64,000 nt of DNA from Neoconidiobolus thromboides FSU 785 (lineage: Eukaryota; Fungi; Entomophthoromycota). The DNA is taken from assembly GCA_025603075.1 (NCBI GenBank), contig MU626297.1:62001-126000 (forward strand), read 5' to 3'. Position 1 is the first letter of the stretch, and each line of letters begins with the position of its first letter. A program made the translations under genes and the position numbers. Below the pieces are notes generated by a model. The model worked only from the letters and a program-made list of their open reading frames with translations. It made no database searches and was not told where the DNA came from. Positions 1-64,000 of this stretch are shown here, in pieces.

Positions 1-80
1 AATTTAGTACAACTTTAGTTCAAATAATTTTTTAATTTGTTTAATCTTTAAATTTAAATTTACTATTTTAAACAAACAAT

Positions 81-186
81 ATCTGGAGATATATTTTTAT
101 ATCTAAGAATTTTACTAACAATTTCTCCACTCAAATAGCTCTTAAAAGATGGAAAAAGTGATGAGGCCGAAAAAACGTCCTCATCT
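81..186 (+). mobile_element. MITE-like dispersed repeat, copy A (~105 bp)
   Basis: Ends ATCTGGAGATAT / ACGTCCTCATCT form a degenerate inverted repeat. The internal AAGAATTTTACTAACAATTTCTCCACTCAAATAGCTCTTAAAAGATGGAAAA is shared with seven other copies in the window. Confidence 0.7.
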
Positions 187-242
187 GTTTCTTTACAAAA
201 CTCTTATCTTTCTGATAAAGTTTTATATAAATAAAAACAACG

Positions 243-346
243 ATGTGAGGATGTATCTTTTTGTTTAAGGATTTTACTGACAATTTTTCTGCTTAAATAG
301 TGCTTAAAAATAGAAAAGTTAATAAAACTGAAAAACATTCTCATAT
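243..346 (+). mobile_element. MITE-like dispersed repeat, copy B
   Basis: Ends ATGTGAGGATGT / ACATTCTCATAT. Same internal core as copy A, same orientation, 56 bp downstream of it. Confidence 0.75.
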
Positions 347-1284
347 AATATAGAGAATATAAAGGAATCTAGAGTAGTGTAAACTTGAATTATTGTCAAA
401 ATACCGAAGACAATATTGTCTATAAGTCTCAAAAAACTTACATGGTATAATAATTTAGCATTGATGTATAAAATCATAAATAGCTATAGCATTAAATCAG
501 CGATTATATATAAATATTTATACTTTAGAACTATAGAATGCCTGATATTTATTTGAGTTTAAATTAATTATACGCATTTGATAAGCTTATTTTTAATGTG
601 TAGACATTTTTATAAATAATTTAAAAGGTTTTGAAAAAAAATACAATTTTTTTTAGTATAGTTGCAATTCTATTAATTATTTAATTCACTTTACTTCATA
701 TAAGGTTTTAAATCAAATCTAGTAACAATGCTTGTAACAAGAAACTTTTTTCTAATATAAATTATTAATTTTTCTACATCAGTAATAAAATAATTTTTAA
801 TGTGATTTGAACAACAAAAAGTTAATAAAAAATACAATTTGTGACTAGTGATTTCAAGGTGAGCTCTTGTGCATTTTGTGGTTTCTATTTATTATTAGAA
901 GCATTTATTTCAATAGAGTTATTGATTATAAATTTATGCATATTTTCTAATTATAAACTATAAAAAATAGTAAAATAAAAGGATATAATTTATAAACCCA
1001 ATATTATATGTATTTTAAAGAAACCTATTGCTCTTTGCCCAAATTAATGTTATCATCATCAGTACTTTTCTTTTAGACTTAGATTTTCAATAATAACAAA
1101 TTACTCACTACACAAGCCCATAAACTACCTAATAAAGTTATATCTATAATTTTCAAAATTTACGCGGCCACCAAAGCTAACTTTTTAAAAAAATGTGAAA
1201 AATAGAGCACTTATTTGCTAAAACTTAAATTCAACTAAAACTAAGAAATCACTTTATCTTCCTATAAATCAATTTTTTAATAAA

Positions 1285-1997
1285 ATGCCAGATGCTATCT
1301 ACCATCAACTTACTGACTTTATACTTCATCCTGATAATCGAGCCCTATTATCCATTGTAAAAGGATTTAGAAATGGTATTGTTTATGGAACTAAAGTACG
1401 CTTCCCACACGCTTTGGTGATGACTTTATTGTTTCGTAGTGGAAGGTATTATTTTTTGTTTTTTAGTTAGACTACTCATAACTATTTAAATAGTATTAAA
1501 GATAAGATCAAAGCCATCTTTTTAGCTACTAGAACTCATGCCAAGAACTTAGCTTTTTTTGTAGCTATTTATAAAACTACTATGCTGGTATTATCTAAGT
1601 TAAACCATAGTAAAGAAGGTAAGTCTCATGCCTTTTTAGCTGGTATGCTAGGTGGTTATGTTGTCTTTGGTAAAGAAATAAGTATAAACAAGCAGGTAAA
1701 GAAAAAGTTTTATATTCTATATTTTAGTTAAATCAATCATTAATTTAATTTCAGATTGTTTTATACTTATTTGCAAGGGTAGTACTTGGGTTGGCAAACT
1801 TACCAATTAAATATAATTACATTTCACAACCAGATGCTTATCCTATCTTTGCAGCTGTAGTTTGGGGTACAGTTATGTGGTTATTTCGCCATGAAGCTTC
1901 AGTATTACAGCCTTCCTTACGTGCATCAATGCAATATCTTTATGTTGATTCTAATTATTGGTCATCTCTTAAAACATTTATTTGGCACAACAAATAG
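1285..1997 (+). CDS. PXMP4: Peroxisomal membrane protein 4 (PXMP4/Pmp4, Tim17 family), 3 exons
   Basis: Spliced by eye (introns ~1446-1493 and ~1696-1754): AL LSIVKGFRNGIVYGTKVRFPHALVMTLLF...HAKNLAFFVAIYK...AFLAGMLGGYVVFG...YPIFAAVVWGTVMWLFRHE...SMQYLY. These match recognised PXMP4 motifs. Confidence 0.9.
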
Positions 1998-2520
1998 TCC
2001 TGGTTAAAACCAATATTTTTAATATGCATATTTATCTTCATCTTTATTTCATTTCCTGAGTTTCGTAATTTTTATCCTATATTTCATGGCTTTCATTTTA
2101 CTATCGTAACGAACATTAGGATGTGACTATTTTGTTTGAATGAGTATTATATTAAAAATGTATAGAGTTTTTACCTTATCCTAGTTTTTATTATTCAAAA
2201 TGACAAAAAATAAAAATTTAATTAGTCTTATTAATTTAATTAATTTTTAACTACAACATAGTTCTATTTTCAGCTTAGTTTATTATAGACATTATGAATA
2301 ACAGTTTTCTTTAATAGGGTATAAAAAAACTTTATTATTAAGCTTCAATTAATAAAACAATGACTTGCAGTCGAAGTTTCTAGAGAAATTAGACAGCAAA
2401 ATTTTAATTTGTGGCTGGAAGCCCAACTACCAAATCAAACCACAATGAATCTAGTAAGCTTAAAAATAAATCGAGTCAATAATTACTAGGATTGCTGAGC
2501 TATCAACTGAACCCTTCTCT

Positions 2521-2639
2521 GACCAATCAGTTTAATAAAAAACACCTCTTATTGGTTATCATGAAGTAGACGAATGCTCCATTATTTTTCAGTCTACTAT
2601 TAGCTAATGGGGTAAACAAGCTCGCATTAGATTGGCTAA
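2521..2639. promoter_or_regulatory. Three CCAAT (NF-Y/HAP) boxes upstream of UBC4
   Basis: GACCAATCAG (2521), ATTGGTT (2551) and GATTGGCTA (2630) lie within ~200 bp of the UBC4 ATG. Two match the extended NF-Y consensus. Confidence 0.45.
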
Positions 2640-2725
2640 AAACTAGGTGAGAGTGAGTAAATGAAAAGATTTAAATAGAAGAAAATTCAATAAAAAAACA
2701 AAAACTTTTTTTAAAAAAATATAAA

Positions 2726-3527
<802 letters not shown>

Positions 3528-4851
3528 TTAATAGTAATAAATGATAATGTATTAATATATTTTTTATTAGCATAAATAAAAAGAAGAGCGTGAAGATTAC
3601 AATTTCTCCATTTAAAATGGTCTTTGCTTTTATTTTTGATACTTACTACTTTAAATAAAATGTATCGATGAATTTTATGTCATGTTTTTTTGTTTCTTTT
3701 AATGGAGAACTGGAAGTGCTTATTTATATGCTTATTTGTTTACACGCTTAGTTTGCTGTGTTTTATAGTTGTTGGTATTTATTTTATTACATAGAAGATA
3801 CAGAATTAAAACGATTAAAGTTTTAGATAGTTATTAGTATTATAAAGATAATAATAACTTTGAAATTTATATTAACAATCTACTTTTATTTAATGACATT
3901 AACAACAAAAATAATATAACTATTACTTAAAGCTATCAATAATAGATTATGACTTTAGCATGGTATAACTATAGTAAATAAAAGTTAAAAAAGTCAAATA
4001 ATTTAACATAAATGTATGATAATGTCCCTTTTTGTTTAATAATTCAACCAATAACTTTTTAAATTTTCATTGAATGAAGAATGGACAAAACAGAGAAAAC
4101 CAAATAAAGACATTACTAAACGTAAAAACAAGCAAAAATGATACAATAAAAGTTACTAAACATGATTTTTATAAAATCTAAATTCCATAAACCCATATCG
4201 AAAACAGTAGAACTACCTTCAACCGAGCAACTGATATTCTTGTAATAAAATTCAGTTTAAGCTGCAAATATCATTTCAATTTAAAGTTGCCTACTTTAAC
4301 AATTCTTTACCAATCGGAGTATAGTGTAAAAACCAGTGAGATCAGATCCTTTCTAAAGAACAACTTAGATTCCGCAATATATTTTTTTGCAACAAGTAAA
4401 TAAAAGGTATATTTTTAGTGAGCAAAAAAAATTATGCCCATTTAGTAAGTATAGCTGATACCTTTTTCCAGAATCATTGGCTTGCTTTTAAAATTATTTC
4501 ATCTTACTTTGGGGATTTTATGACTAATTTTCAAATAATAGTTAAAACTTAAATTAAAATTGGTTTACTGTCTAGATGGCACAATTAGCTTATTATTCAA
4601 TCAGAGTTTTCAATTCAATTTCTACTTTGATCTTTTATTAGAAATAAAAATACTAAATTATACCCATAACTTTAATATTTGGCCATAAACACCTTGTTTT
4701 CTTTACCAACAAGTCAATTTGTTACTATCATACAAAAATAACATTTGCTCAATTTTATAAGATTGTTCTATAATAAAAATATACCTAAAATTAGATACTT
4801 TATATGCCAATTCAAAGATCAATATTTGATAACCGAAATAGGTGCTGTAAG

Positions 4852-4951
4852 ATGTGGGTATGTTTTTTTCATTACTTTTTTTATCTTTTAAGTGCTATTT
4901 AAGTGGAAAATTTGTTAGTAGAATTCTTAAATAAAAAATACATCCCCATAT
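4852..4951 (-). mobile_element. MITE-like dispersed repeat, copy C
   Basis: Ends ATGTGGGTATGT / ACATCCCCATAT. Reverse complement of the copy A/B core. Confidence 0.75.
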
Positions 4952-5606
4952 TCTAAAACTTATTTTAATTTATTTAGTTGATTAGTAATATTAAAACTGA
5001 AACTAAAAATATAATAACAATCTAAGCCTTATATCATCACTTTAAATAAACTTTATTTTATAATAAAAATATATAAGTTTGTATTAAATTAGGATAAATT
5101 AACGTTATAGATAAAGAGAAATGATTGTTGCCCTACATTTAAATTTATATGAGCAGATAAGGAAGCCAAAAAGAACATATTACTTTATTAAGAATATGTA
5201 TTTATCTTGAGGAAATAACGACATAGAATTGATAAAAATGAAATGATAAAAGGTTATTCTTTAGGCTAAACGAGAATAATAAAAGTATTTACTGATAACC
5301 ACAAATCAATTACTTTTATTAATAAAAAGTAGATTCTGGCTGATTCAATTATCATATGCTGTGGGAATTTTTAAGAATCCTTGTGTAATAATTTGAAAAT
5401 TATATCTTTTTAATTGGATAATAAAGGGTCTTTTATCTTTATTTGGCAAGTGATTTGTCAAAATTAAATTTGATAAGGAATTAACAAGTTATTACACAAA
5501 ATATCATAAATTTATATCAGATAATAACACTTCAAATTTAAGACCAACGAAGATAGGAGAATATAAAAACAACTTTAATGACATTTACTCTTTAACTTTA
5601 TCTAAA

Positions 5607-7465
5607 ATGGTATTAAAAAGTAATTTAAAATAAAATAATTGGGATACTTTAAATTAATATATTTATAGACAGTATTATAAAGTTAGCTTCTAACACAAGA
5701 GGTTTATTCAAACTCAAACCAGATAGTACGTTACTATTAAAAAGAAGTATAAATACGAGTTCAGACAATAAAACAAAAAGCGGCTTTAGATTTTTAAGGT
5801 ATGCTTACCGTGGAGGTGTTATTACAATTCAATTGATTGCTTTGGCTGTACTTGCAAACGCCATATTTCATTCCAATCCAGTTGTACAGCCACTTGAACC
5901 TGTTTTAGAAAAACCGGAGGATGGTCGTAAGCGTGTAATTATTTTAGGATCCGGATGGGGAGCCACTTCGTTGATCAAGAAATTAGATCCAAAAGAGTTT
6001 GACGTTGTTATAGTATCACCAAGAAATTATTTCCTATTTACTCCTTTATTACCAAGTTGTACCGTGGGAACTTTAGAACACCGTTCTATTTTAGAATCCA
6101 TTCGTTATATTATTCGACATAAAACTGGAAATGTTCAATTTGTTGAAGCAGATTGTACCAAGATTGATTCAAAAAATAATAAGATAACTATTAAAGATAC
6201 TTCCGAAATACAGGGTAAAATTAATTCTTCCGAATTATACTATGATTATTTAGTAGTTGCTGTTGGAGCTGAGACTGCAACATTTAATATTCCCGGTGTA
6301 AAAGAATACTCATGCTGCTTAAAGGAAATTTGGGATGCAAAGAAGATAAGGCAACAATTAAGTGATTGTATAGAAACTGCTGCTTTTGCTGGACAAGATG
6401 AAAAAGAAAAAGAGCGTTTGCTTCATATGATTGTAGTAGGGGGTGGACCAACTGGTGTAGAATATGCTGCTGAGTTACAGGATTATCTTGCAGAGGATCT
6501 TAAAAAATGGTATCCGGAAATTGCTGATAAGTTTAAGATTACTTTGATCGAAGCTTTACCAACTGTTTTACCCTCCTTCTCAAAAACTTTAATTGACTAT
6601 ACTGAGTCTACTCTCCGTTATAATAAAATTAATGTTTTAACCAAATCTAGGGTGCAAAAGGTAACTCCAACTACTGTTACTATTAAGAATGCCAATGATG
6701 AAGATGAAGAGATTCCATATGGTATGTATAAATATAAATTATACTATTTAACTTAATCTAACTATTTTTAGGCCTTTTAGTTTGGGCTGCAGGTAATACT
6801 GCTCGTCCAGTTGTTAAAGATTTGATTACCCAATTCCCTGAAATTCAAACAAATAGGTAATTAATGATAGTTTTCTAAGTAAATAATTTATTGGTAAAAA
6901 AAATAGACGTGGTATCTTAGTTGATGATCATTTAATGATGGTAGGTTCTGACAATATTTTTGCTCTCGGTGATGCTACAGCAACTAGGTAATTGAATTTT
7001 ATTAGACTATTAAACTTTATATAACTTTAATTTAGTTATGCCCCAACAGCACAAGTTGCTAGTCAACAAGGAAAATACCTTGCTAAATTATTAAAGTCTA
7101 CTTTAAACGCTGATAACTTCCAAGAAGTAAAGACTAAACAAAAACCTTTCCATTATACCCATAACGGCTCATTAGCGTAAGATTATTATTTTAATTTATA
7201 TAAATTAGTTTATTAATTTTTTGTAGTTATATTGGATCTGAAAAAGCAATTGCAGATATACCTTTCATGAATATTAATTTTCCAATAGGTGGTGCTAGTA
7301 AGTTTAATAACTTGTATATTTAATTTGGTATTAATTTCATTAGTGACTTATCTTTTCTGGAAATCGGCTTATTTATCCAATTTATTCTCTATTCGTAATG
7401 CTGCTTTAGTATCCTTAGATTGGACAAAGAAATTCCTTTATGGTAGAGATATCTCCAGAGAATAG
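5607..7465 (+). CDS. NDE1: Alternative (type II) mitochondrial NADH dehydrogenase, Nde1/Ndi1 family, multi-exon
   Basis: MVLK|NSIIKLASNTRGLFKLK... is a basic presequence-like N-terminus. Two dinucleotide-binding motifs (ILGSGWGA, IVVGGGPTGVEYAAE), RNYFLFTPLLPS, ALGDA, APTAQVASQQGKYLA, and a C-terminal FYGRDISRE* at 7465. Confidence 0.95.
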
Positions 7466-8135
7466 ACGCTCATAATAATTGTTAATTCAATTATTATTTA
7501 ATTTAATTAAAGATTCCATCGTATATAAATAGAAAATTATACAATGTTGAAACAAACTTAGAAATAAATTAGATGTGAATAGTTGCTAAATCGTTTTGTC
7601 AATCAAATATTAATATTTTTTATTAAATCTGATTGTTGTAAGACTATACTAAAATATAATTTAAGTTCAAAGAATATTATGTTGGTGGAAATAGTTATGT
7701 AGAAAATTCTATTATCAAATGCGATATCACTTACATTATATTTAAAAGTAGCCAAAGTAACAACCGTTTCATTATCGAAGTCGCAAGCATAAAAATTAAT
7801 CTAGTAAAATTATCTTCATTATTTTATAAATTCTATATAATATTTAAACAAAGAATCAGTTAGTAAATGGAATAGATAACAATAATCCTTTCCTCTTTCT
7901 ATATTCAATAAACTTGTTTTACAAGGACCTGTATATACTATAGCGTTCTCAAAGTATTATTAGAATATTACTTAAAAGCTCAATTTATTCAAAGTAATAA
8001 TTATGTATAGATTTAAATAAAAATAAAGAATACTAATTTGAAATAGCAAAGTAAACTAGAAAATTTAAAGACAGATAATAACATACATTCAAATGAATGA
8101 ATAATTAATAGTAAACGACTATATGCATTAATTAC

Positions 8136-9121
8136 TCAACGGTCATAAGAGCCTCTCTTTAAAACTTTGCCAGATCCATGTTTAGATTTTCCACCTTTAC
8201 TTGGTCCTTTAGCTATATTCAATGTTTCACTTTTAAGGGTAATAAACTGTTCCTTTTTCTCTTCATGTTTAGCACGTTTTGCTTCATAATGTAGATCAAG
8301 TTTCTTTTCTTCATCATCTAAAATGCTAAGTACTCCTTGGCATCTTTTACGCCTAAAGAATAAAGTAATTATTTATTTTAAAAAAGGGTTACTAGTTTAT
8401 AACTTACCATTCTTTGAGTTGTAAAATTAATTTTGGAATTTTTTCTGGATGAATTTCTGTAGAAATACATTTTTTTACGATAATATGTTTCTCTTTTTGA
8501 TTGACTTTGCCTTTCATGATACCTTGATGGGCTGTTACTATAAAAAAATCTTCCATCTCTCGTTCTATTTTAAAATCGAGCTCAGCTAATAAAGTGGAGT
8601 ATGGTTGTTTCTAAATATCGAATTAACATCACAAAATTAAGGAACTCTTATTTCTTTTACCTTTTTAATATTGAATAATTTAATAAGAGTAAGTTCCCTG
8701 AGCTTTTTTAATTCATCTTTATTTAATTTTATTGAGCCATTTGTTTTTTCTTTTAATTTAAACTTCAATATTATAAATAAATCAATTAAATTGTGAACTA
8801 ACCTTTAAATCCTTTCAAATCGTCAAAGCAAAATATTTCCAATAAATCAACAGTGTCCTTATACTTCTCGTTTTGTTTAAGCTAATAAGAATGAAATCTA
8901 AATTTAAAATTCTTAAAAATTTAAATTAGTTAGGTTACCTTTTGAACACTTGGTAAAGCTAATAAATCAACAAAATAAAAGAAATCTGGACCAACAATGG
9001 TTTCCTTAATTAAGTTAACCAATTCTTCATTCTCAAATGTACTTGCTTTATTTAAGATTTCTTCTAAGCTTAATTTATCTTCCAGTTTTTCTGCTTTTTC
9101 TATTTTGTTATTTGAACTCAT
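8136..9121 (-). CDS. CSN7: PCI-domain protein, COP9 signalosome subunit 7-like, multi-exon
   Basis: LIKETIVGPDFFYFVDLLALPSVQK, LLEIFCFDDL, KKLRELTLIKL and EREMEDFFIVTAHQGIMKGKVNQKEKHIIVKKCISTEIHPEKIPKLILQLKEW follow the CSN7 PCI pattern. eIF3m is a less likely alternative. Confidence 0.7.
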
Positions 9122-9451
9122 TGCTTTTAAAAAAAATGATGCAATCAAAATTTGAAGTTGGGTTTTTTATTTTTGATAAATTTCAATCACTGCAATTTTT
9201 GCTGCTGTTATTTACTTTAAAAATAGTAGTATACTATATACTAATATAATTTTAATAAATTCAGAAATAAATAGAAACTTATCCATAGTATATAACATAG
9301 AAGTTATATTATTTTTCATAATAAAACTTTAATCAATTTCATACTATTCCAATTTTTACTCATATAAGATCCTAAACCCTTAAAATAACTTCAAGCAGCT
9401 AAATAAATTTCAAAAGCAAAATTTCGAAATATTTAATTTTCTTAACAAAAA

Positions 9452-10287
9452 ATGGTTGATCAAGATAACATAGTAATACCAGGGAGTCCATTGGGGTATG
9501 TGAATCGATATGAAGCGGGAAAAGGAACATATGTACATAATGGGATCATTTATTCTGGTTTGTTAGGCACTAAAAGTTTACTAAAGCCAAGGGAAGGAAG
9601 CAAAGTAAATATTAAAATTAAACTTTAAAAGTTAATAATTGAATTTTAAATAGAAATCAATATTGACGGTTTTAAACCAGGCTGAAACATTTTGTGTACC
9701 AGAAGTTGGGGATGTGGTATGGTTTTACTTTATAAAAAAGGGTTTTTTTGATGTTCAAATGGTATTTTTTTAGGTAACTTGTAAAGTGATTAAAATTTTA
9801 CCTAAAATGGCAGGGTTGAAAATTTTAATGGTTGGACATACTCCATGTGCTGATGATTATTCAGGGGTTATCAGGTAATATTAGAAATCGAGTTATAAAA
9901 TATCATTTATAAATATTTATTTAAATTAGGTCACAGGATGTAAGAGCAACAGATAAAGATAGAGTACAAATTTTTCAATCTTTTAGACCTGGAGATATTG
10001 TAAAAGCTGAAGTGGTAATTGTTACTTATTAAATCATTTTGAAGTCTTGATTAATCATTAATAGATTTCTCTTGGAGATTCCAAATCATATTATCTTTCA
10101 ACAGCAAAAAATGAACTTGGGGTACTCATTGCTACAAGTCCAGCAGGTAATGAAAGTTGTTTTATTTGTTACTGGTAGATTCTAATTTAAATTTTTAGGT
10201 GAAACAATGATACCTATTTCATGGCAAGAAATGCAATGTCCAAAAACTAAAATAATAGAAAATAGAAAGTGTGCTAAACCATTTTAA
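9452..10287 (+). CDS. CSL4: RNA exosome cap subunit Csl4 (EXOSC1), 6 exons
   Basis: IVIPGSPLG...YEAGKGTYV; [12 protein letters not shown]; [37 protein letters not shown]; [12 protein letters not shown]; [26 protein letters not shown]. Confidence 0.96.
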
Positions 10288-10765
10288 TCATTAGTTGATA
10301 ATTACAGTATTAAAGTTTAAAATAAGTATTATGATATAGATTGAACTTAATGTCTGTTTAATACATTTTATCTTTTGATTGATTATTGTTGATAAGAGTA
10401 AGTTTATTCATTTATAGTTATTATGGTTTATAGAAACATAACAGGATATATACTTAATTTGTATCTTTAGCTTGGATGGATTTAGAGAATCTAATGATAT
10501 TTTTGAAAATGTTTATTAAAAAGGGTGTTAAAATGTTTCAATATTTAATAGACAAAACTAGAAAAATAAATATATAGTGATAATAGTAAATTCTTTCGTA
10601 AGTTAATATGATATTAATATGGGTTATCTTTGTCAAAAAAATACATAAAATTAATATTTATCTTTTTATTTATTTATAACAATCGCAAATTACTCTACCT
10701 TAAACTCAGAACTAATTTTATCTTCGTATACCTAACAAAATTAATATTTATTCTACTTTAATAAT

Positions 10766-12081
10766 TTAACTTACATCTAAAAGATTAATCAAATATTCAG
10801 CCACGACTTTAGTAAACCAAGGTTTGGGGTTCAAAGTACCTTCCCACCAACCAATATGACCGCCAATTTCAGTAGTAGCTAAAAGGATATAAGGATTATC
10901 ACTAAATAAAACAAATTCAGCAATAAAAAGAAATAAACAAAAAGAAAGTACTCTGCATCATGATAAGGAATTGAAAGTTTAGGGGAAATTGGATCATCAT
11001 CAGCATTAAATATTAATAACGGAATTTTAACAGTTGACAAATGTTGATTGGAACTTGCCCAACGATAATATTCATCCGCTGTTTTATGGCCTGAAAATTT
11101 ACACGTTACATCTCTATCAAAAGCTCGTACCGTTTTCCACTAATAAAATAGATTAATAAAAGTAATTAATTTAATCCAATTAAGTACTTACTTCTTGTCT
11201 AATTACATGATCTTTTAAATATAATTCATGTCTAAATATTAATTAATATTACTGTTTGTTAAAATAGCTATATTGTTATAGATTACTTACTTTTCATAAA
11301 GTTTTACCAAACCAGAGCTCAATACAGGATCATAGAAAGTACTTTGAATCCAGTTATCTTTCATTTGTCTTGAACAATCAATCAAATCATTAGGATTGGA
11401 AACTGAAACGGCTCCTAATAATGGACATTTATCTTCCATTTCACCTATATATTTAACTAACAAATTAGCCCCTAAAGAAAAACCACAAGCAAATAAAAAA
11501 GTATCTGGGCACTTATTTTTTATATAATTAATTGCAAACTTTAAATCTCGATGATCTCCTGCATTATAAAGTCGAGGACTACATAATTCGATTCCACCAC
11601 AACCACGGAAATTTAACACAGCTATTCGAAATCGAGAACTTAATTTTTCTACTGTGGCTCGTACATAATATTCACTCGAATTACCAGTTAATCCATGTAA
11701 TATCAAAACGATAGGTTTTTTATCGTTGATTGAGGTAGGTTTATTCGGATACCAATCCAAAGCGGCTTGACCTTGGTCATCATAAGTTAAAATATCTCGT
11801 TCGTAATGGATAATTAAGGAATGTTTTTTATTATTATAAGAAGTAAATATAGTTTGTAAGTGTCCATTTCTTAACCATGGAGTTGGTAAGTAAGGAGTAT
11901 GATTGGACAAAGTTTTACTAGTGTCAAGTAGATGATCTAATAATTTAACTCGTTGATTATTGATTAATAAATTATTAATATTTTTATTATAATATAATTG
12001 AACTGGTACATGATTCATTAATTTATACATTAAAGTAGTTATTATCAAGAATAATATTGTATATAACAATATATTATCCAT
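10766..12081 (-). CDS. Alpha/beta-hydrolase, AB hydrolase 4 family (YheT/ABHD1-3/Eht1-like acyl esterase), multi-exon
   Basis: PTPWLRNGHLQTI; LILHGLTGNSSEYYVR; LNFRGCG; nucleophile motif GFSLG; downstream exons VRAFDRDVT, NADDDP (Asp) and TEIGGHIGW (His). N-terminal hydrophobic anchor. The ORF track starts earlier at a GTG (12129); the first ATG is at 12081. Confidence 0.9.
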
Positions 12082-12268
12082 TATTAATTTATATTCTATT
12101 AAAAAATAATTATTGATTTTATATCTCACTTGTAAATAATATTTTTATTCAACCTCATTTTATTTTAAAATTTCATCAAATCATTTAAAGCTTGGATTAA
12201 TAATAATAATTCAAAATTACATCAATTAGAAGTTGTTACTTTTTTGAATAAAATAAAATAAAGATAAA

Positions 12269-13142
12269 ATGGCTTCTACAACAACTAAACTAATTGAGAT
12301 TACAAATGAAGAAACTTTTGAGCAAATAATTCAAGGAGAAGAAAATAAAAATAAAATATTAATATTCTATTTCTGGGCAAGTTGGGCTGATGGTTGTAAA
12401 GATATGGAACAAGTTCTAGTCACTTTAGCTGAATTATATCCTCAATTATGTTATTATAAGGTAAATCAGTTTTAAATTCAAAGATAAAAAAATAAATTTT
12501 AATCTTTTAATCTTTTAATCATAATAAAATAGATTGAAGCTGAAGAGTTACCCGATGTATCCGAAAGTTTTGATATTGATTCAGTACCAAGTTTTGTATT
12601 TATTAAAGTAAGTTAAGATGATTTGACTTTTAAATTACAAATTAATTTTGATTTAGGGTGGAAAATTATTACAAACTATAATGGGAGCAAATGCTATTGA
12701 ATTAACTGAAACGGTTGAAAAATATATTCAATTAATAGGCTCTAAAGTGAAGCCAAGAGTCGAAACATCCAAAGAAGATATCAATGAAAGATTAGAGAAA
12801 TTAGTTAATTTAGATAAAGTTATGATCTTTATTAAAGGTTCACCAGAAGCACCTAAATGTGGGTTTTCTAGACAATTAATCAATATATTAAAAGAACAAG
12901 GGGTTCGTTATCAACATTTTGATATTCTTAAAGATGATCAAGTTAGACAAGGTAAGTTAATGATATAATAATAATAATAAATTAATTTTATTTTTATTTT
13001 AGGTTTAAAAAAATATTCTAATTGGCCAACTTATCCTCAATTTTATGTTAATGGGGAGTTAATGGGTGGTTTAGATATTATTAAAGAAATGATTGATATG
13101 GAAGAATTTATTGATAGTATCCCTAAAGAAAATAGAATTTGA
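12269..13142 (+). CDS. GRX3: Multidomain monothiol glutaredoxin (Trx-Grx, Grx3/4/PICOT type), 4 exons
   Basis: N-terminal thioredoxin-like FWASWADGC...[19 protein letters not shown]. Grx domain [54 protein letters not shown]. Confidence 0.95.
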
Positions 13143-13189
13143 AAGATTCAATATATAAAATATCCCACTTTTATTAAACAAAAATGATT

Positions 13190-13239
<50 letters not shown>

Positions 13240-13244
13240 TTATT

Positions 13245-14003
13245 TTATAATTTATCATTTAATAATAAACAACGGGCTATTTTTAACACAATTATTAAAA
13301 TAGTTGATTCAGGTAATAAATTCTATAATAAAAGTGGAATATTAATATTAATATTAATAATATACAATATTAAAATAAGAAATAATACCCTGAATATTGG
13401 AACTAATTCATTATTATTTTGATTAGTTAATATAGCTAAATAAAATTTAACTTGAAACTTAGTAAATCCTTCTAATATGTAAATTTGTTGAATGTTTTCA
13501 ATTGGTATAAATAAGGTGGTTTTTGATGTTCTTTTAGTTGTTAATTGAATTCCTAATTGTGAAAATATTGTTACTGATTCTAAATAATATTTAATAATTA
13601 TTATATTATTAATATTATATTAAATATATTTTATTAATTACCATATTCTATCCTTTGATATTTGGAATAAATCATATTAAATAGAATAAACAAAAATAAC
13701 AAATGAAACAACTAAATATAAAATGTAAATATAAGATTATTAAAATAAACAAAATAAATAAAGATCAATAAAAACAAATAAACTTACTATTCCAATAAGA
13801 TTTAATAAATAAAGAGTAAAATAGAGTATTAAGGTAATAGTTAATAAATAGTAATACTTTGTTTTACTTTGATTAATTATTTTTATCTTATAACAATTAT
13901 TATCTATATTTTTGTATTCTATTTTATATTTAGACGTTATTATATCTAATTGCTTAATTAATTGTTCTATCTTTTCTTCTATAGGTATTGTTTCTTGCTT
14001 CAT
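13245..14003 (-). CDS. GPI15: GPI-GlcNAc transferase subunit H (PIG-H/Gpi15), multi-exon
   Basis: Two hydrophobic segments followed by ESVTIFSQLGIQLTT...FIPIENIQQIYILEGFTKFQVKFYLAI...LVPIFR|NLLP, which is the PIG-H domain pattern. Confidence 0.75.
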
Positions 14004-14265
14004 ATTTATTTTATTATTTATATATAATAATGTTTAATTCTATTACAAATTAAAAGAGTATTGAATGAATTTTACTCAATTTTCTAATAAATAGTTTTAT
14101 GATAAATAAGATTGTTATCTACCAATCAATTTCGAATTCATTTTTATCTTAACAAAATTGTAGAATAATCATAATAATAATCAAATATCAAAACAATCAA
14201 ATATCAAAACAATCAAAAACACTTTTTTTATTTTTTATTTTTTATTTTTTATTTAAAAAGAAAAG

Positions 14266-15366
14266 ATGGAAAATGAATTTTTAAATTATTTATCTCAACT
14301 AGATCCCAATGAACAAAATAAATTTTTATTACAACATGGTTTATTAAATCAAAATAATTTTACTTTTTTAAATAATAGTAATAATAATAATAGTAATAAT
14401 AATCACCATCAAAATTTCATTAATTTGAATAATAACTATTCAATACCAGCTACATTATCAATGTCAATTCAACCTGTGACCGAGAATATGACATTACAAT
14501 TAAGGAATATTCAACCGACAACAGAGGACATGACATTAAAACTAAGGAATATCCAACCTATTGTAGAGACTATATCTTCACAAGAAAGACCTTTGAATAA
14601 GATTAATAATAATAAATTAGTACCCACCCCACGAAAAAGTAAAGTATGGAAATATTATTCAGAATTTAAAACTGAACAAGGTTTGGATAAATGTTTTTGT
14701 ATTTTATGTGGAAGAGAATATTTTAATACAACATCTACTTCAACATTAAGAAGTCACCTTTTAGCAAGTCATAAAATTAATTTTAAAGCGGATTCAATGG
14801 AGATTAACTCACCAAGTATGGAGCAAGCGAATAGGAATGATGTGAATGGTAACATTAATGATAATGGTAATAATAATAATGATAGTAATAATAGTAATAA
14901 TAACATAGAAATGGGTAATATTAATTTTGGTAAAAAAAAAGAAATATTTCATAAATGTTTTAAAAAAAAGGGAATCAATAGTGAAAATGGAAAAAAAGAA
15001 ATCGAGAAGTTTCAATGTTTATTTTGTAATAGTTTATTTTCTATTAAGACATCGTCAAGTATTTTATTATTACATATGAAAAGTAAACATGAACAAATGT
15101 TATTAGGAATAGTAGCTTTAAATGATATAAATACAATGAATACTACAATATCAAAACCTATAAACAAAGGTAATAATCCTAATTTTTATGAAAGTTTATG
15201 GTTACATTTTGAGAGAAAGAAAAATTTAGAAGATAAAAAAGTATACTCTTGTAGATATTGTTCTCATTCTTATTCAAGAACTTGTAATTTTATTACTTTA
15301 ATTAAACATTTGAAAAAATTACATAATATTCATCTTGAAGTGGAAACAAATCCAAATTCAAATCCC

Positions 15367-15399
<33 letters not shown>

Positions 15400-15684
15400 T
15401 CACCTAAACTAGCAATGTCTCATACTGATGTATCAATTAACTCATTAGAAGAATTATGTGTATTTAAAACTGAAGAAGTTAAAAGGAATTCCATGTTCAT
15501 TTTGAGTGATTGGTTAAAAGCAAATAATCTAACAATAAGTTTAAATAAGAATCATGCTTTAAATGAATTTTTGTTTTGTATTGATAATAGTATTAATTTA
15601 AATCAATTAAATGAAGATAATAGTCAACGTAGAATATTAAAAGATAGTCGAAATAAAGAATTGTTTCAAACTACAATCATAGGA

Positions 15685-15782
<98 letters not shown>

Positions 15783-17394
15783 AAGTATAGAAAAAGAAAA
15801 TAGTAATTATTATTTATATTCAAAAGATCAAAAGATTAAACAGTGTATGTTTTGTTTAACGTTATTTAGTGAAGAAACTTCGGAATTCACATTAAATCGA
15901 CATTTACATGAAAGTCATAAACAACTATTTATTAATACAATTCAATTAATTCCAAATTCAAGCCAAGATATGGCATTAGCAATAATGGCTAGTAAATTTT
16001 TAATACAAGAATTAAAATCAAATCTTATTTTGCAGCAAGAATTATTTTTAAAATATTTAATTATAAAAGAAATACCAATTTCAATATTTGAATCAAATCA
16101 AATTATTCAAGCTATTGATTATTTATATCAACAAATTGAAATTAGTATGAAACAATTAATACTTAATACAACTTCAGATATTATATTATGTTTAGAATTT
16201 TTACCTTTATTACCTGTGGGTAGTTCTATGATATTAAGTTTATATTTTAAAGATAATAAATATAAAAAGAAAAAAATAATATTAGAAATTGTTAATTATA
16301 AAGTGGATATATTACAAATTCAACCAGAATGGATTCAAATGAAAATTAAAGATATTTTAGTAAAATTTGATATCAATGAATTAAGAATTATTAGTTTATT
16401 AATTAGTATTAATAATAATAATAATAATAATAAAGATAATAATAATTCACAACAATCTTTATCTTCAATTCATCATAATTTCTTAGAACAACTTCAGTAT
16501 CAATTAAATATAATGGGATTTAATACAAATATATTATATTTTTATTGTCAATTAAAACAATTAAATAATAATTTAATAGATATATTTTATAAACATCCCA
16601 TTATTAATAAAGTATTAAAAGGATTAAGATTGAATAAATTAATAATTAATAATTTTAATTTAATTTCCAATGGTCAATTAATATTAAATAAATTAAAATC
16701 TATAGAAATTGTTAATGAATTAATAAATAATTTGGAACTTAGTATTACTATGGAAGATATTAATAAAGTTCAAGAAATTTTAGAAATCTTAATTACAATT
16801 CAATTTAATAGTGATCAACTGTATAACAATTCACAAGTAACATTAGCTCAAGCTTATATAAGTAATCGTAATTTTTTATTAAATTTACAAACTTTATTAA
16901 ATCAACAAATAAGTAATTCCAATAATATATTTACAAAACTTGAGCAAAGTATTAACTCTATACCTAATTTACAAATTAGTTTATGTTTATTATTAGATCC
17001 AAGGTATAAATTAGGTCCAACTACATTAAAAAGTAAATGTGAGTATTTAAAATGGCTACAATTAAGCTATATTCAATGTTGTTTAAGAAATCAAAATAAT
17101 AATAATAATTATTTATTAAATAATAATAATAATAATAATAATAATAATTTACAATCCGAATTAGAGTTATATTTAAGTATGCCATTAATTAATCCCATAA
17201 TTAAACCTATTAATTGGTGGTTGATGGTACAGTATCGATTACCTTTATTATCAAATATTGCTATTTGTTTATTAAATATACCAAGTTATACTAAATTAGG
17301 AGATAATATATTATTAAATTTTAATCAATATGATCAATTTTGTAATATAACAATTAAACAAATTATCATTAACTGGGCATTTAATCAAAATTAA
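14266..17394 (+). CDS. Four-BED-zinc-finger protein with degenerate hAT transposase core and dimerisation domain (ZBED-like, probably domesticated)
   Basis: Intact 1042-aa single-exon ORF with four CxxC...HxxxxH fingers (SKVWKYY...CILC...HLLASH; CLFC...HMKSKH; CRYC...HLKKLH; CMFC...HLHESH). hAT motif LLDPRYK and C-terminal ELELYL...PINWW...LPLLSNIAICLLNIP. Confidence 0.8.
15685..15780 (+). repeat. (AAT)32 microsatellite encoding poly-Asn
   Basis: Perfect AAT run, in frame within the BED/hAT ORF. Similar tracts occur in URB2, TERT and ASCC2 and at 13190-13237. Confidence 0.95.
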
Positions 17395-17614
17395 ACATTA
17401 TTAATATTATTAACAACAATAATAATAACTGGTATTTCTATTTCTTTATGTTTATATAGCTTCTCAATTCTCTTTTTTGTTTTATTAATAAATTTAAAAT
17501 TATAATAAATAAATAAATAAATAACATCTATTTTTCTATTTTATTTTATTTTATTTTATTTTAAAAATAATAATTCTATGTTTTTTTATTTTTTTTTATT
17601 TTTTTTTATTAATA

Positions 17615-18436
17615 TTAAACTTTACCATCAAATTTATATTCTTTTAAATAAGCTTTATAAGCTAATTTTAATACATATTGTTGCGATGGATCTAACCAAG
17701 TTAAAATAGGTTCAGGAGATAATGGATACATAACATCAAATATATTAAACCAAGCTTCAAATGTTTTCTTACTTTTATTTTCTTCGTTATTATTATTATT
17801 GTTATTTTCATTATAAACAAAGCCTTTAACTAATTTAATTAATAAATAATTTAAATGTTGATTAAAATTCTTATTTTTTTTCATTGCTGATAAACTTTGT
17901 AATAACCTATAAAAGTGAGTTGAACATTCTATAGTTGATAATTTTAATAATAGTTGGATTAGTGTAGGTTCAAAACTAGTTAGTTCTTCATAATGAGATT
18001 TCATTAATTGAGATACTATATTACAATGAATTTCATCATATGTTGGATGTAATGGTATACTTTCTAATATTGTTAATATAATTTCAATTTCATTAGAATG
18101 TAAAATATATTCCTATTAATTATTGATAAATGAAAACATTATTATTATTATTATATTAATCATTACCTTATTAAATATAATTACTTCAATAATTTGAATT
18201 ATTAATTTAATTATCTCATTATTATTATTATTATTATTTACTAATAATAATACTTGAGATAAATAATCTAATACTTTATTTAAATTACGTGAGATTAATT
18301 TCTTGGTACCTGTTAAAATTAAAAAACAACAAGAATTAATAAATATTTTAATAAATAGATTATTAGAATATATTAATTACTTACCTTCTAATCCAAATTT
18401 AAAACAAAAATAATAAAAATATAAACTACTATAAAT

Positions 18437-18469
<33 letters not shown>

Positions 18470-19334
18470 ATTTTGAATTAATCTATTCATTCCTAAATTT
18501 AAACAAGAGTCCCATTGAGTAGATGATAATCTATTAGTAAATTGAATAATTAATTGAATAATACAATTTAAATTGTCCTCTTGATTTTTAATTTGTAATG
18601 AAGTTGAATTTTGACTTAATGAATATTCAAAACTTAATAAAATAGAACTTAATATTGGCAGTAAAATGGAGTTTTCTAGAAAATGAATCGGATATGATTG
18701 AATTAAAATTAAATGTAACTGAAATAATCTTTGAATTATTATTAAATTATTAGGATTATTCTTTGTAAAATTTGATTGTAATTGATGATAATATTGTATT
18801 GATTGTAATAATATAAATTCATATTGTTTATTTTGTAAATTATTATTGCTTAAACTATTACTTAAATTATATAATATTATTAAATCAAATAATTCTAAAA
18901 ATTTATTTAATAAATTATTTGGATTACTATTATCATTATTATAATCATTGTTATTATTTGTAATTGTATTAAATATATGTTCTATCTTAACCCATACTTT
19001 TTTGATTATTTGATTGAATATTATATTAATTAATGATATTGATTTTAATCTATAAATAAATAAATAATCATATAATATATATTATGTATTAATTTTACCT
19101 TTGTAAGTTATTTAAAGAATTTAATGCTAATTCCATAGCAATGATACTAGATTGTCTACATTCATTATCAAAAGTATTATTTTCTTTTTTTATTGTTAAT
19201 GTGTTATTTAAAAATTCTAAAATGAATTCATCTTGTTTATCTGATTGGCTTTTATTTAATTGATTTCCTAAATTTAATAAATATTGTCGAATACCAATTG
19301 ATAATACTTTATTTAATTTTAATTTTAATTGTTG

Positions 19335-19378
<44 letters not shown>

Positions 19379-20081
19379 ATAAAAATTGATTTAATGAGTT
19401 TAATAACCAAGAAATATAAGATTGATCATAGCGAATAAGATGAATACCCATATTATTGTTTATAACTAAATTTATTAATATTGTTAAACTTAATTCCCAA
19501 CTATTATAAATTTGTTGATTTAATGTTGAATTATTATTATTATTATTATTAAATAATTGTTTGATTAATTTTTGTATTGAATAAATAATAACAAATAATT
19601 GATCTCTTAAATTACTATCAATATATTCTTCTGGAAAATAATTGAGTAACATCAAATTATGATTAATTTCTTTTAATACGTTTTCATTACATTGAATATT
19701 ATTATTATTAGTTATTGATATTTTTTGAATTTCAGAAATAATCTGTTGATAATCAATTTCTTCTTTTCCTTCAGTTTGTAAATAATTATTATGATTAAAT
19801 AATAATTTATGTGTTTTACTTAACAAATTGAATACGAATTGATTTTTAAATTTAGTGATCTCATAAAATCGACTACTATTTAACAATTCATATAGGATTG
19901 AATTATATGTATTATTGTTATTATTGATTATTAAATTAGTAATATCATTTAATTGTTGTTTATTTGCTAAACTAATAACTAATGGAAACCAGGGACCAAT
20001 TAATGTCTTCAATAATATATTATTATTACTATTATTATTATTATATTGAATTAAATTAATAGTACAATCTAAAATATTCGA

Positions 20082-20116
<35 letters not shown>

Positions 20117-22271
20117 AATAATAATTAAAATCTAATAATTGAAATAAAAATCGAACTAAACAATTTAAATAATTGCCATTCATTAAATAATAATTGTATT
20201 GATTACTAATACCAATTAATAATTCATTAATAATTGGTTGATTTAAATTATATTTTGGTAAATAATCAATAATAGTATTAATTAATAACAAACAATTGCT
20301 ATTTAATTGATATTCTATTGAATTTAATTGATTACTTATTTGTTGTTGACTATTATTGAATTTAGTTTGCTGAATTTTATTATTAATTTGTAATATTGGA
20401 TTATCTTCAATTTTATTCAAATTTCTAAAATATTCGTTTTGAAAATAATTCAATAATTTATCAAATATTTGTTGTAATAATTGATGGTCTATACAATGTT
20501 TAGGTATACCAAGTAATGTATGAATTAATAATAAAATCACGCTTACTTTATTCCTATTATTGTTACTTTCTTTTTCTGTTTTACTTTTTTTATTTTTATG
20601 TTCTTCTATTAAATTAATCTCAATTTCATCTTGATTTTCTTTTAATATATTCTTCTCATCTACAATGGCTTTAAAAAATAATTGAATAATAACTCCATTT
20701 AACATAATTGAGTTCATTTCTTTTAATAATAATTTATATTGTCTAATAAATGGTCCATAATAAAACAAACTTTGTAATCCTTGCTTCTCATTTTTAATGT
20801 TATACTTTAAACTAGTATTGATAATAGTATTAAAAGATACCTCCCATAATCGTGCATCATGATATTCTTTAATTAATGCTAATGCTAATTCACTGGCTTC
20901 TTGTTGAATGTTTTCTGTCGGATATAAAACTAATTCCCATAATTTTGGTATTTCCTGTTGTACTAATAAATAATCAATTTTAACAAAGGAAGTATAAGCC
21001 TTAATTAAACTAGGTAAATTAACATCATCATTGATATCATAGCTAAATATGATTTGTTTTACTTGTTGTAATATATCCATTTGTTGTTGTTTAATAATAT
21101 CATTTGTTGGTTGATATAGTTCATAATATGCTATTTTTTCTATTATCTTTGATAAGCTAATGATCTGGTAAGTTTTATAATTGTTATTACTTTCTATTTT
21201 AATATTGATTATTACTTTTAATAATTGTAATATAAAACTAAATTCTAATATAACAGCTGGTCGGTTGGGATTTTTTTTAATAAATAAATCAATTAATTGT
21301 GGTAACATCAATAATAAGGTTGGATTAGTATTATTGTTATTTTCTTCTATTGATTTTTTAATCTTTTCAAATAATAATTGGCGATAACTTTGAGTTAATT
21401 CAGACGAATAAATAGTACCATAATCTATTAAATAACTGGGATGAAATAAACTAATACTTAAAAATTCTTTAATTTTTCCTTGTAGTAAAATAATATTTTC
21501 ATTTTCATTTTCATTTAGGTTGTTTTCAATAATCTTATTTAATTGAAATTGGCATTTTAATATTGTTATTAATAATTGATCCACAACTGTTTGAAATAAT
21601 TTTTTATAAGTCGGACTCCAATTAATTAATTTAATAAGATAGCCTGAAAGCATAATTAACAATTCAATAATTGAAGCTAAAAACTGTAATTTTTCTTTTA
21701 AATTGAACTCTTCTTCTTCAACTTCAATAACCTTATCAAACAATAAAAAACATTCCAAATATAATTTAATTAACCCATCCGAATTCATGGCTTCTAAATA
21801 ATTGAAACAAACTGAAAACGCTTTTGTTGATAATACTAATAATTGTTGATAAATTTCTATCTCTTCTTTTCTGTACTCTTGATTTAATTCTTTGATAATA
21901 TATTTTATTGTACTTGTAATAACTGTAACAATGGGTAATTTAGAAAATAAATTTTTTACCTTAATATCCTTATCAAAACTATTTAATTCTTTATTCTCTT
22001 CATTCAATTTCATTAATAATTTAGTAAAAAATGACCAATATCTAATACTTAAATAAGGAGTATCATTTAAATAAGTTGTATGATAAATAGTAGATTTAGA
22101 TATCAATTGAATATTCCATTCTAATAAAAATGTATCTAAATTTTGTAACGTAGTACTGGTAGGGTCTTGTAATACTTTTTCAGCTATTTCTATTTTTTGA
22201 GTGTTGGATAAAGAACTTCCCTTTAAACTTTTGACTAATCGATCTCCGCTAATCTTAAATGGCTCCGACAT
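17615..22271 (-). CDS. URB2: Nucleolar pre-60S factor Urb2/Npa2, multi-exon (the ORF-track pieces 19095-22271 and 17615-18004 are one gene)
   Basis: N-terminus DRLVKSLK...KIEIAEKVL...FLLEW. A splice donor at ~19098 leads into an open frame through 18.3-19.0 kb. The C-terminus WLDPSQQYVLKLAYKAYLKEYKFDGKV* matches the Urb2 domain end. Confidence 0.75.
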
Positions 22272-22471
22272 GATATATTCTATTTCTATTTCTATTAAAA
22301 GTAAAATAAAATAAAATTGAAAATGTAGGATTAATTATTTTTTAACAATCTATCAACTTGATTTAATTGGTTCATTTTAATCTCAATTTTTTTTCGAAAA
22401 GTTAAAATATTGAGCTTTAAAATTGCATTAAACTATTCTTTAACTAAACAACATTGAATAAAAACTAAAGT

Positions 22472-23208
22472 ATGGTCAACCCACGCCAACGTCGTAAGCT
22501 TAAAAACCCAGTGCAGAAGCGTAAAGCAAAAAAAACGAATCGAAAAACAGCTGTCCCCGGAATTGCTTTAGTCCAACAACATTGGGATAAATCCAAGTCG
22601 ATTCAAGAAAACTATTCGAATCTCGGACTTATGCAACGGCTTAATAAACCAAAAGGAGGTATAAGTTCTCAAATAACTGAAGATAGCACGAAGCCATTTG
22701 ATTTATCTAATTGTGAATCCATGGATAATGCTACTTTATCAAGATATATTGGACCTGAGTTTGGTGTTATTGAAAGGGATGAAGAGGGTAATATTGTTAA
22801 TATTACTATCGCTGATAAGGAGGATTATATTGATAAACCATTACCTAAAGCTCCAGCTAAAACAGAGTTTATGAAAGGTAAGAATTGATTTCGATTTGTA
22901 AAGGAATATTTGAAAGTTAAATTTTGTTATTGTAGAATTGGAGAGTTTAGCTTCTCAAGAGGTAACTGCAGCTAAATTTATTGGTGAACTAGATAGAAAA
23001 ATGTGCGTTCAATTGATAAATAAATATGGCGATGATTTTAAGGTAAGAAAGTTTATAAATTATTGTTTATCGTTTTAATTAATGCTTGTTTTAAATACAA
23101 TAGGCTATGTCAAGGGATCATAAAATTAATATGAATCAACTTACACCTAAACAAATTAAAAGGTTGATTGAGAAATATCATAGCATTGTTGGAGAAGGAA
23201 AAGAATAG
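22472..23208 (+). CDS. NOP16: Nucleolar protein 16, 3 exons
   Basis: MVNPRQRRK; HWDKSKSIQENYSNLGL; later exons QLINKYGDDFK|AMSRDHKINMNQLTPKQIKRLIEKY. Confidence 0.92.
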
Positions 23209-23285
23209 GTTCTATTTTTGGTGTTAGAAAAAGAAAGAAATATTATAGAGAAATTATTAAATTTTTATTTACAATTTATTCATAT

Positions 23286-23342
23286 ACTTTTAATTATGTT
23301 ACTTTTAATTATGTTACTTTTAATTATGTTACTTTTAATTAT
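23286..23342. repeat. 15-bp tandem repeat (ACTTTTAATTATGTT) x3.8
   Basis: Three exact units plus a partial unit downstream of the NOP16 stop. Confidence 0.9.
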
Positions 23343-23898
23343 ATTCCAATTGACTTTTTTATTAAAGTAACACATTTATTAAGTTTATACACTAAAGTTA
23401 TGTCCTTATTGAGTTCATATTCTTAGTTAGGTAGGGAAATATCTATTAAAATCTCTTGCTTATTTAGTTTTAGAATAAGCTACATAATAGCTATAAATGG
23501 AACTATCATGTTATAATTTATTCAATGCCTAGGACCTTGGGTTATGAATGATAATATTAAAATAGTTTAAATAATCTAATATTTTTTATAACACTGTTAG
23601 CTAATGATTTATTTTATTTATTAGATATTCAATTATAAATATAAATGATTGTGTTGACTATTTGTTTGCCAATTTCTATATTATATATATACCATCTTAT
23701 ATAAATTTGAATAAAGTATCATATTACTTAACTTAATAGCTATTGATATTCTCATTATTTATTATAAAAACACATTACAATCTAAAATATAGAAATTTAA
23801 AATAAAGGTAAGAATAAAAATTATAAAGTTAGTTTATTCTATAACACCATTAATATATATATCAAACCGTCAACTTTCTATACTCCTTTGCACCCGTT

Positions 23899-24864
23899 CT
23901 ACTCCTTCTTTTTACTTTTCTTTTCTTTTTTCTCCTCTTTTTCCTTTTTACTTTTTTTTTCTTTCTTTTCTTTCTTTACCTTCTTTTCTTTTTTCTCTTT
24001 TTTAATATCCTCCCCTTCCCTTTTTTCCTTCTTAACTTTCCCACTCATAATAGTTTCATTAACTTCAACTACTTTCGCAATATCGGCTCCTGTTCTAACT
24101 AGTTTTCCCACTTGTTCAGCGCGAGCACCTTTACGTGCACTCAATCTTCCACAAGCTTCAAACAAAGCTTCATCACTGATTTTAGTAGTAAAATCTCTAT
24201 ATTAATGTAAAATATTAACATTTTTATCAATTTTTCACCAGAACAAAGCTAAATTTACTCTACTTGAAAGTCAGCAGCGGAAGACTTATTAAAATAACCA
24301 TATAATGTATTCTTTAAAATAATTTGATGTTGGTTTAAAATTCGAATTGGACCTGAAATAACTTGTTCCTCTTTTTCCTCTTTTTTTTGCTTTTTTCCAG
24401 ATGGTCGTTCAATACTGATAATACCCATTGTATTCTTTTCAATTGATTCGATATCAGTACTTTTTACTTGAATTTCCTATTGACCATTTTCTATTAATAA
24501 AAAATTCGTTTGTTTAATATTAACTAAAGACTTACCCCATTTTCATTATCGACTTGAACAGTTGAAGATACTTTATTATAAACATGATCCCACCATGCAA
24601 ACTCATAATCATTTTTAGCACCTACCTAATAGCAATAATAAAATTTTATCTTGATATTATTATTATCATTAAATTACCCCTCTAGTATCAGATTTTTTAG
24701 CTACAGTAATAGCTTTTTTTATACCTTTTCTATCTTTTCCCAAACCTTCTCCTCTAGTAGGTGTTTATATTAATATCTTTTGATTTATATATTTCCATTA
24801 ATCCAAGTACTTACTTGCTCCATCCTTGATTTCTTAAATGTTTTTCAGCAAATGGCCCGGTCAT
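23899..24864 (-). CDS. GPATCH4: G-patch protein GPATCH4/Tma23-like with KKE-rich tail, multi-exon
   Basis: MTGPFAEKHLRNQGWS.|GEGLGKDRKGIKKAITVAKKSDTRG|VGAKNDYEFAWWDHVYNK; SDEALFEACGRLSARKGAR; Lys/Glu-rich C-terminus. Confidence 0.85.
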
Positions 24865-25074
24865 TTTGAGTAGGGTAATATTAATAAAATAATTAATCAA
24901 GTTTTTCTGTTAAAATGGTTCCTGCCTTATGCAAATTTAGTGGTAAAATTAAGGTCAAGAACTTTTAATCTAAAGTTTTGCAATTTGGGTAAAAAGACTG
25001 GGCAAAAATAGGAAATTGCAGGTTGCTAAAGTTTTGTACTTTTCAAAATTTTAAGCCATACGAAGATAAGATAA

Positions 25075-26150
25075 ATTATCAAATGAAGCCAACAAATTCT
25101 TTGAAGCTTTAGCAGCCCGTGAAGTTTTCAGTAAACCTAAAGTGAAGCCTATGGATAAAAAAGACAGGCTTAATAAATAGAAAGGTGTAAGAATACAAAG
25201 TTTGACTGAAGATGAAAAAACAAAAAGCAGAAACTAGAAAGCGCGTGAATGATGTAAATGAAACTAATATTGATTTTCATTCTAATATTTATGATTTAGG
25301 TGGATTAAAAGACATAATACTAAAAAATTCGATCAGCTACACATATGGAGATTTAGAACTATTAAAAACAGTGAGGAAAATAGTCATTAATATTTAATAT
25401 CAAACATATTCTAGAAAGCTCATGAGCCTAGAACAATAAAACAAATAGCGAAGTAAATTAACATCAAAGGATGGGAAGAGTCTAGGTTGTATGATCATTT
25501 AAAAATAGTTGACAAAGTTACCTACAATCTTGAAAATGATACTTCGAATTAAAGTAATTTTCAATCTAAAAAAAATCAAACTAATCATATAGGCCCGATT
25601 ATGTTGTAAAAGAACCTGATGATTTATTTAAAATTGTTTGTCTTCAGTATAGGGATAACTCAAATGAGAGAGTGATTCTTTAACTGGACTTAAAACAAAA
25701 AGGCTTGTTGAATCCATAATGGGTTTAGTTCCTTTTGCAGAAAATTTTATAGAAGTAAAAAAGTATGTTTTTAAAGAAAAGCGCGGAATGAAAAGCTTAC
25801 ATTATAAAATTTACACTATGTCATGTGATGTTGCTGATAATATAGAGATAGTAGTGTAAAATTATAGGATTTTCATTATTTTATAATTTATGGTCATGTG
25901 GGGGTAAACTTGGGGCACTTGATCAAACAGATCTTATATCCCAGATGGAGAAGAGTGAGTTTAGTTTAGATCAATATCTTTTGCTTGTATTGCTATAGAG
26001 GACTTAAAAACTATGGGGAAACCTTTATTAAAAAAGGATACAGAGGTAAGTTATGCTATAGTTTTAGCACTGTTTATTGTAAACAACTTAAAGGGTTCAA
26101 AGCCAATTGTTGAAAAACCTTATCAATCTAGGCAAAAGCAGAAGCGTACC
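25075..26150 (+). pseudogene. Degraded, unidentified coding relic
   Basis: Protein-like frames (NEANKFFEALAAREVFSKPKVKPMDKKDRLNK*KGVRIQSLTEDEK; NVNETNIDFHSNIYDLGGLK; RPDYVVKEPDDLFKIVCLQY) are broken by in-frame stops and frameshifts, with intron-like gaps. No family recognised. Confidence 0.35.
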
Positions 26151-26593
26151 AATATTCACTTGCCTTAAACGATGAATTATATTTAAATGAGACTATACTC
26201 TTTATATTTTATTTTAGATTTACATTGATCATTCTTATGGTACACATACCTCATACTTATAGCAAGTCAAATTTTATCTTTACTGTAAATTGTATCAAAC
26301 ATTTGTTATAATAATAACCTTAAGCAAAGTTGTCATTTATGAAATTATCAACTTTTACTATTGTTTTTTATTTTGAGCTCCTATCCTTGAATTATATAAA
26401 TCAGTGGAATAAACGTAATGCGGATTTGAATTCATCCACAATTATGTAGTAATATTACACCAGAAAAAAAAAGAAAGGTATTAGATATATTCCAGATAAA
26501 ATAAAGTTATGAGAAATAAGTATTTTCAAAAGGTTCATTATATGAAACAAAGGTGAAGGGTGAGGCTATTTAACACACACAAGAGTTTATTCT

Positions 26594-26660
26594 ATTTGGT
26601 TGCATTTTTTTGTCCAAAAATTTTACTAACAATCTTGAACAAAAAAATACATCCTCATAT
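26594..26660. mobile_element. MITE-like repeat, internally deleted or rearranged copy D
   Basis: Left arm ...TTTTTGTCCAAAAATTTTACTAACAATCT is joined to an inverted arm ending TGAACAAAAAAATACATCCTCATAT. Confidence 0.55.
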
Positions 26661-26822
26661 GCTTAACTATTGGAATTTGACTAGAAAATATAAAAAATTT
26701 AAAATATAAAAACTTTGTCATTTTTAACCAATTAAAGTTGAATTAAACCTAGCTTTGTATAATAATTTAACAGCAAACACAAAACTATAAATGTAATGTA
26801 TTTTCAAAAAACAGTTTTTCAA

Positions 26823-26926
26823 AATAGGGATATTTTTTTTACTTCATTATTTTTCCATTTTTTAAGCGCTATTTGAATAGAAAGATTGTTAGTAAAATTC
26901 TTAAACACAAAGAAACACCCTCAAAT
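26823..26926 (-). mobile_element. MITE-like dispersed repeat, copy E
   Basis: Ends AATAGGGATATT / ACACCCTCAAAT. Core TTTTAAGCGCTATTTGAATAGAAAGATTGTTAGTAAAATTCTTAAA. Confidence 0.7.
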
Positions 26927-27674
26927 AATTACTTTATTTGAAACCCCTATATATTCTTGTTTTTTATAGCGCAACTACATAATTGTGTATAACCCCAACT
27001 ATGTATTAAGTCGAGTTTTACTATAGTTTTACTATAAGGTTTAATTTGTTACTAATCATTTATCTTAGTATAATATTATTATGATACCTAACTTCAAAAC
27101 TATTACAAATTTATAAGCAAAAACTTTATAAATAGATTAAAGCTTTTAAACATTAAATAAAATATAAATTAAACCTGTTGTTAATAAAATTTAAAAAAAA
27201 TTAACGATATTATGATGTTGTTAAACCTTATTGCATGTTAGTATGCTAAATGTTCAGTTCATTTTAATTTTAATATTTAGGTAATTTTTTAAATCTATTA
27301 ATTTTATCATTTATTGTTAATGCATTAATTAAAAACTAAAATATAAAACTTATATAACCGAATCCTTTGAATTTATAGGTCATAGATTAAAAATGTATAA
27401 CAAGGAAAATAATAAAAAATTGAAGTTGTTACCATATGTATAAATATTTTATGTATTTTTATTATTATTTAAAAAAATTATTTAAATTAGGTTTTATTTT
27501 TATTAAGATATTTAATTTATTAATTGAGAAATGTGACTACTTTTCAAACGATAAAAAATTAGACAGCTTAAACTTTCTATTAAATCATAGCTAAATGAAT
27601 CAACCCTAGCCAATAAAATAAAATAAATATAAGTAAAGTACCTTAAAATATAACAATCTTCTTTGTTTAAAAAT

Positions 27675-30600
27675 ATGAGCGATAGTGACGTGGAAGATTG
27701 TTTTGAGTTGGTCGAATATATGACAAATGCCAACAAGTTGGATTATATTGATTTTTTTGAAAATAATTTGAGGAAATGGTTTTTAAACAATGCAGAAAAT
27801 ACCAATGACTCCAATAGAAGCGAGCTGGTTGACTTTTGTAAAATAAAAGATAACACATTTCAACTGAAATGTCATATATATCCCTCATTAAAAAATAAAA
27901 GCTTTGATAAATCGGAATTTAACCTTGAGGACATTTTAAATTTGAGTTCCAATCTTTTTTTATGTCAACCATTTTTGTACCATCCAGATCCAAATGATGA
28001 GACTAAATTTGATATTTCGTATAACTATGAAGCGAATAATTACCATCGTTGGATGGGTTTTCCTGTTATCCTTGAATTAAGTTCTGAGAATCAAAATCAA
28101 GAAAAGAAGAATGTAATTTTAGTTGAAGATTTGACAAAAAAAGAAGTAAAAGAGAAAAAAGTCAGTCATAACATAGATCCAGAAGCAATAAGTCAATTGC
28201 TAGATACCACAAAACAAGTGCTTAAAAAATTAAAATTATATAACATTCCTTTAGTGCTATCAAATGGGGTTCAGAGTAAAAAAAACTTTGAAGGATTGAT
28301 TTATATAACACTTGATGATAATGCAACAAAATCAACAGAAAGGCATGAAAAGGAATTTATTCAAGCATACATATACTCTAATGCTTCAAGTATAAATCCA
28401 ACGGCATTTTCGGATCTTGAGAAAGTAGTTGATTTTTATAAGGATTTGTCTCGAAGACACTTTAAAGGTAATTATAGGTTTTGATCATTTTATAAGGTTG
28501 AAATTTATTATTTTGACTTTATTTAACCACTATATTTTTATTTATATTAAGTATAGGGAAAGAAATGCAACAATACTTAGGTTGTAAACTCTATATAAGC
28601 GGTGAATTTTTGTATCAAATTAATATACCATCAGATCCAAAATGGAGCGAGATCAAAATGTCATATTGTCAAAAGCCAAAAAATTTAGGCCAAACCAAAT
28701 CAAAAAATGGAAGTATTTCTAAAAGAATAAGTTTTGGGACTGTTATCGAAACTACTTTGCAAAATTCACTTTCATTTATTGATAAAGAAGTTCATATTGA
28801 TAATCATAATTTACAGTGGGGTCCTACATGTGATCCACTAAGATCTTTCCAGATTTTAGCTAGCTTTCCACAAAGTGAATATTCCAGTGATCTTGAATTA
28901 ACTCCAAGTATAGCCAGTTATATTCATATATATGCTCAGTTTAGGGAACCAAAAGAAGAATGGCTTCTATTAAGTAGAAATTTAAAAGATATTATAAACT
29001 CTTGGTCAGATTCAGATAGTAATTTTATGTTTTCTATGGAAAATGAAGAAATATCCCATGTGAGACGTAATTCGAATACCTCTATCAACATATCTTCCCC
29101 ATTGAACTATAGTAAATATTCCATTTCTAAATTAACTGAAAAGATTATACATTCTCTTTTCAATGAAGTAACTTATACATGTACAAAGTCTGTCAATTTC
29201 AGAAAAAGCTCCAATTTGGACGACGTACTATCTACTCCTTATTTAGCCTTTAACTTTTTTAGCTCAAGAGCTGTTCCATATCAATCCTTTCTATGGAAGT
29301 TGATATATAATTGTCTAATTATGGTATCTACTTCAGATGATTATAAAAAGTTAGATTTAAATTCAATACTTAGGGCAGCATGGAATGAGATAGTTCGAAT
29401 GTTAAGAAGTTATTGGGAAAACAAGACAATTATTCCAAATGTAAATACTCCACATAATGAAGGAAAATATGAAGTCGATCTAAGATTTAACATTTTACAC
29501 CAAAAAATATCAATGTTAAATTATTGCATTGATCGCTCTAATAAAAATTTCTTTCAAACACCTAAAAATAAAAATAAAATTAAAGAAGCTGATAAAAGTA
29601 ATTCAAACTCATCATCATTTCCATCAAATTTTAGAAGGTTAAGTAAGCGCGAGCCAATTTCTGATTTAAGCCATGACCCCTCACCTAAAGGTCAATTTGT
29701 TAAAGGTGATATATCTTCACTACAATCATTCTGGAACGATAAAATTCAAACAGAACAAAAGGAAACGAATAGTAATGATATCAATAACCAACTCGAAGAA
29801 AATTTAGGCTCTTTATCTATTTCATCCAAAAGTTGTAAAAGTTTAGCATACAATGCTTTACAGGGTTCTCCTGAGCTTGTGTCTCCACCAAGTAGTTATC
29901 CAGTAAATTTGATCATTTTTTGGATACTAAATATATTACTAAATTTATTCTAGAAAGACTCTATTGACTCATACACTGAAGATATAAAATATCATAGTCA
30001 AAATATAAGCGAAAAAGAAAGTTCATTTGAGAAAAAATCATTCCCAGTACCAGTTAATAAAAATGGACATAGTCATAAAGTTTTTAATCAATCAGTGGTA
30101 AGAGAAAATAGCTTAGCGGCAGAAAGCTTTGTACAATTACATTGTCCTTCGAGTATTAGTTCATATAACTCGGTTTCTGATATTGTATTTGCATCAGCTT
30201 CTCCAAAAGTTAATTCAATAGGAAAACAATCCAGTAATGTAATGAATAATGAGCCTCAAGGGAGATTGAAGGTTTTAGAAAGCTGTAGGCTTTTAAAGCA
30301 TGATGAGCCAATATATATACCCATAACACAGGTAATATTTTATACTTTTTTATCTTATGACCATATAGTAATAAATTTTAATAGGACCCTGGAGTAATGT
30401 CAGAGGACATGCTGCTAGATCAAGCCCAGCTTTTTGAAAAACTAGGAACCTCAGAGACTGGCGCGAGAAGAAGAGCTCAATTACAAGGAGCCCAGTTACT
30501 TTCTGGTAATTACTTGAAATATTATTTGAAACAACTTTTAACATTATATTAAGATATGGAGGCATTCAAAGCAGCCAACCCAAAATCGTGCTTAATTGAC

Positions 30601-31737
30601 TTTGTAAGATGGCATTCTCCTAGAGATTGGGTAGTAGGCGATAAAGATGATAACGTTATGACTGAATCAAGAGTAAAAGAACTTAATGGCAAGCTTTCAG
30701 CAAGAATGGAAAATCCAGACAATCTTTGGCAAGAATTATGGGCTGTAAGTTGAATTTGATATTATACCAATTGTAAATAATATGACATAAAAATATTAGA
30801 AAGCAAAGCCAATTCCAGTATATCTTCAAAAGCCTCTTTTCGACTATATGTCTGAAGGAGAAAAGGTATTTAATAGTATATATAAAAATATAATTCAAGT
30901 TGACTCAACAACTAGGCTTTGCATTATATTGAAAATATTTCAATAGAGGATTTGTATCATCTGTGAGTATTTTAATTTCTTTATACTAACATATTAACTC
31001 TTATAAGTTTACTACCAACTATATTTTTAATTACATATGATACTTTATTGAACAGTATTCCAAAAGAACACTTTACTGGATTAAAGCACCTCCAAACTAA
31101 GATAAATTCGTTTGGGAATGAATTGATGGGGTTCCCTTGGCAACATCAAGAGTAACCCTTATTATTTTTTATAACTTTCAAATTAATTATATGATTAAGT
31201 TTGGATTACCATGAATTTGATAATATATTAGACGACATTAAAGATTTGGAAGTAAATTTTGGAAGGGCCATATCACTTATAAATAAGGTATAATCTATGA
31301 TCATTAAAGTTTAAATTATTAATATAATTATAAGCTTGGAAATCATTATAAACTGATTGAACTCCTTCTAAATCCACCGTGTGGATCTCCAGTATTGGTG
31401 AAAGAAGGGGATGAGAGAGAATCAGTAATGAAGCTATTTAATAATACAAGGCAAAATTCGTTCATTCCACCATTAGGTAAGCTTTTATTTTTAAAGAAAC
31501 ACCATTAATAAAACATACATTATAGCGCGCTTTGAGCCAACTTTAGCCCCAAACATCATGCAATTTAACTTTCCACCTCCTTTGAAACGAGAGCTAATAG
31601 TAGAAAACCGTGCACTTCCATTAGTTTCAACTCATCAATTAAATCATGGTGATAATTGGCATAGGGTATACTTTAGTTTAGAAGGCTCCAATATGAGAGT
31701 GACAGAAATGTTTTCAATATCAAACAACAATCAATAA
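27675..31737 (+). CDS. RAB3GAP1: Rab3 GTPase-activating protein catalytic subunit (Rab3GAP1/Rab18-GEF subunit), multi-exon
   Basis: N-terminal DCFELVEYMT...FFENNLRKW; FNILHQKISMLNYCI; IYIPITQ|DPGVMSEDMLLDQAQLFEKLGTS...RAQLQGAQLLS|DMEAFKAANPKSCLIDFVRWHSPRDW; LSARMENPDNLWQELW; KPIPVYLQKPLFDY. Confidence 0.92.
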
Positions 31738-32365
31738 TTAATCTACGATAATTATTATAATATATGATCTAATATATTATTCAATAATTAAATTCATTAA
31801 AAATTACATTGAAGATCTCTGAGGATTGGATATTCACGGCTTTATTTATTATTTTTAATGTATTTCCAAAATTCAATTGTTAGAATAAATTTAACAATGT
31901 CCAAAATAAAATGCATTATTAATAAATTATCTTATGGTTTAATTAACGTTATCTACAATTTGCATTTATCTCAAATCAAATAATAAAACATAAAGATGTA
32001 AAAAATAATATCATTTCTAGATTAAGAAACTATAGTAGCCATTTTATTATGTCACAATTATTCAGAAACAGCTTAAAATTAAAATTTAATATAAAATATT
32101 ATAAATTGAGTAAAATATGATAGCTTGATAAAATAAGTAGATGTATAATATTCACTGTTATTATACAATAAGGCTAAACTGTATTTCTTGAAAAAGTAGC
32201 TAAGCATAAAAATACAAATGCTTAAAATTTTAACTTTGTCTACTTTATTATGACAATAACTTGAAGTGTATCTTTTATTCAATAATATAAAATAAACAAA
32301 TTTTATATATTTATAATAAAAGTTCCATTATGATTATTACGTAGAGCTAATTAAAGAATTGTTAG

Positions 32366-32403
32366 CCAATTTAACTCAAAGTTTGTTAGAATATTATGAT
32401 TGG
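32366..32403. promoter_or_regulatory. Paired CCAAT boxes upstream of TAF3
   Basis: AGCCAAT (CCAAT at 32366) and GATTGGCTA (ATTGG at 32399), ~33 bp apart and ~105-140 bp before the ATG. Confidence 0.35.
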
Positions 32404-32506
32404 CTAATAAAAAGCGTAAATATTTTACTTTTAATTTTTGCTTCCTTCTGTCTTTAGAAATTAAAGAATTTATTTATTTCTATCTTAATTTTAATAAAAA
32501 AGGTAA

Positions 32507-34417
32507 ATGTCTGATTCATTTCACAATGAATTGGTAAGGAGAGCAGCTGCTCGAGTATTACAACAGCAACAACTAAGACGTGGTATCCCTATTCCAACGG
32601 CCTCAGAATCAACGCTTGATATTTTATCGCAAGTAACCCAGCTTTATTTGTCAGAAATGTCATTTGAAGCTAAGAAGTTAGCAGAAATATCTGGTCGCAG
32701 TGAGCCAAACGCATTTGACGTTATTAGCGCACTTGAAAACAATTCAGTAAATATCAATGATCTTTATACATTTGGTATTCATAATATAAGGTTAAATAAG
32801 ATTGCTTCAATGAGCGTTACAAAGGAAACAATTCAAGGTATTTTTTTAGCTATGAAAAATTAACTTCGTTTAATTTAAATTTTAGATAAAAAAGTTGAAA
32901 AAGGCAAAACAATCTATGAATTCAAAGATATAAGTAGGAGTGATGGTATAGAGGAGCTTATCCTTGAGGAAAATAAAAGGATTTTGGAGGTTACTATACC
33001 AGATTTAGTTGATGAAATAATTCCAATTAATACTCCTGAAGATAATATCGAAAATTTCCTACCGAATAAGAAGATTGATACTCAGATGGAAGCAAGTATA
33101 AGTGAAGAGACCCCTAAACCAACTCCATTCTCCAATCCAATAGTTCCAAAAAATAATGAACTCCCCATTAACCGAATAAAACGCCAAAATTCAGTTTTTC
33201 AAAAACGAATCAACTTTAAAGATCATCTTAACTCACATCCATCAATTGGTATAGACGCAGAAAAAGTATGGGAATCTCTTTTAGAAAGAAGAAAAGAGTT
33301 AGACAATGATAATGATGTCAGAAAAGAGATTTCTATTGTTGCACAACATGACGATTTCTATAAACGTGCCTATCAACGCTTAAAAGGCGACAAAACTGAT
33401 CTTGCAAAGTTCAATAAAGAAAGCCCGTTCAACTCATGCCTTCAAAGCATTGAACCACCTATAAGTAATCCTCCTACGGCTGGTGATGACATCATCAGCT
33501 TTCAAACTCCACTTAAAAAAATATTTTCTGAAACCGCTCTTACTTCCACACAGTCGAAATTCTCAGTAGTAGCGGAAAAGCTTTCAGAGAATGAATTTAA
33601 ATCATTAAGTGAAGCCCCCTTTCCTTCATGGTTGACGCCAGAAGAAATTGAAAGATTGAAGCCACTACCGCCCAAGCCACAGCTACGTTTAATAATTCCA
33701 ACAAATGCAATTCCTTCAGCTAACGGGACATCAAAAAAGGCTTTTAAAGCCCATGAAAAGGAGGATCACCAATTTAAGTCTGAAAATTTAAGCAAAAAGA
33801 ATAGCATAAATCTAAAGAAAATACATTTAACAAGTCAAATTCAGAACACGAAAAATGGTTCTAAAGTAATAAAAAAAGGTAATGTAGAAATTAAAAAGAA
33901 GCCAGTCATTATAAATAAACAACACAATTTAATTAAAACTAATCTTCACGACAAATCCTCTTTAAACCATACCCCAAAGAATTTCAATGGTAAGGATTTT
34001 AAGAAGAGCTTACCTCCCTCTCAAGGAAAACTCAACCGTAATAAAGGCTCAATGGATACTATGTCACCTATAGAAGAGGAGGTTCAAATAAGCTCATGTA
34101 CAACTAGCTCAACTGAAATAGATCCAAGAGGTGGATCCAAAAATGTTAATGATATTACATCACCATCATATTCAAAAAATAGACTGTCTACTTCAAAAAG
34201 CAAGTCAAAGGTTACATTCAACTTAAATAGTGATAGCTCAAATGTTGTATTAAAAAGTCCAAAGCCCAATAAACTTCCAAGGAGACCCTCTATATTACTT
34301 AATAAAGAAAAAGATATTAAAAGCGTAAACCACGTAAGGCACCGCCTTCCTCCGAAAGATTCAGACTATATTGGCGACCCCGCAGAAATATCACCTTACT
34401 CATCATCAGATGATAAC

Positions 34418-34461
<44 letters not shown>

Positions 34462-34960
34462 CCCTGTCCTAGAAAAGCCTACTTTACCAAAAATAACATT
34501 TAAGCTTAACTTAGGAAGCACTGATGGAAAGCAAAAGCCTGTAGTGCCTAAAAAAGTACCCTCTGGTAATAATGAATGTGTGACAAATGATAATCAACTT
34601 AAACCTAAAGTAGCAACAAAAGCACCAAAGATTGAAAATATTACTGGCGATATCCAGCCCATCTACACACCAGTCGTAGACTTTACTCGAGGTTATGACA
34701 ATGTAACTGAGGATGCTACTAACTGCTTTTGCGCTAATTTCGCTGCAAACGATGGGTTTATGCTTGCATGTGATGAGTGTAACCAGTGGTTCCATGGTTT
34801 ATGTTTGAATTTTCCAACCGAGAGCGACGCTCCAGAATATTGGACTTGTCCTCGTTGTATTCGTCGTAAAAAGTTGGCTAGTAAGAAGAAATACAGGGGG
34901 GAATCTAATACTGAGCATATGCATAAGCGTAAAAAGGGCAAATATAGTGAATCATTTTAA
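32507..34960 (+). CDS. TAF3: TFIID subunit 3-like: N-terminal bromodomain-associated (BTP) histone fold plus C-terminal PHD finger, 2 exons
   Basis: FHNELVRRAAARVL...SESTLDILSQVTQLYLSEM...AEISGRSEPNAFDVISAL (BTP). NCFC...DGFMLACDECNQWFHGLCL...APEYWTCPRC (C4HC3 PHD). Intron ~32839-32886. No TAF8_C motif recognised. Confidence 0.75.
34418..34465 (+). repeat. (GCTCCT)n hexamer repeat encoding (Ala-Pro)8
   Basis: APAPAPAPAPAPAPAP in the TAF3 linker. Confidence 0.9.
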
Positions 34961-35198
34961 ATAATCAATTAGTTTAATTGGATCTTATTTTATGGTGTTT
35001 ATCATTCCATTCATTGTTTTATATTTTAATCTACTTGAGTTTCTTAAATAATATACTCAATAAAGCTCATCCAGTTTTGAATCAATTTTCTTTACATATT
35101 TTTAAATCTAACGGTTTCAAAGTAAATAATTTGGGTAGTTAAACAAGTCGATTAGATAAGACAATATCTCTATAATCTTAAACATTAAACTATAAATA

Positions 35199-35307
35199 TT
35201 AATTGAATGTATTTTTTTTGGCTTTATCACTTTTTCCGTTTTTTAAGTGCTATTTGAGCGGAAAAGTCCTTAATAAAATCCTTAAACACAAAAATATATC
35301 CCGAGTT
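35199..35307 (-). mobile_element. MITE-like dispersed repeat, copy F (degenerate ends)
   Basis: Core TTTTAAGTGCTATTTGAGCGGAAAAGTCCTTAATAAAATCCTTAAACACAAAAATATATCC matches the other copies. It lies between the convergent TAF3 and MEMO1 genes. Confidence 0.6.
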
Positions 35308-35382
35308 ATTTTAAACAAAAATCAGCAGCATCATAGACTTAAGCATGTACTTAATATTTGGAAATATTAGCTCATAACACCA

Positions 35383-36681
35383 TTATTTATTTAAGGTGAT
35401 AGGATTGAAAACATAACCAGCAGCATAAGAGACAGAAGAATCACGTTTTGAAGTAATTTGAGAAGATTGAGCATAGTAGATAAACTTCAAAATTGGCACC
35501 GAACCAGAATATTGACCATCGGTAATACCTTGATCTGAGATAGGATTACGACTAATTTTAGGGAAAGTATGTTCTAAAATAGCTAATAAAATAGAGATAG
35601 GATGCCTTCCGCAAATAGTGTTCCCAGTTGTTTGTAAGTATTGTTTAAATTGGTCAAAATCAATAGCTTCAATAATATTCATCCCTTCACGATCAAGGTT
35701 TTCTATAGCCTCATAAAGCTTAAAGGGTCTATTTGTACATGTATCAAAATCATCAGGGTCAGAACTTGGTGTCTTTGAACTGGAATAAAATGTATAACTG
35801 AAACGTGAGCCCCTATTAATTTTAATATATATTCTAATTTTAATGTTATTATTTACCAATGACAAAAATCAGATGATATAACAAACAAGTTGCGGGACTC
35901 TTTGAAATAAGGACTTAATAACTCACCATACTTTTTTTCTAAAGAACTGTTTATACTTCCTACCATGATGGGTATCAAAGCTACCTCATCAATACTAACT
36001 GTAAGTCAAGTCAAAATAAGGTATATAAAGTTACCGATCTTCAAAAATCTTATAAAGGTAAGGAAGCTGCATTTCTAAACTATGTTCTTCTTCATCAACA
36101 GTTCCATCTAAATATGAGAAATGTTTGCTATCAGCCAATTCCTTATTTACTTTAGTTTTGTTAGCAACTGTAAATTAAGTATAATTAATAAGTTATCTAC
36201 TTTCTAAATCTATTTTAATATCCCCTAATGGTGTTGAATAATGTTTAAAAGGACTTAAACGACATTCTTTGAAATAAGAGTGATGGGATGGCCCCAAGAT
36301 GAATATTTTATCACTTTAAATTATTAGATTGAAATTTAGTTTTATATGTGAACTTTACAATTTTGTAATGTCAACACATTTAAATGCATGGGCTGCTGTT
36401 TCTCCGGAATAAGAATATCCAGCATGTCTATTATTAATTAAAATAAAATTATTATTTAGCTCCAACTCAACTTACGGCACAATGATAGCAGTAGCACCAT
36501 TGACGGGAATACTTATACTTTCTTCAGTAGCACTTGGCACTTTATCTAACCAAGTCTGTAATTGATTTGATAATACAGACTCTTAAGGATCTTATTAGCT
36601 TTAGGTTAAACATAGATAATGTAAAATACTGCTATCGCTGTACCAAGAGCCTGAATGTGTTGCATACCTTTTTCCACTCAT
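35383..36681 (-). CDS. MEMO1: MEMO1/Mho1 family protein, multi-exon
   Basis: RYATHSGSWY; AIIVP|HAGYSYSG; IFILGPSHH; DEEEHSLEMQLPYL; FVISSDFCHW|GSRFSYT; TGNTICGRHPI; YAQSS...DSSVSYAAG. Confidence 0.96.
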
Positions 36682-37553
36682 TTTATTAAAAAACGATATT
36701 TATTTTTGCTTACATCACAACTTTATTCATTTGGTTAAATTGTGCATTTTAACATATTTATGTTGAAAATAGGGATAGCCAAAATAGGAAATTAAGCTAA
36801 TAAAACAAGCTTATAGTATCTAATGTAAAATATAATTTTAAAATAAAATAGTTTATTGATCAAAAAAGCTAATCGTATTAATATATAGCCATAGAACAAT
36901 GATATTAACCTTAACTAAAAAAAAATTTACAATACAAAGTTAATTTATCCCATTTGTTTTATTGGAATTAAGGAACTAACTTAGGATCTTCTGTTGAACA
37001 ATTTATATTTGAAGAAACTCACAAATTATTTCATTTCTATACCAAGTAGTTAACATATACATGTCTGGATCGAGTGGTAATTTTTTATTGTGCTTCACTT
37101 CATTTCCATCTATCGATCTTATCTAATTTTTAATATATCTTGTAATAGTTATCACAATGATCTAAAGTTTATGATAACCTAGAGAATGTTCATGTTTAAA
37201 AGTTCCTTGAGTAAGGTCATAATCAATCATCTTTTATATTTAGTATTATCGATGTAACCATAAGGTATGAGTCCCTTTTTTCTTATCGTTTTTGTTGTTC
37301 TACTTTCAATCAATTTGTTTCTAAATTATTGAACTTAAATAGCAAGTAAAAATAAACTTATGTAAACATTCAATAGTTGTATTATCATATTATTTTTAAC
37401 ACACTATTCTATAAAAATAGGTTCGTTTTTTTGCATTAAATTACTACTCCAATCATAGTCTAAACTTTAACCTTAAATTTACCAATTTAGCAAATTGATT
37501 TTTCATTTTTTATTCTAATATTTGTAAAGCAAGTCAATTATATTTATACTACA

Positions 37554-39804
37554 ATGTGGAATGTATCCATTATAGTCAATATTATTATAATCAAACTAAT
37601 GATAATTTAAAGGCTTTAGAATTTTTAAGAAAAAAAAATGAAAAAAAGAAACAACAAGTAAGTGATACTCAAGTTAATCCTAGTACTGTAGATGGAGAGA
37701 ATGAAAACCATTTATCACAAAGTATTGTTGGAACCCAAGGTAATAAAAAAATAAAAATAAAGATAATAACATAATAACAAGTTTAATCGAACAATTATAG
37801 TTAGAGATGAAGAGGATGATTTTTTGGATTTCTTAAATGATATTAATAATGATGAGCAAACCACAATACAAAAGAAAAAAGAGAAACAAGTGGTAAATGA
37901 AGTTGATTTGAGCTTTTTAGACGAACTTCAAAATGAAACTGAGTTAATTTTAGCACCAAATACAGTTACTAAGAAAATAGAGCAATCAAACATGGATTTA
38001 ACAAATGAAATTCAATGTAATAACAAAAATGATGAAGAACGTAATAGTACAATAGATAATGATATTTTATGTATTCAAAATAATAAAAGTAATCAAAATA
38101 ATCAAAATACAAATAATAAAAGTACTCAAGCTCCTTTTATAAAAAACAAAACGATAGAAACAAATACTATTGTATATTTAAATCAACAAAAAAATAATAG
38201 TAGAGACCCTAACACTTGTTTTAATAGCAATACAAATAATTTTAATAGCAATACAAATAATTTTAATAGCAATACAAATAATTTTAATAGCAATACAAAT
38301 AATTTTAATGCTGATGATAAAAAGGAGCAAACAAAAAGGGATAATCAATCTGATACAGAGAGCGTTACAAATGTAGAATTGAAATTGAAAGAAAAGTTAT
38401 TAAAATTTGCATTTACAAATAAAAAGAATATTACTGAAGATACCACTAAAAGCATAGAAACCAACAAAATTTTAGATAAATTACCACTAAGTCAAAATGA
38501 TAGCCAAAATAGGCTTCCAATTAGTAGTAAGATAAATCCCAAGGTTGATACATATATATACAAAAATAATATTTCGAAGTCAAGAAGTATAGACGTCAAT
38601 AAATTAACCCAAAAGAGTTATCTTAATATAAATAAGGATATATTAACCCAGAAAAACAATCAAAACACAAAGGATGATATATCAAGTCAAAGAAGGGAAG
38701 GTAGTGTAAACAATAACACATTAAGTCAAGAGGAACATTTTGATATAAGCGAGAACATATTAACTCAAAGAAGTAGCCAAACCGTGAATAAGAACACATT
38801 GACTCAAGAAGGTCATCCCAATATAAATGTGGATATATTAAGTCAAAGAAATCAAAATAATAATTCTAACAGAAGAGAAACTATTTCAGTTAACGAAAAT
38901 GTAACACAAATAAATGGAAATCAAGGATCAAGGACACCTAAAAGTAGCAATTACAATAATAATTCTCAAATTAGTAGAAATGCCTCCAGCTTAGGCTACT
39001 TTACTAGAAATAATATCAACTCAGATTTGGATGAAAATGATACTAGTTTCCAATCAAATATTATTAAACTTGATAACAATGATATTTCTAAAATGAATTT
39101 AGATTTACCTTATTTAAATGGAAGAAAGAGACCGCCTGGACCTGCTGGATTATTGTCATTAAAAAAATCAAAAAGACTAGAAAGAGAAAGAAATGGTATT
39201 GTTGATGAGTCATACAATGAAGAGTTAGTTGGTCAAGACTTGTTTTTTCAAACAAGTACATGGATCCATTTTTTAAAATCGAATGATTTCCCAGAATATT
39301 TACGTAAGTTTCTAATATACTATAACATATTTTATTGAATGCTAATATTTATTTAGCATCAAATTATTTGAAGTTTATACTTTCAAACAATAATGAATTT
39401 AATGGAATATTAACCCATTCCATTTCAAGGATATTTAAAGGTGAGTATCAGTTTGATTTAATGATACCAAACTTGGCTGTTGTGATAAAACAAATTATTA
39501 ATAAAGATGACCATGCTAATGTATTATTAGCTGATCCATCAGGTAATTTATAATAGTTAGGTAATATTAAAAAGAAGCATTAGATTAAAATTTAGGGGAA
39601 ATACAGGGCTCGATTGAAAAGAAAATATTTAAAAGACATCGAAAACTGCTTTGTAGTGGAGTTACCTTAATATTAAAAGATACTCCTATTATCTATATCA
39701 ATAATAAGACACAGTATATAAGTATCACTTTAGATAATATGGTTGAATATTTTATATTTTCAAAAGAAAATCAAAATGATGCTGAGCGAATTACTATAAA
39801 ATAA
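37554..39804 (+). CDS. HROB: Homologous-recombination OB-fold protein (HROB/MCM8IP/C17orf53, DUF4539), multi-exon
   Basis: Long low-complexity N-terminus, then RKRPPGPAGLL (compare the HROB PGPAG motif), then an OB-fold: IPNLAVVIKQI...ANVLLADPS|GEIQGSIEKKI...SGVTLILKD...YISITLDNM. Confidence 0.8.
38220..38309 (+). repeat. 21-bp coding tandem repeat (TTTAATAGCAATACAAATAAT) x4, encoding FNSNTNN
   Basis: Four exact adjacent units with no spacers, inside the HROB ORF. Confidence 0.92.
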
Positions 39805-39860
39805 AAGCTAGTTAATTTAAAATTATTTCATTAGTTGATTTTGATTTTAATTGTTTTTAT

Positions 39861-40476
39861 TTAATCATCCTCTAAAGACAATTCTAAGCCTGGCGTATAT
39901 CCACAATGATGACATATTTTTGTAATCTTATCATGGTCTTCATTACATTTTTTATGTGCTTTTAAAAATGGAATGGGCAAATCATAATCTATTTATTGGT
40001 TATAAAAATTTAAAAAATAAGTTATTTAAATTACGAGTTCCATCACAAAAACTTTTAAATAGATTAAGCAGATTATTATATAACTATTATTAAACTTACG
40101 GTGGTTTCTTTGTATATTTACAATGACATATACTAAATCTATTACATACTATGGAAGAGTTTGAATTTATCTCAGGTACTTTCCATTTCATTGGTTTAAA
40201 TGGAGTACCTTTATGACTATCTTTTAAATATAAATATTATCAATAATATGTATCATTAATAATAGTTACTATCACACCATGGAGAATCTTTACTCAAACC
40301 ACATCGACAATATAATTTGGTTTCACCTGGAGTTAAATTTTTTAGATTAATTGGACCAAACTATTAAATTGAATATACTGAAGTTTATAGTATGTATTTT
40401 ATATGATTACCATTGGTACACAAGGCTTTAAATCCCCTAAATCTTCAATATTTAATATATACTCGTCTTTTCCCAT
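39861..40476 (-). CDS. Two-CDGSH iron-sulfur (NEET) protein, CISD3/MiNT-like, 5 exons; absent from the ORF track
   Basis: Spliced: MGKDEYILNIEDLGDLKPCVPM|FGPINLKNLTPGETKLYCRCGLSKDSPWCD|NSHKGTPFKPMKWKVPE...FSICHCKYTKKPP|FCDGT|HYDLPIPFLKAHKKCNEDHDKITKICHHCGYTPGLELSLEDD*. Two exact C-x-C-x2-S/T-x3-P-x-C-D-x-S/T-H motifs. Confidence 0.88.
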
Positions 40477-40651
40477 AGTTTATTTATTAAATTTGATAAA
40501 TAAAATGTCGAAATTTTGGTTTTTTATAAATTTAGTCGTTTAATTAATTGCATTTATTATATTAGTTCATTAAAATATAACCCCCCTTTATGTATATTTA
40601 TTAGGAACAACTGTTAAATTGATTTTTTTTTATTTTTTATTTTTAATTATA

Positions 40652-41676
40652 ATGTTTCAATCATTGAATATAATCAAAAGAATTCAATTAGGTCAATTCA
40701 TAAGTTTTTTATCATTTATGATAATTATAACAATTGCTATTTCTGCTGGTTTACAGAATAATAAAGGGTATAAAAAGTCACCGTTAAATCAATTTATTGA
40801 AGAAAATAAATCATATGAAGGTGTATTAGTTTATTTGACCATTGAAGATATTAACCCAAGTGAAAGAACAATTCAAATTAATAGTAATATTAAATTAAGT
40901 TATAACTTATATGAAAAAATAAAAGGGAATAATGGTGAGTTTAAGTTTAATTAAAATAAATTTAGTTTATTATTAATTTTAAATTATTTTAGAAACTGTT
41001 AATATTTTAGTTCATCACAGTAAAAAATCGTATCAATTATATAAAGATAGACCAATGTAATTTATAGCATTTAAAATTAATATTATTATTTATCAATCTA
41101 TTTAATAGAGAACAAAGTACATTAATTGATTTTCAAACAGGTGAACCAGATAATTATCCATTTGATTCATACGAATGTTCATTTCCATTTAAAGTATATA
41201 CCAATAACAGTATTACTTTAGATACCAAATTTGACTCTGATATTTCTTATCAATTGTTCAATATTAATTTTTCAACCGAACTAAAAACTAATGAGTTTTC
41301 ATTATTTTTTATAAGTTTAAAAGTGAAAAGAGCTAATTTAGCTATATTTTTTTCTTTTTTAATTCATTTAATATTATGGTGTTTACCTATTAGTTTAGCT
41401 TGTTTAGCTATTAATATTTTTATGAATAAAGTAACTATCCCTGCTCCATTATTAACTTTTGGTCCAGTTATGTTGTTTTCTATATCAGCTATTAGAGCAG
41501 CTCAACCGGGTATTCCTGAAGTAGGAGTATTAATAGATTTATTTGGTTATATTTGGTAAGAGTTATTAATTATATATTGCTATTTTTATTAATATTTATT
41601 TATTTATTTTAGGTCAGTTGTTATCATATCTATTAGTAGTATTGTTATTATACTCTGTTGGGTAGTTCGTAGTTAA
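40652..41676 (+). CDS. DUF4436-like membrane protein with pentameric ligand-gated ion channel (Pro-loop)-like signatures, 4 exons
   Basis: N-terminal hydrophobic helix; beta-rich domain VLVYLTIEDINPSERTIQIN; GEPDNYPFDSYECSFPF; SLKVKR; then three hydrophobic helices with IRAAQPGIPEVGVLIDLFGYIW. Introns ~40935-40992, ~41057-41108 and ~41556-41612. Confidence 0.75.
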
Positions 41677-41756
41677 CTAGTAAATTAAAGTAATAAATTA
41701 TTTGATATAATAGAACATAATGATATTAAACATACATAATGATAAATTTATTAATA

Positions 41757-42594
41757 TTAATTAAAAGAATAAGATTTAGCTACTCTTTTTATAAAGTGTT
41801 TATATTGTAAGTAATTCATATTCTTACTTAATGAATAATATTTAATTAATTGTGATTTAATCCAATTTTTCAATTGATTTTTTAATTGTGTATTATTGAA
41901 TTTATAATCTTTATGAAATAATAATATATTAGAAAAGATTATTAAAACTATTTTTTGAATTGTAATGTAAGTAATAGATTCTAATTTCATTGTAGTGTTA
42001 TTTAGTTTGTCATTCTTTTTTTTTAATAAAATTAAATTGACTCTATTAATGTTGATTTTTGGTTGAATATATTTCCATGTTTTATATATAAGTTGTTTAA
42101 TAATATCTAAAAATTAAAATATTAATATGAAGTTGTATTTAACTTTAAAAAAATACCTACTTAACATAGCAGATAGATTTAATTTATAGGACAATTTATT
42201 AATAAATACTATTAATTTTTGTATTATATTTAATATTAAATGATAAATATTATGTTTAATTCCTTTCATTCGAGTTTGGTAATAATTTTGAAATAACTTT
42301 GGTTCTATAAACTTCATATTCTTTTTTATGTTTTTTAATTGAAACATTTGATTTTGAAGTTTTAATCCAATTAATCTATTTATTATATATTTCATTAATA
42401 TTATATTTATTATACAACAATAATTATATATTATATTTAATTACCTTATTAATTTTGGTATAACTTTTTTAGTAGCCCCATTAGTATAATCCATTGTAAA
42501 ACTATTAATACAAGTATTGAAATTTAATTCTGAATTATTATTTAATAAAACTTGTAAATTATTAGTATCAATTAAATAACCACACCAAGGAAAT

Positions 42595-42643
<49 letters not shown>

Positions 42644-44435
42644 CTTCTGTTGTTTCATAATCATAAAATTCATTATTATAAGCTAATGTTTTTAAATAAA
42701 TTGGCAGTTGAAAGTTTGTTAATGTTTTTGTTGGATTAATATAACAACCATATTTTGATATTCCCAAGTGCATTTTTTTTATAAATTTTAATACATTTAA
42801 TTTACTTGTTGATATTATTAAAAAATCATCTGTCATTCTTAATATTAAATTATTATTATTGTCATTGAACTCATTTAAAAATTGAGATTGAATAAATGAA
42901 TAATATAATCCACATAATAAACTTGATATTATAGACCCTTGTGGTATTCCGTTCATTTGTATATAGAAATCATTATCTAACTAAATAAAATAAAAAAAAT
43001 GAAAAAATTTAAATATTCTATTTTATTATTATATTTAATATGAAATTACCTTAACGATATTATTTAATAGATGTTGTTCAAGTACATTTAATAACTCCTT
43101 TTTACTTTTAATACTATCTAATTTTTGATTGATTATAATATTATCTTTTAAACTTATATTATAATCTTTCATTTCTTGTGGAATTACTAATTGAGTATGT
43201 TTTTTTATATATAATCGTTTATGATTTGATTGATTTAATTTCAATGTTAATAATTTAAAATAATAATAATTTTCAGACAATATAAACTCATTTGTTAATT
43301 TCAATAAATGCTCATGTGACATTCGATCATAACATTGTTCAATATCTACTTTACCGAAATAAAATGAACTTGTTGTTTTTATTTTTGAATTATTTTTTAG
43401 AAAAGTATTTAATTGTTCATGAATTTCAGTTATTCCTAACATTGAACCCTGAAATTTATTTAATTGAAATCTCTTTTCACATTTTAAACTTAAGAAACAA
43501 TTATATAACGCTTGATTAACTGATTTAATCTTAAGTTGACTATCATTTTTTATTATCGTTATTAGTTATTATTATTATTATTATTATTATTTACTCTAAA
43601 TAATACCCAAATGATTTTACATTTGAATTAGTTATTAATCTTAATATACCACCATTCTTTGGTATAAATCTACCATAACCGAATCCAAATCCTCTACTTT
43701 GACATATTTGTTTAATTTCATCCTATAATAAATAATAATAAATAATAATAAATAATAATAAATAATAACTTACACTTTTAATTTTAATAAAAATATTATC
43801 TTTTTCTAATTTAATTTTATGCTCTTGTTTCATTTTATTCCAAACATCAAATCTATAATAACATAATTTATATTTCATATGTTGATGTTCAGTTACATAA
43901 AAATTAAATCCAATTAAAGGTAAAACTATATCATTAATTAACCATAATATAAAAGAACATAATAATTTTAATTGTTTCTTTTTATATGTTATAGGTTGTG
44001 TTTTAATTTCATTTATATCTAAAAATAATAACTTAATTGTTTGTATAAAAAATAATGTATTTTATATTACTTGAATTATAATTAAGCCAACTTATTTCAT
44101 TTATTTTGATATTTTGTATCCAATTATTTAAATTATTTACTTCATATTTAGTTGCACTCAAAAATATTTTAATATTTTTTTCAAAAATAATATAATTCTT
44201 AATATTTCCAAAAATATAAGGCGGTAGTAGTCTTTTTAATATATTAGTTACAAATTTATATATTTGTTCATGACTGTTTGGTAAATTATAATTATTGTTA
44301 ATTGGACAATAATTATCAAATAACTGATTATATTGAACTTTATATCGATGATTTTTAATAATTTTTTTTAATATTGATTTAAATTTTAATAATGAATTTG
44401 GTATAAATGTATTATTAAATTGATTTGAATTATTA

Positions 44436-44496
<61 letters not shown>

Positions 44497-45937
44497 CTAA
44501 ATTTTAAATTAATTTTAATGAATTTATATTAATATTTACCTTTTTTTAATATTTCTTTATTCTTATTTATTTTTTTTAATAATTTATTATAACATTTAAT
44601 TTTTTTTTTATAATTAGTTGTCTAAAAATAATTAATTCAAATCACAATAAATGAATGAATAAATAAATAAATAAATAAATAAATAAAAACTTACTTCAAA
44701 TTCAAATCTAAAAATATTTTTTAATATATCTATATAATCAGTCTTATCTAAACAAACTGTTTTATATTAAATTAATTATATTATATTATATTATATTATA
44801 AATCTTAATGAAATTAATTTACATGATATTGGAATCCTTGAACTATTTTTAAGTTCTGGTTTTGAAAGTATTTTACCATATAAAATAGTCGTTCGTAAAA
44901 ATTTAATATCACTTGGTTTAAAAGTTTCAAGTTCAACATCCCTTTTAACTCTTTTTCTTTTATTTAATGAAATTACTTATTATATTAACATGAGTTTATT
45001 ATAATTATAAGTACATTTATAATTTATTACCTTCATTGTTTTTACTTTTTACTTGTGAATCATAACCATCTATTTTATCATTTTGATTTTCTAACAAATT
45101 GTTTAACTCAAGTTCTATATCCAATGGTGGACCTTTATATGATTTATTAATTTAATATCAAATAGAAATATCCGACTTCAGTCTTTGTTTTCTATTACTT
45201 AAAATAATAAAATTAAAAGTTACCTGTAATTTGTCTAAATGATAAATCATTTTCAATTTGATTTACATAACCTTGGATTCTAATTATAATAGTTCTTTTT
45301 GTTAATAGCCAAACCATGATGTCAGACCCAATACTAAATATTTGAAAATAAAATTAAAAACAAAATTTATAGATTCAATTTTTAATAACTAAATTAAATT
45401 AATTGTGTTTTATTATTTTAATATAAAAATAAAAATAAAAATTACTTATTTAATAACCAGGACCATGGTTTTGAAGTCAAAACTTGAGTTCGAATATTAT
45501 TATTTATATCCTTATTTATTTCATTCTTAATTCTTTAATTTATTTGTAATATTATTAAAAAACCTAAATACCTTGTTTTCATGATTAAGTACACTTAAAA
45601 TGTGTTTATTTTTAATTAATTCTGTTTTTAAATATTCCACTAACTTTTATTTATTAGATTAGATTATTTCAATAAAACTAAATTTGAATACTTTTGTTTG
45701 ATTATGTTTTATTGTTTCTGGAATTGATATTATTACATCTTCACTTATATTTACTCTATTTATATTGATATTATTGGACACAATAAACAGATTTTGAAAA
45801 TAATACTTATAATTGATAGTATGCTTAAATAGATCCTTATTTATAAGCTTCAAATAATAATCTAAAGTTGAAACATAGTTGAATTTTTTACGTAGTACTT
45901 TTAGCTGTTTAAAAACATCTTTATTCTTTTGTTCCAT
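41757..45937 (-). CDS. TERT: Telomerase reverse transcriptase, many exons
   Basis: TEN/GQ: KPWSWLLN...IGSDIMVWLL...QITG. CP: HRYKVQYNQLFDNYCPI. QFP region ending EISWL. T motif: LPLIGFNFYVTE...YYRFDVW. Motifs 1/2: GRFIPKNGGILRLI. A: FYFGKVDIEQCYD. B': GIPQGSIISSLLC. C: LRMTDDFL. E: FPWCG. Confidence 0.95.
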
Positions 45938-46054
45938 AACCTTTTTACTTGTTGCTTAGTTTATTAAAAAAGCAATTCTTAGTTTCATTTACTGCGAGTT
46001 TTTTTAGTATAAATAATTTGTAAAACCAGATTTTTATTTCTATCTTAGATTAAA

Positions 46055-48279
46055 ATGATTCAGTTTTCCAGTGACGAAGCAACAATTTTAAAAGCCAAGT
46101 TAATTAAAGTATTAACAATTAATGAAGAAGAATTTATTAATCTTTTTATAGAAGATAATAAATTTTTTCAAGTGATTGAATATAGTTGTAGTGATTTAAT
46201 ACAGACAGCACAGAATAGTTATTTAAATTTAATTAATAAATATTTGTTTTTAATTGTTTATAGATGGAGTAATATTGATTTATCTTTATTAAAAGGTAAA
46301 CCTATTCATCTTTTTATCCCTTCAGTTCCTTTGCTTTTTGATTTTATTACCTTGTTTGTGGAAAAAAATCAACAGCTTGTTCAAACTATACTGGAGAACT
46401 TTTTAACCAAATTTACAGAATTAGAAGTTAGTTTTATTAATTCAAGAGCAGAAATAGTTGATTATTTAAGATTATTGTTAAAGAGATTAGAAAAAGGAAC
46501 ATATTTGAAATTAAAACAAGAGGAGCAATTTAACTTCAAAATATTTGTTTTAAATTTAATCAAAGATTTAAGTCATAGTTTGTTCATTGTATTCAATTTA
46601 AATAGAAAGATATGTTCTTGGTATAATTCAACAAATGAATTTATATCAACTTTAATGGGATTATATCCAGCTATATCAAAGTTATTTTCAAGTGATGTAG
46701 ATGTTAATGAAACAATTCAAACTAAAAAGAAATATTTAAAACTAGTTAATAGTTGTATTACATTTAATTTTATTGAGCCAATTTTAGATTCAGATATATC
46801 AAAACAAAAAAGAATTACAATATTTGATCAATTTTATAATCTTTTAATTAAATTTTCTCAAAATAATATTAATGATCCGAATATACCAATTTACTCATTA
46901 ATTAATGCTTCATTATTTTCAGATCTTAGTTTAAATTTTGAATATATTCAATTAATAAGTGAAATTTATATGAAATCTTCTTCCTTGGAATTAGAGTAAG
47001 TCATTTACTATTATATTATTATATTATTATATTATTATTTTATATTTCATTTAATTCATTATTATTTTAGAACTCGTTCTTCAAGGATTGAATATTTAAT
47101 TGATTTATTAAAAGATTCAATTAAGAATATTGAAATATTACCTGAAACTAATGAGGATGAACCACCAAAATACTCATCAACAGTACAAAATAATGAAATT
47201 AGTTTACATAAGGTAAATAATTTTTAATATAATATAATAACATGTATTAATAATAATATATAGAATACGGATACTTTTAATTTAGAAGATGGTGTGCTTG
47301 AATCTAAAATATCTCAAATTCAAGAAATATTTCCAGATTTATCAAACGGTTTTATCAAAAAATGTTTAAAGTATTATAATTTTGATAACGAAATTTTAAT
47401 TATGAGATTACTTGAAAATGAACTTCCTAAAGAATTAAAAGAATTAGATAGAAATATGGAAGAGTAAGTTATTACTAAATTATTGAACTTTAATTAAATT
47501 ATTTTATTAGGGAAAAAGTAATTGAAAATAAAAATGAAACGAGTATATTATCATCAAGAAGAAATATTCATGATAATGATGAATTTGATATATTTTCAAA
47601 TAATAATAATAATAATAATCAAATTCCCAAAGGAATATATCAAAAACAAACAAATGATACTTTAATTAATTATGAAAACAAAATAACACCTTCATTAAAA
47701 TATAATATTATAAATTTAAGTTATGACCAATATGATGATGAATTTGATGAAGAAGATGATTTAAATATTAAATCAATTACAACTGATAATAGTCAATTAG
47801 ATGATCCTACTGAACAACATCAATCTTTATTATATAGTTTTTATTCATCTAATCCTAAGATATTTAGTAGAGATAAAGAAGCTAGAAAATCTAAAGATCG
47901 AGTTCAACTTAGAAATAGTACTAATATGAGTGATGAACAAATTGAAGGTTGGGCAACAATGATTCATAGAGAGCCATTTAGATTAAAAAAATTAGAAAAG
48001 ATATATGGATTAGAGTCAATATCTCAAAATAATATTCAACAAAATAATAATAATAATAATAATAATAATAAAGTAGATAATAATAATAATAATAATAATA
48101 AAGTAGATAATAATAATAATAAAGTAGATAATAATAATAATAATTCAAATAAAAATACAAATAATAAATCCAATCAAAGTAAAGCTTATAAAGAACATAA
48201 TAAAGCAAAAATAAGTAATCATCGTAGAAAAGATATGAGACAAAAGAAAATTAATAAACAATTGGGTGATAACATGTAA
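46055..48279 (+). CDS. ASCC2: CUE-domain ribosome-quality-control / ASC-1 complex subunit 2 (ASCC2/Cue3/Rqt3), multi-exon
   Basis: CUE domain ISQIQEIFPDLSNGFIKKCLKYYNFDNEILIMRLLENELP; RRNIHDNDEFD; YDQYDDEFD; MSDEQIEGW; KEHNKAKISNHRRK. Confidence 0.88.
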
Positions 48280-48306
48280 ATTACTTCTATATTTTATTTC
48301 TATTCT

Positions 48307-49671
48307 TTATTTCCAAGTCATAACAATATTTTGTCTTATTATTTTCATCTCTGCAACAAAATCTAATACAATAGACTGCTGTTTACAAACTGGATTGCCA
48401 CATATTTCTAAACTTTTTAAATTTGGTAATAAAAATAAATCATTTACTTTTGTTTTTAATAAAGTTGATAAATTGTTTAATCCTATTTCATTTATCTTAT
48501 TAACATTTAAATCTAGTACTTCTAATTTAGATTGTAATAAACTAGGATCCTTTAATAAATCATTTACTAACTCATCATTAAATTCAATATTATTATTTAT
48601 AAATACTAATTTTTTGATATGTTGAAAATGGATTAAACTGTTATAAAACGTAGTATCAGTTACTTCATTTAAACCTAAATCTATACTACTTAAATTATTA
48701 CAATATCTAGCTAAATCTTGAATTAGATTGATACTTGATTCATCTTTAATTCCACATCGACGGAATTTCAAATTAACTAAATTATGATTATTAATTGACA
48801 TGGTCCTTGTAATGTATTGTCCTAAATCAACACCAGATATTTCTAAGTCTGAAAGTATTCCATTTTTACCATTTACTTCTAAAAACTCAAATAGTACCTT
48901 CATTACATTTATGCTATCCTCTATCATATTAATTCCTTTTGGATTCTCTATATCTTCTAAAGTTGCTAACCCTAATCCTTTAATATGAGTATTATTTTTA
49001 ATTGAATTTAAAACATTAATTATTTCTAAATGAGTGAATTGAACATCAACCAAAGTTACTTCCTCGATGAACAAGTCAGCTACTTCAAAGGGTTGAAAAA
49101 ATAAGTCTATTAGAGTTAAACTATTACCACTTAAATCAATTTTTAATGGAAATTTTGCTTCTGAATTACTTTTTATTGCAATTACTAACTGTTGAACTAA
49201 TTCATCATCTAATTGATTATAACTTAAATTCAACGATTTAATATACTTTTGAAATTTTAATAAATGGATTAAACTATTTTGACTACTTTTTTGTAAATTT
49301 AAATTAGATAAATCTATTTCAATACCATCTTTACCTTGAAATTGTTTTAAAGCATCAAAATAAATGTTTAAATTTTCAATATCTTCTCCAAACTTCGAGT
49401 TACCAAAACTAATAAACTTTAAGTGAGTATTTGAAGTGAGACAGCTGGCCATAGCTAAGATAGCTTCTTTACTTAACTCTTGACCAAAACAATAGAATTC
49501 GGTTAAATGAATATTGTTGGTAATAGAATTAAAAATCGTTATTAATTGAGTTTGTGTTAATTTTCGAAAACTTAACAAATGTAAAGATCTAAGTGTGGAA
49601 TCATTTGAAATAAGCCGTTTTACCCAGTTTTCCACTACTTGGATAGTATCATCTTTTTTCCCCCAAGCCAT
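48307..49671 (-). CDS. Leucine-rich-repeat (RNI-like) protein, single exon, 454 aa
   Basis: Repeated LxxLxLxxN units (IKSLNLSYNQL, LKIDLSGNSL, LSSIDLGLNEV, LEVLDLNVNKI, LKSLEICGNP). N-terminal RLISNDSTLRSLHL is reminiscent of tropomodulin-type LRR caps. Confidence 0.75.
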   Translation of the reverse strand: MAWGKKDDTIQVVENWVKRLISNDSTLRSLHLLSFRKLTQTQLITIFNSITNNIHLTEFYCFGQELSKEAILAMASCLTSNTHLKFISFGNSKFGEDIENLNIYFDALKQFQGKDGIEIDLSNLNLQKSSQNSLIHLLKFQKYIKSLNLSYNQLDDELVQQLVIAIKSNSEAKFPLKIDLSGNSLTLIDLFFQPFEVADLFIEEVTLVDVQFTHLEIINVLNSIKNNTHIKGLGLATLEDIENPKGINMIEDSINVMKVLFEFLEVNGKNGILSDLEISGVDLGQYITRTMSINNHNLVNLKFRRCGIKDESSINLIQDLARYCNNLSSIDLGLNEVTDTTFYNSLIHFQHIKKLVFINNNIEFNDELVNDLLKDPSLLQSKLEVLDLNVNKINEIGLNNLSTLLKTKVNDLFLLPNLKSLEICGNPVCKQQSIVLDFVAEMKIIRQNIVMTWK

Positions 49672-50517
49672 AGTTAAGTACTGTTATTTAAAGTTCAAGC
49701 TGCTATTTTTTCAAATTTAGAATTTGGAAATCAGTTATCAAATTGTTTTTTTTGAAATGAAAAAAAAATAAAAATAACACAATTAATGTTTAAAACTTAT
49801 TTTGTATAAAATTAGTTGTTATTTTTTATAATATAAGAAACATGAGTTACCTGTTTTATTTTTTTATCCTTTTTTCATATCTTAATTTATTTTTTTTATA
49901 ATTATATTTTGAAATAGTAGTTTTGACTCCCTGGTTTTGGACCATATATATCATCTAATAAACCTAGGCGTAAGATGCTAATGTTTTGGCCTTTTTCTCT
50001 TATTCCTTAAATAGAGTTGGTAAATATTTATTAAAGAAACACTTGGAGTAGCTATATTATTCTTACAAGAATACAAAAAAATCGTTAGTTTTATGCACAA
50101 AGTAACTATAAATTTAAAGACATAATAACTAAACTATTATATAAATAGCTTATTATAATATATATTAACATAGTAAATACACTTTTACCTACTAATAAAC
50201 TTTATAATATACATTATTACACCTATCTATAACAAGTATAATGAGTTGAGATGCATAAATAATTATTTATTCTTATTATTTAATAATAACTCAAGTCAAA
50301 TGTTTTAATCACACTTTTTTTTGATAAGATAATAAAATTATTAGATTAACTATTAGCTTATTATTACTTGTATAAAAATGATTCGATGTTATTATCTATA
50401 TAAAGTAATATGTTATTTTTAAATTTTCATTCTTTTTGTATGGAAAAACAATTAGTTTCTTCTCCCCTAATTTTATTTAAATGCTTTAATTTAAGGGGAT
50501 ACATCAATAATTTTTTT

Positions 50518-50526
50518 GATTGGCTG
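50518..50526. promoter_or_regulatory. CCAAT box upstream of ACS
   Basis: GATTGGCTG ~320 bp upstream of the ACS start. Weaker CCAAT/ATTGG matches at ~50640, ~50666 and ~50685. Confidence 0.3.
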
Positions 50527-50835
50527 TATTTATTTTATGGTTGACTACAATTTGATAGATGATTAGATTTATGAGTCAATTTATAAATTATATACCGTGG
50601 GAATAAAGTTAATACAAATGATTGTGTAAATCAGTAAAACCAATATCACCACATAATCATTTAAATTGGCGCACAATGATTTTAATTGGATAGAACTAAA
50701 GGGCATAATACAAGTCAATTCTCGTGACTAAATATAGAGTTATTTTAATCATCAGACATAATATGAATAGAATAATATAAAAACAAAGCATTACATTTTA
50801 ATAAAAAAACTTTGTTTATGAAAAAGAAATTAAAG

Positions 50836-53561
50836 ATGATGACAACTGAGAAAGAATTAGCAAATCCTACTATTCACCCACCACATTTACCACCTGCCAA
50901 ACAAGAGCAGATGGAAGAAGTAACAAAATCATTTGCTTCTCATCCTCCAGAGGGTTTATCTGACCCAGATCCTATTCATGATGTACCATCAAGATTATTT
51001 GATGCTACCAAATATCCAAAACCACACTTTTCTTCCTTTGAACATTACCAAACTGAACACAAAGAAAGTATAACTAATCCAAATAAATTCTGGGGAGAGG
51101 TAATTACTTTAATATTTTTTATTATAATATAAGTTAATCTTTAAAATTATAGAAAGCAAAAGAATTATTAAGCTGGGATAAACCATTTACTAAAGTTCTT
51201 GAAGGGTATGTTAAAATTTAAAATATTGCTTTATTGTACTGAAAAATAATTTAGTTCTTTAAAAGAAGGTAACGTTACCTGGTTTGCCGATGGTACTTTA
51301 AATGCCAGTTATAATTGTGTTGATCGTCATGCTGAAAAAAATCCAGATAAGGTAATGACTCTAAAATAATAGGATCAAATTATTAATTATCATTTTTGTA
51401 GATTGCTATTATTTATGAAGCAGATGAGCCTGGTCAGGGTTATAAAGTAACTTATGGGGAATTGAAAGATATGGTATCTCGTTTAGCAAATGTACTTTTA
51501 TCCTATGGTTTGAAAAAAGGAGATACTGTTGCTATCTACCTTCCTATGGTACCTGAAGCACTTGCTTCAGTGTTAGCATGTGCTAGAATTGGTGTATTGC
51601 ATTCGTAATTAATTACTTCGATATTATTATATACTATATTTACTCATTAAATTAGATTGATCTTTGCTGGTTTCTCTGCTAGTTCATTAGGGGATCGTAT
51701 ACGCCATGCTGAGTCAAAAGTACTCATCACCGCTGATCAAGGTAAAAGAGGTTCCAAAGTAATTGACCTCAAAAAGATCGCAGACGAAGCTGTATTAACT
51801 TGCCCAACTATTGAAGTAAGTAAATCAATATTTAAATTTGAATTTAAATTTAAATGTTTAATTAGAATGTTCTTGTATTCAAAAGAACTGGAAACGTTTC
51901 TGTACCATTTCAATCACCACGTGATAAATGGTGGAATGAAGAATTAGTAATCATATTATAAAAACATTATATATTTCATTAAACTGTTATTTATTTAGCT
52001 TAAACATGAAGCTAATTGCCCCCCTGTAGCAGTAAATGCAGAAGATCCACTATTTTTGTTATATACTTCTGGAAGGTAGCTATTTTAATATGTACATCAA
52101 ATTAAAACTAAGTTATTTAGTACTGGAACTCCAAAAGGCGTTGTACATACCACTGCTGGGTACCTTTTAGGTGCTGCAGCAACAACGAAATATGTATTTG
52201 ATTGTCATGAGGGGGATGTATTTGGATGTACTGCAGATATCGGGTAATTAATTTTATTTAGTAACAATTATTTAATTAATTTTATTTTAGATGGATTACT
52301 GGCCATTCCTACCTTACATATGGCCCACTTGCTTTAGGACTTACAACTGTTGTATTTGAAAGTGTTCCTACCTATCCAAATGCTTCTCGTTATTGGTATA
52401 TTATTAATGAATGATGACTTAGAGATATTAACTTATTTGATTAGGAAAATGGTAGAAGACCATAAAATAACTCAATTTTATACCTCACCCACTGCTATCC
52501 GTGCTTTAAGACGTTTAGGAGATTCATGGGTAGAAGGCCATGATTTATCTTCTCTCCGTGTTATTGGTAGTGTAGGTGAACCAATCAACCCAGAGGTAAT
52601 TTAACTAAAAAATACCTGAAAAATAATTAAACCATCAATTTTAGGCTTGGGATTGGTATAATCTTAAAGTTGGTAAAGGACAGTGTGCAGTTGTTGATAC
52701 TTATTGGCAAACTGAAACAGGTTCTATTATCATTACGCCACTTCCTGGAGCAGTACGTACTAAGCCAGGATCTGCCACTTTCCCATTCTTTGGTATTGAC
52801 CCTGTGATTTTAGATGCTCATACTGGTGAAGAACTTCTTGGAAACGATGTGACTGGAGTACTTGCAGTTAGAAACCCATGGCCATCTATCACTCGTACTG
52901 TATTTAAAGATCATAAAAGATATATGGAAGCTTATCTTAAAGTTTATGATGGTAATATAATAATATTACAGTATAATATCAGTATTTATAAATATTTTTA
53001 TTAGGATTTTATTTCACTGGTGATGGCGCAACAAGAGATAAGGATGGTTACATATGGATTCGTGGTAGAGTTGATGGTAATAGATATATATTTATATTAA
53101 AATTAAGATTATTAATTTAATAAGATGTTATCAACGTCTCTGGCCATCGTTTAAGTACCTCTGAAATTGAATCTGCTTTGATTCTTAACGGTTCTGTTGC
53201 TGAAGCAGCCGTTGTTGGTATTGCAGACCCAGTAACTGGACAAGCAATTTGTGCCTTTGTTACACTTAAACCAGATATTAAAACACCAGAAGCTGATTTA
53301 ATTAAAGAATTTGTAGCTGGCGTAAGAAAGAACATTGGACCATTTGCAGCACCTAAGAAAATCATTATTACTGAAGATTTACCTAAAACACGCTCTGGTA
53401 AAATTATCAGAAGAATTTTAAGAAAGATCGTAGCTGGTGAAGCTAAAGAAATAGGTGATCTTAGTACAGTTGCTGATCCAAGGTAAATTATAGTAGTTTT
53501 TTTAAAATACATTTGTTAACTATTTAGTGTTGTTGATCAATTGATTAAAAAGGTTGGTTAA
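50836..53561 (+). CDS. ACS: Acetyl-CoA synthetase (AMP-forming), ~12 exons
   Basis: [18 protein letters not shown]; [11 protein letters not shown]|STGTPKG; [11 protein letters not shown]; [10 protein letters not shown]; GRVD|[19 protein letters not shown]; acetylation-site loop [12 protein letters not shown]. An in-frame upstream ATG exists at 50818. Confidence 0.97.
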
Positions 53562-54039
53562 AGTGTTATTTTCTTCTCTTAATAAAGTATCATATTTAAA
53601 ATTTATCAACATAAAACTTTAGTATTGAGCTTTCATTTAATAAATCTATCAATTAAACAAAAAAGCATTCTTTTTATGTTTATTCTACTTTTATAATGTG
53701 GAATAATGAAAATTATTAAATACTAAGACAAAGATGATGTTACACTACATGGGGATGTCCAAATTGGTTTCATTTTTTTATCCAATTTTTAAATATATAC
53801 TTTAAAAACTTTGCTTAAAATTTTACAAAAATAAATCTCTTATTAAAAACCAATAGTGTTTGATCTGATCTGATCTGACACAGCTACGAATTATCAATAT
53901 ATTATTAAGTTAATAAATAGCTGTATATAAGGGAGTAGTTAGCCATAAAACTATGGTTGTCTATTTTTATTTATTATTACAACTATCTGCTCTTTAATTA
54001 TATATTAACTTAGTTATTAATAATTTAAGTAATATTAAC

Positions 54040-54142
54040 ATTTGGGGATGTATTTTCGTATTTAAGAATTTTATTAACAATCTCTCCACTCAAATAACGC
54101 TTAAAGATAGAAAAGTAACAAAGCCTAAAAACATCCCCATTT
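54040..54142 (+). mobile_element. MITE-like dispersed repeat, copy G (best-preserved TIRs)
   Basis: Ends ATTTGGGGATGT / ACATCCCCATTT contain a perfect TGGGGATGT/ACATCCCCA inverted repeat around the shared core. Confidence 0.8.
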
Positions 54143-54323
54143 AAGGATTTATTTTCATCATTTAATAAAACACTCGCCTGCTTAATAAATATTGCAATTT
54201 TTCAATTTATTATTATTATAAGATGAATGCTAAGGTTAGTTTTTTAATCTCTGTTTCTTATAGACTTTAAAACTTCAATTAGATTTATATTATTATTTTT
54301 AATCTATCAAATACTCTATAATG

Positions 54324-54430
54324 ATATGGAGATGTTTTTTTTGGTTTTATTGTTTTTCCATCTTTTAAACGCTTATTTGAGTGGAAAAATTGTTAGTAAA
54401 ATTCTTAGACAAAAAGACATATCCTCATAT
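54324..54430 (-). mobile_element. MITE-like dispersed repeat, copy H
   Basis: Ends ATATGGAGATGT / ATATCCTCATAT. Inverted relative to copy G, ~180 bp away. Confidence 0.75.
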
Positions 54431-55937
54431 GGTTTATTTCATATTTAATAAAATATAAAGATTTCTTAGTATTTTATGTTTTTAATATTTTTTTAAAATT
54501 ATATCTGTTTTGTGAAATCTAGTACTCAGTGATTGGAGTCAACAACAATTATTGCTTAGTTGACTATACTGTAAGTCGAAAGGTCTTAGTTTATGTGACT
54601 AAGATAGACTTGAATTATGAAGAATACCACGTAATAGACTACAGACTATGTAAAACAAATAGAACAGACAATAATAATGTAAAATCTACGTAAAATACTA
54701 TTAAGGAAACTTATTGGGCTTATTAAATGTTCGAGATATCAGGGAATAATTCAGTTAAAAAGCCTAGAGCTATTATGTTTTATAATCTCTTTTATACTCC
54801 GATAACTATAAATATCAAAACGAGAGGATTATATTTTTTGAGACAAAGATAGAACTTCTCTTAGCAAATCAGAATAAGAGCATGGGACTAATTATCCCTA
54901 TAATTGAGAACACAACAGCTTAGGAAATTATTATACTATAATTAGCCATGGGGCTGACAAAGCGATGTTTCACATAGGGATGTTTTTTTATATTTTAATG
55001 GTAGATCATAATATTAGTATTTTATTATTAATTATTTTTAAATAGTTATGTTGACTTTTATTTAAAAAAATATATTAAAGCTATAGTTGATAGTAGTGTC
55101 ATTTATCGGTTTTTACTTGTTTCCTTTGAAATATTAATTTTTACACTATTTGATTAAATTCATTATTAGAATAATAAATTCTAATAATTTTATTGTTATC
55201 ATTATATCATGAAACTTCATAAGCTCTGGGTTATTATAAACAATTGTTAAAAATAATACAAATGAATTACAATGTTTGTATAATGTGTTTTTCCTTATTA
55301 TATTAAAATTTAGTTATAAAAGCTTGCATCTTATTTTTATTAAAATAAAAATAATATAAAACATATAATTAAAAAAATTAATTATTTAAAAAAAAATAAA
55401 GTAGTTGAAATAAGTCTTTTAAGTTAAATAAAAAGATTTAATTTCAAGCTTTTTAAATTTAACCATATAATAAAGACTTACAAATTTAAACTTAAATTTA
55501 GATCGATTTTCAAATTCTGAAACTAATTTAGACATCCCTGTATGTTGCTTTTACTTTATTTTCATAGTAAATTGAAGTTGATTTAAGATATGATTTGCAT
55601 TATTAATTTCTTATATATCTTATTTATTATTAAAGTATACAAGTTGAATAAATATCAGTTGAATTCTTGGAAAAAAAGCATACTCCTAGGGTATTATTAC
55701 TAGATCATTTCTCACTATTTCCATCCAATACCCCCTTTTATCTATAAATCTTTTTAAAAAAAAACAAAACACTGCCTGTTTAAAAGAGAAATATAAAAAA
55801 ATGCGCCCAATTGGTTTTATAACAAATCAAAACTACCTTAAAGCAGGATGTTTTTATAATGATAATTAAAAATGTTATAGTAAATTAATTTAGAATTATA
55901 TTTTTTAAATACTACTAAATAATACGTTAGTCCATTA

Positions 55938-55970
55938 TTTAACTTTAACTTTAACTTTAACTTTAACTTT
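55938..55970. repeat. (TTTAAC)5 microsatellite
   Basis: Five tandem hexamers downstream of the MRPL1 stop. Confidence 0.85.
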
Positions 55971-56042
55971 TTATGTTATTCATCCTGTATTTTATTGCTT
56001 ATATCATTGTAACATAATGTAAGTCTATCTATCAATTTTTAT

Positions 56043-57277
56043 TTACTCAGTTTGAGAATGCAATAACTTGTATTTTGAAACAGTGTTAGCAATAATATCG
56101 TCGACTAAAAGACCGGGTAATTGATTAGTGGAGATACATACTTGTTGTAAGAAACCTAAACCAAATGAATATATAGTAAATAAATTTAATAATAAAACAT
56201 TACCTTTTTTGACAGAAGGAGCACCGATTTCATAGATTGAACTCAAAACAGTTTGGATATTATCTAATTTAAGGTTAATTTGTATCTTTTAATATTGATT
56301 TTACGATTACCTTGGATTTCTTGGTCATTAAATCCAAGCTATATAATATTAAATTAAGACACTTTTTCACCAAATGATAAAAGTTATACCTTAGCTATAC
56401 CTGAATTATAATTTTAATATATTGTTCCATGATAAATGTTAGTTAATTTACCTAAACGTACCATACCAGTATGATCAGATTTATAATCGAACATACCTTT
56501 GAATTGCATAATAGCTGGGGCTAAATCATTTGTTACATTTCCTAAATGTTGTTAACAACAATTCATAAAAACACTATAAAGTTACCCTTTTTAACTGTTG
56601 GCATAAGACCTCTAGGACCAAGAACACGAGCAATTTTAGTTACTTGTGGTAACATAGCAGGTGTAGAAATACATTTATTAAACTCAATTAAACCTTCTTG
56701 AATCTAATTGAATGAAATTATAACTCGGTAAATTCTCATCAGCTTAGTTATTACCTGTTGAATAAGCTCACCTCCTCCAACAATATCAGCTCCTGCTGCT
56801 TTTGCTTCTTCAGCTGCTTTACCCTTTTTTAAAAGATGAGTTTGTTACTTACTTATAGTTTAGATTATTATTACCTCAGCAAAAACTAAAACAATAGAGT
56901 CTTGGTTCATGGCTTTAGGTAATATAACTGAACCTAATAGCTCTTTATTATATTTATTACGATCATAGCGAACCATTAATTCAATTGTTTTATCTTTAGT
57001 GGCATCAAAGTCGTGACTCTTTAATTTAAAACAATCATGATTAGCTAAATTGCTTTATTCGTATTATTATTGTTTACTCTTAATATATTCATTGCCTCTT
57101 TAAACGATATAGCTCCAAAATTACGAGTTTTTTTGTTCTTCTTATTACCGCTTCCTTTAACTGAAGCATAGCTTCGAGTAATAATCTTTCAAGTGTTATT
57201 TATTAAGTTATTATCAAGTTTGATTGTCACCTTACCTTTGTAATAGTTGAATTTCTATTTAAATTATTAACTAACAT
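56043..57277 (-). CDS. MRPL1: Mitochondrial ribosomal protein uL1m, multi-exon
   Basis: TIELMVRYD...LGSVILPK...IVLVFAE; AEEAKAAGADIVGGGELIQQ; FNKCISTPAML...IARVLGPRGLMPTVKK|GNVTNDL. These are uL1 signatures, preceded by an N-terminal presequence-like extension. Confidence 0.9.
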
Positions 57278-57447
57278 TTTATATTATTATCTTTTTATCT
57301 AAAAAATAAGTTAATCTCAATTAGTTTTTTGATTCTAAAAACAAACTTGAGATAAATTCAACCAATAAAATATGCTCATTTAGGATTAAAACTATCTAAT
57401 AAAATGAGCTTTTGTTTATTTTTATCACTTATTAAACCAAAAGCAAA

Positions 57448-58165
57448 ATGAATGAAAATGAAATGAAGAGTGAAAAACCAAAAGAAATAAACAGTAAAGG
57501 AAATCAAATAAATGACAAAGAAGAAGAGATAAATGAGAAAGAAAATGGATTTAGGTTTAAAAAAAGGGATACTAGTATTAAAAAGAATTTAAGAAAGAGA
57601 AAAATCGATCCAGATGAAGGTAAAGAGCAAGAAAAGGAGGATAAAAAGGGGGATGAAAAGGGTTCACTAAATGAGCAAGATAAAATCGAAAATGAAATAA
57701 AGTAAGTTTTGATTTTTATGAGTATTGTTTAATATTTAATAACGATTATAGTGAAGAAGAAATAAAAACTCTATTAGAATTACGTTCATTAATTAAACCT
57801 AAAAGGGGAGTTAAAGGAAACTTGAATAAAAATCAAGAAAAAAAAGTAAAAAAGAATCAAGCGATGGAATCATTTACTAACTCTACAATATTATTGAATA
57901 TGGAGCACCATATGAATAACTATATTAGCTCAAGGCTAAATCAAACTAAGGATCCTACTTTAGATCTTGAACAAGATATTAGAAACGAAAACGAAGAGAG
58001 CAATTCAAAAAATAATAAAGCAGGGATGGATAAATGGATCAATTCTAATGCATTTTTAACCAAAGTACAAGAAGTAGATTTAAACGATGAGTAAGTAATT
58101 ATTTTATTTTATTTTATTTTATCTTCATTAAACTTTTTTTTAGAAAAATAAAGAGTAAAGAATAA
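57448..58165 (+). CDS. TLS1: Tls1/C9orf78 (Hep_59)-like splicing factor, 3 exons, apparently C-terminally short
   Basis: FKKRDTSIKKNLRKRK; LLELRSLIKPKRGV; ESFTNSTILLNMEHHMNNYISSRL; FLTKVQEVDLND|EKIK resemble C9orf78 blocks. Confidence 0.65.
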
Positions 58166-58195
58166 AATTATATTTATTAACATTATATTTTTATT

Positions 58196-60169
58196 TTATT
58201 TATAAATTGAATACATTGAATATTGTATTAATGCAAATAATACTACCATTAAGAAATAAGGTAACATTATTATTACTATTGGTGAAACAACAAATATATT
58301 TTTAAATTCCTTAATGATCAATGGTAATATTACTCTACAACCAGTAAAAAATAGCTTAAATGATTCGATAAATGCTATTGGTTGATAATAAAATGGGGAA
58401 CGTACTACCATTAAATATTGAGCATATAAACATACTCTAAAGAAATGATATGTTAAATAATATGGTCTACTATCAATACTATATTATAATAAAAGTTAAT
58501 AAATATTATTATACTATTATAGTTATGTTTACCCTGATAAAAAGTTGATTGGGCCATCCACACAAATACCACCCAACTTAAAGTACTCAAAGCAACCTTC
58601 TTGTAATAAAAATAAATTTGGATCTAATAAATAATCAGTTTTGTACTTAATAATATAAGATGATTGCAGTATTTACCATCTTCTGCTTGAAATAAAGCAT
58701 ATAAGGCATTTGCTAAAATATTGATTACTGAACCTGTTGATTTACGTTTCCAATGGAATTGATAAAGTAAATCTTTAAGATTTTTTTGATTAGAAGTTGA
58801 TTCTAATAAGTCTTTTAAAGTTAAAATATCTTGAAATGCTATTGTCATTCCACCTCCTGTTAATGGATGTCTCATATTCATAGCATCCCCTGCCATTATT
58901 AAGCCATCTGGGAATAAAGCATTTTGTGTAGGTGGTAAAAATGAATTTGGCATTACTCTTGGTTTTTGGTCCATTACTGCTGATTTAAAACTTGACTAAT
59001 AAAATTGCTAATATTATTATATGTACTAAAAATACTACTATTATATTTACTTGAAGTGATTTAGGTAATTCGCTTAATACTTTTTCCAATAAATAACTCT
59101 AAAATTTATTATTAATTAAATCTTAAGATTGATTGTTATAATAGTTACTTTTAAGTCTCCATTGGATATACTTGGTAATTTTCCTGCAATATCAATTAAA
59201 ACACGTGTATCTGGAGTTGATATTTGATATAATAAAATTGGTCCTGTTTTGCCTAATACAACATGCCCATGATGCTTATATGGTAATTCAGCATTTTTTA
59301 GTATAAACCTATTTATATTTAATTTATTTTCTATTTAAAATAAGAACTAATTTACCCTACAAAGTGAGATGTTGTTTCAGGTTCCATTGTAACTAAACCT
59401 TTACGGAATTTTGAAAAACAACCATCTGCAATAACAGTAATTGATGAAAAAAACTAATTATATATTATTATATTATTTATATTATATTATAATATATTAT
59501 TACCATTTTTATTTCTTCCCCTACTTTACATTGTACTCCTAATACTTTATCCATTTCTTTATCATATATCAGCTTATTTACTGTTCCTTCTACTATCGTA
59601 ATACTATATAATCATTAGTATTACTTTATTTATCTAATAATAATTACTTTTCTTCTTTTTTAGCCAAATTCCTAAGGTTAGTTATAAATCTACCATGATG
59701 AAAACTCCTACCATGATATTGTTCATTGTTTTCATCTTTCGTATAGGGAATAGTAATTGGTTTTCCTTTGAAAAAAATAGCATAGCCGTCTTCTTGAATT
59801 GAGTCAATGTTTTCCAAAGCATCTTCTAAGTTTAGTTTTTTCAATACTTCTAAGCCTCCAGGTTGTAATAGTTCTCCTACTATTCTATCTGGTTCTTTTA
59901 AATCTCTTTCTATTATCTTGTTATTTTATTCTTTCAATATCGTTATTGTTTCAATTACCAATCAATAATACTTTTTTTCCTTCCCTTGCCATTGTTGTTG
60001 CAAATGCTGCCCCAAATATCCCTGCTCCAATAACTAAATACTCATAATCTATGAACTACAGAATGATTTTATGATTAAAAAATATTATATTATATTTTAT
60101 TATATTAAATACTTTTTGATTATTTAACATATTTTTGTCAAGTTCGATAAAATTACTCTTAACATCCAT
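58196..60169 (-). CDS. ERG1: Squalene epoxidase (squalene monooxygenase), multi-exon
   Basis: YLVIGAGIFG; ERDLKEPDRIVGELLQPGG; GRSFHHGRFITNLR; IADGVFSKFRK; GPILLYQISTPDTRVLIDI; RVMPNSFLP; GDAMNMRHPLTGGGMT; SVINILANALYALF. Confidence 0.96.
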
Positions 60170-60448
60170 TTTAATAATACTTTTAGTAACAAAATAATAT
60201 ATTTTATTCAAATATATTTTATTTTTTATAGTAAATAGTAAATGGTTCCACTTTAAATGGTGATATTTTTTACACCAATTAAATTTATTTATAAAAATAT
60301 CATTCGTTTTTTAGTGTATTTTCTAAATCTCCTCAAACAAAAAGATCAAAAAAATCGGAGAGAAAAGTAATTATTTATGATAATATTTAATTAAGTTTAT
60401 CTTTAAAAATCAAATGTATAAAACTATTCTTATTAAATTCACTTTTTA

Positions 60449-61954
60449 TTAAATAAAAATTTTATTTATATCGATATTTTGGGATATCAGTTTAATCCTC
60501 CTTTTTTGTATAATTAAATTAATATCGTTTCTATTTAATAATAAAGGTTCATTCCAACTAGTGTTGTTTAATAGTTCCATTTCATTTAATGCTATTAACA
60601 AGTCGTTTTCAGTAATAAAAGTTAACTTTGATATTTGCTCAAGCGTTATTTTACCTTGATAGTTCAATAATATATCGATTATACTATTCATCCAGTACCT
60701 TAAATAACTTCTATACCCTGATTTAGATAATGGCCTTTCTGCTGATCCCATTTTACCCTCCACTTTTGATAATTTATAGCCTAAAAAGAATATGATTACT
60801 TTATTATTGTTATCATTGTCAAACAAAATGTATTACTGAATTCGATCAATAAAGTCCCATAGCCTTTGTTTTGGAAAGCGGGGAAAGTCAAAATGCAAGC
60901 CAGATTGTTTCCTTTAAATTCTTTTTCCTTAAAAATAAATAAATGCACAATGTAGTGTAGTATATATTATGTTTACTTTCGAGAAATAAGCTACAGGTTG
61001 AAACATATCGTTAATTTTAACAAACAATAAATAAAAATTAAAGCCTTTGAGTGAATAACAAATATCTTTATGGCTTATAAATAGTTTTGAAAATAAACAC
61101 AAATTTTGACATAACAACTATAATTTTTAACTGTATACTAATAACCAAATATATTAATTTACCTTTTCTTCTTCTCCATCCAATTTCATTATCATTTCGT
61201 TTTCTGTACAATATACTATCTGGTGTTCTTGATATTTATTTATGTTACATTTTTTCTATTAATGTTGTTATATTACATAATTGTAATAATAAAATAATAC
61301 TTACTAAATGTTCTTCATATGGATTAGTATATTGAAAATATTGAAAACAATAATGACAAATCAATAAAGTTTTGACATAATAATAATGATCTGGATACGG
61401 AGAAGGATAATAGCAAGGTATAAAGTGATCATTCATAAATACGTTATATACGTTTTTTATTGGATATTCTTCAAAGGTTAATGGTTTTCTTTCTGAATGC
61501 TATATAGTTTATTATATAAAATCTTAGAAATGATTTAAAAATGATTTAAAGTATTTTACTGCTATTATTCTTTTTGATGTATTTCCTTTATCTTGTTTCA
61601 GGTTATAAGAAAATTCTCCTTCAGAAAATGTTTCAATTTTATTTTTATTAACCCACTGATCATATTTTGTATCTACTATATAATATGTTATTATATTTCT
61701 TAAAAGAGTGTTTTCATATCAACAGTTGCTTACAATTTCCAAAGTGTAAATAATATTCCTTTTCTTTATTTTGGCTTATTCTTTCACTTATAATAGTAGC
61801 TGTAACTAATAAAATAAGTATTATAATTAAAAGTTATTTGCTTATTACTTAATTGATTTCCCCAATATAATTCGCATTCCCATCCTATTAGACTATTTAA
61901 TTTTAATTTATTCATTTTTCGAGTTGTAAAAATATATTCATTGTTTTTATTCAT
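60449..61954 (-). CDS. MYST-family histone acetyltransferase with Tudor-knot chromodomain and C2HC finger (divergent Esa1/Tip60/MOF-like), ~7 exons
   Basis: ATIISER...EYYLHFGN|LDTKYDQWV (Tudor-knot); IKNVYNVF...YYPSPYP; LICHYCFQY...EHL|KKC; CQNLCLFSKLFISHK; VAYFSK|EK...NNLACILTFPAFQNKGYG; GSAERPLSKSGYRSYLRYW. Confidence 0.88.
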
Positions 61955-62169
61955 GAATTTTTATTTTCGTTTTTTTGATTGGAATCTTCTTTTAATAGTT
62001 TAATTAGTAACATAATAAAAATTTCTTGTTTTGTTGAATTGTATAATTAATTGATTTCATAGTGCCCTTAAGAATAAGCTTATTTAAAGCAAGTCCAGTT
62101 CTTTTGAGATTAGACTTGACTGTCAAAAAAGGTGCTTTTGTTTTTCTGTTGTTTATTTTTACTACTACA

Positions 62170-63222
62170 ATGAGATTTGAATCTGTTTATTTAACGACAG
62201 CACTAGCCATCGAAGTTGTATTTTCATTGATAGCGGTAGCATTAAATATCTTATTGTTGCTAAGTATCAGTAAACTGAAGGCGAGTAAGAGGAGAAGTAA
62301 TGACATTGTTATTATTCAGCTACTATCAATCCTAGACTTTATCTATTCAACGTTTTCATTTTTCAATTCAGCTATAGTATTAGCGACTAAGAACAAGTAT
62401 TTTTACAATAATAGTACTTTATGCTGGATAGAAAGTATCATAAAGTACGTTTACTTATTAAACAATTTATCGCTATTATCTCTGCTGTCTTTCTTAAGGT
62501 ATTATATTATAGTTAAAGAAAAGAAAGTCAAAAAAAAATATATTATTATTATTATTATAGTTAATTTTTTAATCAATATCATCCTGCTAGTAGTAAACTT
62601 AGTATTATCGACACCAAAGCTAATGCCAATCCAAAGCTACTGTTTATTAAGAAAAAAACAAACTACATTATCAGCAGGCATCTATGTTCGATTTTTTAAT
62701 GTATTCTTCATTATCAAACTATTTGTATTTTTATTTATTATTTATTATTCTTATTTGAGTTTAATATATTATTATTATAAAAAATGTCATTCCATTTTAC
62801 TATCCAATTTGATTAATTATGATAATAATAGTAATAATATTAATGGTAATAGTAATAGTAATATAAATATAAATATAAATAACAATAATATAAATAATTA
62901 CATTTCAAATAATAATTTACTTTACTTGAATTATAATAGTCATATTAAAAAGACATTAATATTTATCATTGTTAAAGCGTTTATCATTTTGCTTTCATAC
63001 ACCTTGACTGTTATACCAGATCTAGTGACGTTGATCCCATATACACTGTCAAAAATAAAGATTAACCCAGAAATTGACTTAATTTGTTCAATTTTAAGAT
63101 CTTTAATGCCCTTATTTGATGCCATCTTTGTCTTGATTCTACACGATGATGTTTTTGTTTCATTAAAAAGTATGATTTTTGATGTTAGTAGCTATAATAC
63201 TAGCTATTATCAAATTAATTAA
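62170..63222 (+). CDS. Divergent class-A (rhodopsin-like) 7TM GPCR, single exon
   Basis: Seven hydrophobic segments; TM1 IAVALNILL; TM2 LSILDF; conserved Cys (STLCWIE, QSYC); TM3 end SFLRY (DRY position); TM6 LTVIP; TM7 PLFDAIF; Asn-rich third intracellular loop. First ATG at 62170; the ORF track starts at a GTG. Confidence 0.8.
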   Translation: MRFESVYLTTALAIEVVFSLIAVALNILLLLSISKLKASKRRSNDIVIIQLLSILDFIYSTFSFFNSAIVLATKNKYFYNNSTLCWIESIIKYVYLLNNLSLLSLLSFLRYYIIVKEKKVKKKYIIIIIIVNFLINIILLVVNLVLSTPKLMPIQSYCLLRKKQTTLSAGIYVRFFNVFFIIKLFVFLFIIYYSYLSLIYYYYKKCHSILLSNLINYDNNSNNINGNSNSNINININNNNINNYISNNNLLYLNYNSHIKKTLIFIIVKAFIILLSYTLTVIPDLVTLIPYTLSKIKINPEIDLICSILRSLMPLFDAIFVLILHDDVFVSLKSMIFDVSSYNTSYYQIN

Positions 63223-63750
63223 ATAGAATATACATAAGCTTAATCTTTATTCTGAGTTTTTAGCTATATAATGTGACTTAATTTTTACATTAAATCATTA
63301 AAATAAATAGTAATCTAATTATTATGCTAAGTCAAAATACTATAAATTAAAAATTCAATTATTCTTTTTGATTTCTTATATAAATATAAATAGTAAAATA
63401 ATAAATTCAGATATAATATTGGGTTAGTAAATCAACATTTAATATTCAAAATGAGATTATTATTAAATTCCTTAAATAAAATAAGTAAATTTACAATCTT
63501 GAATAAGAACATCACAAATTATAATAAACAGTTGAACTTAAATGTAAATATTAAGCATATATATCACAAACATAATAAGGATTTAAACAATTCTAGAGCA
63601 CTAAATAAGAACTTTTTATTATTAAATAATAAAATTGGTATGAAACATAACAGCAATTTGAATGTTATCTTAAGTTTAAATTTTCATTCAACAAGACAAA
63701 ATCAGTTTAATTCAACGATAATAATTTCATTAGTTAATTTAGCAAGTAGA

Positions 63751-64000
63751 ATGAGTTTAATCTCAATACCATTCTTTTATACTTTTAGAGTCTTTAAAAA
63801 GTATCCAAAATTTACCTTTTTATTCGTTAGTATACCATTAGCATTACTATCTATAATGATAATAATAAGTATCGAGTATAGTAAATATGGCCAAAGATGG
63901 AGACTTGTGTTCAATAACGAAAAGAGTGAAGTCAAAGAAATCAAGGATTTATTTGATAAATATAGACCCAATTTAAACATAAACTATGATATTGTTACTG
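63751..64000 (+). CDS. 5' part of a probable type II membrane protein, truncated by the window edge
   Basis: Open frame from ATG 63751 to the end with no stop: MSLISIPFFYTFRVFKKYPKFTFLFVSIPLALLSIMIIISIEYSKYGQRWRLVF... Basic residues precede one hydrophobic helix. Confidence 0.45.
   Translation, partial: MSLISIPFFYTFRVFKKYPKFTFLFVSIPLALLSIMIIISIEYSKYGQRWRLVFNNEKSEVKEIKDLFDKYRPNLNINYDIVT

Follow-up and report, generated by a model that had tools for sequence, protein, structure and literature searches.

An expressed fungal DUF4436 gene encodes a probable remote relative of pentameric ligand-gated ion channel subunits

Results and discussion

Positions 40652-41676 (+ strand) of the 64-kb window, which is the whole stretch of DNA analyzed here, contain an expressed and selectively constrained gene for a 285-aa membrane protein of the DUF4436 family. 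In the predicted structures, a beta-sandwich ectodomain of the pLGIC/AChBP type is followed directly by three helices in M1-M2-M3 arrangement, and the protein very probably shares both fold and common ancestry with ion channels of the pentameric ligand-gated type (pLGICs). We moderately favor the explanation as a whole, in which the product of this gene is a remote and topologically rearranged relative of pLGIC subunits that assembles and gates as proposed below. These neurotransmitter-receptor channels are among the best-studied receptor channels. They were reported to be absent from fungi (Jaiteh et al. 2016, PMC4795631), an absence that shapes current views of the evolution of the superfamily. 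Our literature search found no earlier description linking DUF4436 (PF14494) to pLGICs, and in the literature searched the family is mentioned in a single paper, where it fills one row of an expression table.

Gene model, expression and constraint

The gene is composed of four exons and three introns, each bordered by GT..AG, and the spliced 285-aa product is identical to a database protein of Neoconidiobolus thromboides FSU 785 (P0001, NCBI K502DRAFT_323800). The parts of the gene are the following.

40652..40934, + strand: exon 1, aa 1-94 plus one base, with the start codon, the N-terminal helix TM0, a short helix and the beta1-beta2 hairpin (gene model, identity to P0001, spliced contigs)
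40935..40992, + strand: intron 1, 58 nt, GT..AG (joint in contigs of 4 runs)
40993..41056, + strand: exon 2, aa 95-116, with partial codons at both ends (gene model, spliced contigs)
41057..41108, + strand: intron 2, 52 nt, GT..AG (joint in contigs of 4 runs)
41109..41555, + strand: exon 3, aa 116-265, with the Pro loop, beta7-beta10, the pre-M1 segment, M1, M2, the M2-M3 loop and the start of M3 (gene model, spliced contigs)
41556..41612, + strand: intron 3, 57 nt, GT..AG (contig pieces jump from 41557 to 41619 in 4 of 4 runs)
41613..41676, + strand: exon 4, aa 265-285, closing with the stop codon TAA (gene model, identity to P0001)

Introns 1 and 2 are seen as explicit GT..AG joints in the spliced contigs of all four runs, which come from 3 studies, and intron 3 is absent from the contigs, as the jump between their pieces indicates. 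The first-pass annotation had counted four introns' worth of eukaryotic history, a number that the gene model and the contig joints reduce to three; its reading of the exon with the YPFD motif holds, since this exon is retained in the spliced contigs (4 runs, 3 studies). Among the 25 differences listed with respect to the transcript of a related organism, 19 are synonymous and 6 are non-synonymous, with no replacement within M1-M3. The gene lies in a window of 24% GC and is similar to its surroundings in GC content. No further DUF4436 copies were found within the window.

Predicted fold

For the full-length AF2 model (pLDDT 91.4, pTM 0.85), Foldseek against the PDB returned at least 500 matches at E<=1e-3, the top 50 being all pLGICs (best E 4.9e-9). 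VIA-align of the full length against 48,161 PDB representatives gave the same class of proteins in all of the top 19 positions (Z 8.8-10.4), with 208-219 residues aligned across model residues 54-285; the alignments begin at beta1-beta2 (model residues 54-57). When the ectodomain was modeled alone (AF2, pLDDT 91.9), the Foldseek top 50 were all pLGIC or AChBP, and so were the top 32 of VIA against the 48,161 representatives (Z 10.2-6.5, 119-142 of 147 residues aligned), while the first unrelated fold appeared at Z 6.3 with 99 residues aligned. The beta-sandwich similarity to pLGIC extracellular domains, expected under the first-pass annotation, is thus found in both the VIA and the Foldseek rankings of the ectodomain.

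In the ESM Atlas, pLGIC clusters were matched at TM 0.51-0.55, with the AF2 model as well as with the Atlas's own ESMFold model. A bacterial DUF4436 protein was matched there at TM 0.83 over residues 1-285, which means that the placement of TM0 is reproduced. Global TM-scores to pLGICs are modest (0.35-0.55, rmsd 4-6 A). Taken with the profile search of the PDB described below, both AF2 models and the ESMFold model support the architecture of a pLGIC subunit that had been proposed for this fungal DUF4436 protein.

Architecture and conserved residues

The features of the predicted protein are listed below, with conservation counted among 103 homologues.

40658..40762, + strand: N-terminal transmembrane helix TM0, aa 3-37, with basic K9/R10 flanking its N side (AF2 model pLDDT ~93-95, hydropathy)
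40823..40897, + strand: beta1-beta2 hairpin, aa 58-82 (AF2 strands 58-68 and 73-82)
41155..41166, + strand: Pro-loop motif Y132-P133-F134-D135, at the loop tip between strands 116-123 and 136-147 (conservation, HMM alignment)
41329..41331, + strand: pre-M1 arginine R190, kept by 102 of 103 homologues and lined up with the corresponding Arg of CRT1 and GABA-A beta2 in the HMM alignment
41335..41427, + strand: M1-equivalent helix, aa 192-222, carrying the DUF4436-conserved W206 (AF2 model, conservation)
41443..41499, + strand: M2-equivalent helix, aa 228-246, ending in invariant R245 (AF2 model, conservation)
41500..41529, + strand: M2-M3 loop, aa 247-256, where P249 is invariant, P252 and G255 are nearly so, and mean conservation is highest (IC 2.87)
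41530..41670, + strand: M3-equivalent helix, aa 257-284, with W265 and the invariant D259; its coding sequence is split by intron 3

The elements recognized in the first-pass annotation are all present in the protein at the places given there. The beta1-beta2-like VLVYLTIEDINPSERTIQIN is at aa 58-77 and forms a beta hairpin, SLKVKR precedes M1 at aa 185-190, and QPGIPEVGVLID (aa 248-259) links the helices 228-246 and 257-284. The protein stops one residue past M3, and the extra helix is found at the N terminus. The segment NYPFDSYECSF (aa 131-141, 41152-41184) is also there in the register of the Cys/Pro loop, but its cysteine, which had been counted as part of the motif, is coincidental. We rejected C139 as a Cys-loop cysteine: its column in DUF4436 contains Ala, Ser, Thr or Gly and it has no upstream Cys partner, and the loop is consequently a Cys-less Pro loop.

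The motif itself aligns with the YPFD/YPLD Cys-loop motif of CRT1 and GABA-A beta2 in the HMM alignment, and is well kept by the family (Y in 95 and F in 8 homologues, P in 102, F in 83, D in 93 and E in 8). Across the homologues, Y132, P133, D135 and R190 are conserved in at least 90%, and R245, P249 and D259 are invariant; P252 is found in 101 of 103. At position 68, in the beta1-beta2 loop, 79 of 103 have Asp, replaced by Asn in our protein. The best-conserved DUF4436 residues (YPFD, the pre-M1 Arg, the M2-M3 prolines and this Asp) are therefore at the junction between ectodomain and membrane, as in pLGICs. For the superfamily, the reported conservation is 100% for the Pro-loop Pro, 94% for the pre-M1 Arg, 77% for the M1 14' Pro and 88% for the M2-M3 loop Pro, and the pre-M1 Arg is the salt-bridge partner of the Pro-loop Asp (PMC4795631, Table 1 for the frequencies). 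Five of the seven superfamily-wide conserved positions in that table have a counterpart in DUF4436.

Other positions are less clear. No conserved M1 Pro was found in the alignment of the 103 homologues, where the consensus around W206 is M-W-x-L-S/A; the M1 proline of our protein, P209, comes 19 residues after R190, compared with 12 residues in GLIC (PMC4795631). In 86 of 103 homologues, column 166, with which strand 166-175 opens, has F, W or Y, a candidate counterpart of the buried beta9 aromatic that is W160 in GLIC (PMC4795631). The beta9-beta10 hairpin (loop C) is minimal in the model, which makes a canonical orthosteric pocket doubtful.

Among the membrane segments, conservation decreases from the M2-M3 loop to M2, then to M3 and M1 at about the same level, and finally to TM0, and hydrophobicity from TM0 to M1, M3 and M2. 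TM0, present in about 90 of 103 homologues, is thus the least conserved (IC 1.36) and most hydrophobic segment, and M2 the most conserved and least hydrophobic helix. In pLGICs, M2 is buried and M4 is the lipid-facing outer helix. The pattern in DUF4436 suggests that here too M2 is buried and the outer helix faces the lipid. M2 is short (19 residues), mostly apolar and proline-rich in the family consensus, with L237/L238 conserved at mid-helix; the M1-M2 loop has the consensus R-x-R-K-V-E-P-P, with no basic 0' residue in obvious register.

Sequence similarity

As judged from its sequence, the protein is a clear and full-length member of DUF4436 (PF14494, E 1.9e-26, score 93.4 bits with the cutoff at 23.2), its aa 47-282 covering positions 13-253 of the 255 in the profile. 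An exhaustive search of representative proteins found 766 homologues at E<=1e-3; when exon 3 or the full protein was used in a word-index search, only the protein itself came back.

The similarity with pLGICs at this level is marginal and local. The family profile, built from the 103 homologues, gave 12 matches at E<10 among 177,635 PDB sequences, and all 12 are pLGICs, including octopus CRT1 (6.7e-4), GABA-A beta2 (0.016), a pH-gated chloride channel (0.12) and nAChR beta. In these matches YPFD lies over the Cys-loop motif and R190 over the pre-M1 Arg. Searches with the single sequence show the same register weakly (Neur_chan_LBD, E 0.06; nAChR DEG-3, E 7.8). Of the Pfam families named for checking in the first-pass annotation, PF14494 was confirmed, but PF02931 (Neur_chan_LBD) reached 13.2 bits against a cutoff of 26, below the gathering threshold, and PF02932 (Neur_chan_memb) was not reported in the Pfam scan of the protein. 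When the 103 homologues were scanned (E<=1), PF02931 was reported for P0001 only and was not among the top-25 families listed. A profile of the transmembrane domain alone found no pLGIC in the PDB, only one insignificant GPCR match, and that of the ectodomain alone reached E 0.5 at best; the signal therefore needs the stretch from the Pro loop to M1 in one profile. A protein-language-model feature search gave nothing usable (score 0.75).

Distribution and origin

The protein is a fast-evolving, AT-biased long branch, with identity of at most 31% to any relative. It carries every residue that is invariant across DUF4436, and departs from the family by the Asn in place of the usual Asp68, Ser instead of Pro242, Thr at loop position 225 and Pro instead of the usual Glu at 227. 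Its nearest matches are all fungal (Chytridiomycota, Blastocladiomycota, Mucoromycota, Zoopagomycota), and bacterial clusters are found in Actinomycetota, with one member on a Microbacterium plasmid, Pseudomonadota and Acidobacteriota. DUF4436 is a pan-fungal and also bacterial family, and the initial view of it as mostly actinobacterial has to be abandoned. At 26 bacterial loci, no partner gene was conserved across genera; the neighbors were an alpha/beta hydrolase, an ECF sigma factor with a SnoaL domain, a formamidase, a ceramidase, and an SDR with TetR. Since the ORFs were called naively in high-GC DNA and are noisy, we rejected these neighborhoods as a clue to function.

Two other origins of the resemblance have to be weighed. 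A generic beta sandwich with three hydrophobic helices and a fortuitous YPFD could look like a pLGIC by chance or convergence, with no pLGIC ancestry. The E-values are indeed weak (6.7e-4 at best for the profile, 0.06 for Pfam), a Z of about 10 exceeds the helical background (about 8) by little, and beta sandwiches and helical bundles are common folds. However, nothing but pLGIC or AChBP is found among the 12 PDB sequence matches, the Foldseek top 50 and the leading VIA matches (19 for the full length, 32 for the ectodomain), unrelated sandwiches align only about 100 residues compared with 119-142 for pLGICs/AChBP, and the motifs are conserved family-wide at structurally equivalent sites (loop tip, strand end before M1, M2-M3 loop), so we regard chance as very improbable. 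Even less credible is a recent bacterial transfer into N. thromboides, in place of an old fungal gene. The presence of DUF4436 in the three bacterial phyla, and on a plasmid, could speak for it, but the gene has three spliceosomal introns and the GC content of its surroundings, and its nearest relatives are all fungal. Moreover, in a gene tree of 28 sequences, where bacteria are represented by Actinomycetota only and our protein is a long branch, fungi and Actinomycetota are split on one branch (94/97), and the fungal part recovers groups of Blastocladiomycota, Chytridiomycota, Mucoromycota and Zoopagomycota. The old acquisition or retention suggested in the first-pass annotation is supported by this tree, which parts fungi from bacteria and tracks the fungal phyla.

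A possible channel

We suggest that the N terminus is cytoplasmic and that TM0 would run from inside to outside, in the direction of M4. Lying at the periphery and facing the lipid, it would probably take the place of the absent C-terminal M4, in which case the protein would be laid out like a circularly permuted pLGIC subunit; we lean slightly toward this position for TM0. The three-helix core is made plausible by ELIC: a passage of PMC8327344, which cites its reference 22 for this, reports that the channel remains active when M4 is deleted. The subunits would probably stand next to one another in an assembly, most likely a pentamer, built either as a homomer or as a heteromer with other paralogues of the genome. 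The conserved and least hydrophobic M2 would face the central pore, and an event at the ectodomain (ligand, ion or pH) would reach it via the interface of Pro loop, pre-M1 and M2-M3 loop. That the protein is a real gated pentameric channel seems to us nearly an even question, tilting somewhat toward the negative. More tentative still is the broader proposal that DUF4436 is an unrecognized, circularly permuted branch of Pro-loop receptors in which the outer helix has passed from the C-terminal to the N-terminal end, and whose members still assemble gated pentameric ion channels.

With the same ancestry and fold, the protein could also no longer be an ion channel, or never have been one, acting instead as a sensor, scaffold or regulatory subunit that is anchored in the membrane and has a different stoichiometry. 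The conserved interface between ectodomain and membrane would then serve folding or signaling rather than gating. The short, largely apolar and Pro/Gly-rich M2 shows no rings of polar or charged residues that could be recognized, neither the M1 proline nor loop C is present, and the transmembrane profile has no similarity to pLGIC pores, all of which would fit such a role. On the other hand, conservation is strongest in M2, the M2-M3 loop, the Pro loop and the pre-M1 Arg, which form the gating interface of pLGICs. M2 is also the least hydrophobic helix, as expected if it is buried or faces a pore, and ELIC is reported to function with M4 removed (in the same passage of PMC8327344). We consider a non-channel role rather unlikely, though it deserves serious attention.

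DUF4436, pan-fungal and bacterial, appears to keep the ectodomain, M1-M3 and the gating-interface residues, with M4 exchanged for an N-terminal helix. If this is true, the pLGIC superfamily would extend to a new kingdom, the family would offer a natural experiment on the purpose of M4 and, with about 285 aa, a scaffold of very small size for structural biology and biophysics, and DUF4436, a family of unknown function, would receive its first functional hypothesis. If the permuted gated-channel proposal is also true, minimal pLGICs would exist in fungi from chytrids to Dikarya and in many bacteria, and the statement that fungi lack pLGICs would be overturned.

Comparison with known systems

The prokaryotic Pro-loop receptors (GLIC, ELIC, sTeLIC, DeCLIC) are alike in having a beta-sandwich ectodomain with M1-M2-M3 directly after it, [F/Y]PxD at the tip of the beta6-beta7 loop without flanking cysteines, a pre-M1 Arg, a Pro in the M2-M3 loop, and conservation focused on the ectodomain-membrane interface. 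Structural matches include sTeLIC (6fl9_A, Z 9.6), GLIC (6hja_A, Z 9.3) and DeCLIC (6v4a_A, Z 9.3). In contrast to them, the DUF4436 protein has an N-terminal transmembrane helix and no C-terminal M4, an ectodomain of about 135 aa rather than about 190 with a minimal beta9-beta10 hairpin, an M1 Pro that is not conserved and a shorter, more apolar M2, and it is below threshold for PF02931 and undetected by PF02932.

The animal Cys-loop receptors (nAChR, GABA-A, GlyR, 5-HT3, ZAC and the chemotactile receptors CRT1/CRB1 of cephalopods) provide the best profile matches (CRT1, E 6.7e-4; GABA-A beta2, 0.016) and the best fold matches (alpha7 nAChR, Foldseek 4.9e-9; ZAC, Z 10.2), but they possess the Cys-loop disulfide, the M3-M4 cytoplasmic domain and M4, none of which is present in the DUF4436 protein. 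The M4-deleted ELIC construct has the same core of ectodomain and M1-M3, and its channel activity is reported as retained in the passage of PMC8327344 cited above. It is, however, an engineered truncation, whereas DUF4436 is a natural family with an additional conserved N-terminal helix.

Gene structure and transcripts

In this strongly AT-rich window (24.4% GC), the gene was read from 40200-42200 and spliced at canonical GT..AG sites, giving four exons separated by three introns of 58, 52 and 57 nt:

40652-40934, + strand, exon 1
40993-41056, + strand, exon 2
41109-41555, + strand, exon 3
41613-41676, + strand, exon 4

The 285-aa product is an exact match to 'hypothetical protein K502DRAFT_323800 [Neoconidiobolus thromboides FSU 785]' (P0001), from a species of Entomophthorales. 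The spliced form is present in contigs of 4 public runs from 3 studies, with joints 1 and 2 explicit and intron 3 absent between contig pieces. That these runs are RNA is only an automated guess, but intron-less contigs would otherwise be hard to account for. The exon encoding the Pro-loop motif YPFD (Y132-D135) thus belongs to the mature transcript, and the splicing loss that would have spoken against the first-pass annotation was not seen. In the related organism C (run X6), a spliced contig over window positions 40671-41690 is ~96% identical with intron positions unchanged. The 25 listed differences comprise 19 synonymous changes and 6 replacements, none of the latter within the C-terminal helices M1-M3, and this synonymous-rich pattern indicates purifying selection.

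In run X1 (record 1, window 40500-40933), a 2931-nt spliced contig carries on unbroken for ~1.9 kb beyond the start codon in the upstream direction, which suggests read-through or an assembly fused to the upstream neighbor. Minus-strand ORFs at 41757-42395 begin ~80 bp past the stop codon.

The DUF4436 family

Pfam assigned aa 47-282 to DUF4436 (E 1.9e-26), and the sole further match, below threshold at E 0.06, put aa 130-168 on Neur_chan_LBD in its Cys-loop region. A word-index search with P0001 found nothing beyond P0001 itself; an exhaustive search recovered 766 relatives at E<=1e-3, with identities to P0001 of at most ~31% over the matched stretches. Almost all have an N-terminal TM helix, a ~150-aa ectodomain and then three close-set TM helices, with [Y/F]P[F/L]D ~55-60 residues ahead of these. 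Within an alignment of 103 sequences, R245, P249 and D259 are invariant, and conservation is 90% or higher at Y132, P133, D135, R190, W206, F239, P252, G255 and W265. Some relatives, P0002 (513 aa), P0003 (771 aa), P0012 (631 aa) and P0087 (2627 aa), contain at least 2 DUF4436 units, with two YPFD motifs in a single predicted protein. Tandem genes may have been fused in the gene models, or these may be natural concatemers, which, if real, would constrain subunit arrangement and stoichiometry.

In the literature searched, DUF4436 appears in one paper only, as a table entry, PF14494 was not found, and nothing relevant on fungal or M4-less pLGICs (pentameric ligand-gated ion channels) was met, an earlier description elsewhere being possible. 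A 2016 inventory did not detect pLGICs in Fungi (Jaiteh et al., PMC4795631). A DUF4436 domain occurs in an Aspergillus flavus gene (PMC6616650), annotated 'DUF4436; metal-dependent hydrolase' (Table 4 of that paper), with higher relative expression in a poor-biocontrol strain and listed beside stress-response genes.

Distribution and origin

Named fungal relatives
Zoopagomycota: Dispira, Tieghemiomyces, Dimargaris
Entomophthoromycota, which the tree groups with the Zoopagomycota clade: Conidiobolus
Mucoromycota: Rhizopus, Syncephalastrum, Calcarisporiella
Chytridiomycota: Synchytrium, Lobulomyces, Quaeritorhiza
Blastocladiomycota: Blastocladiella, Coelomomyces, Sorochytrium

Members in Actinomycetota comprise 24 loci and one Microbacterium plasmid, and the domain is also found in Pseudomonadota and Acidobacteriota (ESM Atlas clusters). 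Of all matches, 16 from fungi and 12 from Actinomycetota entered an unrooted maximum-likelihood tree. One branch (94/97) separates fungi from Actinomycetota, four fungal phylum-level groups are recovered, and P0001 is a long branch adjoining Conidiobolus. Taken with the three introns, this tree supports a gene long established in fungi over one transferred recently, in agreement with the "old acquisition or retention" proposed earlier.

In 26 bacterial neighborhoods, no partner gene recurred across genera. On the 60-kb Microbacterium hominis plasmid CP070347.1 (L001), the DUF4436 gene (6001-6864) has a resolvase gene nearby; mobility of the family is thus possible in Actinomycetota. In one metagenome-assembled bacterium (L002, 3581-6921), a neutral/alkaline ceramidase gene is directly followed by the DUF4436 gene on one strand; the pair recurs on a second contig, was not seen at the other loci, and may hint at a lipid link. 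At seven loci (L009, L011, L013, L015, L019, L020, L023; ~3400-6650), the gene has an alpha/beta hydrolase on one side and, on the other, an ECF sigma factor carrying a SnoaL domain, an order found in Amycolatopsis and one uncultured actinobacterium, with synteny limited to close relatives.

Predicted fold and relationship to pLGICs

AlphaFold2 with the family alignment modeled full-length P0001 at pLDDT 91.4 and pTM 0.85:

aa 3-37, N-terminal helix TM0
aa 44-51, short helix
within aa 58-190, nine strands
aa 192-222, 228-246 and 257-284, helices M1, M2 and M3

Hydropathy and this model confirm the N-terminal hydrophobic helix and the protein end directly after the third C-terminal helix, and all four motifs named by the first-pass annotation lie where it had placed them. 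With Foldseek against PDB, the best 50 of at least 500 matches (E<=1e-3) were all pLGICs, led by alpha7 nAChR (4.9e-9). A second, independent aligner against 48,161 PDB representatives returned pLGICs as the top 19 (Z 8.8-10.4), aligned colinearly over 208-219 residues within model residues 54-285, followed by generic helical bundles matching the TMD only. Since a Z of ~10 is only modestly above this helical background, the ectodomain was modeled separately (pLDDT 91.9). Its best 50 Foldseek matches were all pLGIC or AChBP, as were rows 1-32 of the exhaustive alignment (Z 10.2-6.5, 119-142 of 147 residues aligned); the top unrelated sandwich reached Z 6.3 over 99 residues. By both searches, the predicted beta-sandwich bears the specific likeness to pLGIC ectodomains that had been anticipated. 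In the ESM Atlas, which uses a different predictor, bacterial DUF4436 clusters matched at TM 0.83 over residues 1-285, with pLGIC clusters next (TM 0.51-0.55).

The profile of 103 homologues against all PDB sequences gave 12 matches at E<10, all pLGICs from four subfamilies, namely the cephalopod chemotactile receptor CRT1 (6.7e-4), GABA-A beta2 (0.016), a pH-gated chloride channel (0.12) and Torpedo nAChR beta. The register is constant, YPFD falling on the Cys-loop YPFD/YPLD and R190 on the pre-M1 Arg, and continues into M1. This signal is local: the TMD-only profile found no pLGIC in PDB, the ectodomain-only profile was weaker (E 0.5), and PF02931 did not appear in the listed families from one-by-one Pfam scans of the other 102 homologues. 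By itself, then, sequence suggests the link without settling it.

Putative topology and mechanism

Basic residues occur on the N side of TM0 (R/K, columns 9-10), in the M1-M2 loop (consensus R-x-R-K) and at the protein end (R284), a placement that would put the ectodomain outside and run TM0 in-to-out, the direction of M4, for which TM0 may be a stand-in. Conservation falls from the M2-M3 loop (2.87 bits) through M2 (2.59) to M3 (2.07), similar to M1 (1.97), and TM0 (1.36), and hydrophobicity shows the reverse trend (TM0 2.40 > M1 > M3 > M2 1.12). Such a pattern would be expected of an outer helix in contact with lipid and of an M2 that is buried or faces a pore. TM0 is confidently placed (pLDDT ~93-95) and the bacterial match at TM 0.83 includes it, which fits a structural role rather than a cleaved signal peptide. 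ELIC without M4 is reportedly still active (PMC8327344), so an ectodomain plus M1-M3 core could in principle gate. Taken together, these points favor a putative oligomer, probably pentameric, in which an ectodomain event would be coupled to M2 via the conserved interface. We consider a channel function for the DUF4436 protein tentative, at a little under an even chance.

Comparison with known pLGICs

Seven positions are conserved in all pLGICs (Jaiteh et al., PMC4795631, Table 1). Five of them have near-invariant counterparts in DUF4436: the three of the Pro loop, the Arg ahead of M1 and the Pro in the loop from M2 to M3. Column 166, aromatic in 86 of 103 sequences, may be the beta9 aromatic; the M1 proline is not conserved. 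In GLIC, the Pro-loop Asp and pre-M1 Arg are joined by an Asp from the beta1-beta2 loop. The equivalent of this last Asp may be DUF4436 column 68, where 79 of 103 sequences have Asp and P0001 has Asn. The Cys-loop Cys reported by the first-pass annotation (C139) did not hold up, being unconserved across the 103 homologues and partnerless, which leaves a loop without the Cys, like that of prokaryotes. Unlike pLGICs, DUF4436 proteins are without M4 and have their fourth TM helix at the N terminus, a small ectodomain (~135 aa) with a predicted five-residue beta9-beta10 turn in place of loop C, and a largely apolar M2 of 19 residues with a family consensus Pro at position 242. With these differences, and with the Pfam thresholds for pLGIC domains not reached, P0001 is not a canonical pLGIC. 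It belongs, in our view, to DUF4436, a family that we take to be related to the pLGIC superfamily, though divergent and rearranged.
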